Assembly (NCBI GenBank): GCA_963808625.1
Contig: CAWEHK010000044.1
Span: forward strand, 1-64,000
Source: an uncultured delta proteobacterium
Lineage (GTDB): Bacteria > Desulfobacterota > Syntrophobacteria > Syntrophobacterales > Syntrophobacteraceae
Length of the DNA: 64,000 bases
Direction of reading: 5' to 3'
Shown: one piece after another, positions 1-64,000 of the stretch
How positions within the stretch are numbered: position 1 is the stretch's first letter
How the letters are laid out: each line of letters begins with the position of its first letter
Notes under the pieces: model-generated
What the model was told of the DNA's origin: nothing
Databases searched by the model: none
The model's input: the letters and a program-made list of their open reading frames with translations, nothing else
Made by a program: the position numbers and the translations under genes

Positions 1-275
1 CCCTGAAAGGGTTTGATAAATCGTTGTGTCGGTATGTTTTATGTAACCCCTTCAGGGTAGATATTCGTATTGTGCTTGGCCCCCAGGGTCAGCGACAGCG
101 CCACCCTGGGATGGCAAAGCCCAATCCCATTTTCCCTTACCCTGAGAGGGTTTGATAAATCGTTGTGTCGGTATGTTTTATGTAACCCCTTCAGGGTAGA
201 TATTCGTGTTGTGCTTGGCCCCCAGGGTGGCGCTATTGCTGACCCTGGGCTTATTTATCGAGCCCCTTCACGGCA
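1..275. repeat. Palindromic REP-like repeat cluster (CCCTGAAGGGG / CCCAGGGT..ACCCTGGG family)
   Basis: An ~89-bp unit occurs twice (1-89 and 140-228). The same motif family recurs at ~36260-36500. Confidence 0.75.
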
Positions 276-505
276 AAAAGTTAGCTTGATGCATATGAGG
301 TGTGACCCGCTTCTCTCCGCTCATCAAGCTACCCCCTCTCGTCACCCACTATGTTGACCCGCCTTCCAAAGCACCGTCCCGGGCTTAAGTCTTGATTCTT
401 TCCCCCATCTGTGGTTCTCTCCTGGCACTGGAGCAGTACATAACCCCCACACAGGACCGCTCCTAAACCGATACAGTCCCAATCTCGGAGGGAGCTTTCC
501 AGGGC

Positions 506-2530
506 ATGAACAATTTCGGGGAAAAGGTCAGTTTCATCTGGTCCGTGGCGGACCTGCTGCGGGGGCCGTACCGGCCGAACCAGTACAAGGACGTGATGCT
601 GCCGATGACCGTCCTGCGCCGGCTGGATTGCGTGCTGGAGCCGACCAAGGAGAAGGTGCTCGCGAGGCTCAAGCGCTACCAGGCGGCAAGGTCAAGAACC
701 TCGAGCCGATCCTGAACCGGGTCGCCGGGCAGTCCTTCCACAACACCAGCCGGTTCACCTTCGAGAAGCTCAAGGGCGACCCGGAACAACATCGCCGCCA
801 ACCTCACCCAGTACATCAAGGGCTTCTCCATCGTGCCCGGGAGATCATCGAGCACTTCGGGTTCGAGGAGCACATCGCCAAGCTGGACAAGGCCGACCGG
901 CTCTTCCTGGTGGTCTCGAAGTTCTGCGAGATCGACCTGCACCCGGACGAGGTGTCCAACATCGAGATGGGCTACATCTTCGAGGAACTGATCCGGCGGT
1001 TCAACGAGGCCAGCAACGAAGAGGCCGGGGACCACTTCACCCCCCGCGAGGTCATCCGCCTGATGGTCAACCTGCTCTTCGCGCCCGATGACGACATCCT
1101 GACCACCAAGGGCATCGTCCGGACCCTCTACGACCCGGCCTGCGGCACGGGCGGCATGCTCTCCGTGGCCGAGGAGTACCTGCGGGAACTGAACCCCGAC
1201 GCCCGCCTGGAGGTCTTCGGCCAGGACTACAACGCCCAGTCCTACGCCATCTGCGGCTCGACATGATGATCAAGGGCCAGAACCTCGACAACATCAGGTT
1301 CGGCGACAGCTTCACCCAGGACGACTTCGCCGGCAAGAAGTTCGACTACATGCTCGCCAACCCGCCGTTCGGCGTGGAGTGGAAGCCGGAAGAGGACTGT
1401 CATCCGCAAGGAGCACGAGGAACAGGGGTACGGCGGCCGTTTCGGGGCGGGCCTGCCGCGCATCAACGACGGCTCGCTGCTGTTCCTCCAGCACATGATC
1501 AGCAAGATGAAGCGACCCGAAGGAGGGCGGCACGCGCCTGGCCATCGTCTTCAACGGTTCGCCGCTGTTCACCGGGCGGCGGGGTCGGGCGAGAGCGAGA
1601 TCCGCCGCTGGATCATCGAGAACGACTGGCTGGAGGCCATCGTCGCCCTGCCCGACCAGCTCTTCTACAACACGGGCATCAGCACCTACATCTGGATCGT
1701 CACCAACCGCAAGCAGAGGCACCGCCGGGGCAAGATCCAGCTCATCGACGCCGCGGACTTCTTCGTCAAGATGCGGAAGAGCCTCGGCAACAAGCGCAAC
1801 GAGATCGGGACGGCGAAAATGGAAGCCCGACCAGATCGCGGAGATCACCCGGCTCTACGGCGAGTTCAAGGAGGGCGAGCACGTCCGGATCTTCGACAAC
1901 GACGACTTCGGCTACCGGCGGATCACGGTCGAGCGGCCGCTGCGGCTGAACTTCGCCGTGACTGACGAGCGGCTCGGCGGGTGCAGCGAATGCGGCCCGT
2001 TCGCTGGCCTGGCCACCAGCAAGAAGCGCAAGGACAGCGGCGCCGAAGCCGAGATCGCCGAGGGCAAGAAGCTCCAGGAGGCGATCCTCAAGGCCCTGCA
2101 GCCGCTGGCGAGCCATGGCCTGATCAAGAACCGGGAGGAGTTTGCCGCCAGGATGCAGGACGCCTTCAGACGTGCCGGGCTGAAGCTCCCTGCTGCGCTG
2201 TTCAAGGCGATCCTGGCCGCTCTGTCGGAGCGGGACGAGACCGCCGACGTCTGCACCGATACCGACGGGAACCCCGAGCCCGACCCCGAACTGCGGGACT
2301 ACGAGAACGTGCCGCTCAAGGAGGACATCCACGAGTACATGAAGCGCGAGGTCCTGCCGCACGTGCCCGATGCCTGGGTGGACGAGGCCAAGACCAAGAT
2401 GGGCTACGAGATCAACTTCAACCGGTACTTCTACAAGTACACGCCACCGCGGCCGCTGGAGGAAATCGAAGCCGACCTCCGGCAGATAGAGGCCGAGATT
2501 GCAGAGCTGTTGTCGGAGGTTGCAGCATAA
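506..2530 (+). CDS. hsdM: Type I restriction-modification methyltransferase subunit M (split by several frameshifts)
   Basis: FIWSVADLLRG N-terminus, HFTPREVI, YDPACGTGGML, ANPPFG motif IV and GYEINFNRYFY C-terminus across consecutive frames. Confidence 0.93.
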
Positions 2531-2633
2531 GCGATAGCTTAAGGATCGCGACGCGGCAATCGTCATTCCGGCTCTGATGGTGCGGGAACCGGATGATGTG
2601 ATCACGTCCATTTGATGATCGAAGCGAGTCAAG

Positions 2634-3026
2634 CGTCATTCCGGCAGTCTCCCTGCTTAGAGCCTGCCGGGACAAGCTTAAGCCGGAATCCAGGAATGCG
2701 CCATGAAGAAACAACCCGCTGTCTACATCCTGGCAAGCAAGAAGAACGGCACCCTTTATGTCGGTGTGACATCAGACCTCATTAAGCGGGTTTGGGAACA
2801 CAGGAATGACTTGGTGGAAGGTTTCAGCAAACGCTATGGCGTCCATCAGCTGGTTTGGTATGAATTACACGAGAGCATGGACTCCGCCATCCGGCGAGAA
2901 AAGCAATTGAAGGAGTGGAAGCGTAAGTGGAAAGTGCAGTTGATTGAGAAGACCAATTCCGGGTGGGAGGACTTATACCCGATGATCATTTGACTGGATT
3001 CCGGCTTAAAGACTGCCGGAATGACG
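2634..3026. mobile_element. GIY-YIG gene bounded by inverted CGTC-type REP palindromes
   Basis: Left end 2634-2693 is the reverse complement of right end 2994-3026 apart from a 27-nt insertion. Confidence 0.6.
2703..2993 (+). CDS. GIY-YIG nuclease (YhbQ/UPF0213-like)
   Basis: VYILAS..NGTLYVGVT.DL..R..EH and AI.REKQLK.WKR.WK motifs. Confidence 0.92.
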   Translation: MKKQPAVYILASKKNGTLYVGVTSDLIKRVWEHRNDLVEGFSKRYGVHQLVWYELHESMDSAIRREKQLKEWKRKWKVQLIEKTNSGWEDLYPMII

Positions 3027-3200
3027 GAGTGATATGTAGGACAGAATGGAGCGCAATTCCGGGCGGAAGGAAGCGGTGCGCAGGAGAGAATGGGGTGATA
3101 TGCGGGGCGGAACGGAGCTGCACGCAGGACTGAGGACGGCAATTCCGGACTGAATGGAGTAGTACGCAGGACAGAATGAAGCACTATGCGGGACAGAATC
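3017..3200. repeat. Degenerate 22-bp tandem repeat
   Basis: Units such as ggacagaatggagcgcaattcc, ggagagaatggggtgatatgcg, ggactgaatggagtagtacgca and ggacagaatgaagcactatgcg. Confidence 0.7.
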
Positions 3201-3429
3201 AGGTGGATGGGTGATTTGACGGAGTCACTCCTGCGTAAAGCTTAGGAGAATATAGTGTCCATTACCCGTGGTCGTCATTCCGGCAATCTTCTAGCCGGAA
3301 TCCAGGGAATTCTTACAGTCTGGATTCCTCCCAGAAACACGTTGCAATGACGAGTGGAATTAGGATCTTCATTAGTGCTGATCTGTACTACGTTAGCGCT
3401 TAAGCCCTCATAGGGGGAGCCTGGGAGAG

Positions 3430-4824
3430 GTGAAATCAGTGGTAAAACAGCTGAATGCACAGCCGAGTGACGTGCCAATCGCTCAACTTGGGTCAGAATG
3501 TCTTGATCCTCTGGGAACCGCATGGATGGGTGCGATCCCGCAAACTTGGTCTGTTCACGCAGCGAAGCGGCATTACGAGATACAACTTGGGAAGATGCTT
3601 CAGAACCATCCAGAGACAGAATTTGACATCCCTGTCCCTTACCTAAAAGCTTTGCATGTTCTTTGGGGAGAAGTCCGGGTTGATGACTTGCCCCGAGATT
3701 GGGGCGAGCCCATCTGATCTAAAGCAATACCAAGTCAGGGATTACGACCTTCTAGTCTGCGAAGGAGGCGAGGTTGGACGGGCAGGAATTGTCAGGTCAT
3801 CACCGCCAAACACAATAATACAGAACTCGTTACATCGTCTCCGCCCTAAGAGTTCAGCCAGTATAGAATTCTTGCGTTATGTATTACAGGCCGTTAGCAG
3901 TTCTGGCTGGTTAGACGTTTTATGCAATAAGGCAACGATATCTCATTTCACACGAGAAAAGCTTGCAGATGCAAGAATACCGATCCCCGAAATCGATCAA
4001 CAGCACGCCATCACCGCCTTCCTCGACCGCGAAACCTCCCGCATCGACTCCCTGATCGCCAAGAAACAGCGCCAGATTGAGCTGCTGAACGAGAAGCGCG
4101 CCGCCCTGATCAGCCGGGCAGTGACCAAGGGACTGAAACCGGATGCGAGGATGAAGGACTCGGGAGTTGAATGGCTGGGTGAGATACCGGAGCACTGGAA
4201 GGTAAAGCGATTGAAATACATCACCCCAGAAATCACCGTCGGAATTGTAATCACACCAGCCAAATACTACGAGAATGAGGGAATACCCTGTCTTCGTTCG
4301 TTAAATGTGAAAGAAAATCAGCTTCTCGATTCTGATCTGGTGTACATTTCTGCTGAAAGCAATGAGCTTCTCTGCAAATCACAGCTGGAAATGGGTGACT
4401 TGGTTCTAGTTCGGACAGGGCAGCCAGGGACAACGGCTGTGGTGATCAGCGTTTTCATCACGCTAACTGCATAGACTTGATCATTGTACGGCAATCGAAT
4501 GAATTTCACTCCTTGTTCTTGTGCTACTACTTGAACTCCAGTGTAACGAAGAGCCTTTACTCGGCCAATTCCACCGGCGCAATCCAGTCCCATTTTAACA
4601 TTGGTACTGCCGGGGAGTCGAGAGTCCCTGAACCACCTCTTGCTGAGCAAGTTCTCATTAGCCAACACCTCAGTGAACAGGAAGGGGCCATTAACCAACT
4701 CACTGGGGCGATCCTTTCTTCTATCGATAAGCTCAAAGAATACCGCACCGCCCTCATCACCGCCGCCGTAACCGGCAAAATCGATGTCCGCCAGGAGGCG
4801 ACACATGCCCGGACAGCACACTGA
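3430..4824 (+). CDS. hsdS: Type I R-M specificity subunit S (frameshifted)
   Basis: Two TRDs, central FLDRETSRIDSLI..MKDSGVEWLGEIPEHW region and C-terminal EYRTALITAAVTGKIDVR. Confidence 0.9.
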
Positions 4825-7801
4825 GCTCGCGTTTGAAGCCGCCATCGAGCACCACCTGCTGACCCAGGCAGGCTACACCCCAGCGGATCGGGAGGCCTTC
4901 TCTCCGGAGCGGGGACTTGACCCCACACTATTCATTGCCTTCGTTCAGGAGACCCAGCCCGACGAGTGGGCATATCTTACGAGCTTCCTCGGGGCGAAAA
5001 CCGAAAAGATACTCCTCGACGACCTCTGTGCGGCCCTCGATGCGGAGCACCAGGGCTGTTTGAACGTCTTGCGCCACGGCTTCAAGTGTCATGGGAAGCT
5101 GATCCGGGCGGCCTACTTTGCCCCGGCGAGTGGGATGAACCCGGAGACGGTCAAGAAATACGCCGCAAACCGCCTCACCGTTACCCGGCAGCTCGATCTA
5201 CAGCACCAGGCACAACAACACGCTCGACCTGGTGTTGAGCCTGAACGGCATTCCCATCGTCACCGCCGAACTGAAGAACCCGATGACCGGCCAGACCTGG
5301 CAAAGTGCCGTCCACCAGTACCAGCATGACCGGGACCCCAGGGACCTCATCTTCGACTTCAAGAAAAGGAGCCTCGTTCACTTTGCGGTGGACCCGGATG
5401 AGGTGTACATGACGACTCGGCTCGCCTGGAAAGCCACCCGGTTCCTGCCGTTCAACCTCGGCAACGGCGCCGGCGCCGGGAACCCGCTGAATCCCGGAGG
5501 GCACAAAACCGCCTACCTCTGGGAGCGGGTGTGGGCGCGGGACAGTCTCCTCGACATCATCGCCCGGTTCATGCATCTCGAGGTCAAAGAAAAGAAGGTT
5601 GGCGCAAAGAAGATCAAGACCGAGGACATGATTTTCCCCCGGTACCACCAGCTCGACTCCGTGCGGAAGCTCATTGCCCATGCCAGTGCCAACGGGGTGG
5701 GCAACAACTACCTCATCCAGCACTCCGCAGGGAGCGGGAAGAGCAACTCGATTGCCTGGCTGGCTCACCGTCTGGCATCGCTTCACAACGACTTCGACGC
5801 CAGGGTGTTTGATTCCGTCATCGTCGTGACCGACCGCCTCGTCCTTGACCAGCAGCTCCAAAACACCATCTACCAGTTCGAGCACAAGCAGGGCGTGGTG
5901 GAAAAAATCGACCAGGACTCCGCACAGCTCGCCAACGCGCTTACGGCCGGGGTTCCCATTGTCGTCACCACCCTCCAGAAATTCCCGTACGCAACGGAGA
6001 AGATGGGCGACCTGCCGGCCCGGAAGTACGCGGTCATCATCGATGAAGCGCACAGCTCCCAGAGCGGTGAGAGCGCCATCGAGATGAAGGGCGTCCTGGC
6101 CGGAGCCGCAATCAAGGAGAAGGCCAAAGAGCAGGCCGAAGAGGAAGGCCTGACCGACACCCAGGAAGAAATCCTCAAAACCATGCTGAAGCGGGGGAAG
6201 CAGCCCAACATCAGCTTCTTCGCTTTCACCGCAACCCCGAAGTACAAGACGCTCGAAGTCTTCGGCCAGCCGGGGCCGGATGGCAAACCCATCCCCTTTC
6301 ATCTCTACAGCATGCGCCAGGCCATTGAGGAAGGCTTTATCCTGGATGTCCTCAAGAACTACACCACGTATAAGACGTATTACGGTCTCATCAAGGCCAT
6401 CGAAGACGATCCGCAGGTGGACAAAAAGAAGGCCGCAAGGGCGCTTGCCCGCTTCATGAGCCTTCACCCTCACAACATTGCCCAGAAGGTCGAAGTCATC
6501 GTCGAGCACTTCCGGCACTTCACCTGTCACAAAATCGGAGGGCGGGCCAAGGCGATGGTGGCCACCTCATCCCGGCTGCATGCGGTGCGCTACAAGCTGG
6601 CTTTTGACAAGTACATTGCGCAAAAGGGATACACGGGCATCAAGTCGTTGGTGGCCTTCTCGGGCACGGTCTTCGATCCCGAGACCCGGATCGAATACAC
6701 CGAAGTCGGGATGAACAAGGGGATCAAAGAGACGGAACTGCCGGAGAAGTTCGACACCGACGAATATCAGGTCCTCCTGGTGGCCGAGAAGTACCAGACC
6801 GGCTTCAACCAGCCCCTGCTGCACACCATGTATGTGGACAAGCGGCTTGCCGGCATCCAGGCGGTGCAGACGCTCTCGCGCCTCAACCGGACGCATCCCG
6901 GCAAGGAGGATACCTTCATCCTGGACTTTGTAAACGAGACCCAGGAAATCCTGGATGCCTTTCAGCCCTATTACGAACAGACCTTCGTGGGGGAACAGGC
7001 GCAGCCCAAAGCAGTTATATGAACTGCAAGCCAAGATGGAGGCGAAACAGGTCTATTACCAAGCGGAGGTGGAAGAGTTCAGCAAGGTCTTCTACAAACG
7101 AAAAGTGACCCAGACGCCCATCGGATCACGCCAAAATGAACGCCTGCATTGACCCGGCGGTTGAGCGTTTTAAGCAGCTCGAAGAAGATGCCCGGGAAGA
7201 ATTTCGGGGCTGGCTCACCGCCTACCGGAACCTGTACTCCTTCCTGGCCCATATCATCCCGTTCCAGGACTCGGACCTGGAGAAGCTTTACTCCTACGTG
7301 CGGTTCCTGGTAACCAAGCTCCCGAAGCCCAGCACTGGGCCGGTCTACCAGTTCGATGACGAAGTGGCCCTCAAATACTACCGCCTGGAAAAGATCAGTG
7401 ATGGCGCCCTGGAACTTCAGGAGGGGGTTGGCGGTTACGTTTCAGGCCCTTCGGAAGTGGGGACGGGGATCAAGCACGGGGAAAAAATCGAGCTCTCCAA
7501 ATTGATCGACCTGCTGAACGAAAGGTTTGGCACCGATTTCAAGCCGGGGGACCAGCTCTTCTTCGATTCCATAAAGGAAGATGCGATGGCCAACCCCACG
7601 CTGCGGCAAGTCGCCCTGGCCAATTCCATGGAGAACTTCGGGTATGTGTTCCTGAAGGAACTGGAGAATCTATTTCTCGACCGCATGACCCAGAACGAGG
7701 AGATCACCGCCCGCTACCTGGACGACCACGAATTTCGTGATGCCGTGGGCCAGAAACTCCTTCAGGAAGTCTACGAGCAAATCCGCATTGCTGAAAACTA
7801 G
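4805..7801 (+). CDS. hsdR: Type I R-M restriction subunit R (frameshifted)
   Basis: NGIPIVTAELKN nuclease motif, QHSAGSGKS Walker A, IIDEAHSSQ, FTATPK and QTLSRLNR. Confidence 0.93.
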
Positions 7802-7960
7802 CGGGGTCACCAACACATTTCACATCCCAAGCCGCTTCTCAATCATTCCAACAGACTTGCGCGCAGGTTCGTTTTGCTTCAACTCTTCACAGCCCGTCTG
7901 GTTGCCTGCGTGTAGCGGCTGATCTTCCTACCCCGTAAGCAGCACCGATCTCTCTGAGTT

Positions 7961-8473
7961 TCAGCTTCTTTGCTTCGTCCGGGTGCGCCTTGTCTTCCTC
8001 GGTGAGGGCGCCTCCGCGGCCGCAGCTTTGTAGTTCGATTCCGGGTCATTGCGGTCGAGCTCGGGTTCCTCGCCCGGTTGGCTTTGGTAGGAAATCGTGG
8101 GGAGAAAGATGGGCGGCCAGGGGCCACGAGAGCTCAGCCCTAATACAAATTCACGGGCAGCGGAATAAAGCATTGACGAGCCCGTGATTCCGACCAGCTT
8201 CTCGGGATCGTGGGGGGTCTCGGGCGCCACTGCAAAAAAGCCCACCACTTGAATATCCAGTTGATATGGCCCAAGGTTCTCTTCAGCAGGGGGAGTCTTG
8301 ATGTCAAGGACCACCTGCCAACGGTTCTCGTCCTCGGCATGGCGCATTAGTCTGACTTCGTTGATCACCTCAACATTCGGACTCTGCTGCTCAACTCCAG
8401 GGTCGAATTCGGAATTGGCAATACACATGATCCTGGAATAGAAATAGCGCTCAAGCTGCAATGGAGCCATCAC
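7961..8473 (-). CDS. SecB-like chaperone (TAC-type)
   Basis: PLQLERYFY N-terminus, PYQLDIQVVGFF, G.SMLYSAAREFV...SSRGPW....LPT; overlaps the antitoxin gene. Confidence 0.75.
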   Translation of the reverse strand: MMAPLQLERYFYSRIMCIANSEFDPGVEQQSPNVEVINEVRLMRHAEDENRWQVVLDIKTPPAEENLGPYQLDIQVVGFFAVAPETPHDPEKLVGITGSSMLYSAAREFVLGLSSRGPWPPIFLPTISYQSQPGEEPELDRNDPESNYKAAAAEAPSPRKTRRTRTKQRS

Positions 8474-8858
8474 CAGCCCTCACTTCCATCCTGTACGATG
8501 CGGCTGCGGGGAGAAAAGCTCCTTGTTCCCAGGTTGGCAGCGCACGGGAGTTTCCCCTGACGACATCGAACCATCGTACCTCATGGGCTTCGGGAGCCAC
8601 ATGCACATGGACTTTCCCATCCACCGCCCTTGCCAGACGAGCCATGGTCTCCACCGTAAAATTGACGTCGCCTCGAAGCGCTTTGGTCACGTAGGCGGGG
8701 GAAACATCCAACCTCCTTGCAAGCTCGCTTCGGCTAATGCCGTTCTTTATCATGAGCCTGTTCAGCTCCTCGGTAAATTCAAGAACAACGGTTGCTGCCC
8801 AGTAGGTTTCCCCCTTCTTCGCTTCTTCAAAAAGCGCCTTGAAAGATTTGTGAGCCAT
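8451..8858 (-). CDS. HigA-like XRE antitoxin with C-terminal extension
   Basis: HTH SRSELARRLDVSPAYVTKALRGDVNFT plus an ~40-aa tail. Confidence 0.8.
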   Translation of the reverse strand: MAHKSFKALFEEAKKGETYWAATVVLEFTEELNRLMIKNGISRSELARRLDVSPAYVTKALRGDVNFTVETMARLARAVDGKVHVHVAPEAHEVRWFDVVRGNSRALPTWEQGAFLPAAASYRMEVRAGDGSIAA

Positions 8859-9030
8859 TTAAGCACCTTCTTCCTTAATAATAATCAACCTTCCAGCTTT
8901 CTTCGCTTCCCGATATCGTTTCCTGAGATCTTCGGCCGCATCAAGCTCCGCTCGTGGCGTCATTCGGGTATCCTTTACAAAACCGCCAGTGCAGATGATC
9001 GTCTTTCCCTCATCATAGAACCACAAGTCA
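8859..9030 (-). pseudogene. HigB/Gp49-like RelE-family toxin, C-terminal fragment only
   Basis: WFYDEGKTIICTGGFVKDTRMTPRAELDAA matches the RelE/Gp49 C-terminal half. No recognisable N-terminal half. Confidence 0.6.
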
Positions 9031-9363
9031 CACCCATCCGCCATTGGCCGGTCACCCATAGCAGATCCTACCATCTGATTCGCACCGACCTGCCCCGAGG
9101 AAGACGGGCTCTCGAACAGTCAAGGGGAGGGATCTTAAAGGTGCGACCCGTCACGCGATCCGAATCATGAGGTCCATCACTGTTTCAAGAGTGCTCGGGT
9201 TGGCAATAAGGCTCGGAGCAATCCGGGCCTTTTGTGTCCCGATTCTTTACTCTTCTTGCACAGGACGTGCACAGGCGGGGCGGCGGCGAGGTTTCAAGCG
9301 CCCTCGAAAGATCTCTTTCCGTGCACAGGGCGTGCACAGGGAAAATTGAAGGTCGGTAAAACT

Positions 9364-9440
9364 TGGTGCCCCCGACACGATTCGAACGTGCGACACCGAG
9401 ATTAGGAATCTCGTGCTCTATCCTCCTGAGCTACGGGGGC
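9364..9440 (-). tRNA. tRNA-Arg(CCT)
   Basis: Reverse complement GCCCCCGTAGCTCAGGAGGATAGAGC...CGAGA-TTCCTAA-TCTCG...GTTCGAATC...GGGGGCACCA; 77 nt with encoded CCA. Confidence 0.96.
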
Positions 9441-9551
9441 ATTTGCGAACATGGAGACTGTCCATAGCACAAGGAATCAAACCCTGTCAATAAGCCCCCT
9501 GAACGGATGAATTTTTGGCCCATAACAGGGTGGAGGGGCCGCGACCGGGCG

Positions 9552-10215
9552 TCAGAAGGTGTATTGCGACCGGCGCTTCTTCTGACTGCGTGAGGTCAAC
9601 CAGCCCAGGAGCCATCCGAAGAGCAGCACAATCGCCCCGGCGATGAACCATCTGATGCGTGCCGAGAACTTCAGGTCCTCGTTTTCCTGGATGAGTGCCT
9701 GCGTGTTTTCTTCTGCCGAGATCAGCGCCGACTTTGACGCCGTCATATTCTTCCTTCAGCTTGACGTAATTGGTCGCTCCGCTCTTGAGTGATTCGTAGG
9801 CGGTTTCTGCCTTTTTGAGCTTCTCCGTGAGGTCTTTTTCTCGTTGGGCCAGGTCCGCTCTTTCTCTTTCGAGACTGACCAGCTTTTCGTGGATCTGGGC
9901 ATTTTCCGCCTGCAACTCTTTGATGAAGCTGCTTTCAGGCGGATAGGCCGCCACCGCACTGTTTTGCACCCAGCCTTCCTTGATTTCACCACCCGGCCCG
10001 GAGAAACGCACCTGGATCCATTCGGCCGTTTTCAGTACTTCCAGGCCCGAGCCGGACGGAAGGGTGGCAAGGACCTTATAGTTCATGCCGGGACCGGCGC
10101 GGAGGGGGGTTTCCTTGGGGTCCGAAACGTAAGCTTTCGCCGCCCAGGTGGCGGCGGGGAACAGAATCATGGCGAGGAAAAATGCGGCGACTACGGAATG
10201 GCGGGTCCTTTTCAT
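9552..10215 (-). CDS. SH3-domain coiled-coil membrane protein (YgiM/TIGR04211-like; frameshifted)
   Basis: Signal peptide, LRAGPG..YKVL SH3b domain, coiled coil, C-terminal TM WFIAGAIVLLFGWLLG. Confidence 0.8.
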
Positions 10216-10320
10216 CTTGTTCGTTCCTCTGGAGTCGTTAATCAATACCAATGGCACTTCTTTGGCCCTCGATCGGGAAAGGCCTGCACAAGTTTGCGGC
10301 AACCGTTAGGATGGCATATC

Positions 10321-10641
10321 TCACTCTTCCGGCGGCCGGCCCCCGACCGGCGGCGAATAGCCGTCTACAATGATCGCCCTGGATATTGTTGATTGCTCCC
10401 TCAGGGGCGCGATCTCGCGATACTCCGCTGAGGCGAAGCATTTTTCCACCTGTTCAGCGGTATCGAATTCTATTAGAATAATGCGCTCGGGATGCCAACC
10501 ACCGGCCACCGGGGTTATCCTTCCCCCGCGAGCCAGATAGCGGCCTCCGTATCGGGACACGAGACCAAATACCTTGTCGACATATCCGGAATACATTTCA
10601 GGATTTTTGACGCTTGTCTCGATGATGAGGTAGACGGGCAT
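10321..10641 (-). CDS. DUF1330 family protein
   Basis: YGGRYLARGG....GGW.P.RIILIEF...Y......R motif. Confidence 0.85.
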   Translation of the reverse strand: MPVYLIIETSVKNPEMYSGYVDKVFGLVSRYGGRYLARGGRITPVAGGWHPERIILIEFDTAEQVEKCFASAEYREIAPLREQSTISRAIIVDGYSPPVGGRPPEE

Positions 10642-11035
10642 AAGATCTCTCTCGCCGTGTGTCCGTTAGGCTCCCGAGGTAGAAACGGGAACAACAGTTC
10701 CAAAGTTCGCGAGGCATTATAGAAGGTGACCGATGGGTAGGCAAGGCAATTTGGCCATGGCAATTCTGTCACGGGATCAACAGGTGACAGATCGAAGCGA
10801 AGGCTGAGTACACCCAGATAAATGGGTGCCCAGCAACCACCCGGCATATGTGTGAAGAGCCTGCACCAGCGAAGGGAAGGGCGGGCATCGGGACTTTTCT
10901 TCTAAATTCCCGCCAAAACCACGCGGGAATGACGGGCTTGGGTAATGGAGCTTTATTCCGTGGCGTTTTACTAAGCATTATGGAACAGCAATTGGGAGCA
11001 CGGAGTATTGAGGAGCAACGACAGAAAGGATCAGG

Positions 11036-11816
11036 ATGTTGATTGACACACATGCCCATCTCGATTTCCCGGAATTCGCCGACGATCTTGAAGCGGTCTT
11101 GGGGCGCGCAAAGACGGCCGGGGTTCACGAGATGGTGACGATTGGGATCAGCCTTGCCAGCAGTGAAAAGGCGGTGGAACTGGCTCGGGTCCACCCTGAA
11201 GTGTATGCCACCGTGGGCATCCACCCTCATGACGCGGCCCCGCTGAGTGAAAAGCAGCTGAAGGCTCTTGAAACCCTCGCTCAGTGCGCCGCGGGTGGTG
11301 GCTCTCGGGGAGGTGGGTCTGGACTACTACCGTGATCGTCAGCCGCGAGCGATCCAGCGACAGTGTCTGCGGCAGCAGATGGAGATCGCCTGCAAGACCG
11401 GGCTGCCGGTGGTGTTCCATGTTCGTGAGGCTCATGCGGAGTTCCTCAGCATCATCACGGACTATACGGCGAGGCTGAGGGGCGGGGTACTGCACTGTTT
11501 TTCAGGGGATTGGACGGTTGCCAAACGCTGTCTGGACCTGGGATTTTACCTCTCCATACCCGGTACGGTCACGTTCCCGAAGGCTCAAACCCAGCAGGAA
11601 GTGGTCAGGCGGGCGCCGCTCGACCGCCTGCTCGTGGAGACCGATGCGCCGTATCTTGCTCCGGTCCCCCATCGCGGGAAGGTCAACGAACCGGCTTTTG
11701 TGCGATACACCGCAGCAAAAGTAGCGGAATTGAGGAACTGCTCCCTGGAAGAGATCGCCCGGCAGACGACTCTTAATGCTCATAAGGTTTTTCGAATCGA
11801 GAAGGCGATAGCTTGA
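11036..11816 (+). CDS. tatD: TatD family DNase (frameshifted)
   Basis: LIDTHAHL, GIHPH, GEVGLDY, GVLHCF and LLVETDAPYL. Confidence 0.92.
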
Positions 11817-11849
11817 AGAGAGGCGAGGTGGACCCTTCCATAAAGACGC

Positions 11850-12458
11850 TTGGCGATACCGGTATTTTTTAGCCTGCAACCTCTGATTCTGGCTTCCGAA
11901 TCGCCGCGCCGCATCCGGCTGTTGCGATCTTTGGGCTTGACTGTCGAGGTCATCCCGAGCGGCATCGAGGAAGGGGACGACCCGAAGCAAGAGCCGAGCA
12001 CACTGGTCGCATGCCGGGCGAAGGAAAAGGCGCAAGCCGTTTCGCGCCTCCATCCCCGGTCCTGGGTGCTGGGTGCCGACACCATCGTAGTCCTTCAGGA
12101 TACAGTCTTTGGCAAACCGGAGACCGCCGAACAGGCGATAGCCATGCTGCAGCAACTCAGCGGTCAGGCGCATCATGTCTTGAGCGGGCTCTGTTTGATG
12201 CGGCTTGACCCACCCTTCGAGCGCGTTACGGTGGTGAGGACCGAAGTTCGGTTCAAGCCCATCAGTGATGGTGAGATTCGGGCTTACGTGCGGACGGGAG
12301 AGCCTCTCGACAAGGCCGGCGCCTATGGCATCCAGGGCAGGGGGGCATTTCTGGTGGAAGCTGTCCAGGGGTCCTACACGAATGTCGTCGGTCTGCCCCT
12401 CTGTGAAACACTTGAATGGCTCATGGAAAAGGAAATCGTGTCTCCTTTCCAGGAGTGA
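11850..12458 (+). CDS. maf: Maf nucleotide pyrophosphatase
   Basis: LILASESPRR, GADTIV, GKP, DKAGAYGIQG and NVVGLP. Confidence 0.93.
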   Translation: MAIPVFFSLQPLILASESPRRIRLLRSLGLTVEVIPSGIEEGDDPKQEPSTLVACRAKEKAQAVSRLHPRSWVLGADTIVVLQDTVFGKPETAEQAIAMLQQLSGQAHHVLSGLCLMRLDPPFERVTVVRTEVRFKPISDGEIRAYVRTGEPLDKAGAYGIQGRGAFLVEAVQGSYTNVVGLPLCETLEWLMEKEIVSPFQE

Positions 12459-12530
12459 CTATCATGCAAGCATAAGCCAATCCTGCTCTTCCAAATCCCG
12501 AAGTTCCTCTCGTATCCTTGCTGGTCAGGT

Positions 12531-12821
12531 TCATTTCCTCTCACGCCAAAACTCGGGTCGACGACGAAGATCTGCAACGGCGACGATTTCGATGTTGCCG
12601 GATTTTACACGATAGATGACACCAAAGGGAAAGCGATGGACCAGACATCGCCTGGTGTTCTTGGACATGGGAGAGCATGCGTCTGGATATTGAATGATGC
12701 GTGAAATTGCCGCATAGACTTCTTGGGCGAAATCCATCCCGAGGCCGCGTCGGCAATCCTCGTAGTAATCAATGGCTTTGTCAAACTCCTTCTCGGCGTC
12801 CTCGTGGAAGGTGAATCTCAT
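12531..12821 (-). CDS. RelE/ParE family toxin
   Basis: FHEDAEKE...RRCLVHRFPFGVIY...IVAVA..RRRPEFW. Confidence 0.85.
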   Translation of the reverse strand: MRFTFHEDAEKEFDKAIDYYEDCRRGLGMDFAQEVYAAISRIIQYPDACSPMSKNTRRCLVHRFPFGVIYRVKSGNIEIVAVADLRRRPEFWRERK

Positions 12822-13051
12822 ATCCCATGCTTTGCTCTGACTTTTCGGAAGACGTCCTTGCCGGGTATGAGCTTTGCCTCCCCCGCCTCGATCCGGGACA
12901 CCCGTTGCTCGGCCTCTTCCGCCCAGAGACGATCGATCTCTTCATCAACCGGTAGGTTGAGACTGGCTAAGAGCCTCTCAATCAGGTCAAGACGGGCGTC
13001 CGCCGGCAGAGACAACGCTTCATCCACAACTCTATCAATTGATGTCGCCAT
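12818..13051 (-). CDS. Addiction module antitoxin (TIGR02574-like)
   Basis: EALSLP..AR..L...LL.SL.....ID..WAEEAE.R; overlaps the toxin start. Confidence 0.82.
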   Translation of the reverse strand: MATSIDRVVDEALSLPADARLDLIERLLASLNLPVDEEIDRLWAEEAEQRVSRIEAGEAKLIPGKDVFRKVRAKHGI

Positions 13052-13279
13052 ATCGAATATCCTCCAACAATCATTCAAGCACAGTGCGCCTCTGCAAAGC
13101 AATCCCTGCATCCATGCGAGACGGAGAATGGCCGAGTTGAGCGTCAAGTCTGCGCCAGGGAGCAGCGGAGCTGGTTAGCCGGGCAAATTCGTCAGTCAAG
13201 CGTTTGGTCCTCGAAGCAGTCCACTCCATAAAAAGATGTGTGGGCAAGCTTGGACCTTCATCAAAGCAACATTGCAGTA

Positions 13280-14809
13280 CTAGCCGAGCTCACCGACCAC
13301 GGCAGCGACCGCCTTGAGGAGAATTCCGCTTTTCATCAGGCGCACCATGGTCTGGATGTCATGGGAGAGGATGCGGTCGTTCTCGAGGTGGGAAACAGCC
13401 TCGCGGATCGTGCGATAGGCAGCCAGGGTCCCCGCCCCCGGCTTGAGGTTCGTAAAAAGGTCCAGGGCTTGCGCGCCGCACAGGAGCTCGATGGCAACGA
13501 CGTATTCGGCATTTTTGACAATCTCCCTGCACTTGCGGGCGGAAATAGGACTCATCGGCACATGGTCCTCTTTATTGGCCGAGGTCGGGATGGAGTCGAC
13601 ACACGCAGGATGGGACAGGATTTTGTTTTCCGAAACGAGAGAGGCTGCCGTGTACTGGGCGATCATGAAACCCGAATTGAGCCCTCCTTTACTCACGAGA
13701 AACGCCGGAAGCCCGCTCAACTGGGGATTCACCAGCCGCTCGATGCGCCGCTCCGAGATGTTGGCCAACTCCGCCACGGCCATGCAGAGAAAGTTGAGAA
13801 CCAGCCCCACGGGCTGACCATGGAAGTTTCCTCCGAGCAGGAATTCTTCGGAATCCGGAAAGATTAAGGGATTGTTCGTCGAGGAGTTGATCTCGGTTTG
13901 CAGCACCTGCCCGGCGTAGGCGATGGCGTCCTTGCTCGCGCCATGGACCTGGGGCGAGCATCTCAGAGTGTAGGCATCCTGGATGCGACCGCAGTCCCTA
14001 TGGGAGGAGATGATTTCGCTGTTCGCGATGATGCGGCGCATGTTGTCTGCCGCTACAGCCTGACCGGGATGGGGCCGTGCCTGCTGGATTCTGGGGTCAA
14101 ATTCGGTGCGGCTTCCGAGGAGCACTTCAAGGCTCATCGCGGCCGCAATGTCAGCCAGTTTGGAGAGCTCCGCCGCATCGTGAACGGCAAGCCCACCGAG
14201 GGCGGCTGTCATCTGGGTGCCATTCACCAGGGCGAGCCCTTCCGCCGCTTCCAACTGGAGCGGTTCCATGCCGCATTTCCGGAGGGCTTCGGCGCCGGAC
14301 ATCCGCTGCCCTTCATAAAAGGCTTCCCCAAGACCAATCACAACCAGCGACATGTGCGCCAGCGGCGCCAGATCGCCACTGGCTCCCACCGATCCCTTTT
14401 CGGGCACGACAGGGACAATCCCATGGTTAAGCATGTCCACGAGCCTTTGGACTATTCCCAGACTTATGCCCGCATGCCCCCTGGCGAGGTCCTTCACGCG
14501 CAGGGCCATCATCGCGCGAACGGCCTCCTCACTGAGCACATCCCCCACTCCCACCGCATGACTCATGAGGATGTTTTGCTGCAGGAGCCTGGTGTCCTCG
14601 ACAGGAATGGTCACATCGCTCAGCGCCCCGAAGCCGGTGGTTACCCCATAGATGACCCTGCCCTCGGCAAGCCATCGTTCGACGAGGTCTCGAGATCTGG
14701 CAATACGCTGCTCTGATTCCTCGGCAAGGCGAACTGCGGCACCCTCTCGGGCAATCGCCACAAGATCTTCCAGGGTCATTCCATCGACACCCAGCGTGAT
14801 GTTCTTCAT
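13280..14809 (-). CDS. hutH: Histidine ammonia-lyase
   Basis: YGVTTGFG, GSVGASGDLAPLAH (MIO), QDAYTLRC and GGNFHG. Confidence 0.96.
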   Translation of the reverse strand: MKNITLGVDGMTLEDLVAIAREGAAVRLAEESEQRIARSRDLVERWLAEGRVIYGVTTGFGALSDVTIPVEDTRLLQQNILMSHAVGVGDVLSEEAVRAMMALRVKDLARGHAGISLGIVQRLVDMLNHGIVPVVPEKGSVGASGDLAPLAHMSLVVIGLGEAFYEGQRMSGAEALRKCGMEPLQLEAAEGLALVNGTQMTAALGGLAVHDAAELSKLADIAAAMSLEVLLGSRTEFDPRIQQARPHPGQAVAADNMRRIIANSEIISSHRDCGRIQDAYTLRCSPQVHGASKDAIAYAGQVLQTEINSSTNNPLIFPDSEEFLLGGNFHGQPVGLVLNFLCMAVAELANISERRIERLVNPQLSGLPAFLVSKGGLNSGFMIAQYTAASLVSENKILSHPACVDSIPTSANKEDHVPMSPISARKCREIVKNAEYVVAIELLCGAQALDLFTNLKPGAGTLAAYRTIREAVSHLENDRILSHDIQTMVRLMKSGILLKAVAAVVGELG

Positions 14810-16065
14810 ACGATTTCTCTCTGCGGGCAAACCGCCTCCGCTCTTTTGTAGACTCGCACTACCGGCGACACTCCGGCGTGATAAGCCAGAATGGCGGGGC
14901 TATCGCCGTCGAGGAGGACGAAATCGGCGTATTTGCCGACGTCGAGACTTCCCACGCGTTCGGCCATGAGAACAGCATAGGCTGCGTTGAGGGTCGATGC
15001 GACCAGGGCCTCGGAGACGGAAAGGTGCATGTTCAGAACGGAGAGGCCGAACACAAAGGGCATTGATTCCGTATAAGCGGCACCGGGGTTGCAGTCGGTA
15101 GCCAGGGCGAGGGGCAGGCCGAATTCCACCATTCTCCGCGCCGGAGCATACTCTTTTCGCAAGCTGTAAGCGGTTGCCGGAAGAAGGATGGCGATGACGC
15201 CGGCTTGGGCCATGGCTCGAAGGTTGGCATCGCTTGCACGGAGGAGGTGTTCGGCAGAGGTGGCATGGAGCTCAGCAGCGAGGGCGGCACCTCCCACGTC
15301 GTGAACTTCATCGGCGTGGATCTTGAGTCCCAAGCCGGCCTTGCGGGCAGCCTCGAGGACCCGGCGGCTCTGATCAACGGTAAAGACGGCCTCTTCACAA
15401 AAGACATCACAAAACCGGGCGATCGACTGCTTGACGACCGCCGGAATCATCTCATTGACAATTAGGTCCACATAATCATTCGGAGCTCCCGCGTATTCCT
15501 CCGGCACGGCATGAGCTCCCATAAAGGTGGGAATCACGTCGAGAGGCAGCTCTTGGCCGATCCGTTCAATGATTCCGAGCACTTTCAGTTCGGACTCGGT
15601 ATCCAGCCCATAACCGCTTTTGATTTCGAGGGTCGTGGTGCCGAACCTGAGAGCAGAGAGGGCGTGGCGGCGCGTCACGGATAGGAGCTCGTCCTCGGAT
15701 GCGGCCCTCACGGCTCGAACCGACGCAAGGATACCGCCTCCGCGACGAAGTATTTCAAGATAGTCCACTCCTTCGAGTCGCAAAATGAACTCTTCCTCTC
15801 GTCGCGCCGCAAAACACATATGCGTGTGCGGGTCCACGAAACCGGGAATGAGGCAATGCCCACGGCAGTCCACTTCCTCGTCCACCTCGCGGCGAGAAAG
15901 CGTTGTCATCACTTGCTTTTCGTCTCCGATGGCGGTGATTAAACCGCCTTTCGTCAGGATCGCCCCTTTGGGTATGTGGATCACCTCTCCCTGGCGCGTG
16001 CCGGCAAGCGGGGCTCCCCGGTCGATCGGGGTAAAAATGTGGGCGTTCCTGAACAGCTTTCGCAT
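14806..16065 (-). CDS. hutI: Imidazolonepropionase
   Basis: PGFVDPHTH, EIKSGYGL, GAHA, KIHADE and LATDCNPG. Confidence 0.95.
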   Translation of the reverse strand: MRKLFRNAHIFTPIDRGAPLAGTRQGEVIHIPKGAILTKGGLITAIGDEKQVMTTLSRREVDEEVDCRGHCLIPGFVDPHTHMCFAARREEEFILRLEGVDYLEILRRGGGILASVRAVRAASEDELLSVTRRHALSALRFGTTTLEIKSGYGLDTESELKVLGIIERIGQELPLDVIPTFMGAHAVPEEYAGAPNDYVDLIVNEMIPAVVKQSIARFCDVFCEEAVFTVDQSRRVLEAARKAGLGLKIHADEVHDVGGAALAAELHATSAEHLLRASDANLRAMAQAGVIAILLPATAYSLRKEYAPARRMVEFGLPLALATDCNPGAAYTESMPFVFGLSVLNMHLSVSEALVASTLNAAYAVLMAERVGSLDVGKYADFVLLDGDSPAILAYHAGVSPVVRVYKRAEAVCPQREIV

Positions 16066-16283
16066 CACTTCCTCTTAACTCAATCGGTAAACCAACGGTT
16101 CCGCCTGGGTGACATGAGAAGCCCGGTTCGGCCTGTGTGACTTGAAAGGCTTTGAGCGTCGAGCACCTTGGCGGGTTGGAAAACCCGCCCTCCTTTTGGG
16201 TGATTGTGTAGCACCCTGAGGGGTGACGGCATGAGCCATATCGTTGGTTGGAACCCCCCTCTTTAGAGTCTGATTAGTGAGTC

Positions 16284-16446
<163 letters not shown>

Positions 16447-18153
16447 TTACTTTTTAACCATCGGCATCTTAACCCCCCGTTCGGCTGCCACCTCCACGGC
16501 CCGTTCATATCCCGCGTCTGCGTGCCGGATCACACCCATGGCCGGGTCGTTGCGAAGGACCGTCAGGGCGCGCAACTCGCCTTCATCCGTTCCGTCCACA
16601 ACCGTCACCTGGCCGGCATGAAGCGCGTAACCGATCCCCACGCCCCCGCCGTCATGAAAAGCGACCCAGCTCGCCCCCGAAGCCACATTGACCATGGCAT
16701 TCAGGATGGCCCAGTCAGCAACGATATCGGATCCATCCCGCATGGCTTCGGTTTCACGATTGGGAGAGGCGACGGACCCGCAGTCGAGGTGGTCCCGGCC
16801 GATGACGATCGGGGCCTTGACCATCACTTTGCGCACCAGGTCGTTGAAAAGCTTTCCGGCCTTGTCCCGTTCTCCATAACCCAGCCAGCAGATCCTTGCC
16901 GGGAGGCCCATATGGGGAACCTTCGCCGCCGCCATGGTGAGCCACCGGACCATCCTTTCCTTGTGCGGGAAAGCCTCCATAAGCGCCTGATCAGTCACCA
17001 CGATATCCTGGGGATCACCGGAGAGGGCTGCCCACCGGAAGGGACCTTCCCCCTCGCAGAAGAGCGGACGAATATAGGCCGGAACAAACCCGGGGTAGTC
17101 GAAGGCATCTTTGACTCCCCTTTTATGGGCCTGGCCACGCAAATTATTGCCGTAATCAAAGGCAACCGCTCCCCTCCTTTGCATCTCGAGAATGGTCCGG
17201 CAATGCAAGGCCATGGAATCCAGAGCCATTTCCACGTAACGATCAGGATCGGACTTGCGAAGCGCAAGGGCTTCTTCATAGGGGATTCCGGCCGGGACAT
17301 ACCCGTTCAGTTCATCGTGAGCGCTCGTCTGGTCGGTAACGACATCAGGGATGAAACCCATGGCGACCATTCTCGGGAGGACCTCCGCGGCATTCCCGAG
17401 CAGCCCGATGGAAAGAGGCTGCTTCCGCTCCGCAGCATTTCTGCTCATGCGCACCGCCTCCTCGAGGTCCTCGGTCATGGTATCCAGATAGCCCGTGTGC
17501 AGGCGGCGTTCAATGCGGGCGAGATCGACCTCGATACAGATGAGTACGCCCTCGTTCATGGTTACCGCCAGCGGCTGCGCCCCTCCCATACCGCCAAGGC
17601 CGCCGCTCACCACGATTCTTCCTCCGAGGGTCCCGTGCCAGTGCCGTTGCGCGAGGGATGCAAGGGTCTCGTAAGTTCCCTGAAGGATCCCCTGCGTCCC
17701 GATGTAGATCCATGAACCCGCTGTCATTTGGCCATACATCATGAGGCCTTTCCGCTCCAGGTCATGGAAGTGCTCCCAATCAGCCCAGCGGGGCACGAGA
17801 TTCGAGTTCGCGATCAGCACCCGAGGCGACCAGGAGTGCGTCCTGAGAATGCCCACCGGCTTTCCCGACTGGACCAGCAGGGTTTCATCATTTTCGAGCT
17901 CCAGAAGGGAGCGCACGATCGCGTCGAAGCAGTCCCAGTTTCTGGCAGCCCGCCCCGTTCCGCCGTAGACAATGAGCTCATCGGGCTTCTCTCCACACTC
18001 GGGATCCAGGTTATTGCACAGCATCCTCAGAGCCGCTTCCTGCTGCCAGCCTTTGCAGTGCAGCTCGACGCCGCGGGGGGCCCTGACCCGTCGGGGTTTG
18101 CCGGAGCCTATTTGGAGATCTTGCAAGAGACGTTCTTTCGAGGATGTATTCAT
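16447..18153 (-). CDS. hutU: Urocanate hydratase
   Basis: [32 protein letters not shown] and [18 protein letters not shown]. Confidence 0.97.
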
Positions 18154-18169
18154 GGTCGACACCTCTTTG

Positions 18170-18300
18170 GAGAAGACGGAGGAGACAGGAGACAGGAGTC
18201 AGAAGACGGAAGTCAGAAGAGAGAGACAGGAGACAGGAGACAGGAGGAGACGGAAGTCGAAGACGGAATACAGAGGCGGACAGAAATCAGAAGTCGGAAA
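18170..18300. repeat. Heptamer tandem repeat (GGAGACA/GAAGTCA type)
   Basis: Degenerate 7-bp units upstream of hutU. Confidence 0.8.
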
Positions 18301-18457
18301 ATGGAAAAGGATGTTTGCTTATATTACCCTGCTCTGACACCATAAATTATATAATAACCCTCCAGAAGTTAACACGGTTAAACCAGAAGTAAGAAGAGAG
18401 AAAACAACAGACAAGAAGTTAGCAGAGACGAGGCACATTAGAGAAGTCAGGAGCAAA

Positions 18458-19679
18458 ATGGAAACAATCCGTAGCCACCTTCTGTCCAGGCAGCAGGAAA
18501 TGTTGGCGCTGATAGAGCGCCTCGTGAATATCGACAGCGGTTCCTACTGGAAGCAAGGCATCGATGCATGCGGTCGGATCGTGGCGGAGGAATTGGCATC
18601 TCTCGGGTTCGGAACCTCGATCATCGCCGAGACGGAGGGGGGTGACCACGTGCGCGCGGAGCGTCCGCACCCCATCAACCATCAACCATCAACCATCAAC
18701 CATCAACCGCCTTGTGGTGACCACGTGCCCGCGGAGCGTCCGGGAAAGGGCAGTAAAACGCTCTTCCAGTCCGCCCATCTGGACACCGTCTTTCCCGTGG
18801 GAACAGTGGCCGCGAGTCCCTTTCGCATTGAAGGCGGACTGGCATACGGGCCGGGTGTGGGCGACATGAAGGGGGGTATCGTGCAGATGCTCTATGCCCT
18901 GAAAGTGCTGCGTGATCTGGGCCTGAGCACGCCTCCCATAGCCGTTTTCCTGACCGGTGATGAAGAGATCGGAAGCCTCAAGGGGCGTCCCTACATCGAG
19001 GCCATTGCCCGAGAATCTTCGTGGGTTCTGGTCATGGAGCCGTCATCCGAGCCGGGGTCTGTGGGAATTCGCCGCTGGGGGCTCGGCTCTTTTTCGCTCA
19101 GGATTCACGGCCGTGCCGCTCACGTGCTCGAACCTGCTTCACACGGGGTAAACGCTTCCCGGGAGCTTGCGCTGAAAATCCTTGCGTTGGAATCCCTGAG
19201 CGACCCTGTACGCGGCGTGAAAGTCTCGGTTAATCTGGTAAGGGGCGGCCGCTCCCGGCAGGTAACGGCGGCCGAAGCTCGGGCTGAAATTGATGTTCGT
19301 GTTCGCAATTCAGAACACATGGAAGAGGTCGAGGCGAAGGTGAGGGAAGTCGCCGGCAGCCCAATTCTACAAGGGATTAGTTTGGAGCTCACCGGAAAGC
19401 TTACCCGCCCGCCCCTGGAACCAAATCCCGGGACCGAGCTCCTCCTGCTGCTGGCAACAGAGGTAGCGAAAGAGCTCGGGATGGATTTGCATCCGATCGA
19501 CGGAGTACGGAGGGTCGGACGGCTGTTTTACGGGCGCTCTCGGAGTTGCCACTCTCGACGGTATGGGGCCGCTCACCTACGATATGTGTGGCGATACCGA
19601 GCGCATCGAGATCGCCAGTCTCGTTCCTCGAACCGCGCTCTTGGCCGGTATCATAGCACGCCTGGCCAACGACCCTTGA
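18458..19679 (+). CDS. M20 family metallopeptidase (glutamate carboxypeptidase-like; frameshift near C-terminus)
   Basis: HLDTVF, GPGVGDMKGG, DEEIGS and GGSDG...LDGMGP in the shifted frame. Confidence 0.88.
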
Positions 19680-19916
19680 ATTGTCCTGACAACGGAAAGC
19701 ACCGGCTGAATCGCGACACGGAATTTCGCTGTCACGGGTTGGTTATTGTCGAATCAGGCGATCGTCTATAAAATGAACAGGATCGCTCCAATAGTGGTCA
19801 GAGATCAACGTCCGCCTGGCTGAATTGTCCTCACGCGCGGTTGTGGAAATGCCATGGAACCCCGCGCGCAGGTCTGGGCTCGGCCGCGGCGCAATCATCG
19901 GAAGGAGAGCGGTATA

Positions 19917-20261
19917 ATGAAGGTTATTAACTACCGGGATGAGGAAGCGAAGGTCTTTGGGAGCCCTGCAAAGGACACCGTGGGGCGAGTGGTTGCTGGC
20001 AAGGCTGATGGAGCCAGTTTCTGTATGCGTGTCTTCGAACTGACACCAGGGGGCTACACACCGTGCCACAGTCACCCCTGGGAGCACCAGCAGTTCATTC
20101 ATGCGGGACGCGGCAGCGTGCTGCGGGAGGGCCAGTGGGTGGAATTTGGTCCGGGCGATGTCCTTTACATTCCCCCCAATGAAGAGCACCAGTTGAAGAA
20201 TACCGGACAGGAACTCCTGGTCCTCGTCTGACTGGTCCCAGCCATTGCTCCGGAGCTCTAG
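19917..20261 (+). CDS. Cupin domain protein, probable selenoprotein (UGA at 20229)
   Basis: Cupin motifs TPCHSHPWEH and PPNEEHQ. The UGA falls where the family has Cys (xxCxxP), and a SECIS-like stem follows. Confidence 0.75.
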
Positions 20262-20393
20262 CAAGACTCGAGCAAAGGGCTACTGGTCCAGGTGGACCAG
20301 GCAAGGTGCTCGTTCCAGTCATTACCTTTGAAATTTTTCTTTTTGCCGCGGAGAACATGGCGCAGCCGGAGGTTGCAACCGAGTGAGTTACTA

Positions 20394-20528
20394 AGAGACT
20401 GCCCAAAAATAACCTGCACACATATCGAGCCCGTTTTCAAACCACGGAGACACACGGAAGACACGAAGAAATCACTCTTGATATTTTGTGTCTCTCTACG
20501 TTTGTTCCGGATTCCGTGGTAAAAGAAG
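20394..20528. repeat. CACGAAG nonamer-repeat element (copies also at 38424-38537, 49768-50030 and 61796-61890)
   Basis: Shared gagactg(c/t)ccaaaaa.aac.tgcac.cat end and ACCACGAAG..CTTCGTGGT inverted arms. Confidence 0.7.
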
Positions 20529-20621
20529 ACCACTTTATTGTTAGACGCCCCTTACTAACCAGGTCAGCGAGCATGAAGCGCTCCAGTACAGTGAGGCAGG
20601 TCCGCATCGAGTCAGCCGGTA

Positions 20622-21671
20622 TCACACGACATGAATCTCCGGCCGAACGGGACGGTAGGCCTCACCAATGGCGCGGGCAGCCTTCACCCCGGCGGCGTGG
20701 AGTGCTTCAACCAGGCGCTGAGATCGATCTGCCGCCACAGCCAGGAGCAGCCCTCCGGAAGTCTGGGGGTCAAAGAGGAGTTCTTCCTGCTCCCTGGACA
20801 ACTTCACCGCCATGCGCAAACGATCTTGAACCAGTTTCCGGTTGGCCGCGTTGCTGCCCGTAGTCTCGCCCTTGCGGTACATGGCCTGCGCGTTCGGGTA
20901 TATCGGCAGGGCAGAGAAGTCGAGCCGGATGCCGAGACGGCTTCCCACCGCCATCTCCTGGGCGTGCCCCAGGAGGCCGAACCCGGTGACGTCGGTGCAG
21001 GCGCTGATCTCGAACGGCAAAGCCACTTCCAGGGCGAGGCGATTGAGCGCCGCCACCTCGGTTAAAACCGGCTCGAGTTCGCTCCATGGGAGTTTCCTCG
21101 AGCGGGCTGCATTGAACAGCACACCGGTGCCGATGGGTTTGGTTAAGATCAGCACATCACCCGGCCGAACGCCGGTGTTGGTGAGAATGCGTCGGGGATT
21201 CACCAGTCCCGTTACCGCCAGGCCGTACTTGGGTTCTTCGTCGTCAACCGAATGCCCGCCGCAAAGCGACGCCCCTGCTTCGGCAACCTTTTCGTAGCCT
21301 CCCTGAAGAATACCCCGCAAGACTTCCAGGCCCAGCTTCTTGGACGGAAACATCACCAGACTGAGTGCCGTCAGGGGCCGCCCCCCCATGGCATAGACGT
21401 CCGAAAGGGAGTTGGCTGCGGCGATGCGACCGAACCACACGGGGTCATCCACCGGCGGCGTAATGAAATCGACCGTGGAAACGATGGCGTGATCCCCATT
21501 CAGGCGGTACACCGCAGCGTCGTCATTGGTTTCAAAGCCCACCAGCACATTGGGATCGGTTGGCGGGGGAAACCCCTTGAGCACCTCCGACAGGACCGTC
21601 GGACCGATCTTGGCGGCTCACCCACAGGTCCTGGCAAGGCCCGTCAGCGTCTTTTTGCGAGAAAACAGCAC
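20622..21671 (-). CDS. selD: Selenophosphate synthetase, Sec-containing
   Basis: DDAAVY, TVDFITP, GGHS, LTKPIGTG and DPQTSGGLL. The N-terminus TCG-U-AAKIG extends through a UGA at 21620-21618. Confidence 0.93.
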
Positions 21672-22106
21672 GTTCTTTCAATCCTTTCACGGGAGATTAC
21701 GAAGTCATCACAAAAGCTATTATGTTTACCGTCTGATGCGTAAACAGCAAAATTCATTTTTCCGATCATTGTCAAGACTTCCCATCGGAAAAATCAATCT
21801 TGCACCGGCCCCCCGCCATCCGGACGGAAGAAGCAACGACTTGATCACCTGGAATGGAGTATGTCAACGAGAAAGGCATGCAAAGCCTTGTGGATGATTC
21901 CATCCCGTCTCGGAATTTTTTTCTGTTTAACATCGAAACTTTTTCCGGATTTCTTATCTTTACCCTGGAGGATAAAGACATGAAGATCATTGATGCTTAA
22001 AACATCTGGAGGCGCATTGCAGAATCAAGTTATTAGAAGAGTGGAGAACCATGCTTACTTTCACCCTGACGAACGCCAAGGTTTTTGCTTCAGGAGGGAA
22101 CTAGCG

Positions 22107-23225
22107 ATGCAGACAGGTAATTTACTGAACCGCAAAACCACCCTGCTCATAATAGGGTCACTGATCGCCATTTCAATCGTAATGCCCACCGCTGGACGAA
22201 CTGCTGATCAGACGGGACATTCGAAGGAAACGGTCCGCCTGGAAGAAGTCGCCCGTTCAGACCGCCAGTGGACAGGTGTTGCCGTAGCGAGAGATGGCCG
22301 GATCTTCGTCAACTATCCGTTTTGGTCGGAATCTCCTCCCACCATTTCAGTCGCTGTGCTTTCGAAAACCGGGGAGCCTTCCCCGTATCCGAATGAAGAA
22401 TGGAATAGCTGGGACCCGTCAAAGTCGCCAAAGGATCATTTCGTATGCGTTCAAAGCGTCTACACGGATAAGAAGGGCTACCTTTGGATCTTGGATTCTG
22501 CCAATCCAAGATTTCAGGGCGTGGTAAAGGATGGTCCGAAACTGCTTCGGATCGATACCGAATTGAACGCCATCGCACAGACCATTTATTTCGACGAATC
22601 GATCGCCCCGAAAGGGAGTTACCTGAACGATGTCAGGGTGGATTCGCAAAGGGATTACGCGTACATCACGGATTCCGGGCTGGGGGCCATCATTGTCGTG
22701 GATCTTGCGACAGAGACAGCTCGAAGAGTGCTTTCAAGTCATCCGTCTACCAAGTCAGAAGGAGTGAAGATCGTAATCGACGGCAAAGAATGGAGGCGAG
22801 CGGACGGCACCATCCCCCAGGTTCACTCTGACGGGATCGCCCTTGATCCGGCAAATCAATATCTTTACTACCAGGCACTCACCGGCCGTCGACTCTATCG
22901 GATCGATACCGCCTGGCTTCGAAGCGACGCTCTTACGGAACAGGAACTTGGGAAAAAGGTACAGTTTGTAGCGAAAACGGGCGTTGCCGATGGGATCATC
23001 TTTGGTCTCGATGGCAGACTGTATCTGAGCGGATTGGAAGAGAAAGCGATCAAAGCGTACACCATCGGAAAAACCGTTGGAGTCGTGGTAAAAGATCCCC
23101 TCCTGGAATGGCCGGATAGTTTTTCCATTGGGCCGGATGGATCGCTTTATGTGACGACTTCTCAAATCAATCTGGGGCCGAATCCACCGACACCATACCG
23201 TATATTCAAGCTGAAAGGACGTTGA
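22107..23225 (+). CDS. Major royal jelly / L-dopachrome tautomerase-related beta-propeller protein, exported
   Basis: GRIFVNYP, LWILDS, YLNDVRVD, AYITDSG, SDGIAL and WPDSF; signal peptide. Confidence 0.82.
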   Translation: MQTGNLLNRKTTLLIIGSLIAISIVMPTAGRTADQTGHSKETVRLEEVARSDRQWTGVAVARDGRIFVNYPFWSESPPTISVAVLSKTGEPSPYPNEEWNSWDPSKSPKDHFVCVQSVYTDKKGYLWILDSANPRFQGVVKDGPKLLRIDTELNAIAQTIYFDESIAPKGSYLNDVRVDSQRDYAYITDSGLGAIIVVDLATETARRVLSSHPSTKSEGVKIVIDGKEWRRADGTIPQVHSDGIALDPANQYLYYQALTGRRLYRIDTAWLRSDALTEQELGKKVQFVAKTGVADGIIFGLDGRLYLSGLEEKAIKAYTIGKTVGVVVKDPLLEWPDSFSIGPDGSLYVTTSQINLGPNPPTPYRIFKLKGR

Positions 23226-23540
23226 GGCTGCTAATTTAATCGTGCCGATCAACCGTTTCGACAGGTGTTGTGAACGCCCCTGGCCGGGCTCTCAGGAGCA
23301 GTGAGGGACGGCTCATCGAGGACATCATCCAGCATACGGCGCCTCTCAATCAACCATAAGAAAAGAATGCATCGAATCCGGCATCTCCTGAAGCTGCATC
23401 TCCTGATTGACTCCATTGAAATCTAAGCGTATCTTACCGATACGAGTTCATGCTTTCGAGTCAAAATATGGCTGATTGGCCCGTTTTAGAAACATAAGTT
23501 GATCTGGTCCGAATCCTTCTCTACAGGAAGGAGCCAAGAA

Positions 23541-24265
23541 ATGACGACCGGTGCGCGGACAGTTCAATCGCGACAATTCTTCCCAGGAAAAGCAGGTTCT
23601 CAGCCACCAAGGCAGGACGCCCTAACGGCTTCCACTCGCGCACCGAAGCTGATGGACCAACTGCATGAGGCATTCCTATCACGCCACTACAGCCGACGCA
23701 CAGAGCGGGCCTATCGTCAATGTCTGCGACTGCGCGTCCAGGATATCGATTTCGGACGCGGTGAGCTTCTCGTTCGAGACGGCAAGGGGGCCAAGGACCG
23801 GGTCAGTATGCTTCCATGCCGCTTAAGGCCCCGCTTCAGGACCACCTCAAGAAGGTCGAGGCGATTCATGAGCGCGACTTGGCCGATGGCTGGGGCTGTG
23901 TCCAGTTGCCGAGCGCCGTGGATCGCAAATACCCCAAGGCCCCGAGGGACTGGTGCTGGCAATGGGTCTTCCCGCAGGAGAACCGGTGGAAAAACACGAA
24001 GACTGGCGAGGAAGGGCGCCATCATACACACGAAACGATTCTCCAACGGGAAGTGAAAGAAGGTTTACGCAAGGCCGAAGCAGTGAAGCACGTCGGTTGC
24101 CACAGCTTTCGGCATTCCTTTGCGAGGCATCTGCTGGAGGCGGGGTATGATATCCGCACTATCCAAGAACTTCTTGGGCACAAAGACGTCAGCACGACCA
24201 TGATCTACACTCATGTATTGAACAGAGGTGGCCAGGGTGTGCGAAGTCCTATGGATGGGCTCTGA
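23541..24265 (+). pseudogene. intI: Integron integrase, internally deleted and frameshifted
   Basis: [17 protein letters not shown], integron-specific insertion LP.A.DRKYP....[18 protein letters not shown] and [17 protein letters not shown]. The box I Arg region is missing. Confidence 0.92.
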
Positions 24266-24404
24266 TTCAGTTTATACAGACTGTATAAAACGGAACTTCC
24301 GAAAAAGAGAAAGACTTTAATTGTTTGAAATGATGGACATTAGCTGAACGAACAAGAAGACACAGCGACTTTATATACTACCAAAAGCTGTCGGTGTTTG
24401 TTGT

Positions 24405-24434
24405 TTTATACAGACTGTATAATCATTGTTATGC
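24405..24434 (+). other. Putative attI site
   Basis: GTTATGC core at 24428 is complementary to the first cassette R'' GCATAAC (25118); preceded by the palindrome TTTATACAGACTGTATAA. Confidence 0.75.
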
Positions 24435-24445
24435 ACGAGTGAACC

Positions 24446-25123
24446 ATGATCTTGGATCTAAGCAAATATGATTTCCGCTTGCTGGAAGTTCAAAGTGAAC
24501 TCTATGCTCTGGAAGACCATCTCAAGCTCATAGAAGGCCAGATGGAGCACATCCAGACAAAAGAACGTCTCCGGCTCGACACCCATATCAAGAGCAAAGG
24601 TTTATCGTCTGAAGACCCTGAATGGCACCAGGTGCTAGATGAATATGATGAACGAATAGAGTTTCTTCTTCCCAGATTCTTTAGAGGACCATTCCTGGTC
24701 GCACTTTATGCGGTGTATGAGTTTGCGGTCACTGAAATAGCCCAACTCATGCAGCAAAGCCTGTCACAAGGCATTTCCATAAAGGACCTCAAAGGTGACT
24801 TTTTGGAACGAGCAAAGAAATACTATAAACACATTCTGAACTTCGACTTGTCCACTGAAGCGAAAGCATGGCAGCGAATTAGGATGCTTGCAGAGCTCCG
24901 CAACGCGTTTGCTCACGTTAACGGTCGCATGGAAATGCTCAACGAGAAATCAAGAAAGATCATTAAGGGCTGGGAGGGACAAAAAGCAGGAATAACCACA
25001 TACTCTGGGTACATAGTGTGTGATGCTAAGATTGTTTCTGAAATATTCCAAGCCGTACATGTGTCACTGGAAGAACTTTTGACTAGGTTCAAGCAGTGGG
25101 ACGACAATCAATCGCATGCATAA
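24446..25123 (+). CDS. Cassette 1: hypothetical protein (possible HEPN/MAE_28990-like)
   Basis: ELRNAFAH matches the RxxxxH HEPN-like motif. The stop codon lies in R''. Confidence 0.6.
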   Translation: MILDLSKYDFRLLEVQSELYALEDHLKLIEGQMEHIQTKERLRLDTHIKSKGLSSEDPEWHQVLDEYDERIEFLLPRFFRGPFLVALYAVYEFAVTEIAQLMQQSLSQGISIKDLKGDFLERAKKYYKHILNFDLSTEAKAWQRIRMLAELRNAFAHVNGRMEMLNEKSRKIIKGWEGQKAGITTYSGYIVCDAKIVSEIFQAVHVSLEELLTRFKQWDDNQSHA

Positions 25124-25228
25124 CAAGGCCATCCACGCGGACACGCAACTACGCCGGGCGCATGCGGTGGCATTTTCCGAAGTTCCCTTGGTGGCGTGGT
25201 TACGTGCCGGTGATGGCCAGCGTTAGCC
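25118..25228 (+). other. attC site 1
   Basis: GCATAAC...GTTAGCC with imperfect inverted repeat (ggccatccac..gtgatggcc). Confidence 0.9.
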
Positions 25229-25284
25229 TTGAGGCTTCATACAAAACGCGCTGTATTTCTCAGTTCGTGTTTGGGAGGTAGATA

Positions 25285-26155
25285 ATGAGAGTCTTCATAA
25301 GTTGGTCAGGCGATACAAGCCAAAGCCTTGCTAAGGCATTCAGCAACTGGTTACCAGCCGTAATTCAGGCTGCAAGGCCATACTTCACACCGGATGCCAT
25401 CAACAAGGGTGCGCGTTGGTACAGTGAGATCTCAGTGGAACTGGAACATGCAAGAGTCGGAATAATCTTTTTGACCCAGGAGAATCTCTGAGGCTCCATG
25501 GCTATTGTTCGAGGCAGGTGCACTTTCCAAGAGTATCGACAAATCTCTCGTTATCCCACTTCTGTTTGGGATCAGTCCTGCAGAGATGAAAGGGCCGTTG
25601 GTTCAATTCCAGGCTGTAGTTTTTGGAAAAGAGGAAATCCGGAAGCTGATAGGAACAATTAATTCTGCCTTGGAAAAACAAGCACTTTCCAATTCCCTCC
25701 TGGATTCAATCTTTGAAACATGGTGGCCAGCCCTCGAATCTCAGGTCAACAAGGTACTCGATGAATCAAGAAGGTCTAAACCGGCTGTACTCAGAAGTGA
25801 CAGAGAGCTACTGGAGGAATTACTAGAAATCGCCAGATCCACCAATTACAGGAATATAAGGCCTCATCTCAACTTTGATGATCGTTTGTTCTATTCGGTT
25901 GATGATCTTGCGTTGGCCGATGATATACACAATAAACTCAGGGCACATGATATACGTTATGTTGGCGAATTGGTCCAAAAAAGCGAAGCAGAGATTATTG
26001 GTATATGCGACCAGGATAAAGAATCAGTGGCTGAGATCAAATGGGCCTTAGCATGCCAGGGGCTCTCATTAGGTATGCACATCGGATCTGGTCGTACAGG
26101 AGTGATCAAGCCTCGCTTGCGATATAGCGATTATCTTTTTCTTGGCCGCAGTTAA
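25285..26155 (+). CDS. Cassette 2: TIR-domain protein with C-terminal RNA polymerase alpha-CTD-like domain (one frameshift at ~25489)
   Basis: VFISWSG...WLP.VIQ...KGARW...PWLLFEAGAL TIR domain; VDDL.L....N.L....I.Y.G.LVQ.SE...EIK..L...GLSLGM alpha-CTD. Confidence 0.82.
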
Positions 26156-26181
26156 TATGTGCTGCTGGCAGACTGTCGTGG

Positions 26182-26291
26182 GGCTAACGATGGCCTGAAC
26201 CGGGCGCGAAACCACGCGGAGCATATTGGTCTGTACTCTCCGAATGTTCACTGGCCGCGCGGTCTCGCACCGGTTAGGCCTGTTGTTAAAC
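26182..26291 (+). other. attC site 2
   Basis: GGCTAAC (complement of upstream GTTAGCC)...GTTAAAC; arms ggcctgaaccgg/ccggttaggcc. Confidence 0.9.
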
Positions 26292-26294
26292 AAC

Positions 26295-27028
26295 ATGAGG
26301 AAAGACCGAGTGGATAATCCGCAGTTCAATCTAAATCGACGGCGCGTCGATGCGTTGTCTCGTGATGTCCTTGTCCAGGAGCTCCGGAAAGTCGCGGAAC
26401 AACTTGGTGGTCGTCGCTTCTCCCGACACGAGTTTGATCTGCACGCCACCGAGTGCAAGGGGAGTGCCGTTCTGGCTCACTTCGGCACGTGGTCCGCAGC
26501 ACTCAGCGCCATTGGCACGCCCCTCGCAGATCATCGACCCAATCGAAAGCAGATCACAGACGTTCAACTGCTCTCTGAACTCGCCAGAGTCTGGCGCGCG
26601 CTCGGTCATCGCCCTTCGAAGCTAGAATGGGAAGCCTCAAGCGCCTCCTATTCGTACACTGCATACAAGCAGAGGTTCGGCGGCTGGGTTAACGCTTGTG
26701 CTGAGCTCGTTGGCCGGAACGTCGAAAAAATTGGAGAGCATGTTGTTGATACGGTTGCTGATACGGAACGCGGCCACGGGGCTGTCGCTAGAGTTCCTCC
26801 TGAGCGCATACGCGCCATGCCGTTGAAGCTCCGGCTTCGTGTGTTGACCCGTGACCAGTTTCGTTGCGTCTTGTGCGGCCGCACACCAGCATTAAACCAA
26901 GGGGCTGTGCTTCATATTGATCACATAATTCCGTTATCCGACGGTGGCCTGACCACGGAAGCGAATCTGCGAACTCCTGCGAACTTTGCAACTGGGGGAA
27001 GGGCGCTGATGCTGGGCATGCCGTCTAA
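26295..27028 (+). CDS. Cassette 3: HNH endonuclease with homing-endonuclease-associated repeats (frameshift near end)
   Basis: Two FG(T/G)W repeats, RDQFRCVLCG, LHIDHIIP...GG....NLRT(L)CELCNWGKG. Confidence 0.82.
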
Positions 27029-27083
27029 CCGGTTGCAGCGGTCGGTCCGCTGCGCGGCCCGCCGCTGAACCGTGGCGTTGCAC
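27023..27083 (+). other. attC site 3
   Basis: GTCTAAC..ttgcagcgg..ccgctgaa..GTTGCAC. Confidence 0.85.
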
Positions 27084-27121
27084 CTGACTCCTTATCAGTC
27101 GCAGGTGAACTTTGCGTTAGC

Positions 27122-27953
27122 TTGCGACACGATGTCGCATAGTTGAGTGTACTCAGGTACTTACCTGGAGTACCCGGCATGTTCCTGCCGGTCTCTACGC
27201 AGGCGTGCTACCGTCGCGCTGATGACGGGGTGCGAAGCCCTGCGGACAATGTACCGAATCGGGTTCGAATGGTGACAGGAGAACCCCTCGGGGAATCCTC
27301 CCCCGTTAAGGGCTAGAGACGGATGATATGGTGAAAACATTTGAATGCCTGCAAGCGTCGTCAAAGAGCGTCCGACCTACGAGGATTAACCCAAGTTTTA
27401 CAGGTCGAAGGCCGCTTCCCAGTGTTTGCGGCAAGGGGTCAGGTTGCAGGTCTCCTAACTGCCTGCACGGAACCGTAGCACCTCCGGCGTAGAGGGCGCA
27501 CCTAAGTCATCCATTGGATCAACTATGAGGAACGTGGAAACCTCGTACCTCTGCCTGGTCTTCCAGGCAGGTGAACCGCAAGGCACACTGTCGGGGGTGC
27601 GGGATTGAGAGGCTGGAAGAAGCGAATGCCATCCTGTAATGGGATGGATACGGGTTCAAGATTTGCCCGGCCCGAAAGGGAGCAGACGTCCGGCGGGTGT
27701 CTCGTTGCGAGAAAGCTGAGAGAACCACATCAAGGAAGGAAAGCAAATGAACACGGCTTCGGCCAGTGTGTGCACCTTCCCCCGAAAGGCATTGTGGCTG
27801 TTGGCGTGTATCGCAAAGTTGGTGAGGGCAGTTCCTCATCGGCGGGTGGCCCCACAAGGGTTCACCTTTGAGATGCTTGAGCCGTGTGACGGGAAACTGT
27901 CAAGCACGGTTCTGAGGGGGGAAAGGGGCCGAGAGGCCCCTGACCTACCCGGT
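27122..27953 (+). mobile_element. ORF-less group II intron
   Basis: 5' TTGCG; domain V GAGCCGTGTGACGGGAAACTGTCAAGCACGGTTC (27879-27912); domain VI ending CTACCCGGT; no RT ORF. Confidence 0.88.
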
Positions 27954-28138
27954 TGTGTTGAGCATGCGGAGTCCATCTTTTACGAACTTCCTTCCCCCAC
28001 CTGGCTGGACAGGAAGTGGCTTAGCGGGGCACGCTTTGAACGAGTCACGGAGTTTTGTGTTGTTCTTGGGCGCGCCGCCTGCTAACCTTTTTTTGTCTAA
28101 CTCAGAACAAACGACGACCAATTTCGAGGAGGAAAAAG

Positions 28139-28888
28139 TTGCAAAGAAAGGCCCTGCTCATATCGAACGCTGGCGAAGAGAACGCAGAGAATTACTGTCG
28201 AGGCGTCTTCGTGGACACCGAAAGCTATAGGACGTTTCTCTCCTCTCCTCTTGGAGGAGCTTGGTTCTCATCAGAAATTATTCACCTTGACCGCCCAACT
28301 TGCAGGCAAGTCAAAACGGAGGTCTCTAACCTTCGCTCTGCCGATTACTCTCTAATTCTCTTTTCCGGGCATGGGTATTTTTCGGAGAGTCGTGAAACCA
28401 CCATCATCGAATTACGAAAGAATGAAGAATATGACTCGATTGATCTGAGGGATGGGGCGATCAAGCGAACAATAATTCTGGACTGTTGTAGAAAGGTGTA
28501 CCCAGAAGTAGTTCTTGAAAAGGCAATTCTAGCAAAGATGGCAGCGAAGGCTGAAATCCTCAACTTCAATGAATGCCGCAAGTACTTTGATGCCACTCTG
28601 GAAAAATGTGCACCAGGGATTGTAGCAGCGTATTCTTGCTCAAAGAATGAAGTAAGCGGGGATGGTGGATCACGGGGTGGTTTTTATGCATCAAGTCTGC
28701 TTAAGGCTACAAACAACTGGCTAGAACAAAGCAATGTGGACCTCGCCAGAAAATATGCTCCTTATTCCATAGTCCGAGCTCATAACTCCGCTATTCCCCT
28801 TGTAGCCAGGCTCAGTGGTGGCACCCAAAACCCCCATATTGAAAAGCCGCGATCTGAACCATATTTTCCATTTGCCATAATGGCTTAG
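28139..28888 (+). CDS. Caspase-like protease (peptidase C14), standalone
   Basis: RKALLI N-terminus, FSGHG (His) and IILDCCR (Cys); GAGGAGG RBS before a TTG start. Confidence 0.85.
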   Translation: MQRKALLISNAGEENAENYCRGVFVDTESYRTFLSSPLGGAWFSSEIIHLDRPTCRQVKTEVSNLRSADYSLILFSGHGYFSESRETTIIELRKNEEYDSIDLRDGAIKRTIILDCCRKVYPEVVLEKAILAKMAAKAEILNFNECRKYFDATLEKCAPGIVAAYSCSKNEVSGDGGSRGGFYASSLLKATNNWLEQSNVDLARKYAPYSIVRAHNSAIPLVARLSGGTQNPHIEKPRSEPYFPFAIMA

Positions 28889-29096
28889 GCTTCCCCAGAG
28901 GTTGTGATAGGGAGTATGGTGTGAATTTGTTCAACCACTGATATTTTTTGATCGCGAACCGATGTGACGGCCGTCGTGATATTCTCTTTAAGTCGTAATC
29001 CATTATCCACAGCCTATAGTTGCGTCAGACGTTGCACGAAATGGAAGTCATGATCGACATATCGCTCAACGCGTTGAGCAACACGAAGGGAAAGAC

Positions 29097-29686
29097 ATGA
29101 AATTTGAACTGAAGGCTATGTATAGTTTCCTAATATCACACACTTTCCCTGGACTGTTAGTGCTGATACAAGCATTATTGTTTTATCAATGGTTTATTGA
29201 TCCACATTTCTGGGAATTTCTCAAGACTAATTGGCCAACTCAAGCTGGCCTTATCCTAGTTATCTTAATAATGGGCTATGCCATATCTACAATACTGGGA
29301 GTAATTCTCGATGGGGTGCATCATTTCATATTTGAAGATTTCCTCAGGAAGAAGACCGCAGATCAGAAGTTCTGTGCCATTAAGGATGATTTCACTATCG
29401 AAGTATACAAGCATTTTCTTGAAGATGATTTATGGTACCCCTACGAAGCATATGCTAATGTCGCCTGGCAATGGTCCCAGGACTGTTTCTATTCTATTAT
29501 TGGCTATCATCTATCATGCATATTGTGGGTTGGAGATTCTGGTTACTTCTGTTTATTTATGCTACCATTCTGGGAATAACATTTGCTGAAGCCATTTATA
29601 CCTGTAGAAGATTCACAGCGGATGAAAAAGAATTTATGAGAGTGTATTCAGCGGTGCAGATTTCAGATTCATCAAAGGAAGACTAA
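29097..29686 (+). CDS. Hypothetical membrane protein (frameshifted)
   Basis: About four hydrophobic segments across two frames; low GC; coupled to the next gene (TAATG). Confidence 0.6.
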
Positions 29687-30204
29687 TGTTTAAGACTGAA
29701 GTTGTGCATGAGCTTAACGAAGAAATTCTAAACGGCATTCTACGAGTTAATCGGGGTTCCTTTCCCACAAATTGGATATATTACGATGCCGAAGAATATT
29801 ATAGAGATATGCTTAAAAAGAGAGAGAATATTCACATTGTGTTGAAATATGACGAGAGCATTGTCGGCTATCTTCTCGCTATTCCTCATAACGAGGCAGT
29901 TAAAGAGTTGACAAATGATGATCCAGAAATGAAAAATGATCCAATGAAATACTATATCGAAACTACTGGAATACTACCAGAATACAGAGGCAAAAAAGGA
30001 TTCTCTAAAATTCTAGATACACTAATTCTAGAGTGCAAGAAGAAAGGGATTGCCAAACTTTCACTACACGCCAGAGTTGAAACTGGGCTCAGTATGATAA
30101 TACAGACAAAGTTTAAGGCCAATGAGGTGAGAAGAGTTAAGGAATGGAGATATTACAATTATCAGGAGCCAGCTGATTACATCGATGTACTATTAGATTT
30201 ATGA
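29686..30204 (+). CDS. GNAT family acetyltransferase
   Basis: IVGYLLA...YYIETTGILPEYRGKKG motif A. Confidence 0.75.
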   Translation: MFKTEVVHELNEEILNGILRVNRGSFPTNWIYYDAEEYYRDMLKKRENIHIVLKYDESIVGYLLAIPHNEAVKELTNDDPEMKNDPMKYYIETTGILPEYRGKKGFSKILDTLILECKKKGIAKLSLHARVETGLSMIIQTKFKANEVRRVKEWRYYNYQEPADYIDVLLDL

Positions 30205-30288
30205 GACATTGAATTATTGAATTTGACTAACGCTAACATAATATAGAAAGTCCAATTACGGTGAATGTATAATGCATAGGGCTTTATC

Positions 30289-30395
30289 ACATAACAAAGG
30301 GCTCAGGCGGAACGGAACCACGCTGGGCATATTTCTTGGTACTTCCTCAGGCTCTTTGGCGGCGTGGTACGGTCCGCTTAGCCCTGCCGTTGGAG
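30289..30395 (+). other. attC site
   Basis: ACATAAC..gggctcaggcgga..tccgcttagccc..GTTGGAG. Confidence 0.88.
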
Positions 30396-30420
30396 GCAAA
30401 GATTAGTTGAAAACGAGAGG

Positions 30421-30666
30421 ATGGCAATCCTTGTGATTTTTGAGATAATTGGTGAAATCGAACAAATTGAGACTATGTCAGTCGGGGGCAATATCCGTGA
30501 CATAATGCGCCTTCAGAAGCAATACGGGCCGGGTCGATGGCGAAAACTCAAGGGGTTTGCCATGGTCAGGCTCCAGAGTGGAAGGATCTGCAAGGCTGAG
30601 CTTCATTGGTATGAAGCCCATGGAGTAGGCAGAAAGAAACTCAAAATCAAGAGATTCTTGAATTAG
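30421..30666 (+). CDS. Conserved hypothetical basic protein (putative toxin)
   Basis: Intact ORF with YG.GRWRKLKG...AELHWYEAHG.G motif. Confidence 0.65.
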   Translation: MAILVIFEIIGEIEQIETMSVGGNIRDIMRLQKQYGPGRWRKLKGFAMVRLQSGRICKAELHWYEAHGVGRKKLKIKRFLN

Positions 30667-30670
30667 GATT

Positions 30671-30910
30671 ATGTGGAAAATAATGGAAAATTATAGGTTT
30701 GTACTTTGCATAGAGAATAGAGATTGCGAGGATTTGGAGAAGCGTAAGATTTATCAAGTGCTTCCAGATCGAGATGCCGAAAGGGAAGGATATCTGAGAG
30801 TCATTGACGAATCAGGCGAAGATTATCTCTATCCGCAATCCTACTTTGTATCTATCCAGTTGCCGCGCGAAGCACAAGAAGCTTTGCGAGTAGCTGAACA
30901 GCCTGTTTGA
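30671..30910 (+). CDS. Conserved hypothetical acidic protein (putative antitoxin/immunity)
   Basis: Intact ORF with LRVIDESGEDYLYP..YF motif. Confidence 0.65.
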   Translation: MWKIMENYRFVLCIENRDCEDLEKRKIYQVLPDRDAEREGYLRVIDESGEDYLYPQSYFVSIQLPREAQEALRVAEQPV

Positions 30911-31146
30911 ATACCTCAGTGTGAGACGTGGAGCCGCCGCCAGGGATTCCGTGGTTTTCGGGAACGCATGGGTAGTGCTGCTTGGGCTGCCTGTTCAGCC
31001 CTCACATTGGGGAGGCTGGATCAGATCTGGGTGGCTCTTCTCGCGGGGGCACTCCTTAAGACTTCATCGGCGAGTTGGTGCTGGATACTTGGTGTGCTTG
31101 CCTGTGCAAGGAAGTTGCCTGAGCCATGCAGGTCAGCGTAGCCCCT

Positions 31147-31233
31147 TCCCAACAAGATTTCGAGCGGACGCGGAGCCATACCCGAGGCATTGCCTGGAAG
31201 TCACCTGCCGCGCCGCTCAAATCAACGTTCGCT
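31147..31233 (+). other. attC site
   Basis: TCCCAAC..gatttcgagcggacgcgg..ccgcgccgctcaaatc..GTTCGCT. Confidence 0.88.
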
Positions 31234-31273
31234 TGCGCCAAAGCCGTCGATTGGCAACAGCAAAAGGACAGAA

Positions 31274-31747
31274 ATGAAGCAAAGGCTTTACATCGAGACG
31301 ACGATAATCAGTTACTTGACAGCGAGGACGAGCAGAAATCCAATTGTTGCGGGGCGGCAAGCACTCACCCGTGAGTGGTGGGAACATCGACGCACGGCCT
31401 TTGATTTGGTAGTATCTGAGTTGGTCTTCGAGGAAGCAACGGCAGGCGATCAAGAAGTCGCCAAACGCAGACTGGCTTATATTTCCGGTATGGACTCATT
31501 GCATATTTCGGATGAGGCTGTGACGCTGGCAGAAGCACTTGTGAGCGAAGGTCCCATTCCGAGCGAATATGGAGAAGATGCGCTCCATATTGCTCTATGT
31601 GCAGTGAACGGCATCGACTTTCTCGCGACATGGAATTGCAGGCATCTTGCCAATGCATTTCACCGGCATCAGATTGAAGCAGTAGTTGAAGCGAGGGGCT
31701 ACCGCTGTCCGGTGATCTGCACCCCGGAAGAGCTCATGGAGGACTAA
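31274..31747 (+). CDS. PIN-domain (VapC-like) toxin
   Basis: YIETTIISYL, EDALHIA and ATWNCRHLAN. Confidence 0.88.
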   Translation: MKQRLYIETTIISYLTARTSRNPIVAGRQALTREWWEHRRTAFDLVVSELVFEEATAGDQEVAKRRLAYISGMDSLHISDEAVTLAEALVSEGPIPSEYGEDALHIALCAVNGIDFLATWNCRHLANAFHRHQIEAVVEARGYRCPVICTPEELMED

Positions 31748-31749
31748 TC

Positions 31750-31923
31750 ATGTTCAAGGATCCCATTGTGGAAGAGGTCAGGGCTGCGCGACAAAAGCAT
31801 GCTGCACAGTTCAGCTACGATCTTCGGAAGATTGCTGAAGACTTGAGAGCGAAGGAACAGCAATCCGGGCGTAAGGTTGTCTCTTTTCCTCCCAAGCCAG
31901 CCAAGAAGAAAGCTGTGGCCTGA
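31750..31923 (+). CDS. Small putative antitoxin downstream of the PIN toxin
   Basis: MFKDPIVEEVRAARQKHAAQFSYDLRKI.., 57 aa; not in the ORF track. Confidence 0.75.
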   Translation: MFKDPIVEEVRAARQKHAAQFSYDLRKIAEDLRAKEQQSGRKVVSFPPKPAKKKAVA

Positions 31924-31929
31924 CTCCCC

Positions 31930-32039
31930 AGCGAACAAGCGGTTCGAGCCGGACACCCGACCATGCGGTGGCAATCAGTAGGCGCTTTCTCAGGCTCGTT
32001 GGCCACGTGGTCGGGTGCCGCTCAACCGCAATGTTGGAG
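31930..32039 (+). other. attC site
   Basis: AGCGAAC (exact complement of upstream GTTCGCT)...GTTGGAG; long stem. Confidence 0.92.
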
Positions 32040-32050
32040 TAAGATAAACG

Positions 32051-32640
32051 ATGAGATACATTCACCAAAGACCTTATCCAAGATTGTTTTATGGATTTTA
32101 ACTTCTGCAGGGGTATTGGTTGCTGGCTTTCAAGGGCATTTTCGAGATTCGAAGATCTATTGAGCAGCGGCGAGAAGAAACGAAACAGAAAGAAGATGAG
32201 CTAACCCAACGTGAAAAAGAGTTTCGTTGGAAACAGGCAGAAAAGGCTAAAGATGTCTTGGATGAAATCAATCTGGATATCAAATCACATTCTGCATGTC
32301 AGATGCTCGATTGGAGTGGTAGAGAATACAAGATAACTGGAATTTATCTGAGCGAATATCCACCGACGAAATGCTTTCGGCAATGAGAATCGACAATCTT
32401 GTCTTTGACCAAAAGAAGGCTTCATTAAAGAGGATTAAGCTTATTCGACAAGACGATTCGTCAGCCATTATATTTCATCATCGGTGCGTCAGGTTGATTT
32501 CTAATGATGATTCAAGTTGAAGTTGAGGTACTATGTAAACCTAATGGCAAAAAAGTAAGAATCCGTTTTTTGCTTTTTTGGAGTTCTATAATTACACTGG
32601 AACAATTGCTTTTTTTAGTGAATTTAGCCAATGGAAAAAC
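32051..32640 (+). pseudogene. Fragmented cassette ORF (N-terminal TM + coiled coil)
   Basis: IVLWILTSAGVLVAG..REKEFRWKQAEKAK..MLDW spread over several frames. Confidence 0.5.
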
Positions 32641-32641
32641 G

Positions 32642-32703
32642 CTCCAACAATGCGCTGAAGCGGATCGCCGAGAAAGCCGGCGCCCGCTTAGCTACCGTTC
32701 GGC
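32642..32703 (+). other. attC site (last recognisable)
   Basis: CTCCAAC (complement of upstream GTTGGAG)..gctgaagcgg..ccgcttagc..GTTCGGC. Confidence 0.9.
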
Positions 32704-33105
32704 TGGAAAAGCTGAAGCTCCGAGTAACAGCTGCCTTCTATCGTATTGTGGGGAAGCAACCGGTCGATTCGAGATATCTCCCTCCTCGAAATATCGACCC
32801 TCTTGATTTTTTCAAGGTTCGCGAATCTTACGTTCCCACTGAGTTGGGAAGCGGGTGGTTCGGAGGAGGAGTTGCCAGCGCTCCCTCCCCCATGACTCCT
32901 GATTATCCGTGTAGGGTCTCAATCGACCTCGTTGCTTCACCATCGCTGATCTTCCCGAGATATCGGTGAGTGGTAGAGAGATTCGAATCCTCCCAATGCT
33001 CACTTGCAAGATCCAGCACGCCGCGCTGGCGAGGGTGCTGGGTCAGGAGGGGGTGACGCCATTCAACGGGATCGCGGCGGGAGGCTAGGGCCACCGGTGT
33101 GGAGG

Positions 33106-33198
33106 TGTTCCATGATGGAACACTGTTCGAAAGGCGAACAGCGGGCATAAACCGTATTTAAACTCAGTGGTTAAGCAGTACTGTTCGATTAGCGAACA
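33106..33198. promoter_or_regulatory. Three TGTTC-N7-GAACA palindromes, putative AcoR upstream activating sites
   Basis: Located at 33106-33122, 33124-33140 and 33182-33198, upstream of a sigma54 promoter. Confidence 0.7.
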
Positions 33199-33354
33199 CT
33201 TTGATCTCAAGATTCTGCATCCGAACCGGCTCAACAAATGCTGCTCCGGTTCGTCGGGAGCGTTTGCCCCTAGCCCGGAGGCTTGGGCTTCAGAGCGGAA
33301 GTAGATCCCGCAGAAATGCCGATTGTCACTTCATGGGGATGCAACGATTCCTGC

Positions 33355-33370
33355 TGGCATGTCCTTTGCT
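33355..33370 (+). promoter_or_regulatory. Sigma54 (-24/-12) promoter
   Basis: TGGCAT-GTCCT-TTGCT matches TGGCAC-N5-TTGCW. Confidence 0.8.
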
Positions 33371-33438
33371 TGTTGCAGGGTATACTTGAGCTTTACCCCT
33401 TTAACTAATGCAATTACACCTATGGGAGGAATCCACCA

Positions 33439-34773
33439 GTGAGCGTTAATGTCATCATGCCGAAGCTGGGTATGACCATGCAGACGGGAAAAGTGTCCAA
33501 ATGGTCCAAGAAAGAAGGGGATCAGGTGCAGAAGGGTGAAGAGCTCTTCGAAGTGGAGACCGAGAAGATTACCAACAAGGTCGAAGCCCCGGCCAGCGGA
33601 ATCCTCTTCCAGATTGTCGTTCCAGAAGGAGCGACCGTTCCGGTCGGAGCCATTGTGGCGGTCATTGCGGAACCGGGAGAACAGCCCGAACGGATCGAGG
33701 GCATTCAGGTTGGTGAAATTGCCGAGGTTGCGCCGCAACCGGCGGGCGGGGCGCCGCCACAGGCCGAAGCCGAGAGGCCGAAGGAGCGAAGCGAAATCGT
33801 GGCGACGCCGGCGGCCAAACGTCTGGCCAAGGAACTCGGTGTGGATCTCGCTCTGGTGAAGGGCACCGGACCCGAGGGGCGCATCAGGGAGGCAGACGTT
33901 ACGCACTACCACGAGGAAGCCCAACGAAAACCCAAGATCACCCCGCTGGCCGAAGAAATCGCAAAACAGGCGGGCCTCGATCTATCCACGATTACGGGAA
34001 CGGGAGAAGGCGGGAAGATCACCCGGGAGGATGTAGAGCGTGCCCTGCAGCCCAGGCAACCGGTGGTCGCAGAACCAATGAAACCTGCCATGACGATCCC
34101 TTTGGCAGGCATGCGCAAGGCCATTGCCGATAACATGCACGCCAGCCTTCAAAACACCGCCCAGTTGAGCATGTTTACCGAGGTGGACGTCACCGAATCC
34201 CTGCGCTTGGTGAAGCTCATTCGCGAACAGTACAAGGGGGATGAAGCAGTCAGGGTCTCCATGAACGACGTCGTCATCCTGGCAACATCGAGGGCTCTCA
34301 AGCGCTTCCCCATCATGAACTCGACCCAGCTGGGCAATGACATCATCCTGCATGACCGCGTCGGTATGGGAATCGCGGTGGCCCTGCCTGATGGTCTGAT
34401 CGTGCCGGTGCTGCGGGATGCCGATCAAAAGGGACTTCTGGAGATTGCCCGCGAGGCGAGAGTGCTCATCGGGAAAGCCCGATCCGGCTCCCTCGGGATG
34501 GATGAAGTAACCGGCGGGACCTTCACCATCAGCAACCTCAGCGCATCGTGCGTGGACGCCTTCACGCCCATCCTGCGGCCCCCTGAAACGGGGATTCTCG
34601 GCCTCGGGCGCGTGGTGGAAAAGCCGGTCGTTTATCAGGGCGCAATAACGGCTCGCTCCATCATGGGACTGAGCCTGACCATCGATCACCGGGTGGTTGA
34701 CGGCGCCCCTGCCAGCGAATTCCTGCAGTTGCTGGTCCGCTATCTCGAACAGCCGATGCTCATGTTGACTTGA
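33439..34773 (+). CDS. acoC: Dihydrolipoamide acetyltransferase E2 of acetoin dehydrogenase
   Basis: Lipoyl domain VETEKI, two E3-binding domains and DHRVVDG. Confidence 0.9.
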   Translation: MSVNVIMPKLGMTMQTGKVSKWSKKEGDQVQKGEELFEVETEKITNKVEAPASGILFQIVVPEGATVPVGAIVAVIAEPGEQPERIEGIQVGEIAEVAPQPAGGAPPQAEAERPKERSEIVATPAAKRLAKELGVDLALVKGTGPEGRIREADVTHYHEEAQRKPKITPLAEEIAKQAGLDLSTITGTGEGGKITREDVERALQPRQPVVAEPMKPAMTIPLAGMRKAIADNMHASLQNTAQLSMFTEVDVTESLRLVKLIREQYKGDEAVRVSMNDVVILATSRALKRFPIMNSTQLGNDIILHDRVGMGIAVALPDGLIVPVLRDADQKGLLEIAREARVLIGKARSGSLGMDEVTGGTFTISNLSASCVDAFTPILRPPETGILGLGRVVEKPVVYQGAITARSIMGLSLTIDHRVVDGAPASEFLQLLVRYLEQPMLMLT

Positions 34774-34789
34774 TGAGGAGGTGCTTCAT

Positions 34790-36166
34790 ATGTTTGACGT
34801 GATTGTGATTGGAGGAGGATCCGGAGGATACGCCGCCGCGATCAGGGCCGCGCAACTCGGTGGGAAAGTCGCCTTGGTCGAAGCTGCCGAAATGGGTGGT
34901 ACGTGCGTGAACCGAGGCTGCATTCCGAGCAAGATCTGGATGCAGGCCGCCTCGCTCCTGCACCAGATGCGCAAGGCGCCCGACTTCGGGATCAAGGCCG
35001 CCATCGAGGAAATCGATTTCAAGACCCTGGTCGAGCGGAAGAACGGCGTTTCGGGAGACATCCGGATGGGGATGGATGCGCTCCTCCAGAACAACGGCGT
35101 GCAGGTGGTCCGCGGCCGCGCCGTGTTGAAAAGCCCCCGGGAAATTGACGTGGAGGGCAGGTTGATCGAAGCCCGCAGGGTTATCATCGCCACGGGGAGC
35201 TGCCTCGCCTTTCCCGCCGTGCCCGGTCTCGATGAAGCCGTGATCACCACCGATCAGGTGTTCGAGATGACGGAAGTCCCATCCTCGATCCTGATCTTTG
35301 ATTCCGGGTATCTCGAAGTGGAGATGGCCTTTCTCCTGAACGCCTTCGGTGCGAAGGTAATCCTCGCCGCCGCATCACCGCGCATCCTGCCCCACGAAGA
35401 TCATGACACCAGCCAGAGGATCACGCAGTCGCTGAGAGAAAAGGGTGTGGAGGTGATCACCCGTCATACGCTCGAAGCCATCTCAAAGGCTGAACCGGGG
35501 GTGGGGTGGTCCTGCCTGCTCGCCGGAGCCAAGGAACGCACCGTCGAAGTGCAAAAGGTGCTGGTCGCCTCGAGAAAGCCGGCGACCGCCAACATGGGGC
35601 TCGAAAAGGTTGGAGTGCAATTGAACGACGATGGCGCAATCCCCGTGAACAACCGGCTGGAGACTTCTGCGGAAGGCATTTACGCCATCGGTGACGCCAC
35701 CGGTGGCCGGATGCTGAGCCATGCCGCGTCTTCTATGGCGATTACGGCGGCGGAAAACTGCATGGGAAGGGTCAGCGTCTATCCCTTCCACCTGGTTCCT
35801 CGCGGCCTGTGGACGTTCCCGGAAGTGGGTGCGGTAGGCCTTTCCGAAGAGGAAGCGGAAAAGCAGGGAAAGGAAATCGAGGTCGGGAGCTTTCCCTACG
35901 CCATCAATGGGCTGGCCATGGCGCGCAACGAAGCGGGGGGCGCGGTGAAGGTGGTGGCGGGCGCTCAGTACGGGGAAATTCTCGGGGTGCATGTCGTTGG
36001 GGCCGGAGCCACGGACCTCGTAGGAGAAGCCGTGCTTGCCATGCAGCTCGAAGCAACCGTAAACGAGCTTGCCCGCAGTATCCGGGTGCATCCGACTTTT
36101 TCCGAAACCGTCGTTGATGCCGCCCGCGACGCGGCAGGCTGGGCTCTCTATTTGCCGAAACGCTGA
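34790..36166 (+). CDS. lpdA: Dihydrolipoamide dehydrogenase E3
   Basis: GGGSGG, GGTCVNRGCIPSK and HPTFSE. Confidence 0.92.
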   Translation: MFDVIVIGGGSGGYAAAIRAAQLGGKVALVEAAEMGGTCVNRGCIPSKIWMQAASLLHQMRKAPDFGIKAAIEEIDFKTLVERKNGVSGDIRMGMDALLQNNGVQVVRGRAVLKSPREIDVEGRLIEARRVIIATGSCLAFPAVPGLDEAVITTDQVFEMTEVPSSILIFDSGYLEVEMAFLLNAFGAKVILAAASPRILPHEDHDTSQRITQSLREKGVEVITRHTLEAISKAEPGVGWSCLLAGAKERTVEVQKVLVASRKPATANMGLEKVGVQLNDDGAIPVNNRLETSAEGIYAIGDATGGRMLSHAASSMAITAAENCMGRVSVYPFHLVPRGLWTFPEVGAVGLSEEEAEKQGKEIEVGSFPYAINGLAMARNEAGGAVKVVAGAQYGEILGVHVVGAGATDLVGEAVLAMQLEATVNELARSIRVHPTFSETVVDAARDAAGWALYLPKR

Positions 36167-36184
36167 TTCAGGCGATGACCCTTG

Positions 36185-36664
36185 GAGACTATCTCAAAGC
36201 TGCCTCATATCGTCACCCCGGCTGAAGCCCATGCGGGTCAACTTAAGCATTTGCTATCTACCCCGAAGGGGTTTCATAAGTCAGCCCAGGGTTAGCGAAA
36301 GCGCCACCCTGGGTCAGGAGATGCCATAAACCATCTTACCCTGAAGGGGTTACATCAAACAGAGTCATGGCGAGCACCCGGATCTGTTATGAAAAATGCT
36401 TTTTATGTAACCCTTTCAGGGTATGGATACTTGTTGTGCACCCATACCCAGGGTGGCGCTTTCGCTGACCCTGGGCTTACCTATACAACCCCTTCGGGGT
36501 AAAAGGGGATGCACCATCCTGATCGTGAAAGACTATGCGCCTTCCATCGCCTTAAATTGACGCCAATGGGCTGAAGCCGGGGTCCAGAACTCCACGGAAA
36601 ACCTGGATTCCGGCCTTCGCCGGAATGACGAATGAGAGCGTCTTGACGATTTTGAGATAGTTTC
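36185..36664. mobile_element. Nested MITE/REP composite
   Basis: Outer IR GAGACTATCTCAAA/TTTGAGATAGTTTC; inner element 36228-36570 flanked by duplicated CTGAAG. Confidence 0.7.
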
Positions 36665-36685
36665 TTGGGAGGGAGCAGAACATTC

Positions 36686-36820
36686 TATACTCGTTTGGGT
36701 TTCAAATCTGCTTTCTGTAGGAGCGGCACTTTGCCGCGACCTTGTTGAAATCGCGCCTCAGAGGCGCTCCTACAGGGAAGTTGTGGCTCCATAACGTGAA
36801 ACTTCTCAACCTGAACCGGT
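36686..36820. repeat. GTAG-type REP element (inverted copy at ~49834-49989; related doublet at 59015-59116)
   Basis: GTAGGAGCGGCACTTTGCCGCGAC versus GTCGCGGCAAAGTACCGCTCCTAC with conserved flanks. Confidence 0.75.
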
Positions 36821-36887
36821 GTAAAAAGAGGGCTCAAGAAGGCCGGACGGGCAGGGTACAGAATCAAACCATTTCAGGGCGTTGGAA

Positions 36888-38462
36888 ATGAGCGATACCT
36901 CAACTCCACACTTACAGGTTCTGGACTGGGGACTCCTGGATTACGGGGAGGCCTTGAAGCTCCAGGAAGCTTTGGTTTCCGAACGCATCGCGGGTCTTTC
37001 TCACGACCGGTTGGTGCTGGTTGAACATCCCCCGGTGGTGACCATCGGGCGAAGCGGCAACGCCAAAGACCTGCGGGTATGCGAAGAGGTCCTCAAGCAC
37101 AAGGGGGCGTCGGTATTCCGTATCGACCGCGGGGGTATGGCAACATTCCATGGCCCGGGGCAGCTTGTGGCTTACCCGATTCTCAAGCTCAGGGAAAAGG
37201 ACCTCCACCGGTATCTGCAAAAGCTCCTCAAGGCGGTTGCCGAAGTGCTCGAAAGCTATGGCCTGAGTCCCGAAATCGGAAGGCACGGGCAGGGCGTCTG
37301 GGTGGGTACGGCAAAGATCGCCAGTGTCGGCATTGCCGTTCGACGGTGGGTCACCTACCACGGGATGGCGTTAAACGTAAACACCGACCTCGCCTGGTTC
37401 GACACCATCAATCCCTGTGGGAACCCGGAGGAAACGATCACCTCCCTGGAGCGGGAACTGGGGCGCACGCCGGCCATGGGCGAAGTCAAAGACCGTTTCA
37501 TCGGCGCTTTCTGCCGGATCTTCGAGTATCCCCTGCGCCCGGAGGTGCGTCAGGTGACAAGAGATCGCCCTCCCTGGCTGGCTCTTCCGGCGCCGTCTCC
37601 GGAAGCCCTGCAGCGCATGGGAGCACTGCTCGGCCGTCTGCAGTTGGGCACCGTATGCCAGAGTGCCGGATGTCCCAACCTGGGGGAGTGCTTCGGCCGA
37701 GGGACCGCCACCTTCATGATCCTGGGCGCGACCTGCACCCGGACGTGCCGGTTCTGTGGCGTGAACAAAGGCGTTCCTGGCCTGGTGGACGAAGGCGAGC
37801 CCGAGCGCGTGGCGGAGGCCGTTGCGGCACTCGGCATCAGCCACGCAGTCATCACCTCGGTCACGCGGGATGATCTCCCGGATGGTGGAGCCGAGCAATT
37901 TGTAAGGACCATCGAAGTGATCCGCAATGGCTGCCCGGGTGTGACCATTGAAGTGCTGGTTCCGGATTTCAAGGGGTCTTTGAAGGCGCTTCAAAGGGTC
38001 TGTCATGCTCGCCCGGAGGTCTTCAATCACAATGTGGAGACGGTGGCGCGCCTCTATCCTCATGTTCGGCCGCAAGCCCGGTACCAGAGGTCGCTGCAAA
38101 TTCTCGAATACGCCGCGAGGGAGGGGTTGGTGGTGAAGTCCGGAATCATGCTGGGACTTGGTGAGACCGAGCGTGAAATCCTGGAGACGATTGCCGATCT
38201 CAGACAAACCGGCTGCTCCCGTCTCACCCTCGGACAGTATCTGTCACCGTCAAGAGATCACCTGCCCATAGCCAGGTATGTCTCGCCGGAGGAGTTCGAA
38301 CGGTGGGCGGCAACGGCACGATCGATGGGGTTTCGGGGAGTGGCGGCGGGGCCTCTCGTCCGGAGTTCCTATCGTGCCGAGGACATGGGCCTTGCGGCTA
38401 AGGGGGCGCCCACAAATAAAGAACTTTCTTTTACCACGAAGAACACGAAGGCCACGAAGTGA
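36888..38462 (+). CDS. lipA: Fused octanoyltransferase LipB - lipoyl synthase LipA
   Basis: EHPPV.T.G, DRGG..T.HGPGQLV.YP and KIASVG (LipB); C.SA.CPN..EC, CTRTCRFC and VRSSY (LipA). Confidence 0.92.
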   Translation: MSDTSTPHLQVLDWGLLDYGEALKLQEALVSERIAGLSHDRLVLVEHPPVVTIGRSGNAKDLRVCEEVLKHKGASVFRIDRGGMATFHGPGQLVAYPILKLREKDLHRYLQKLLKAVAEVLESYGLSPEIGRHGQGVWVGTAKIASVGIAVRRWVTYHGMALNVNTDLAWFDTINPCGNPEETITSLERELGRTPAMGEVKDRFIGAFCRIFEYPLRPEVRQVTRDRPPWLALPAPSPEALQRMGALLGRLQLGTVCQSAGCPNLGECFGRGTATFMILGATCTRTCRFCGVNKGVPGLVDEGEPERVAEAVAALGISHAVITSVTRDDLPDGGAEQFVRTIEVIRNGCPGVTIEVLVPDFKGSLKALQRVCHARPEVFNHNVETVARLYPHVRPQARYQRSLQILEYAAREGLVVKSGIMLGLGETEREILETIADLRQTGCSRLTLGQYLSPSRDHLPIARYVSPEEFERWAATARSMGFRGVAAGPLVRSSYRAEDMGLAAKGAPTNKELSFTTKNTKATK

Positions 38463-38717
38463 TTTCTTCGTGCTCTTCTTTTCTTCGTGGTTCGAAAAAG
38501 GGCTGAAATGAGTGCAAGTTGTTTTTGGACAGTGTCTAAGTACAGCACCACATGAATGGGTGTCCGATATCCACCCGTCATGCCCGCGAAGGCGGGCATC
38601 CAGGATTCTTCTTCTGGATTCCCGCTAAAAGCATGCGGGAATGACGTCTTGGGGTAATGGTCACGCTATCCGGTGGTGCTGCACTCAGGTATCGTGTTGA
38701 GTCAAAGGAGTTAAGTC

Positions 38718-39080
38718 GTGGCAGGAAATCGCTTCATCGTAGAAATAGGGACGGGCATGGACCTTCATGGTGAAGACGTCACCAAGGCGGCATGCCGTGC
38801 CGTCAAGGATGCGATCTCGAGCAGTTGCCTGTGCGGCCTGGTTGAGATTCTCGGGATTCAGGACCTGCAGGCGGTAGAGGTGGAGATCGTCGTAGCCGTG
38901 CCGAGACCCCAGGATGTCGATTTGCATCGGGTAATGGCCGAAGTCCCCATTGGACGCAAGACCGCGAAGGCCATCGAGGGCGGCATGATGACGCAGGGAC
39001 TGTGTGTCGCTCAGTTTGCTCCCGATTGCAGTCAGATCGTGGTGGCCAATGCGGCCGTGACCGTATCCATCAACCGGTAG
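38718..39080 (+). CDS. Lin0512 family protein
   Basis: EIGTGMDLHGEDVTKAA.RAV.DAI motif. Confidence 0.85.
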   Translation: MAGNRFIVEIGTGMDLHGEDVTKAACRAVKDAISSSCLCGLVEILGIQDLQAVEVEIVVAVPRPQDVDLHRVMAEVPIGRKTAKAIEGGMMTQGLCVAQFAPDCSQIVVANAAVTVSINR

Positions 39081-39125
39081 CACTAAAGGTTAGGGTCAGT
39101 CACAAGAATCCGGTGCAATTACTTG

Positions 39126-39384
39126 GAGGCTGTCTGAAAATTCAAATTTTGCGCAAAACTCGAAGGAAAAATCCTCCTTTAGACAAGGGGGGAGGTCGCT
39201 CGTTCGCTCGTTCCCAAGCTCCAGCTTGGGAACGTAAGCAGGGAGCTCCAGCTTCCCGTGCCTGTTGAGTATCAGGTGGTATCTATACGTTCGACGAAGC
39301 TGGAGCTTCCAAGCAGATGGGTTCCCAAGCCAGAGCTTGGGAACCAGCTTTAACCAGCTTTAAGGGGAATTTTCAGACAGCCTT
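39126..39384. mobile_element. MITE-like element enclosing TTCCCAAGC..GCTTGGGAA palindromes (second copy ~52670-52896, inverted)
   Basis: IR GAGGCTGTCTGAAAATT/AATTTTCAGACAGCCT; internal palindromes shared with the 52.7-kb copy. Confidence 0.65.
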
Positions 39385-39591
39385 TCAGTCTGTGGGGCAG
39401 GTTTTCCAGCCTGCCACTAGTCTGGCAGGCTTGAAAGCTTGCCCCACCATCAAGCAGGAAGATGAGTCACTTATTTTTGTGGAACCCCTTACGCAAAGGA
39501 GGGACTTGGGAAGACCAGCAGCACATTGCGAAGAGTCGGAGAGAAACTTCAGGATTTCAGCTCAAGAACATTAAGGTGGAGGAATAAAAAG

Positions 39592-40555
39592 ATGGAAATC
39601 AGCAATGAGAAAATGATCGACATGTATACGGTCATGACCAGGATTCGAACGTTTGAGAGTCGGGTCGCCGAACTTTTCGCCGCAGGGAAGGTTCCGGGCT
39701 TTGTCCATCTTTATGTCGGCGAGGAAGCGGTGGCGACAGGCGTGTGCGGCAATCTCCGCAACTCAGACTACATCACCAGCACCCACCGCGGCCACGGGCA
39801 TCTGATCGCCAAAGGGGGCGACACGAAGCTGATGATGGCCGAGCTCTTTGGCAGGAAGACCGGGTATTGCAAGGGCAAAGGCGGATCGATGCACATTGCC
39901 GACCGCGACCTGGGGATTCTCGGCGCCAATGGCATTGTCGGTGCGGGGCCTCCGCTTGCCGCCGGCGCTGCCCTGGCGTGCCAATATCAGGGGAAGGACG
40001 ATGTGGCGATCTGCTTCTTTGGTGACGGGGCATCGAACCAGGGGACGACCCATGAGGCCATGAATCTGGCCAGCTGCTGGAAACTGCCGGTCGTCTTTGT
40101 CAACGAAAACAACCTTTACGGCATCTCCTCGTGCACCATCAACTCCATGTGCATCCCGAACATCGCGGACCGGGCCAGCGCTTACGACATGCCGGGTGTT
40201 ACGGTGGACGGGAACGACGTCATGGCCGTGTATGAGGCGGCCCAGGAGGCGATCAAGCGCGCCCGACAGGGACAGGGACCAACGCTGATCGAGTGCAAGA
40301 CCTACCGCCACCGGGGCCACTTCGAGGGTGATCCCTGTGTGTACCGGAACACGAAAGAGCTCGACGAATGGAAAGAGAAAGACCCGATTCCCCGCTTCGA
40401 GCAGCGACTCGTTGACCTGCGGCGTGCTGACCCCGGAAAGAATCGAGGCCATCAAGGACGCCATGAAGAACGAAATCGTGGCTGCGGAGCGTTTTGCTGA
40501 AGAGAGCCCCTATCCGGCGGTGGCCGAGATCATGGATGACGTTTACACCGTGTAG
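39592..40555 (+). CDS. acoA: Acetoin dehydrogenase E1 alpha (frameshift near end)
   Basis: GFVHLYVGEEA, STHRGHGH, GKGGSMH, FFGDGASN and TYRHRGHFEGD. Confidence 0.92.
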
Positions 40556-40618
40556 GCGGGAAACTCAGCGTGCAGGCATTTCCCTGATAGTTCATTCCAT
40601 CCAAAGGAGGATGACAAT

Positions 40619-41596
40619 ATGCCGACCATGACATTTGCCCAGGCTTTGAATGATGCCCATCGAATCGAGATGCTGCGAGACCCCAACGTCTATATCGCAG
40701 GAGAGGACGTGGGCACCTATGGTGGAATATTTGGCGTAACGGCAGGACTGATCGACCAGTTCGGCACGAAAAGAGTGCGCGATACGCCCATTACCGAAAG
40801 CGCCATCATCGGAACGGCGGTCGGCGCTGCATCGTGCGGGCTGCGGCCGGTGGTCGAGTTGATGTTCGTTGACTTTATCGGGGTGGCCATGGATCAGCTT
40901 TTCAACCAGGCTGCCAAGATGAAGTACATGTTCGGCGGCAAGGCAAAAATCCCCATGGTTCTGAGAGCCACGTGCGGGGCGGGAATCGGCGCTGCCGCTC
41001 AGCATTCCCAGTGTCTCGAAGCTTGGTTCATGCACGTCCCCGGCCTCAAGGTGGTGATGCCGAGCACCCCCTACGACGCCAAAGGGCTGCTCATTGCCTC
41101 CATTCGGGACAACAACCCGGTGGTTTTCCTCGAACACAAGATGCTTTATGCAAGAGAAGGCGAAGTTCCCGAGGGGGAATACACCGTGCCCCTGGGTAAG
41201 GCCGATATCAAGCGCGAAGGCAAAGACGTTACCGTGGTCGCCACTGCCCAGATGGTGCATGTCGCCCTGGGTGCCGCGGAGAAGCTGGCTGCCGAAGGGG
41301 TCAGTGTCGAAGTGGTAGACCCTCGCACCCTGTCGCCCCTGGATGAAGAGACCATTCTGAACTCGGTGCGGAAGACCCATCGCCTGGTGATCGTGACCGA
41401 GGAAGTGAAGTTTGCCGGCTCGAGTGCCGAGATTGCCGCCATTGTTTCGGAAAAGGCATTCGATCGCCTGGATGCTCCCATCCTCCGCGTCGCGGCGCCG
41501 TTTGTGCCGGTGCCGTTCTCCCCGGTTCTGGAAAAGGAGTACGTCCCCAGCGAAGAGAAGGTCATTCAGGCAATCAAAACGGTGATGGAATCGTAG
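40619..41596 (+). CDS. acoB: Acetoin dehydrogenase E1 beta
   Basis: GEDVG, DTPITESA, AAQHSQ and VDPRTLSPLD. Confidence 0.93.
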   Translation: MPTMTFAQALNDAHRIEMLRDPNVYIAGEDVGTYGGIFGVTAGLIDQFGTKRVRDTPITESAIIGTAVGAASCGLRPVVELMFVDFIGVAMDQLFNQAAKMKYMFGGKAKIPMVLRATCGAGIGAAAQHSQCLEAWFMHVPGLKVVMPSTPYDAKGLLIASIRDNNPVVFLEHKMLYAREGEVPEGEYTVPLGKADIKREGKDVTVVATAQMVHVALGAAEKLAAEGVSVEVVDPRTLSPLDEETILNSVRKTHRLVIVTEEVKFAGSSAEIAAIVSEKAFDRLDAPILRVAAPFVPVPFSPVLEKEYVPSEEKVIQAIKTVMES

Positions 41597-41619
41597 ACAG
41601 CAAAGAAAGGGGGAAGCTT

Positions 41620-42624
41620 TTGTCACTCGTGGGAATCGTTGCCAATCCGGCGTCCGGCAAGGATATTCGGAGACTGGTGGCTTACGGCAGCTCCTTTGAT
41701 AATCAGGAAAAGGTGCGGATTGTGCGCCGTGTCCTCCTGGGCCTGCAGGCTGTGGGTGTGGACCGTATCTGCTACATGCCCGACTACTACGGAATCGTGC
41801 CGAGAGCTCTGGACAGCTTGAAGATTGATATCCCCATTCACCCGTTGGATTTCGACACGAAAGCGGACCAGCGAGACTCAACCGAAGCGGCGCGAATTAT
41901 GGAGAAAGAGGGCGCAACCTGTATCGTCACTCTCGGGGGGGATGGGACCAATCGTGTCGTGGCCAAAGGGACAACAAGGGTCCCCATCCTGCCGATTTCC
42001 ACGGGAACCAACAATGTTTTCCCCTTTATGGTCGAAGCCACGGTAGCGGGACTGGCCGCCGGTCTGGTTGCCACAGGGGCGGTGCCGTTGGCGGAAAGCA
42101 CCTTTCTCTCCACCAGGCTGAATGTCAAGGTGGACGGAGAGGTTGTAGACCTGGCCCTGGTCGATGTGGCCGTTTGCAGCGACCTGTTTGTGGCATCGAG
42201 AGCGGTGTGGGACCTCCGGAAGGTGAATCAGATCTTCCTGAATCGCGCCGAACCGGACTCCATCGGCCTCTCTTCCATCGGGGGGCTGCTGCACCCGGTG
42301 ACGGCGGAAGAACCGTACGGCCTGTGCCTCGATCTTGGGGGCCGCGGACGCTCCGTCAAAGCGCCGGTGGCCCCGGGAATTATTGAACGAGTCTTTGTCA
42401 AGGACACGCGCATCATGCGTGTGGGCGAGGAAGTGGAGATCCGCAGCGTACCCTCAGTCCTGGCCCTGGACGGTGAACGGGAAGTGGAGGTGCGGCGGGG
42501 GCATCACGCTGCCATCCACCTCTCTGAGGAAGGTCCCGTGGTGGTGGATGTGAAGCGGACCATGAACAGTGCCATGAAGAGGAGGATTCTGGTTCCGGCA
42601 CTGGACGATGAAGGAACCGCCTGA
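41620..42624 (+). CDS. acoX: AcoX (ATP-NAD kinase-like)
   Basis: ANPASGKDIRRLVA, LGGDGTNR, STGTNNVFP and ALDGERE. Confidence 0.9.
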   Translation: MSLVGIVANPASGKDIRRLVAYGSSFDNQEKVRIVRRVLLGLQAVGVDRICYMPDYYGIVPRALDSLKIDIPIHPLDFDTKADQRDSTEAARIMEKEGATCIVTLGGDGTNRVVAKGTTRVPILPISTGTNNVFPFMVEATVAGLAAGLVATGAVPLAESTFLSTRLNVKVDGEVVDLALVDVAVCSDLFVASRAVWDLRKVNQIFLNRAEPDSIGLSSIGGLLHPVTAEEPYGLCLDLGGRGRSVKAPVAPGIIERVFVKDTRIMRVGEEVEIRSVPSVLALDGEREVEVRRGHHAAIHLSEEGPVVVDVKRTMNSAMKRRILVPALDDEGTA

Positions 42625-42770
42625 ATTTATAGCACTTGGCAATGAGTTATCGTCGAAGATGGGGAGACCGACGCGGTTTCAGAAACCGCGTCGGTCTGGA
42701 TGTCACGGACAGACATTCTTTGTCGAGGCCTGTCCCCTGCTCCCCCTTGCGCAGAAGAGAGGAGGAATAA

Positions 42771-43829
42771 GTGAAAGCAGCAGTTTGGTACGGCAAGAAG
42801 GATGTGCGCGTGGAAAACGTGCCCGAACCTCCGGCGCCAGGTCCCAAAGAGGTCAAAATAAAGGTGCACTGGTGTGGAATTTGCGGGTCTGACCTGCATG
42901 AGTACGATGCCGGGCCTATCTTCATCCCCGCCAACGCGCCTCATCCTCTGACAGGGGCGCAGGCGCCCCTGATTCTGGGGCATGAGTTTTCGGGGGAAGT
43001 GGTGCAAACGGGCAGCGCCGTTGATAACGTTCAGGTTGGTGACCGAGTCACCGCCGATGCCTGTCAGTACTGCGGGGAATGCTACATGTGCAAGCAGAAC
43101 CGTTACAGTCTCTGCAGCACCCTGGCCTTCACGGGTCTCATGGCCAACGGCGCTTTCGCGGAGTACGTGAATGTTCCTGCCTACACCCTTTTCAAGATTC
43201 CACCCGAGATGCCCTTTGATGCGGCCGCGTTCGTGGAACCGGTCGCCGTCGGCGTGCATGCCATCCGAAGAGGTCATGTCCTGCAGGGCGACACGGTTGC
43301 CATCGTCGGCGCGGGAACCATCGGTCTGGTCACCCTGCAATCAGCTAAGGCAGCGGGGGCGAGGAAAGTCATCGTCCTCGAAATGGCCAAGGCCCGGAAG
43401 GAGTATGCCACCAAGCTCGGTGCTACGGCCGTCATCGACCCCACGGAAACCGATCCCATCGCCGATGTTCGTCGCTTGACCGGCGGGCTTGGTGTCGATG
43501 TGGCATTTGAGTGCGTCGGAGGCAGCAAGACGGGCGCCCTTGCCGTCGACTTGACCCGGATTGGAGGAAGGACCGTGCTGGTTGGGATCTTCGAAAAGCC
43601 CAGCGAGATCCATTTCAACAACCTGGTCTTCTTTGAGAAGGAAATCCTGGGTTCGCTCGCCTACTACGGCGAGTTCGCCACAGCCATCGCCCTCATGGCG
43701 GATGGGAGGATCATTGCTGAACCATTGATCACGGCACGAATCAAGCTGGATGACATTGTGGAAAATGGTTTCAAGGAACTGCTGGCGAACCGGGAAAAAC
43801 ACATCAAGATCCTGGTATCGCCGCAGTAG
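42771..43829 (+). CDS. bdhA: Zn-dependent 2,3-butanediol dehydrogenase
   Basis: CGICGSDLHEY..GPIFIP, GHEFSG and GAGTIG. Confidence 0.88.
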   Translation: MKAAVWYGKKDVRVENVPEPPAPGPKEVKIKVHWCGICGSDLHEYDAGPIFIPANAPHPLTGAQAPLILGHEFSGEVVQTGSAVDNVQVGDRVTADACQYCGECYMCKQNRYSLCSTLAFTGLMANGAFAEYVNVPAYTLFKIPPEMPFDAAAFVEPVAVGVHAIRRGHVLQGDTVAIVGAGTIGLVTLQSAKAAGARKVIVLEMAKARKEYATKLGATAVIDPTETDPIADVRRLTGGLGVDVAFECVGGSKTGALAVDLTRIGGRTVLVGIFEKPSEIHFNNLVFFEKEILGSLAYYGEFATAIALMADGRIIAEPLITARIKLDDIVENGFKELLANREKHIKILVSPQ

Positions 43830-44240
43830 GATGGACCACCTGTGGGGAGCGGCTGTGTCTAGCATCCTTCTCCCCAATGTTAAGAGCAAGGCACTAGACT
43901 ATGATCCGTGATTGAACCCGGTTCGTCATTCCTGCGTGCTTTCCTATGAAAGTCCACGATGTCATACCGGCGAAGGCCGGTATCCAGGCCGGGTTCCTGG
44001 ATTCCGGCTAAAAGCATGCCGGAATGACGAGGGAGTGCTCCGGAAGACTTTCATTGTTCGTTGTGACCTCCCGGTCATGGCGGTTGGCGGGAATCCAGGC
44101 TGCGCGAATTTTCTGGATTCCCGCCAAGGACATGCGGGAATGACGAACGGAATCTTTGGCCGAACGATTATTTCTTGCCATGCACCTTAAAAGCTATGGG
44201 CACTGAGGCCGCATGAGTCCCACAACATCCTGAAATATCT

Positions 44241-46102
44241 ATGATAAATAAGCCAAACATTTCTCATGGTTGTCAGCTTCGATGTCTGACGATCATTGTC
44301 CTCTTAATCGCATCCACTCTGCCCCTGCGGTCTCACGCCGAGGCCGCATGGTTCCTTGATGCCGATCGTTTCCATGCCTCGGTGCATGGGCAGGTCTCGT
44401 GCACCGAGTGTCACGGTGCCGTCTCCAAAGAGGTGCCGCATCCTGATCCTGCCGCAGTTAACAGGGCTTTGAACGATTTTTTCCGGCCTGATCAATGCAC
44501 GGGCTGCCATGGCGAGGTGTTTGCGAAATTGGACTCGGGACTGCATGCCGGCAAACCGATCAAAGACCTTGTTGGATATCGGGTATGTATCAGTTGCCAT
44601 GATCCGCACTATCAACTGAGTGCGACCAATCTTCCGCCTGGCTTTGACCCGTCAAAGCCGGTCAGCGGGCAGTGCGGTGCCTGCCACGCAATGCAAACGG
44701 CACTCCCCCCTCTATCCTTACAAGACGAGGAGTGCATGGCCTGCCATCGCTCCGTTGCCGTGAATGATCATGATCAAGCCACTAAGATTGCAGCCTTTTG
44801 CTTTTCCTGTCATGGGGCCGACAAGAGTAAAGAAGGACGCTGATTCTTCGGCTTTTGCGAGCATCGATGTGCAGGCGTATGGCGCATCCACCCATCACAA
44901 ACTATCGTGTCTCGACTGTCACCCGAAGTCCGCCGAGTTCGGGCATGCCGGGCAGGAGGTGACGGCCTGCCTGCACTGCCACCACCGGCATGATGAGAAG
45001 GTTGCTCATGACGCGCATCTGGATGTCCGTTGCGAAGCTTGCCACCTTGCCGGGATCATTCCGGTGAAACCAGCCGAGGTCACCCAAATTCGCTGGCGGG
45101 TTGACCGTAAGCCGGGTGCCGCGAGTGACCTCCATAACATGACTCTCAAACCCGGTGAAAGCTCATGCGAACGGTGCCACTACCGGGGGAATGCGTTGGG
45201 CGCCTCGGCCATGGTGCTCCCTGCCAAGAGCATTCTGTGCATGCCCTGCCATGCTGCCACGTTTTCTGTTGGCGATACGACAACTATCATTTCGCTGTGC
45301 CTGTTCCTGGCAGGTATGGCAGGGCTCGGCGTTGTCTGGTTCTCCGGAGGTCGTTCAAACGGGGAAACCGCAACCTTTGAGACCGAAACCCACAAAAGCG
45401 TCGACAGCCTGCCACGGGACGGTTTACCTGTCCAGAATGCTCCGTCTGCTCAAGGTCCTGGCCCTCGACGTTTTCCTGCAACGGAGGCTTTTCCGGCAGT
45501 CGCGGACGCGATGGTTCATCCATGGTCTGATCTTCTTCCCGATTATTTTTCGATTCCTGTGGGGGATTACCGCCCTGCTGACGTCGCTATGGGCGCCGGA
45601 ATCGTCCCTTCCCTGGGTTCTGCTCGACCGGAACTATCCGCTCGGGGCATTCCTCTTCGATGCCAGCGGCTTGCTCATCCTCCTTGGAGTCATCTTCACC
45701 ATAGTTAGAAAAGTCACGGGGCAGACTCAAGCCATCAGCGGTCTGCCGAAACAGGATTGGCCGGCGCTCTGTCTCCTCGGCGGCATTGTGGTGATCGGCT
45801 TTGTGCTCGAGGGGATGCGTATTGCCATGACGGGAGTCCCCGCCGGGTCGGAATACGCCTTCCTGGGATTTGCGCTCAGTCGCTTATTTGTGAATGCTGC
45901 GGTGCTGTCGAACGTTTACGGCTATGTCTGGTATCTGCACGCGATCGTGACCGGCGCCCTGGTGGCCTATCTGCCTTTCAGCAATTTGCTCCACATGATC
46001 ATCGCACCGGTTATCATGGCCTTGAACGCCATGTCCGAACCCCGTGGACATCAGGCCAAAAGTTCGATTCACCCTCAACTTACGCAACGCGTCTCACAGT
46101 GA
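44241..46102 (+). CDS. Multiheme cytochrome c (11 CxxCH) joined to a NarI/HdrE-like cytochrome b domain (frameshifted)
   Basis: Signal peptide; 6 + 5 CxxCH in two frames; TM helices with WFIHGLI, WYLHAI and PFSNLLHMI. Confidence 0.75.
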
Positions 46103-46116
46103 ACAAGGAGCACATC

Positions 46117-46539
46117 ATGTCCAAGGTTACCATGAACACCATCATCAATGCTTCGGCAGACGAAGTGTGGAAGCTTCTTCGTGACTTCAACGGACTCCCC
46201 AGATTCATCGCGGCGATAAAAGCGAGCACCATGGAGGGGGCGGGCGTGGGGGCGGTGCGGACGCTCATCGTCGATGGCGGCGGACCTCCCATTGTGGAAA
46301 GACTCGAACGCCTGGACGACAAGGCGCGGACGTTGAGCTATTCCATCGTCACGTCGCCGCTCCCCGTCGAGGGCTACTTTGCGACCGTCGAAGTAAAGGA
46401 TGCGGGAGCCGGGCGGTGCGAGTTGACATGGTCTTCAACTTTTCAGCCGAAAGATGCTCCAGAATCGGTGGCGGTCCAGACCATCGAGGGGGTGTACGCA
46501 GGGGCGTTCGAGGGACTGAAAACACTGTTCAAGGAGTAA
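46117..46539 (+). CDS. SRPBCC/polyketide cyclase-like protein
   Basis: INASADEVW.LLRDF, GVGAVRTL and ERLERLDD..RTLSYSI. Confidence 0.82.
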   Translation: MSKVTMNTIINASADEVWKLLRDFNGLPRFIAAIKASTMEGAGVGAVRTLIVDGGGPPIVERLERLDDKARTLSYSIVTSPLPVEGYFATVEVKDAGAGRCELTWSSTFQPKDAPESVAVQTIEGVYAGAFEGLKTLFKE

Positions 46540-46544
46540 AATCC

Positions 46545-46967
46545 ATGGAGATCCAGGGATATAATATGCCCGATGACCTCTATTACGAGGAACATCATTA
46601 CTGGGTAAAGGTGGAAGGCGACCTTCTGGTCATGGGCATGGATGATTTTGCCCAGCAGCTTGCAGGGCAGATTGTATACGTGCAGCTTCCCTTCGAGGGG
46701 AAAACGCTCCAGGCTGGGAAGAAGTTCGCCAAGGTGGAATCCGGGAAATGGCTCGGGACCGTGTATGCCCCGGTGGATGGTGCCATCGAATCCTCGAACG
46801 AGGCACTCGAGGCCGATCCCACTCTGATCAACCAGGACTGCTACGGGAAGGGGTGGATGTTCAAAATCCGCCCGAAGGACATGACCCAGGTCCAAAGCCT
46901 GATATCCGGGCGGGCGGCCGTGGAATCGTGGCTCCTGGCGGACATCAAGAAGTACAAGCAGGAATAG
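46545..46967 (+). CDS. gcvH: GcvH-like lipoate-binding protein
   Basis: PDDLYY..HHYWV, VESGKW lipoyl-Lys and N.DCYG.GW. Confidence 0.85.
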   Translation: MEIQGYNMPDDLYYEEHHYWVKVEGDLLVMGMDDFAQQLAGQIVYVQLPFEGKTLQAGKKFAKVESGKWLGTVYAPVDGAIESSNEALEADPTLINQDCYGKGWMFKIRPKDMTQVQSLISGRAAVESWLLADIKKYKQE

Positions 46968-46968
46968 C

Positions 46969-48157
46969 GTGAGCCGTCGCGACTACCGTATCAGACAGGT
47001 CCTGGAGATGGATGCCTGCACCCAGTGCCGGCTTTGCGCCGAGGTGTGCCCTGCGGTTTCTGCGTCGAAGGATGGGATGCTTTCGGCGCTATACCGCATG
47101 AAGGGCCTGAAGGAGATTCTTAAGAGCCGCATTGGGCTCTACCGCTGGCTCTTCGGCACGAAGGGTCCTTCCGAGGAACAGCGGAAACATTACAGCAGCA
47201 CCGTTTTCCGGTGCACTCTCTGCGCCGGTTGCCAGGAAGTCTGTCCCGTCGGCATCGGCCTGAAGGACCTGTGGCTTTCCCTTCGCCAGGACCTGGTTCA
47301 TTCCGGAAATTATCCGAAGAAGATCGAGATGATCCGGGACAACTTGAAGGAAAGCCACAACGTCTTTGCCGAAGCCAACGAGGAGCGGGCCGACTGGGTC
47401 GGCGATATGCGCGACGCCCCGGAACACGGCTACGTCAAGGAGCGGGCGGAAGTTGTCTATTTCACGGGTTGCGTGGCGGCCTATTTCCCACTGGCCCAAA
47501 AGATTCCCATGGCGCTGGCGGAAATTCTGGATGCCGCCGGAGTGGATTTCACGCTGCTGGGCGAGGATGAGTGGTGTTGCGGTTTTCCGCTGCTGGGGGC
47601 CGGCCTCAGGGAAATGCTCCAGGAGTTCATGAACCACAACGTCGAGGCCGTGCGTCGGAAGGGCGCCGGCCGAATCGTCTTCGCCTGCCCGTCCTGTTAC
47701 CAGATTTGGCGGGAACATTATCCCCGCGAGTTTGAACTCGCCCATGCATCCGAGCTCCTGGCGCAACTGATCAGGCAACGACAAATTCCGCTCAAGGATC
47801 TGCCGCTGACGGTCACCTATCATGATCCATGCGATTTGGGGCGCGGGGGCAGGGTTTTTGAGGAGCCGCGGGAAGTGATCCGCGCGATCCCCGGCGTGAA
47901 CCTGGTTGAGCTGCCGAAAAACCGGGAGAACTGCCAGTGCTGCGGCGGAGGCGGCAACCTGGAAATGGTCGACGCGGAGCTCTCCGCCGCGATCGCCGGC
48001 CGGAAGATTGAAGAAGTGACTAGGCACTGGCGCCCAGGCGGTCGTCACCACCTGCCAGCAGTGTGTGCGAACCATGACGACCTTTGCCAGGAGGAACAAG
48101 GTGCCCGTCGAGGTCATGGATCTTACTCAGCTCGTCCGGAAGGCACTGAAGCGATAG
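46969..48157 (+). CDS. HdrD/GlpC-like Fe-S protein with two CCG domains (frameshift near end)
   Basis: CTQCRLCAEVCP, CTLCAGCQEVCP, EWCCG, YHDPCDLGR, CCGGGG and TTCQQC. Confidence 0.85.
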
Positions 48158-48180
48158 AGCGAGGCATTGGGAGTTGCAGG

Positions 48181-49744
48181 ATGGAGACCTGGCGGCTTTT
48201 GGATACACCACCCATGACGGCGGCGGAGAATATGGCGCTGGATGACGCCCTCGTGGAGCTCAAGGGGGGCGGCGCCACCCCGAACACCATCCACTTCCTG
48301 CAGTTTTATCCGCGAGCCGTGCTGGTCGGGTTTCATCAATCGGTTAAGAAGAGGTGCGCACCGAATACTGCCGGGCTCATGGGATTCATGTCAACCGGCG
48401 CATCACGGGAGGGGGAGCGATCTTCTTCGATGAGAGCCAGCTCGGCTGGGAAGTCATCTGTGACAAGTCGTTCTTTGACATGGCACTCCCGACCGGAGGG
48501 CTTTTCAGGGCGCTCTGCGATCCCGTCGTCACGCGCGCTGGCGATCCTGGGTGTGGAATCCGCCTTTCGCCCCCGAAACGACATCGAAATCAACGGTCGC
48601 AAGATTTCCGGAACGGGCGGGACCGAGAGCGATGGTGCGTTTCTCTTCCAGGGTACGATGCTCACTGACTTCGACGTGGATACCATGCTGAAGAGCCTGA
48701 GAATACCCATCGAGAAACTCAAAGCAAAGGAAATCGACTCGATCAGGGAACGGGTCACCTGCCTCAAATGGGAGCTGGGGGTTACGCCGCCGCTGGAAGA
48801 CATCAAGCGAGCGATTCGGACGGGGTTTGAGCAACACCTGGGAATCAGGCTCGAACCGGGAGAGCTGACCGCTGCCGAGAGGCAGCTCTTTGAAGAGAAG
48901 CTGGAATATTATCAGTCCTCAGAGTGGATCGACCATGTGAAGCCCGAATTCGAGAAGGGCGAGGTCGTGCAGGCGGCGCACAAGACGGACGCCGGGCTCG
49001 TTCGCTTCACCCTGGTCGTCAATCTCCCTCGCAAGAGGCTGAAGGATGTCTATATCACGGGCGATTTCCTCTCTTTTCCCACGCGGGCGCTGTTCGACCT
49101 GGAAGCGAGGCTGAGGGGAGTTCCGCTCGACTACGGCCACATCCGCCGTCTTGTCGTGCGATTTCTTTGAGGAAGGACGAATTATCGTCCCCGGCATGTC
49201 GTCCGAAGATTTCTGCAAACCCATCGACCAGGCCCTCCAGAAGGTCGCGATCGCGAACTGCGGCATTCCTCTCGAATACTGCAACCTGATTTCCGTAACC
49301 AATGGTTCGTTCGAAGGGGTCATGCGCAAAAAGCCGTCGGTACTGCTTCTACCCTATTGCGCCAAGCTGCCTGCCTGCGACCTGAGATATGGAAAGACCT
49401 GCCGGGCCTGCGGTGAATGTTCGGTCGGGGCCGCGTGGAGCATGGGCTGTGAACGAAGCATGCGAAACGTCTGTATCACCAGTTTCGAGGATCTCATGGC
49501 CGAGCTCGAGAAGTTGAAGGCGTCGGGAACCGAAGCCTTCATCGGCTGCTGCTGCCAACCCTTCTTCATCAAGCACATGGACGATTTTGCGCGAGCCGGG
49601 GTGCCCGGCATCCTCCTCGAGATCGACAACACCACCTGCTATGAACTGGACCAGGCAAAACAGGCCTATGCCGGGAGCTTCACCAGCCAGACGGAAGTGA
49701 ATCTCGATTTGCTTCGCGCCGTGCTGGAGGCAGATCTGGCCTGA
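48181..49744 (+). CDS. lplA: Lipoate:protein ligase with C-terminal Cys-rich (DUF116-like) domain (frameshifted)
   Basis: NMALDDAL, RRITGGGAIF, NDIEINGRKISGTG and LLLPYCAK..C..CGEC. Confidence 0.82.
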
Positions 49745-50073
49745 GGGCATGGGAGTTTCCAATTTCTTACCACGAAGACCACGAAGAGCACGAAGAGCAC
49801 GAAGAGCACGAAGAGGATCACAAAAATTATTCAAACCGGTCAGGGTTGAGATCTTTCACTTTGCTGGCGTCACCGCTTCCTTGCTGGTGTCATGGCTTCT
49901 CTGCAGGGGCGCCTCTCCGGCGCGATTTTATCAAGGTCGCGGCAAAGTACCGCTCCTACAAGAAGCGGAGTCTAACCTTAACGAGTATATGCTCTTCTCT
50001 TCGTGTCCTTCGTGTTCTTCGTGGTGAGATATAGTTATGAGGTCTTCTCGAAGGGCGGTAACTTAAAGAGATA

Positions 50074-51139
50074 ATGCAAACACGGACGTGCGATATTCTT
50101 GTTGTCGGGGCGGGTCCGGCCGGGACATCGGCCGCCCGGGAAGCTGCTGCACGAGGGGCCCGCGTGGTCGTGGTGGAGCGCCGGGCCGTGATCGGCGTGC
50201 CGGTTCGGTGTGCCGAGTACATTCCAGCGCCTCTTCTCGGTGAGGCGGGTGTCGGCCGCCATTTTGTCGTCCAGCCTGTACGAGGAATGAGGACCTTTTT
50301 GAATGGACGCCTTATCCAGGAAACCATTGCCCCGGGCTACACCATCCGAAGGGAACTCTTCGATCAGGCCTTAGCGGGCGCGGCAAGCCTTGCAGGCGCT
50401 GCCATTCTGCTTTCAACCGCAGCCGTATCCAGAGATCATGACGAAGTGCTCGTCAGACAGGGTAGGGGGCAGTTCTCAAGGATCAAAGCAAAGGTGATCA
50501 TTGGCGCTGATGGTCCTCACTCCATAGTGGGGAGATGGATCGGCTCGGTGAACAGGAATCTGATTCCGGCTGTTCAGGTGAGAGCGCCTCTGAGTCGCCC
50601 ATGGACTTCACCGAGGTCTTTTTCGATGACCGGATCTACGGTGGCTACGGATGGCTGTTTCCGAAAGGTGATGAAGCCAACGTCGGCCTGGGCATGAGGC
50701 ATGGTGGCGGGAGTAATCAAAGAATCGGGAGAATGCTCGATGAACTCCTCTCTTTGCTGCGCAAACAGGGAAAAATCAAAGGCAAGCCGCGCGACATCCT
50801 GGCGGGATGGATCCCTGCCGAAGCCCCGCGGATGATAACCCAGGCGAACGTTGTCCTGGTGGGCGATGCCGCCGGACATACGCATCCCATTACCGGCGCC
50901 GGGGTTCTGCAAGCCGTGGTCGGCGGCCGCATGGCAGGGAAATGGGCTGCACGTGCCGTTGAAGCAGAGGACATGAGCTTTTTGCAGGCATACGAATCCG
51001 GCATGGCGGGATTTCTATGGGGAGACACTGCAAAGGGGCTTTGATCGCCGCAAGTTGATGGAAGGGGAGTTGGAACCGGCTTGAGGAGATCATCAGATAT
51101 TGTTGGGTGGCCTTCAGGGAGTACTATTGCCGGACTTGA
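50074..51139 (+). CDS. FAD-dependent geranylgeranyl-reductase-like oxidoreductase (LipT-like; frameshifted)
   Basis: VVGAGPAG, RCAEY, IGADG, GYGWLFPKG and LVGDAAG..HPITGAG. Confidence 0.8.
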
Positions 51140-51358
51140 AGCGGGAAACGGGGCAGGCGAGAATGGCCATGTGATGCCAGTTGAATAGGTGAGACTCTGA
51201 TTTTCCCTCCCGCAGCTTGCCCGAGCCGAGTCTTTATAGCAGGAGTCGTGGCATGATTGGACCCGTCACAAGGATACGGACAGGAAGGTGTGAGAAGGTT
51301 GCATAGAGAAGTCGGAACGATACAAAGACAATTGGTAGCCTACACGGAGGTAACAGCC

Positions 51359-52366
51359 ATGGCACAGGAAAGCCCCGCCAAAGTCAAGTGTAAAGGGATC
51401 AATCAGATTGCCATCGTGGTGGAAAACCTGGAACTGGTGGCGAAAAACTACTGGGAGATTTTGGGTATCGGACCCTGGGCTGTCTTCGATTGGGAGGCGC
51501 CCCTGGTCTATGATCGGAAGTACCATGGAAAGGCGGCTTGGGCGAGAGAGAAGATCGCCCTGGTGCAGGTGGGAGGAGTGCAGCTTGAACTGGTCCAGCC
51601 CGTGGATGGTCCGTCCATATACCGTGACTTTCTTGACGAGCACGGCGAGGGGATCCACCACATGAATTTCCTGGTGGATGATGTGGATGAAGCAGTCGAA
51701 ATATTGGTTAAAGAAGGGTTCCCCAGCCTGCAGAGCGGCAAGTTCGGTCCAAGGGACCAGGGAGGCGCATACAACTACCTTGATATCAAGCCGCTTCGAG
51801 CCATCTGGGAACCCGTTCATATGGGAGAAGAAATCGGCGCAGAGCCGATTATGTTTCCGGATACGAAAGGGGAAAGCCCAGCCAAAGTCAAGTGCAAAGG
51901 AATCAATCAGATCGCCATCGTGGTGAGAAACCTGGAACTGGTGGCGAAAAACTACTGGGACATTCTGGGCATCGGCCCCTGGGCTGTCTTCGATTGGGAG
52001 GCGCCCCTGGTCTATGATCGGAAGTACCATGGAAAGGCCGCCTGGGCGAGAGAGAAGATCGCCCTGGTGCAAGTGGGAGACGTGCAGCTTGAACTGGTCC
52101 AGCCCGTGGATGGTCCATCCATATACCGTGACTGGCTTGACGAGCACGGCGAGGGGATCCACCACATGAACTTCCTGGTGGATGATGTGGATGAAGCTGC
52201 CGAAATTCTGGTGAAAGAAGGATTCCCCAGCCTGCAGAGCGGCAAGTTCGGCCCAAAGGACCAGAGAGGCGCTTACAACTACCTCGATATCAAGCCGCTT
52301 CGAGCCATCTGGGAACCTGTCCATATGGGGGAAGAAATAGGCGCAAAGCCGGTTACGTTCCCATAA
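51359..52366 (+). CDS. VOC/methylmalonyl-CoA epimerase-like protein, internally duplicated
   Basis: QIAIVV..., ELVQP..GPSIY..FL...GEGIHH, present twice. Confidence 0.82.
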   Translation: MAQESPAKVKCKGINQIAIVVENLELVAKNYWEILGIGPWAVFDWEAPLVYDRKYHGKAAWAREKIALVQVGGVQLELVQPVDGPSIYRDFLDEHGEGIHHMNFLVDDVDEAVEILVKEGFPSLQSGKFGPRDQGGAYNYLDIKPLRAIWEPVHMGEEIGAEPIMFPDTKGESPAKVKCKGINQIAIVVRNLELVAKNYWDILGIGPWAVFDWEAPLVYDRKYHGKAAWAREKIALVQVGDVQLELVQPVDGPSIYRDWLDEHGEGIHHMNFLVDDVDEAAEILVKEGFPSLQSGKFGPKDQRGAYNYLDIKPLRAIWEPVHMGEEIGAKPVTFP

Positions 52367-52917
52367 CCGAACATTGAGTACAGTGCTAAGGAACTATCTC
52401 AACATGGTCAAAATGCCGTTGATCGTCATTCCGGCGAAAGCCGGAATCCAGTTTTTCTTAGGGATTATGGACCCCGGCTTGCGCCAGGGTGACAGGGTAA
52501 GCCAGTTTTGAGAAAGTCTCTAAGCGCAGGGCCGCATGAATGAGTGCCCGATATCCAACCGTCATGCTCGCGCATGCGGGCATCTGGGCGTTGCTTCTGG
52601 ATTCCCACCAAGGCATGCGGGAATGACGCTTCAGGATTATGGTCACGTTAATGTACGGACCTGTATGAAGAGCCTGTCGGAAAATTGCCGCTTAAAGCTG
52701 GTTCCCAAGCTCTGGCTTGGGAACCTACCTTGTTGGAAGCTCCAGCTTCGTCGGAATTGTCGATCCTACCTGATACCAAAGACATACGGGAAGCTGGAAG
52801 CTTCTGTGTCCGCGTTCCCAAGCTGGAGCTTGGGAACGAGCGAACGAGCGAGCCACCGGCTATACCGGTGGTTAACTCTGACTTTTGGACAGGTTCTAAG
52901 TAATTCGGGTAGGTACG

Positions 52918-53862
52918 ATGCAGCATCTCAATCGGAAAATTGACCAAGCCCGGGAGCTCAGTTGGCAAACGTTTGGCAAACGAATTACCTTCTTCCTCCC
53001 CGGCATGTTTTCCTGCAACGGCCATTCAGGTAAATATCCCGCCTTTTCAATTACTGGCCCGGACTGCCGACTTCAATGCGAACACTGTAAGGCGAAGATC
53101 CTTGAGTCCATGATTCCTGCGCGTGAACCGGAAGTACTTCTGGAGAAATGCCTTCAGCTTGAAGAGAAGGGCAATTCAGGGGTCTTGATCAGTGGTGGCT
53201 GCGATGAAGAAGGCTGCCTGCCCTGGGGCAAGTTTGTCCCGCCATAAAAGAGGTGAAAAGACGGACAGACCTCAGGATCTCCGTCCACAGCGGTTTTGTC
53301 ACCGAGGCGATGGCTTTTTCCCTTAAGGAAACAGGGGTCGATCAGGTGCTGGTAGATGTTGTCGGAGACGACGAAACGTACCGAAGAGTCTATCACCTGG
53401 AATCCGGCGTCTCCAAGCTTGTTGCCTCCCTCAGGGCGCTCCGGGAAGCGGGACTGACGATCGTTCCCCACATTTGCTGCGGACTCGATTTTGGAAGAAT
53501 CAGGGGAGAAAGAAAGGCCATCGAACTGGTTTCCCGGTTCGAAATAGGGCTTTTGGTGTTCATTTCGCTCATGCCGATTCCGGGTACTCCGATGTGGGGC
53601 AAAGCAATGCCCGAGGCCGATGAGGTGGCTGAACTGATCGTTGCAGCCCGGCTAAAGATGCCCCGTACGCTAATCAGCCTGGGATGTGCTCGGGAAAGGG
53701 GCAACAGGCGTCTGGAAATCCTGGCAATCGATGCGGGAATAAACCGCATGGCGCTGCCATCAGAAGAGGCCTTGAACCGGGCGAAGTACTACGGCCTGGA
53801 GATTAAATATCAGAGAACCTGCTGTTCCGGTGGGCGAAGAAATCCCTGATGCAGGATGGTAG
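52918..53862 (+). CDS. Radical SAM protein, LipS1-like (frameshifted)
   Basis: CRLQCEHC, GCAR and C-terminal CC motifs. Confidence 0.75.
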
Positions 53863-53962
53863 CCGACTAAGTTATTGTTTTCTCTGCGGCCTCTGCGTCT
53901 CTGCGGTGGAAAAGGCGCCTATCCAACCTTAACGAGCATAACTGACCAAAGGAATAGCTCCT

Positions 53963-55063
53963 ATGGAAAAAGGAAGTCCGGAAAGCCCCCGCCACCTGAG
54001 AATGAGCCTGGCTGCAGCGATGACCCTGGGCTTTCAACCCGGCCTCTTTTACCGGAATGCCCGGCTCCATTGCATCAACCTGCTCTTGACGTACGGCACG
54101 GGCTGCTCCGCCAGGTGCTCGTATTGCGGCCTATCCGGCAGCCGCCCCGGGATTCCTTCAGGGAAAAGCTTCATCAGGGTCACCTGGCCGACTTATCCCC
54201 TGGAAGACATCATCCGGAGCATCTCGAAGCGCCAGGATAAGGTTAAGAGAATCTGCATCTCGATGCTGACCAACCAGCGCGCGGTGCAGGATACGAAAGA
54301 GGTTTGCGCAAGGCTGCGGGCAAGCTTCGATATCCCGGTCTCGCTGCTGATTTCACCCACTCTGGTCAGCTACCAGGATCTGGTGGACTTCAAGACCGCC
54401 GGAGGGGACAAAATCGGGGTGGCTATTGACCTGGCAACGCCTGCACTGTTTGATCGTTACCGGGGCGCCGGTGCGGGAGGCCCTCATCGATGGGAGACTT
54501 ACTGGAGCTGTCTTGCCGATGCCATCCGCGTCTTTGGGAACGGTAATGCAGGGTCTCATTTCATGGTAGGGATGGGCGAAACGGAAAAGGAGATGTGCCG
54601 GGCCATTCAGCGGGTCAGAGACCTGGGAGGACGTACGCATCTCTTCTCCTTTTTTCCCGAAGCCAACTCGGTCATGGCAGACCATCCTCAACCTCCCATG
54701 GACCAATATCGCCGTATCCAGTTAGCCCGCTTCCTGATTGATAACGGAGCAAGCAGGGCCGACCAGTTTGTCTATGACGCCCGTGAGCAGCTTACGGATT
54801 TTGGCATTCACCGGGAACTGCTCGAGGACACCATCGATTCCGGCGAACCTTTTCGCACCAGCGGCTGCGCTGGCTACGACGGGGAAGTCGCCTGCAATCG
54901 TCCTTACGCAAACGATCGTCCGGGACCAGGCATTCGGAATTTTCCCTTCCGCCCGAATAGAGCGGATATAAGGCGGATTCGGATGCAGATGAAGCCGCCA
55001 CGTCACAACCGATCCGAGACGCAAAAAGACGGCGTAAGAAGAAGGGCGCAAGAAGATGATTGA
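53963..55063 (+). CDS. Radical SAM protein, LipS2-like
   Basis: CSARCSYC and TSGC...CNRP motifs. Confidence 0.78.
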   Translation: MEKGSPESPRHLRMSLAAAMTLGFQPGLFYRNARLHCINLLLTYGTGCSARCSYCGLSGSRPGIPSGKSFIRVTWPTYPLEDIIRSISKRQDKVKRICISMLTNQRAVQDTKEVCARLRASFDIPVSLLISPTLVSYQDLVDFKTAGGDKIGVAIDLATPALFDRYRGAGAGGPHRWETYWSCLADAIRVFGNGNAGSHFMVGMGETEKEMCRAIQRVRDLGGRTHLFSFFPEANSVMADHPQPPMDQYRRIQLARFLIDNGASRADQFVYDAREQLTDFGIHRELLEDTIDSGEPFRTSGCAGYDGEVACNRPYANDRPGPGIRNFPFRPNRADIRRIRMQMKPPRHNRSETQKDGVRRRAQEDD

Positions 55064-55146
55064 CAGACCGGAGCCTTATGCTGCATCTATTGATAAAATA
55101 ATACTACCGGGAACAATGCCGTAAACCTCCATACGAGGAGGTTATT

Positions 55147-57225
55147 ATGTACAGGCTGGTCCGCGTCGAAGATCAGTTTCAAGTAGTTGAGGGAAGCGTA
55201 TCCGGGGACACACTTCCCCCCCATCAAGCCCAACCTCCCGATTTCCAGGAAACCATCGCCCCGCTCTGGAATCCATGCACACAACTGGAGAAGCAGTTCT
55301 GGAGGGATTTCGTAAGAACCGGAAGTGCCAGGCCGGCCCAGGTGCGCAGCACCATCATCGAGTCCTGGGAACGGTGCCGAAAGGTCAATGTGGAATTCGA
55401 CCGGGGCAAATGCTGGGACCTCATTTCCGGAAGCGAGCTGGAGAAAAGAAGGGGCTTGCTGTGTGAGATCTCCGAGCCCATCATGGAAACCCTCTATCAG
55501 TGCGTGCGCGGTTCGGGCCAGGTGATCGTGCTGGTGGACAAAGATGGATATATCCTCGCCAGCCTTGGTGATTTGACGTCACTCCGGCAGGCCGAGAAGC
55601 TGAACTTCGGACCCGGAGCCAACTGGTCTGAACGCAGTGTCGGTACTAATGCGATCGGCACGGCGCTGGCAATAGGGCTCTCGCTGCATGTCACCGGCGC
55701 CGAACATTATTGTGAAACGCACCATACGTGGACCTGCGCTGCAACGCCCATCCGTGATCCGGAGGGGGGGATCATGGGGTGTCTGGATATCTCCGGCCCC
55801 CGTGAGAAGGCCCATTTCCACAGCCTCGGAATGACCGTGGCCGCCGTGCGCGCCATCGAAGAACGATTGCGTCTCGAACAGTCACACGAATACTACCTGA
55901 ATGTGAGCAAACATCTTGCGACCGTCTTCAATTCGGTCTCGGAGGGACTCATCACCATCGACAATCGGGGGCAGGTCACCGCGATCAATATGTCGGCAGC
56001 CAGGCTTTTGAATCTGCACCCGAGGGACCTCGTCGGAAGGCCCATCGATGAGATCGTACGAATGGACCATAAACTTCGCAGTTTCATGGATACCGGGCGG
56101 GAATACGCTGAGGAAGAATTGCTGCTGAAGTCGGAAAAGGGAGCGGTGCGCTGCATCGGGTCCGCGAATCCCATCTGCGGCGAGAATCGATCGAGACTGG
56201 GGGCGGTGCTTACTTTTACTAAAATGAAAAGATCTTTTCATTCCCCAAGTGGGAGCGGGACGGAAGGGGCCGATACCCGATTCCTGTTCAAGGACATTAT
56301 CGGTGAAAGCCTGGTCATGCAGGAAACCCTGGAAAAGGCGAAACGATTTGCCAAGGGGCCTTCCACCATTCTCCTGCTGGGTGAAAGCGGCACCGGCAAG
56401 GAGCTGTTCGCCCAGGCAATTCACAATGCCAGTGATCGCCGGAACGGGCCCTTCGTGTCGGTCAGTTGCGGCGCCATACCCGGAGAATTGATCCAAAGCG
56501 AGCTTTTCGGCTATGTCGAAGGGGCCTTTACCGGTGCAAAGAAGGGAGGCCGTCCCGGAAAGCTCGAACTGGCGAATGGAGGTTCTATCTTTCTGGATGA
56601 GATCGGTGAGATGCCGCTCCCTATGCAGGTGAATCTCCTCAGGGTGCTGGAAGAAAGGGCCATCGTGCGCGTCGGAGATAACCGGGTTATCCCCGTGGAT
56701 GTGAGGATCATCGCGGCAACGAATAGGAGCCTCTATGAAGAAGTTTCGAGAGGGAGATTCAGGGAGGATTTGTTTTATCGGTTAAACGTTATATCCATAA
56801 TTCTGCCGCCGCTAAGAGAGCGAACCGGCGACATAACTTTATTGACTCAATATTACGCGGATCGGATATCCCGAAAAGTCGGCAAGCTCGTCAAGCATAT
56901 AGAACCGGCGGTTTTGGCGACCCTTGAGGCATACCGCTGGCCCGGTAACGTGCGGGAACTCTCCAACGTTCTCGAGTACGCCATCAATATGCTGCAGGGT
57001 GAGGAATTGTTGATCTCTCATCTGCCTCCTTATATGAAGAAGAAACAAATATCGGAACCGCTCCTTGAAGATATGGACATCATCCCCCTGGACTTGATGG
57101 AAAAAAGGGCCATCCAAAACGCCCTCGTCCACTTTGGCGGCAACATAACCAAAGTCGCCAATGCGCTCGGCATCGGCCGCAACACCTTATATGATAAAAT
57201 GAGAAAGTACGGGATTCGGGCTTGA
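55147..57225 (+). CDS. acoR: Sigma54-dependent GAF-PAS-AAA+ activator
   Basis: SWERC, W.E...GTNAIGTAL, GESGTGKE, GAFTGA and Fis-type HTH. Confidence 0.9.
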   Translation: MYRLVRVEDQFQVVEGSVSGDTLPPHQAQPPDFQETIAPLWNPCTQLEKQFWRDFVRTGSARPAQVRSTIIESWERCRKVNVEFDRGKCWDLISGSELEKRRGLLCEISEPIMETLYQCVRGSGQVIVLVDKDGYILASLGDLTSLRQAEKLNFGPGANWSERSVGTNAIGTALAIGLSLHVTGAEHYCETHHTWTCAATPIRDPEGGIMGCLDISGPREKAHFHSLGMTVAAVRAIEERLRLEQSHEYYLNVSKHLATVFNSVSEGLITIDNRGQVTAINMSAARLLNLHPRDLVGRPIDEIVRMDHKLRSFMDTGREYAEEELLLKSEKGAVRCIGSANPICGENRSRLGAVLTFTKMKRSFHSPSGSGTEGADTRFLFKDIIGESLVMQETLEKAKRFAKGPSTILLLGESGTGKELFAQAIHNASDRRNGPFVSVSCGAIPGELIQSELFGYVEGAFTGAKKGGRPGKLELANGGSIFLDEIGEMPLPMQVNLLRVLEERAIVRVGDNRVIPVDVRIIAATNRSLYEEVSRGRFREDLFYRLNVISIILPPLRERTGDITLLTQYYADRISRKVGKLVKHIEPAVLATLEAYRWPGNVRELSNVLEYAINMLQGEELLISHLPPYMKKKQISEPLLEDMDIIPLDLMEKRAIQNALVHFGGNITKVANALGIGRNTLYDKMRKYGIRA

Positions 57226-57360
57226 TCAAAAGGCTTAAGATCCCGCTTGCATGGTGTCTTCTTCCAAAGGATATTGATTTACAGCGGGCCCCGCTGGCGA
57301 AGCTGGATGAGCTTTTCGCCTCCTCTCCAACACGCGTGCCTTCCGGGGAGAGCTCTGACC

Positions 57361-58152
57361 ATGGACACCAGAGCGGGCCAACTCCACTTCGACCGCGAGC
57401 CGGTGAGCGATTTCCGTTCCTTGCTTTCGAAATACAATGCGAAAGAGTTCGCATCGCCCTGCCGTTCCACTGTGCCACTGCTTTCGTTGATCAAAGACGG
57501 CTGGCCCGTCTTCCAGGAGCTGTTGGCCGCTTGTCATCTCCCTCCGGATTCCAACCTGCACTTCGAGTTTAGAGTCCTCCCGCCCAAGGGCAGGGGGAAT
57601 CCATCGCACACGGACGTGATGGTGTTCTCCGCAGACAATGCGCTCGCGCTGGAGGTCAAATGGAGTGAACCGCGCTACGGGACTGTCCGCGACTGGATTC
57701 GGCAGGGGCGCAGCCCGGAGAACCGCCGGAAGGTTATGACGGGTTGGCTCGAATTGCTCCAACCCCAGGCGGCGCGGCCCCTGCGACTGGAGGACTTCTC
57801 CGACGCGGTTTACCAAATGGTTCATCGCGCGGCTTCGGCCTGCGCCCAGGGCAAGCGCCCGCAGCTCGCCTATTTGCAGTTTACCCCTCTTCCCGATGGG
57901 CAGAAAGCTGACAGCGAGCAGAACTACACCGACCTCACCGATTTGCACCGGTTGCTGGGGCATCCATCCGGTTTTCCCTTCCATCTGATCGAGGTTCAAG
58001 TCATGCCCACTGACGCTTTCCGATCGATTGAACGGCTGCCGAAGGGATCATCCAAGACAGCCGAGGCCGTCACTGCGGCCCTCCTCGGCGCCAGTCTGTT
58101 CAAGTTTGAGGGATGGCGGCTTCGAACCATCGACGGACCAGCGACGTCGTAG
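57361..58152 (+). CDS. Putative PD-(D/E)XK nuclease
   Basis: FE...SHTDVM....LALEVKWSE...YQ..HR pattern. Confidence 0.55.
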   Translation: MDTRAGQLHFDREPVSDFRSLLSKYNAKEFASPCRSTVPLLSLIKDGWPVFQELLAACHLPPDSNLHFEFRVLPPKGRGNPSHTDVMVFSADNALALEVKWSEPRYGTVRDWIRQGRSPENRRKVMTGWLELLQPQAARPLRLEDFSDAVYQMVHRAASACAQGKRPQLAYLQFTPLPDGQKADSEQNYTDLTDLHRLLGHPSGFPFHLIEVQVMPTDAFRSIERLPKGSSKTAEAVTAALLGASLFKFEGWRLRTIDGPATS

Positions 58153-58217
58153 CCAAGACCGTCCTCCAACACCGCGCCTTGCGGGGGGAGACTGTGAGAT
58201 GTAGGGTAAATATGGCC

Positions 58218-58247
58218 TTGACGCATATATTCCTTTGAGGGTATATT
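58218..58247 (+). promoter_or_regulatory. Sigma70 promoter with overlapping palindromic operator
   Basis: TTGACG-N18-TATATT; ATG 7 nt after the -10 box. Confidence 0.6.
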
Positions 58248-58253
58248 CCTTCT

Positions 58254-58614
58254 ATGGCATGGGAAGTTGAAGTAACGGAAGAGTTCGAGGCGTGGTGGGA
58301 TGGTCTCGACGAGGCCGAACAGGAAGATGTCGCGGCGGTGGTCATCCTGCTGGAGGCAAAAGGGACCGAACCTGGGGTTCCCTCACAGCTCCAAAGTTCG
58401 AAGCTCGCAATACGGGCAGATGAGAGAACTGCGCATCCAGCACCGAGGCGAGCCATACCGGGTGCTTTATGCTTTCGATCCTCGCCGGGTGGCTCTGCTG
58501 CTGGTCGGCGGCTGTAAGAGCGGCGACGATCGCTGGTATGACAAGTACGTTCCCCTCGCCGATCGTCTGCTGGCGGAACACCTTGAAGGATTGGAGAAAG
58601 AAAGAGGAGTATAG
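58254..58614 (+). CDS. HigB/Gp49-like RelE toxin (frameshifted)
   Basis: GPNLGFPHSS...MRELRIQH.G.PYRVLYAFDP.R.ALLL.GG.K. Confidence 0.85.
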
Positions 58615-58616
58615 TC

Positions 58617-58946
58617 ATGGCGAAATCGTTCAAGAAGCTCAAAGAGAAGATGTCGCCTGAATCGCTGACGCGCGCCAATGAGAAGGCCCAGGAGATGCTC
58701 GATGCCATGCCCCTGCAGGAACTTCGGCAGGCACGGTTGCTCAGCCAGGAACAGCTTGCCAAAGCTCTTCATCTCAAACAGCCAAGCATTTCCAAACTGG
58801 AGAAACGAACCGACATGTACATCAGCACCCTCCGGAGCGTGGTGAAGGCCATGGGGGGTGATCTGGAGATTGTTGCCCGCTTCCCCGACGGGAGTGTTCG
58901 CATCAATCAGTTTGAAGAACTGGATACGGGCACGACCGCTCCCTAG
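58617..58946 (+). CDS. HigA-like XRE antitoxin
   Basis: LQELRQAR.LSQEQLA....QPSISKLEKRTDMYISTLR..V.AMGG.L. Confidence 0.88.
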   Translation: MAKSFKKLKEKMSPESLTRANEKAQEMLDAMPLQELRQARLLSQEQLAKALHLKQPSISKLEKRTDMYISTLRSVVKAMGGDLEIVARFPDGSVRINQFEELDTGTTAP

Positions 58947-59160
58947 GCAGCTTCTCGTGGTCCGTGCGATGGTTGCAACCTTTCAGATTCGAAGCTGAAC
59001 GTCCTCACATGATAGTAGGAGCGGGCCTTGCCCGCGACCAATGCGTGCGGACTGCGCTGAGCGAATAATAGGGCGATTGACGGGACGATGAATTCGCGGG
59101 CAAGGCCCGCTCCTACAGAAAGTGTCGTCACCCCCGCGAAGGCGGGGGGAAGGAGCATTC

Positions 59161-60087
59161 ATGGTGGCGAGGCAGCTGATCGAGTGTGTTCCAAACTTCA
59201 GCGAAGGGCGTCGCAGCGAGGTGATTGAAGCGATTGTGGCGCCATTCCGCAGGCAGAAGGGATGCTATCTCCTGGACTACCGAGCGGACCCCGATCACAA
59301 TCGTCTGGTGGTGAGTCTGGTCGGCCGGGTTGAACCGATTCAAGAGGCATTGCTGGCGGCCTCCCTGGTCGCTGTCGAAAGGATCGATCTCAATACGCAC
59401 CGGGGCGCCCATCCGCGCATCGGAGCGATCGATGTGATCCCCTTTGTGCCCCTGCGAAACATCGCCATGGATGAGTGCGTGCGGCTGGCGCACCGCTTTG
59501 GCAGGCGCTTCCACGAGGCAACCGGAGTGCCGGTTTACTTTTACGAAGAAGCGGCGTTAAGGCCGCAGCGGAGCGCTCTCGAGGTGATTCGCAAGGGCCA
59601 GTTTGAAGCCCTTCGCCATGATGTGACGCTCCCGGAGCGCCATCCCGACCTTGGCGAGCCCTGCCTCCATCCCACGGCCGGGGCTACCATCATCGGGGCA
59701 CGCAAGGTCCTCATTGCCTTCAACGTTAACCTCGCTACCGACAAGCTCGATGTGGCCCGGCAAATTGCCCGGGCGATTCGTTCTTCGAGCGGCGGCCTGA
59801 GCTCGGTTAAGGCGATCGGTCTCGCGCTGGAGGGGCGGGGCATGGTGCAGGTGAGCATGAATGTGGTCGATTATGAGAAGAATGCACTCTACCGCATCGT
59901 CGAATTCATTCGGATGGAGGCCAGGCGCTGGGGGGTGGAGGTGGCCGAAACGGAGGTCTACGGTATGGTGCCGGCAGCCGCGCTCCTCGACAGCGTTTCC
60001 TATTACATGCAGACCGCTCGGTTTGATCCCAGGCAGGTCATCGAACTGGCCGTCCTGGATCAACTGGGTGAAGAAGAGAAGGAATAG
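59161..60087 (+). CDS. ftcD: Glutamate formiminotransferase
   Basis: ECVPNFSEGR, DHNR, H.GAHPR.GA.DV.PF.P and LIAFNVNL. Confidence 0.93.
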   Translation: MVARQLIECVPNFSEGRRSEVIEAIVAPFRRQKGCYLLDYRADPDHNRLVVSLVGRVEPIQEALLAASLVAVERIDLNTHRGAHPRIGAIDVIPFVPLRNIAMDECVRLAHRFGRRFHEATGVPVYFYEEAALRPQRSALEVIRKGQFEALRHDVTLPERHPDLGEPCLHPTAGATIIGARKVLIAFNVNLATDKLDVARQIARAIRSSSGGLSSVKAIGLALEGRGMVQVSMNVVDYEKNALYRIVEFIRMEARRWGVEVAETEVYGMVPAAALLDSVSYYMQTARFDPRQVIELAVLDQLGEEEKE

Positions 60088-60091
60088 GCCC

Positions 60092-60724
60092 ATGAATCTC
60101 GTTGGACTTACCCTCGAGCAGTTTGCCCGCCTCGTTGCAGGCGCCACGCCGACGCCCGGCGGCGGCAGTGTGACGGCGCTGGCGGCGGCGTTGAGTGCAT
60201 CCCTCTGTGCAATGGTCGCTCGGCTCACCCTTGGCAAGGAAAAGCATCGCGACTGCTGGGCCGCCATGGAAAGGCTGAGAGACACGGCGGACGAGCTCAT
60301 CAGCGTATTTCTGAACCTGGTGGAAGAGGACACCGAGCTTACAATGAAGTACTGGCCGCCGGCAAGCTGCCAAAAGAGACCGAGGCGCAAAGAAGCTTCC
60401 GTCAACAGGCTATCGAGAAGGCGTTGGAGCACGCTGCTGCGGTTCCGCTGGCGACGCTGGAAAACCTCCGCCGAATCCCTGACCTGGCGCGTGAAGCTTT
60501 GCAGTATGGCAACCCGAACTGTCTGACCGATGCCGGCGTCGCGGTGCATCTGTTGCGTGCGGCAGCCGCTCGGGGCGGCCTATAACGTCCGCATCAACCT
60601 GTCCGGCATCAAGGACCGGCAACTGGCCGGGGCCCTGGTGGGCCGTGCCGAAGAACTGCTCGCGCAGGTTGGCCGAGCTTCCACGGAATTGGAACGAGTT
60701 GTTGAGCAACGTCTGGGCCAATAG
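60092..60724 (+). CDS. Formiminotetrahydrofolate cyclodeaminase/cyclohydrolase (frameshifted)
   Basis: TPTPGGGSV.AL..A....L..MVA.LT.GK, GNPNC.TDA and YNVRINL. Confidence 0.85.
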
Positions 60725-60884
60725 CGCGACGAAGATCAAAAAGTGGAAAAGATGGAGAAGATGAATATCGAATATCGAACAAGGAATTTCGAATGATGAA
60801 GTTTTCTGTGAACGCCATGCGGGGTAAGCTCGGTGCCCGGAATTTCCACCCTGTGCCAACCGGCCGGCCTGGGAGCTGGTTGCC

Positions 60885-61712
60885 TTAACGCGACTCGCTG
60901 CGGTTACCGGTAAATTCGGTTACCTCCTGCCACCACTTCTCATTTGGGGAAACAGGCCAGGTGTTGTGGCCGGCATTTTTGAAGACCCACAGGCGTTTGG
61001 GAGAGCGGATCGCGTCATAGAAAGCACGCGTCTGCTTATTCGGGATGATTTCGTCGGCATCGGCCATCAGCACGGCGACGGGGTTTTTGAAGTCATTGAG
61101 GTTGGCAGCATTGTCGAAGCGGTCCTTCACCAACCATTTTGCCGGTAAGAACCAGTAAATGGACTGGGCCAGGTCAGGAAGATTGTTCCACGGTGTTATC
61201 AAGACCAGGCCATCGACCGCGAGGGATTTCTCGGAAGCCACGCCGGTTGCCACCGCACATCCCAGCGATTCGCCCCAAACGAAGAGCGGCCCGGGGAATT
61301 CTTGTCTGACCGCTCTCGCGGTGACAATGGCATCGGCAACCAGGCTCTTCTCACCAAGCGTCCCGGTGCGCGCCCCGTACTTTGGATATTCGGCAAGAAG
61401 GACCCGGTAGCCGAGCGGTTCCAGGGCCCTCACATAATGCATGCGGTCGTATGCGGACCCGGCGTTGCCGTGGAAGACCACGACGGTTCCTCGCGAATCG
61501 CCCGCACCGGACAATGTAATCAGTCCCCGGTAAGTCTCATCCGCCTCGGGCCAAAGCTTCACGGGGGAGTCCTTCACCCCTTGCCGGAGTTGGGCGAGTG
61601 AATAGTTGTCAGGATAATAGAGCAGCGCATTCTGGAGCAGATACGCGCCGAGAATCGGGACCGCAAAGAAACCAAAGACGGTCATGAATAAGGTCGTCGA
61701 ATTCGATGCCAT
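60885..61712 (-). CDS. Alpha/beta hydrolase (ABHD/Bem46-like)
   Basis: FHGNAG, GESLG, DEIIP and AGHN. Confidence 0.87.
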   Translation of the reverse strand: MASNSTTLFMTVFGFFAVPILGAYLLQNALLYYPDNYSLAQLRQGVKDSPVKLWPEADETYRGLITLSGAGDSRGTVVVFHGNAGSAYDRMHYVRALEPLGYRVLLAEYPKYGARTGTLGEKSLVADAIVTARAVRQEFPGPLFVWGESLGCAVATGVASEKSLAVDGLVLITPWNNLPDLAQSIYWFLPAKWLVKDRFDNAANLNDFKNPVAVLMADADEIIPNKQTRAFYDAIRSPKRLWVFKNAGHNTWPVSPNEKWWQEVTEFTGNRSESR

Positions 61713-61715
61713 AAA

Positions 61716-61795
61716 GTAGTGGTCAGTGGTCAGTGACTAGTGGCTAGTGACTAGTAGCCAGTGGTCGGTGACTTGTGATCAGTAGTCCGTGATTA
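61716..61795. repeat. Heptamer tandem repeat (AGTGGTC/AGTGACT)
   Basis: About 11 degenerate 7-bp units. Confidence 0.8.
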
Positions 61796-61949
61796 GAGAC
61801 TGTCCAAAAACAACTTGCACTCATTTCAGCCCTTTTTCGAACCACGAAGAACACGAAGAAATCACTTCGTGTTCTTCGTGGTAAAAGAAGGCGCTCTATT
61901 TCTGGACGCTCCCCTAGTGCTTGGTGATGCGTGCTGCCGCAATCACTCC

Positions 61950-62342
61950 TCAAGGATTCCTGGGCTCACCTTGCTTCTCCAGTTCCATGCGCTGGATGAC
62001 ATCGAAAAAACGGTCAGCCTCCTCGATACTCTTGAAGATGGGCACGTGGCGCAGGCTGTTGGCAATTTCGAAGACGCGGGCGACCTGCGGCTGCAGCTTC
62101 GTCAAAACAACGCTGCCGTTTTGTGCCTTGATCGCCTCTCTGGCCCTGAAGATCGCGCGCAGTCCCATACTGCTTATGTATTCCAACGCCTCCATGTCGA
62201 AGGTCACCAGTTGTACGCCGTTTGACAGCAGTTCGGCGAGCTTCTCTTCGAATTGAGGGTAGGTGTTGGAATCGAGCCTTCCACCCACGGCGACCAGATA
62301 GAAGCCTTCCCTCCGCTTCTCTGTGGTGATCGTCAGAGACAT
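61950..62342 (-). CDS. STAS domain anti-sigma factor antagonist
   Basis: GRLDSNT...DM..LEYISSMGLR. Confidence 0.88.
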   Translation of the reverse strand: MSLTITTEKRREGFYLVAVGGRLDSNTYPQFEEKLAELLSNGVQLVTFDMEALEYISSMGLRAIFRAREAIKAQNGSVVLTKLQPQVARVFEIANSLRHVPIFKSIEEADRFFDVIQRMELEKQGEPRNP

Positions 62343-62377
62343 GAGCCCCGCCTCCATTGCCGCACCGGTGAAAGGAT

Positions 62378-64000
62378 TTATCCCGCCTTGCCCGCATTCA
62401 TGACCTTTGCCCAGGTGTCGCGAAGGGTCACCGTGCGGTTGAACACCAGGGCCCCCGTGCGGGAGTCCTTGGTGTCGACACAGAAATACCCCAGCCTCTC
62501 GAACTGGTACGAGCTGCCCGGAGCCGCTTCGGCCAGACCAGGCTCGACGTAGCAGGGTTTCAGCACCTGCAGGGAGTGGGGATTGATGAAGGCGCGAAAG
62601 TCATCGCCCTCTTTATCGTCGCTGGGATTGGCCTTGGTGAACAGGCGATCGTACAGACGCACCTCCACTTCCACGGCATGGGCAGCCGAAACCCAGTGCA
62701 GGGTCGCTTTGACCTGGCGGCCGTCGGGGGCCCCGCCGCCTCGTGTCTCGGGGTCGTAGGTGCAGCGCAGTTCTTCGATTTCACCCGTGTCCGGGTTCTT
62801 CACCACGCCCACACATTTGATGAAATACGCATACCGCAGGCGGACTTCGCGGCCAGGCGCCAGGCGGTAGAATTTGGACGGCGGTTCTTCCATGAAATCC
62901 TCGCGCTCGATGTAGAGCACCCGCGAAAAAGGCACCATCCGCGAACCCATGGCAGGGTCTTCCGGGTTGTTCACCGCTTCCAGCTCTTCCACCAAACCTT
63001 CCGGATAGTTCTCGATCACCACGCGCAGGGGACGCAGGACCCCCATCACCCGCGGGGCGCGCTTGTTGAGGTCCTCACGCACGCAGTATTCGAGCAATTG
63101 CACATCAACCAGGCTGTCGGCCTTGCCCACTCCGATGCGTTCGCAGAAATTCCGGAGGGCCTCAGGGGTGTAACCCCGCCGGCGAATTCCGGCCAGCGTC
63201 GGCATGCGCGGGTCATCCCATCCGGTCACATGCCCTTCGGCAACCAATTTCAGCAGCTTGCGCTTGCTCAAAACGGTGTAGCTGAGGTTGAGCCGGGCGA
63301 ATTCGATCTGCTGCGGATGATAGATGCCGAGTGCGTCAAGGAACCAGTCATAGAGGGGACGATGATCTTCATATTCCATGGTGCAGATGGAATGGGTGAT
63401 TCCCTCGAGGGAATCCGACTGTCCGTGAGCGTAATCGTACATGGGGTAAATGCACCACTTGTCTCCGGTCCGATGGTGCGATTCCTTCTTGATCCGGTAG
63501 AGGACGGGATCACGCAGGTTCAGATTGGGCGAAGCCATATCGATTTTGGCGCGAAGCACGCAGGCGCCGTCTTCGAACTCACCGGCCCGCATGCGCTCAA
63601 AGAGATCGAGGTTCTCGGCAATCGAACGGTTGCGATAGGGGCTCTCTTTGCCGGGTTCGGTGAGGGTGCCCCGGTAGTCCCTGATTTCGTCCGCACTCAA
63701 GCTGTCCACATAGGCTTTGCCGGCCTTGATCAGTTGCACGGCCCACTGGTAGAGCTGCTCGAAATAGTCGGACGCGTAGTACAAGCGATCGGCCCAGTCA
63801 AATCCCAGCCAGTGAACATCCGCCAGGATCGATTCGACATATTCGATGTCTTCCTTGCTGGGATTGGTGTCGTCGAACCGAAAGTTGCACAGCCCGCCAA
63901 ATTCTGCAGCCAGGCCGAAGTTCAAACAGACGGATTTGGCATGGCCAATGTGCAGGTACCCGTTGGGCTCGGGAGGGAATCGGGTCATTACCCGTCCGCC
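62378..64000 (-). CDS. glnS: Glutaminyl-tRNA synthetase (5' end outside window)
   Basis: [23 protein letters not shown] and QFERLGYF. Confidence 0.97.

Follow-up and report, generated by a model that had tools for sequence, protein, structure and literature searches.

Bacterial TIR domains cleave NAD+ once several copies of them are brought together. In plants, NLR receptors with integrated domains (e.g., RRS1-WRKY) include, as part of the receptor, a copy of something that pathogens target.

Several bacterial systems stand close to the protein described here. The TIR protein of the P2_AC1 system is one of them: the three cloned AC1 genes (TM + TM + TIR) protect E. coli against lambda, LF82_P8 and P2, and the TIR component has been proposed to signal to the membrane proteins (Rousset et al. 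2022, PMC9122126). Thoeris ThsB and the single-gene TIRs of E. coli (TIR-V, VI and IX; PMC11350192) use a TIR domain with a catalytic Glu as a phage sensor, and type IV Thoeris combines a TIR protein with a caspase (PMC13434031). The decoys of Panoptes, PARIS and retrons are, in the accessible texts, either nucleotides or host proteins under guard; fused fragments of the core machinery are not among them. The accessible literature describes neither a fusion of TIR with the C-terminal domain of the RNA polymerase alpha subunit (alpha-CTD) nor an exchangeable slot; the integron screens of Darracq 2025 and Kieffer 2025 are known to us through the partly accessible review PMC13434031, and their cassettes could include a member. 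The alpha-CTD family, PF03118, is absent from one supplement of PMC13069673.

The window, i.e., the whole stretch of 64,000 nt that was analyzed, contains such a fusion. All coordinates given here are on its forward strand. Positions 25285-26155 encode a protein of 289 residues when the one break is bridged with X. Its initial 68 codons (25285-25488) belong to a TIR domain, the remainder of which (25490-25690) includes the codon of the putative catalytic Glu (25511-25513, residue 76); a two-helix stalk, conserved family-wide, follows at 25691-25858 (model helices 68-95 and 104-123, and family alignments), and at 25871-26080 there is an RpoA alpha-CTD (Pfam RNA_pol_A_CTD), with its DNA-binding face eroded and here acidic. 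The second frame, 25490-26155, carries the rest of the TIR domain with the Glu motif, the helical stalk and RNA_pol_A_CTD. The match to Pfam TIR_2 (E 0.0026, 18.7 bits) is below the cut-off of 28 bits because the domain is cut by the break; intact homologs pass that cut-off (e.g., P0123, 35.9 bits), and 145 of 145 family representatives match TIR_2 at E <= 0.01. A structural model matches solved TIR structures, and the family Glu, invariant in all 316 of 316 proteins, lines up with the Glu of TIR domains in PDB. The sequence-only reading, made from the letters of this DNA without database searches, had proposed an N-terminal TIR with a catalytic Glu and a helical linker, and this part of it stands.

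For the C-terminal domain, the score against PF03118 is 31.1 bits, above the cut-off of 23.8 (E 2e-7), and the gapless alignment to E. coli RpoA, earlier made by eye, is returned by a search of PDB with E 4e-11. An AlphaFold2 model of the 221-residue piece from the window has pLDDT of 94-98 across the alpha-CTD and superimposes on the E. coli domain with 1.2 A rmsd over 70 residues, so that the alpha-CTD fold, on which the sequence-only reading had made itself depend, is adopted. The intact homolog P0004 is modeled as TIR, two long helices and an alpha-CTD (mean pLDDT 86; 0.9 A to 3k4g); its two-copy complex prediction scores 0.40, with the mark at 0.42 and one control at 0.38. The fused domain shares with the CTD of RpoA (PF03118; PDB 3n4m, 3k4g) the fold, E286/E288 and, relative to the host protein, 51% identity, and differs from it in the lack of the alpha-NTD, in the changed DNA face and in its position behind a TIR domain. 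The model of the full-length RpoA equivalog, which includes the alpha-NTD, gives 54 bits against a cut-off of 302, and the true rpoA of this genome is on another contig (C22). No longer protein bearing this alpha-CTD scored, which is weak evidence, and neither the window protein nor the representatives match NB-ARC or LRR.

Among named models, TIR-TM of PADLOC (PDLC03016) covers residues 1-193 of the read-through protein with E 2e-73; from this match and from the neighboring accession, TIR-NLR, we infer that the model derives from the PMC9122126 paper. P2_AC1 also provides the best phage match. The P2_AC1 TIR (CAH0786487.1) resembles the window protein in having a TIR and the stalk (40% identity over 203 aa) and in its mobile location, and the fusion is thus akin to a validated defence TIR; unlike the window protein, it ends in a helical C-terminus without an alpha-CTD, and two membrane genes adjoin it. 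Genes of these membrane partners had no match by tblastn at E 0.01 in the window genome (85% complete) or in the fetched loci. Similarity to Thoeris is slight: ThsB models show traces of it in the fusion family, with E 7e-4 at best, in a homolog, and no ThsA is found beside the window gene or in the scanned alpha-CTD loci; one ThsA model had no match in the window genome, and neither did its positive control. Assignment of the fusion to TIR-V or TIR-IX was rejected, as those models have one Trp each, versus a Trp-rich family.

The break at 25489-25491 comes from a single additional base within a short TC repeat, as had been noticed at about 25489 before, and leads to an in-frame stop after codon 68. 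An indirect test of indels in this assembly was based on 79 conserved genes of a genome of the same family, for which 20 regions with 404 ORFs had served as queries. In this assembly, 19 of the 79 well-conserved genes are frameshifted, with 28 shifts in 95.6 kb, whereas in the reverse direction none of 90 genes is frameshifted in the same-family relative. At this rate, the chance that a gene is broken in this way is 22% for a length of 870 bases. The single break, the intact core and the ordinary length of the terminal TIR branch of the window copy (0.48 vs. median 0.45) together make the extra base probably an assembly error rather than a mutation, and the window copy, with about the same confidence, intact in the cell. 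The other reading is that this copy is a decaying pseudogene, in which the acidic substitutions represent drift after inactivation. The stop after codon 68, the most acidic DNA face among 55 fused domains, the long branch of the copy in the domain tree and the integrase gene, which is broken too, are all in line with decay; the rate of frameshifts in the assembly as compared to the relative, the intact hydrophobic core and Glu, the presence of only one break and the ordinary TIR branch argue against it. We regard decay as doubtful, and it would leave the reading of the family unaffected. Assembly-wide, there is about one frameshift per 3.4 kb of conserved genes, so that other findings of broken genes here are suspect.

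The gene at 25285-26155 is the single gene of an integron cassette, with an attC on each side. The integron had been recognized by eye, and here it is corroborated by the integrase model and by both hairpins. The integrase gene intI (23499-24265) faces the array and occupies at least two frames, being broken or mis-assembled; its fragment at 23816-24262 matches TIGR02249 with E 5e-64 (216.6 bits vs. cut-off 265), and Phage_integrase of Pfam is matched by both pieces. The direction of intI is that of the cassettes, towards attI, which we take to be the reverse-type integron arrangement. A probable attI core site, with the crossover of the first cassette, is read from the sequence at 24428-24434, where it would be complementary to the R'' box at 25118. 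Cassette 1 (24446-25123) encodes a HEPN-like protein of 225 aa, with a weak match to Pfam HEPN_RiboL-PSP (E 8e-4) and one to PADLOC RTasHEPN (E 2e-8). The attC 5' of the TIR cassette, at 25118-25228, forms a hairpin on the bottom strand (z -2.61), and the attC closing the cassette, at 26182 to about 26291, forms one with z -4.04, equaled by none of 200 shuffles. The R' box that precedes the TIR gene (25222-25228) and the R'' box that follows it (26182) are complementary, as expected of one cassette, and so the gene travels alone. Two attC sites, complementary R boxes and an integron integrase close by, frameshifted in the assembly, are thus all present. Cassette 3 (26298-27023) encodes HNH_repeat and HNH nuclease domains found by Pfam. 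An ORF-less group II intron remnant of ~880 bases, at about 27080-27955, is located at the R' box of the attC of the HNH cassette, and two near-complete copies of it (95-97%) and several partial ones are on other contigs. A later cassette, at 28136-28888, encodes a caspase-family peptidase (Peptidase_C14, E 1e-11), for which searches of PADLOC and PDB gave no match. A scan for promoters gave nothing beyond chance.

The fusion gene is likewise alone in its cassette in two further arrays, at loci L183 and L211, the latter seen by eye. Our first attC finder was loose, with five sites in a 9-kb control; a stricter one found sites in one of 203 controls and in 3/74 and 3/58 loci without the alpha-CTD, and missed L211. 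The automatic scan detected a downstream attC in one of 15 alpha-CTD loci.

Intact fused homologs, which the sequence-only reading had asked for, are available, and none of the three refuting conditions of that reading that could be checked by computation overturned it. TIR_2 and PF03118 are both present, in precomputed Pfam annotation, in 42 of 119 other top matches, and 46 of the 119 are found by a search with the host alpha-CTD; the intact fusions are 238-295 aa long and 43-53% identical. The alpha-CTD form occurs in records of delta-, gamma- and beta-proteobacteria; it is seen at 6 of the 80 best genome loci, at 11 of 80 from metagenomes and at none of 80 viral ones. The TIR plus the stalk, about 190 residues, which we call the chassis, is much more widespread, with 7,972 clusters at 50% identity (E <= 1e-30); it is present in 7 of 401 genomes of the phylum to which the window belongs, and matches 140 viral contigs. 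In the ESM Atlas there is a cluster of 122 whose only name is TIR protein; 58% of its members carry TIR_2 and 27% carry PF03118. The Atlas also contains free-standing alpha-CTD proteins of 75-82 aa, with two clusters in which the few members that have a phylum are assigned to tailed phages most often; another protein, P0122 (1031 aa), has 12 tandem alpha-CTD repeats after a short N-terminal region. Such stand-alone and repeated modules indicate that the domain is promiscuous.

What follows the stalk varies from protein to protein. Among 145 representatives, the slot contains the alpha-CTD in 10, the Tudor domain of PcrA/UvrD in two (above the cut-off), DnaX_C in two (below the cut-off), and GntR, TSCPD, pentapeptide and HATPase in one each; in most members the C-terminus is helical and belongs to no named family, so that pieces recognizable as host-derived make up the smaller share. 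The machines of transcription or replication use Tudor, tau-C, the alpha-CTD and the SSB tip for docking, and this common character is the main reason why a bait or a dock is to be taken seriously. An SSB-like acidic tail with Ile/Leu-Pro-Phe ends 63 of 314 dereplicated proteins, the motif being that of the SSB tip in the accessible part of bioRxiv 2026.04.29.721553. In one alpha-CTD member, P0149, an acidic Val-Pro-Pro stretch is present past the domain. Candidates without Pfam support were not counted: these are C-termini resembling IF2-N and ACT, seen by eye (P0203 and P0255), two of four DnaX-C-like ones and one Tudor-like one (P0214, P0256 and P0188); they carry labels in the chassis tree nonetheless. 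A Tudor-bearing protein is sister to a non-Tudor protein with 100% support, and the main alpha-CTD group, of 48 proteins, lies within a clade shared with 28 SSB-tail proteins. One chassis with an exchangeable C-terminus among sister proteins is, at the level of sequence, a new observation.

The history of the captured domain is less clear. The RpoA of the same host is the best match out of 42 in four of seven genome pairs, with one tie; the window alpha-CTD is 51% identical to the RpoA of its own host and 49% to the next best. In a tree built on the 72 columns of the domain, three delta-proteobacterial fusions are placed among RpoA of the delta type and three gamma-proteobacterial ones among the gamma type; the window domain itself is on a long branch among gamma-type, not host-type, RpoA. 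Of the intact fusions, P0014 and P0051 have domains of the gamma/beta type, and P0004 one of the delta type. The alpha-CTD proteins form seven groups on a FastTree tree; a single alpha-CTD clade has p-AU of 0.59 in the TIR tree and 0.079 with the domain alone, and neither tree rejects a single origin. That domains were captured repeatedly from the host lineage is offered as a lead, not as established. Recent gene conversion from the host rpoA was considered and set aside: codon identity, 0.26 vs. a mean of 0.32, is at background, with no DNA signal.

Comparison of the window copy with E. coli RpoA gives V264D, R265D, C269K, N294D, G296D and K298E, and N268 and S299 are kept. Six of eight DNA-face residues are thus changed, five of them to acids, and two of eight are kept. 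The residue list is what we take to be the DNA face of the alpha-CTD, i.e., the positions of the 265 determinant. The 265 determinant is the name used for the DNA-contact set in PMC9638938. We compared 55 fused domains, after three of 58, truncated or partly aligned, had been dropped, with 42 RpoA controls, ~34 of which come from one phylum. The eight DNA-face positions are kept at 0.36 in the fused domains vs. 0.99 in the controls, which supports loss of the DNA-binding face across the family. Elsewhere in the fused domains, conservation is 0.72 in the hydrophobic core and 0.53 at the remaining conserved polar positions; the difference between the DNA face and these polar positions has p = 0.08 over positions, and the face is lower in 40 of 55 sequences, which are not independent. 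R265 is kept in 26 of 55 fused domains and lost in 29, including the window copy; at least four of six key DNA residues are kept in 15 of 55, and all six in two. When 11 positions of the DNA face are summed, the net charge is -4 in the window copy, -3 in one other and positive in 43 of 55. The description of the domain as charge-reversed is accordingly right for the window copy, and does not define the family: only 2 of 55 domains are at -3 or lower, and the window copy is the extreme.

By sequence comparison, the family trait is erosion of the DNA face, by each member differently. As erosion is modestly above that of other polar sites (0.36 vs. 0.53, p = 0.08), relaxed selection and selection for a bait blind to DNA would account for it equally well. 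On the activator-binding side, E286 is found in 48 of 55 fused domains, an acid at 288 in 44 of 55 and K291 in 28 of 54; E286 and the acidic 288 may have been kept for structural reasons. No surface patch is invariant among the 55 fused domains.

The genomic neighborhood does not contain a conserved partner: when three genes on each side were taken at 79 loci, no family of neighbors recurred in more than three loci. At loci without the alpha-CTD, 14 of 135 immediate neighbors match PADLOC at E <= 1e-20, nine of them specifically, a count made without a background set; alpha-CTD loci have a PADLOC-matching neighbor in three of 15 distinct cases (Old nuclease, PDC-S35 and PDC-M49A; neighbors were scanned by Pfam in 56 of 73 and 31 selected ORFs), and several of these loci sit among housekeeping genes. 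Elsewhere, lambdoid prophages of E. coli have a chassis member by itself between Q and the holin gene (L171:3001-3816; phage mEp390), chassis TIR genes lie directly beside complete type II Thoeris operons, each with its own ThsB (L006 and L024), and another lies beside Thoeris-like genes on a plasmid (L172). The window genome has 18 other matches to TIR_2. A role of the fusion in defence is, on these grounds, likely, and somewhat more than half of that expectation goes to versions in which sensing runs through the alpha-CTD.

The reading that we prefer, although we would put it a little short of an even chance, is a TIR protein that acts against phages on its own and has a sensor slot of host origin, in which the alpha-CTD is the bait. 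The protein would combine, in one gene, an enzyme, a stalk and an exchangeable sensor. The TIR domain, with its invariant Glu, would cleave NAD+ upon clustering; the stalk would hold a slot that is filled by varied modules across the family, and in this subfamily by an alpha-CTD taken over from rpoA. This domain would retain the fold and part of the protein-binding surface (E286, acidic 288 and helix 4), with the reading of DNA being dispensable. A phage protein that grips the host alpha-CTD, whether an activator, an inhibitor or a modifier, would grip the bait instead, and its binding may cluster or unlock the TIR domains, with the result that NAD+ is consumed or made into a signal and infection is aborted. 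Phage attack on alpha takes several forms: T4 ADP-ribosylates R265 (PMC9638938, PMC9503650), and cleavage of the alpha linker is induced by Rac (PMC7552054). The Mor and C activators of phage Mu are a further case. A copy that lacks R265 offers no substrate to enzymes of the Alt/ModA type, and activator-type binders would be a better guess for the trigger of the window copy.

The analysis shows the architecture, fold, cassette, family, erosion and domain exchange, and the exchangeable host-derived C-termini of sister proteins are the best argument for a bait. Several results weigh against it. The residue targeted by T4 is gone from 29 of 55 domains, the window copy among them; the erosion of the DNA face relative to polar sites falls short of significance (p = 0.08 over positions), with sequences that are not independent; a PADLOC neighbor is found at 3 of 15 alpha-CTD loci, a downstream attC by the automatic scan at one of 15, several loci among housekeeping genes and the alpha-CTD form in none of the 80 viral loci; repeated capture is a lead, with the window domain among gamma-type RpoA and its codons at background; and the C-terminus of most members is helical and of no known family, while the alpha-CTD module is itself promiscuous.

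A sensor of the same kind may have a different output, with the protein acting as an orphan Thoeris-like enzyme. Instead of draining NAD+ by itself, it would produce an ADP-ribose messenger, and the gene of the responding effector would lie elsewhere. The signaling to membrane proteins proposed for the AC1 relative (PMC9122126), the pairing of TIR with caspase in type IV Thoeris (PMC13434031), the chassis genes flanking Thoeris operons at L006 and L024 and Thoeris-like genes at L172, and the 18 other TIR_2 matches in the window genome would all fit this. Yet both operons have a ThsB of their own, no partner is conserved in 79 loci, the AC1 membrane genes are unmatched in the fetched loci and in the window genome, and a cassette must function wherever it is inserted. 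The caspase cassette at 28136-28888 is a possible but unproven unlinked effector; tried as the effector of a type IV Thoeris, it had no match in PADLOC or PDB. We consider an unlinked effector fairly unlikely.

In a further alternative, the alpha-CTD is a dock or a guard: it would tie the TIR to the partners of the host alpha-CTD (NusA, activators, sigma region 4) or, in the less eroded members, to DNA, and the enzyme would fire when a phage disturbs the complex. Versions with Tudor, DnaX-C and SSB tails would dock on RNA polymerase and the replisome likewise, every recognized slot module being, by its generally known function, a docking module of a host machine; the 15 of 55 domains with at least four of six key DNA residues kept are consistent with docking, and resemblance to the RpoA of the host lineage fits it as well as it fits a bait. 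It is nevertheless a general consideration that a free domain at low copy competes with two alpha-CTDs per polymerase, and the strong divergence between members is more in keeping with an arms race than with the binding of a host partner that is itself conserved. Docking, on this balance, is unlikely.

Alternatively, the alpha-CTD may be a structural part, a helix-hairpin-helix (SAM-like) module that oligomerizes or auto-inhibits the TIR, with sensing done by the TIR or the stalk. SAM domains play such a part in SARM1, and the alpha-CTD belongs to the SAM-like fold class; the core is kept while surfaces drift, and P0149 has a weak match to SAM_EPH (E 0.0065). Contacts between alpha-CTDs are also described in the accessible part of PMC9638938. 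A self-interface would need an invariant surface patch, which the fused domains do not have, and the slot accepts unrelated folds, making this explanation decidedly unlikely. A role outside defence, as a regulator of transcription or NAD metabolism that titrates alpha-CTD partners, would suit the loci among housekeeping genes, and is very unlikely in view of the scattered occurrence of the family (7 genomes out of 401 in the phylum), the cassette and prophage locations and the kinship to a validated defence TIR.

Returning to the bait, its logic would be that of the integrated domains of plant NLRs, with a fused copy of a host target that has diverged from the housekeeping role, in a protein of 289 aa without the NB-ARC or LRR scaffold. 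The broader claim is that a very large bacterial TIR family consists of modular immune receptors, each with a slot for an integrated decoy. The alpha-CTD of RNA polymerase, the Tudor domain of PcrA/UvrD, the C-terminus of Pol III tau, TSCPD of ribonucleotide reductase and the SSB tail would have been captured, in some cases from the lineage of the present host, to bait the proteins with which phages take over the cell. This claim is possible, and we hold it tentatively, at clearly less than even. If true, such a family would be the prokaryotic counterpart of plant NLRs with integrated domains, perhaps the first such family in bacteria, and the contents of the slot would be a ready-made catalog of what phages attack. 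Most known triggers of TIR defence are structural or replication proteins of phages (PMC11350192, accessible part). A receptor baited with a piece of host transcription machinery would sense the takeover itself, and would be hard to escape without losing the takeover. With the chassis constant and the slot varying, swaps of the slot should swap phage specificity, and each slot could be used to fish for phage proteins that bind its module, be it alpha-CTD, Tudor domain or SSB tail. Should the idea of the bait fail, the chassis still represents an unnamed, widespread and apparently single-gene relative of a validated, mechanistically unstudied defence TIR.
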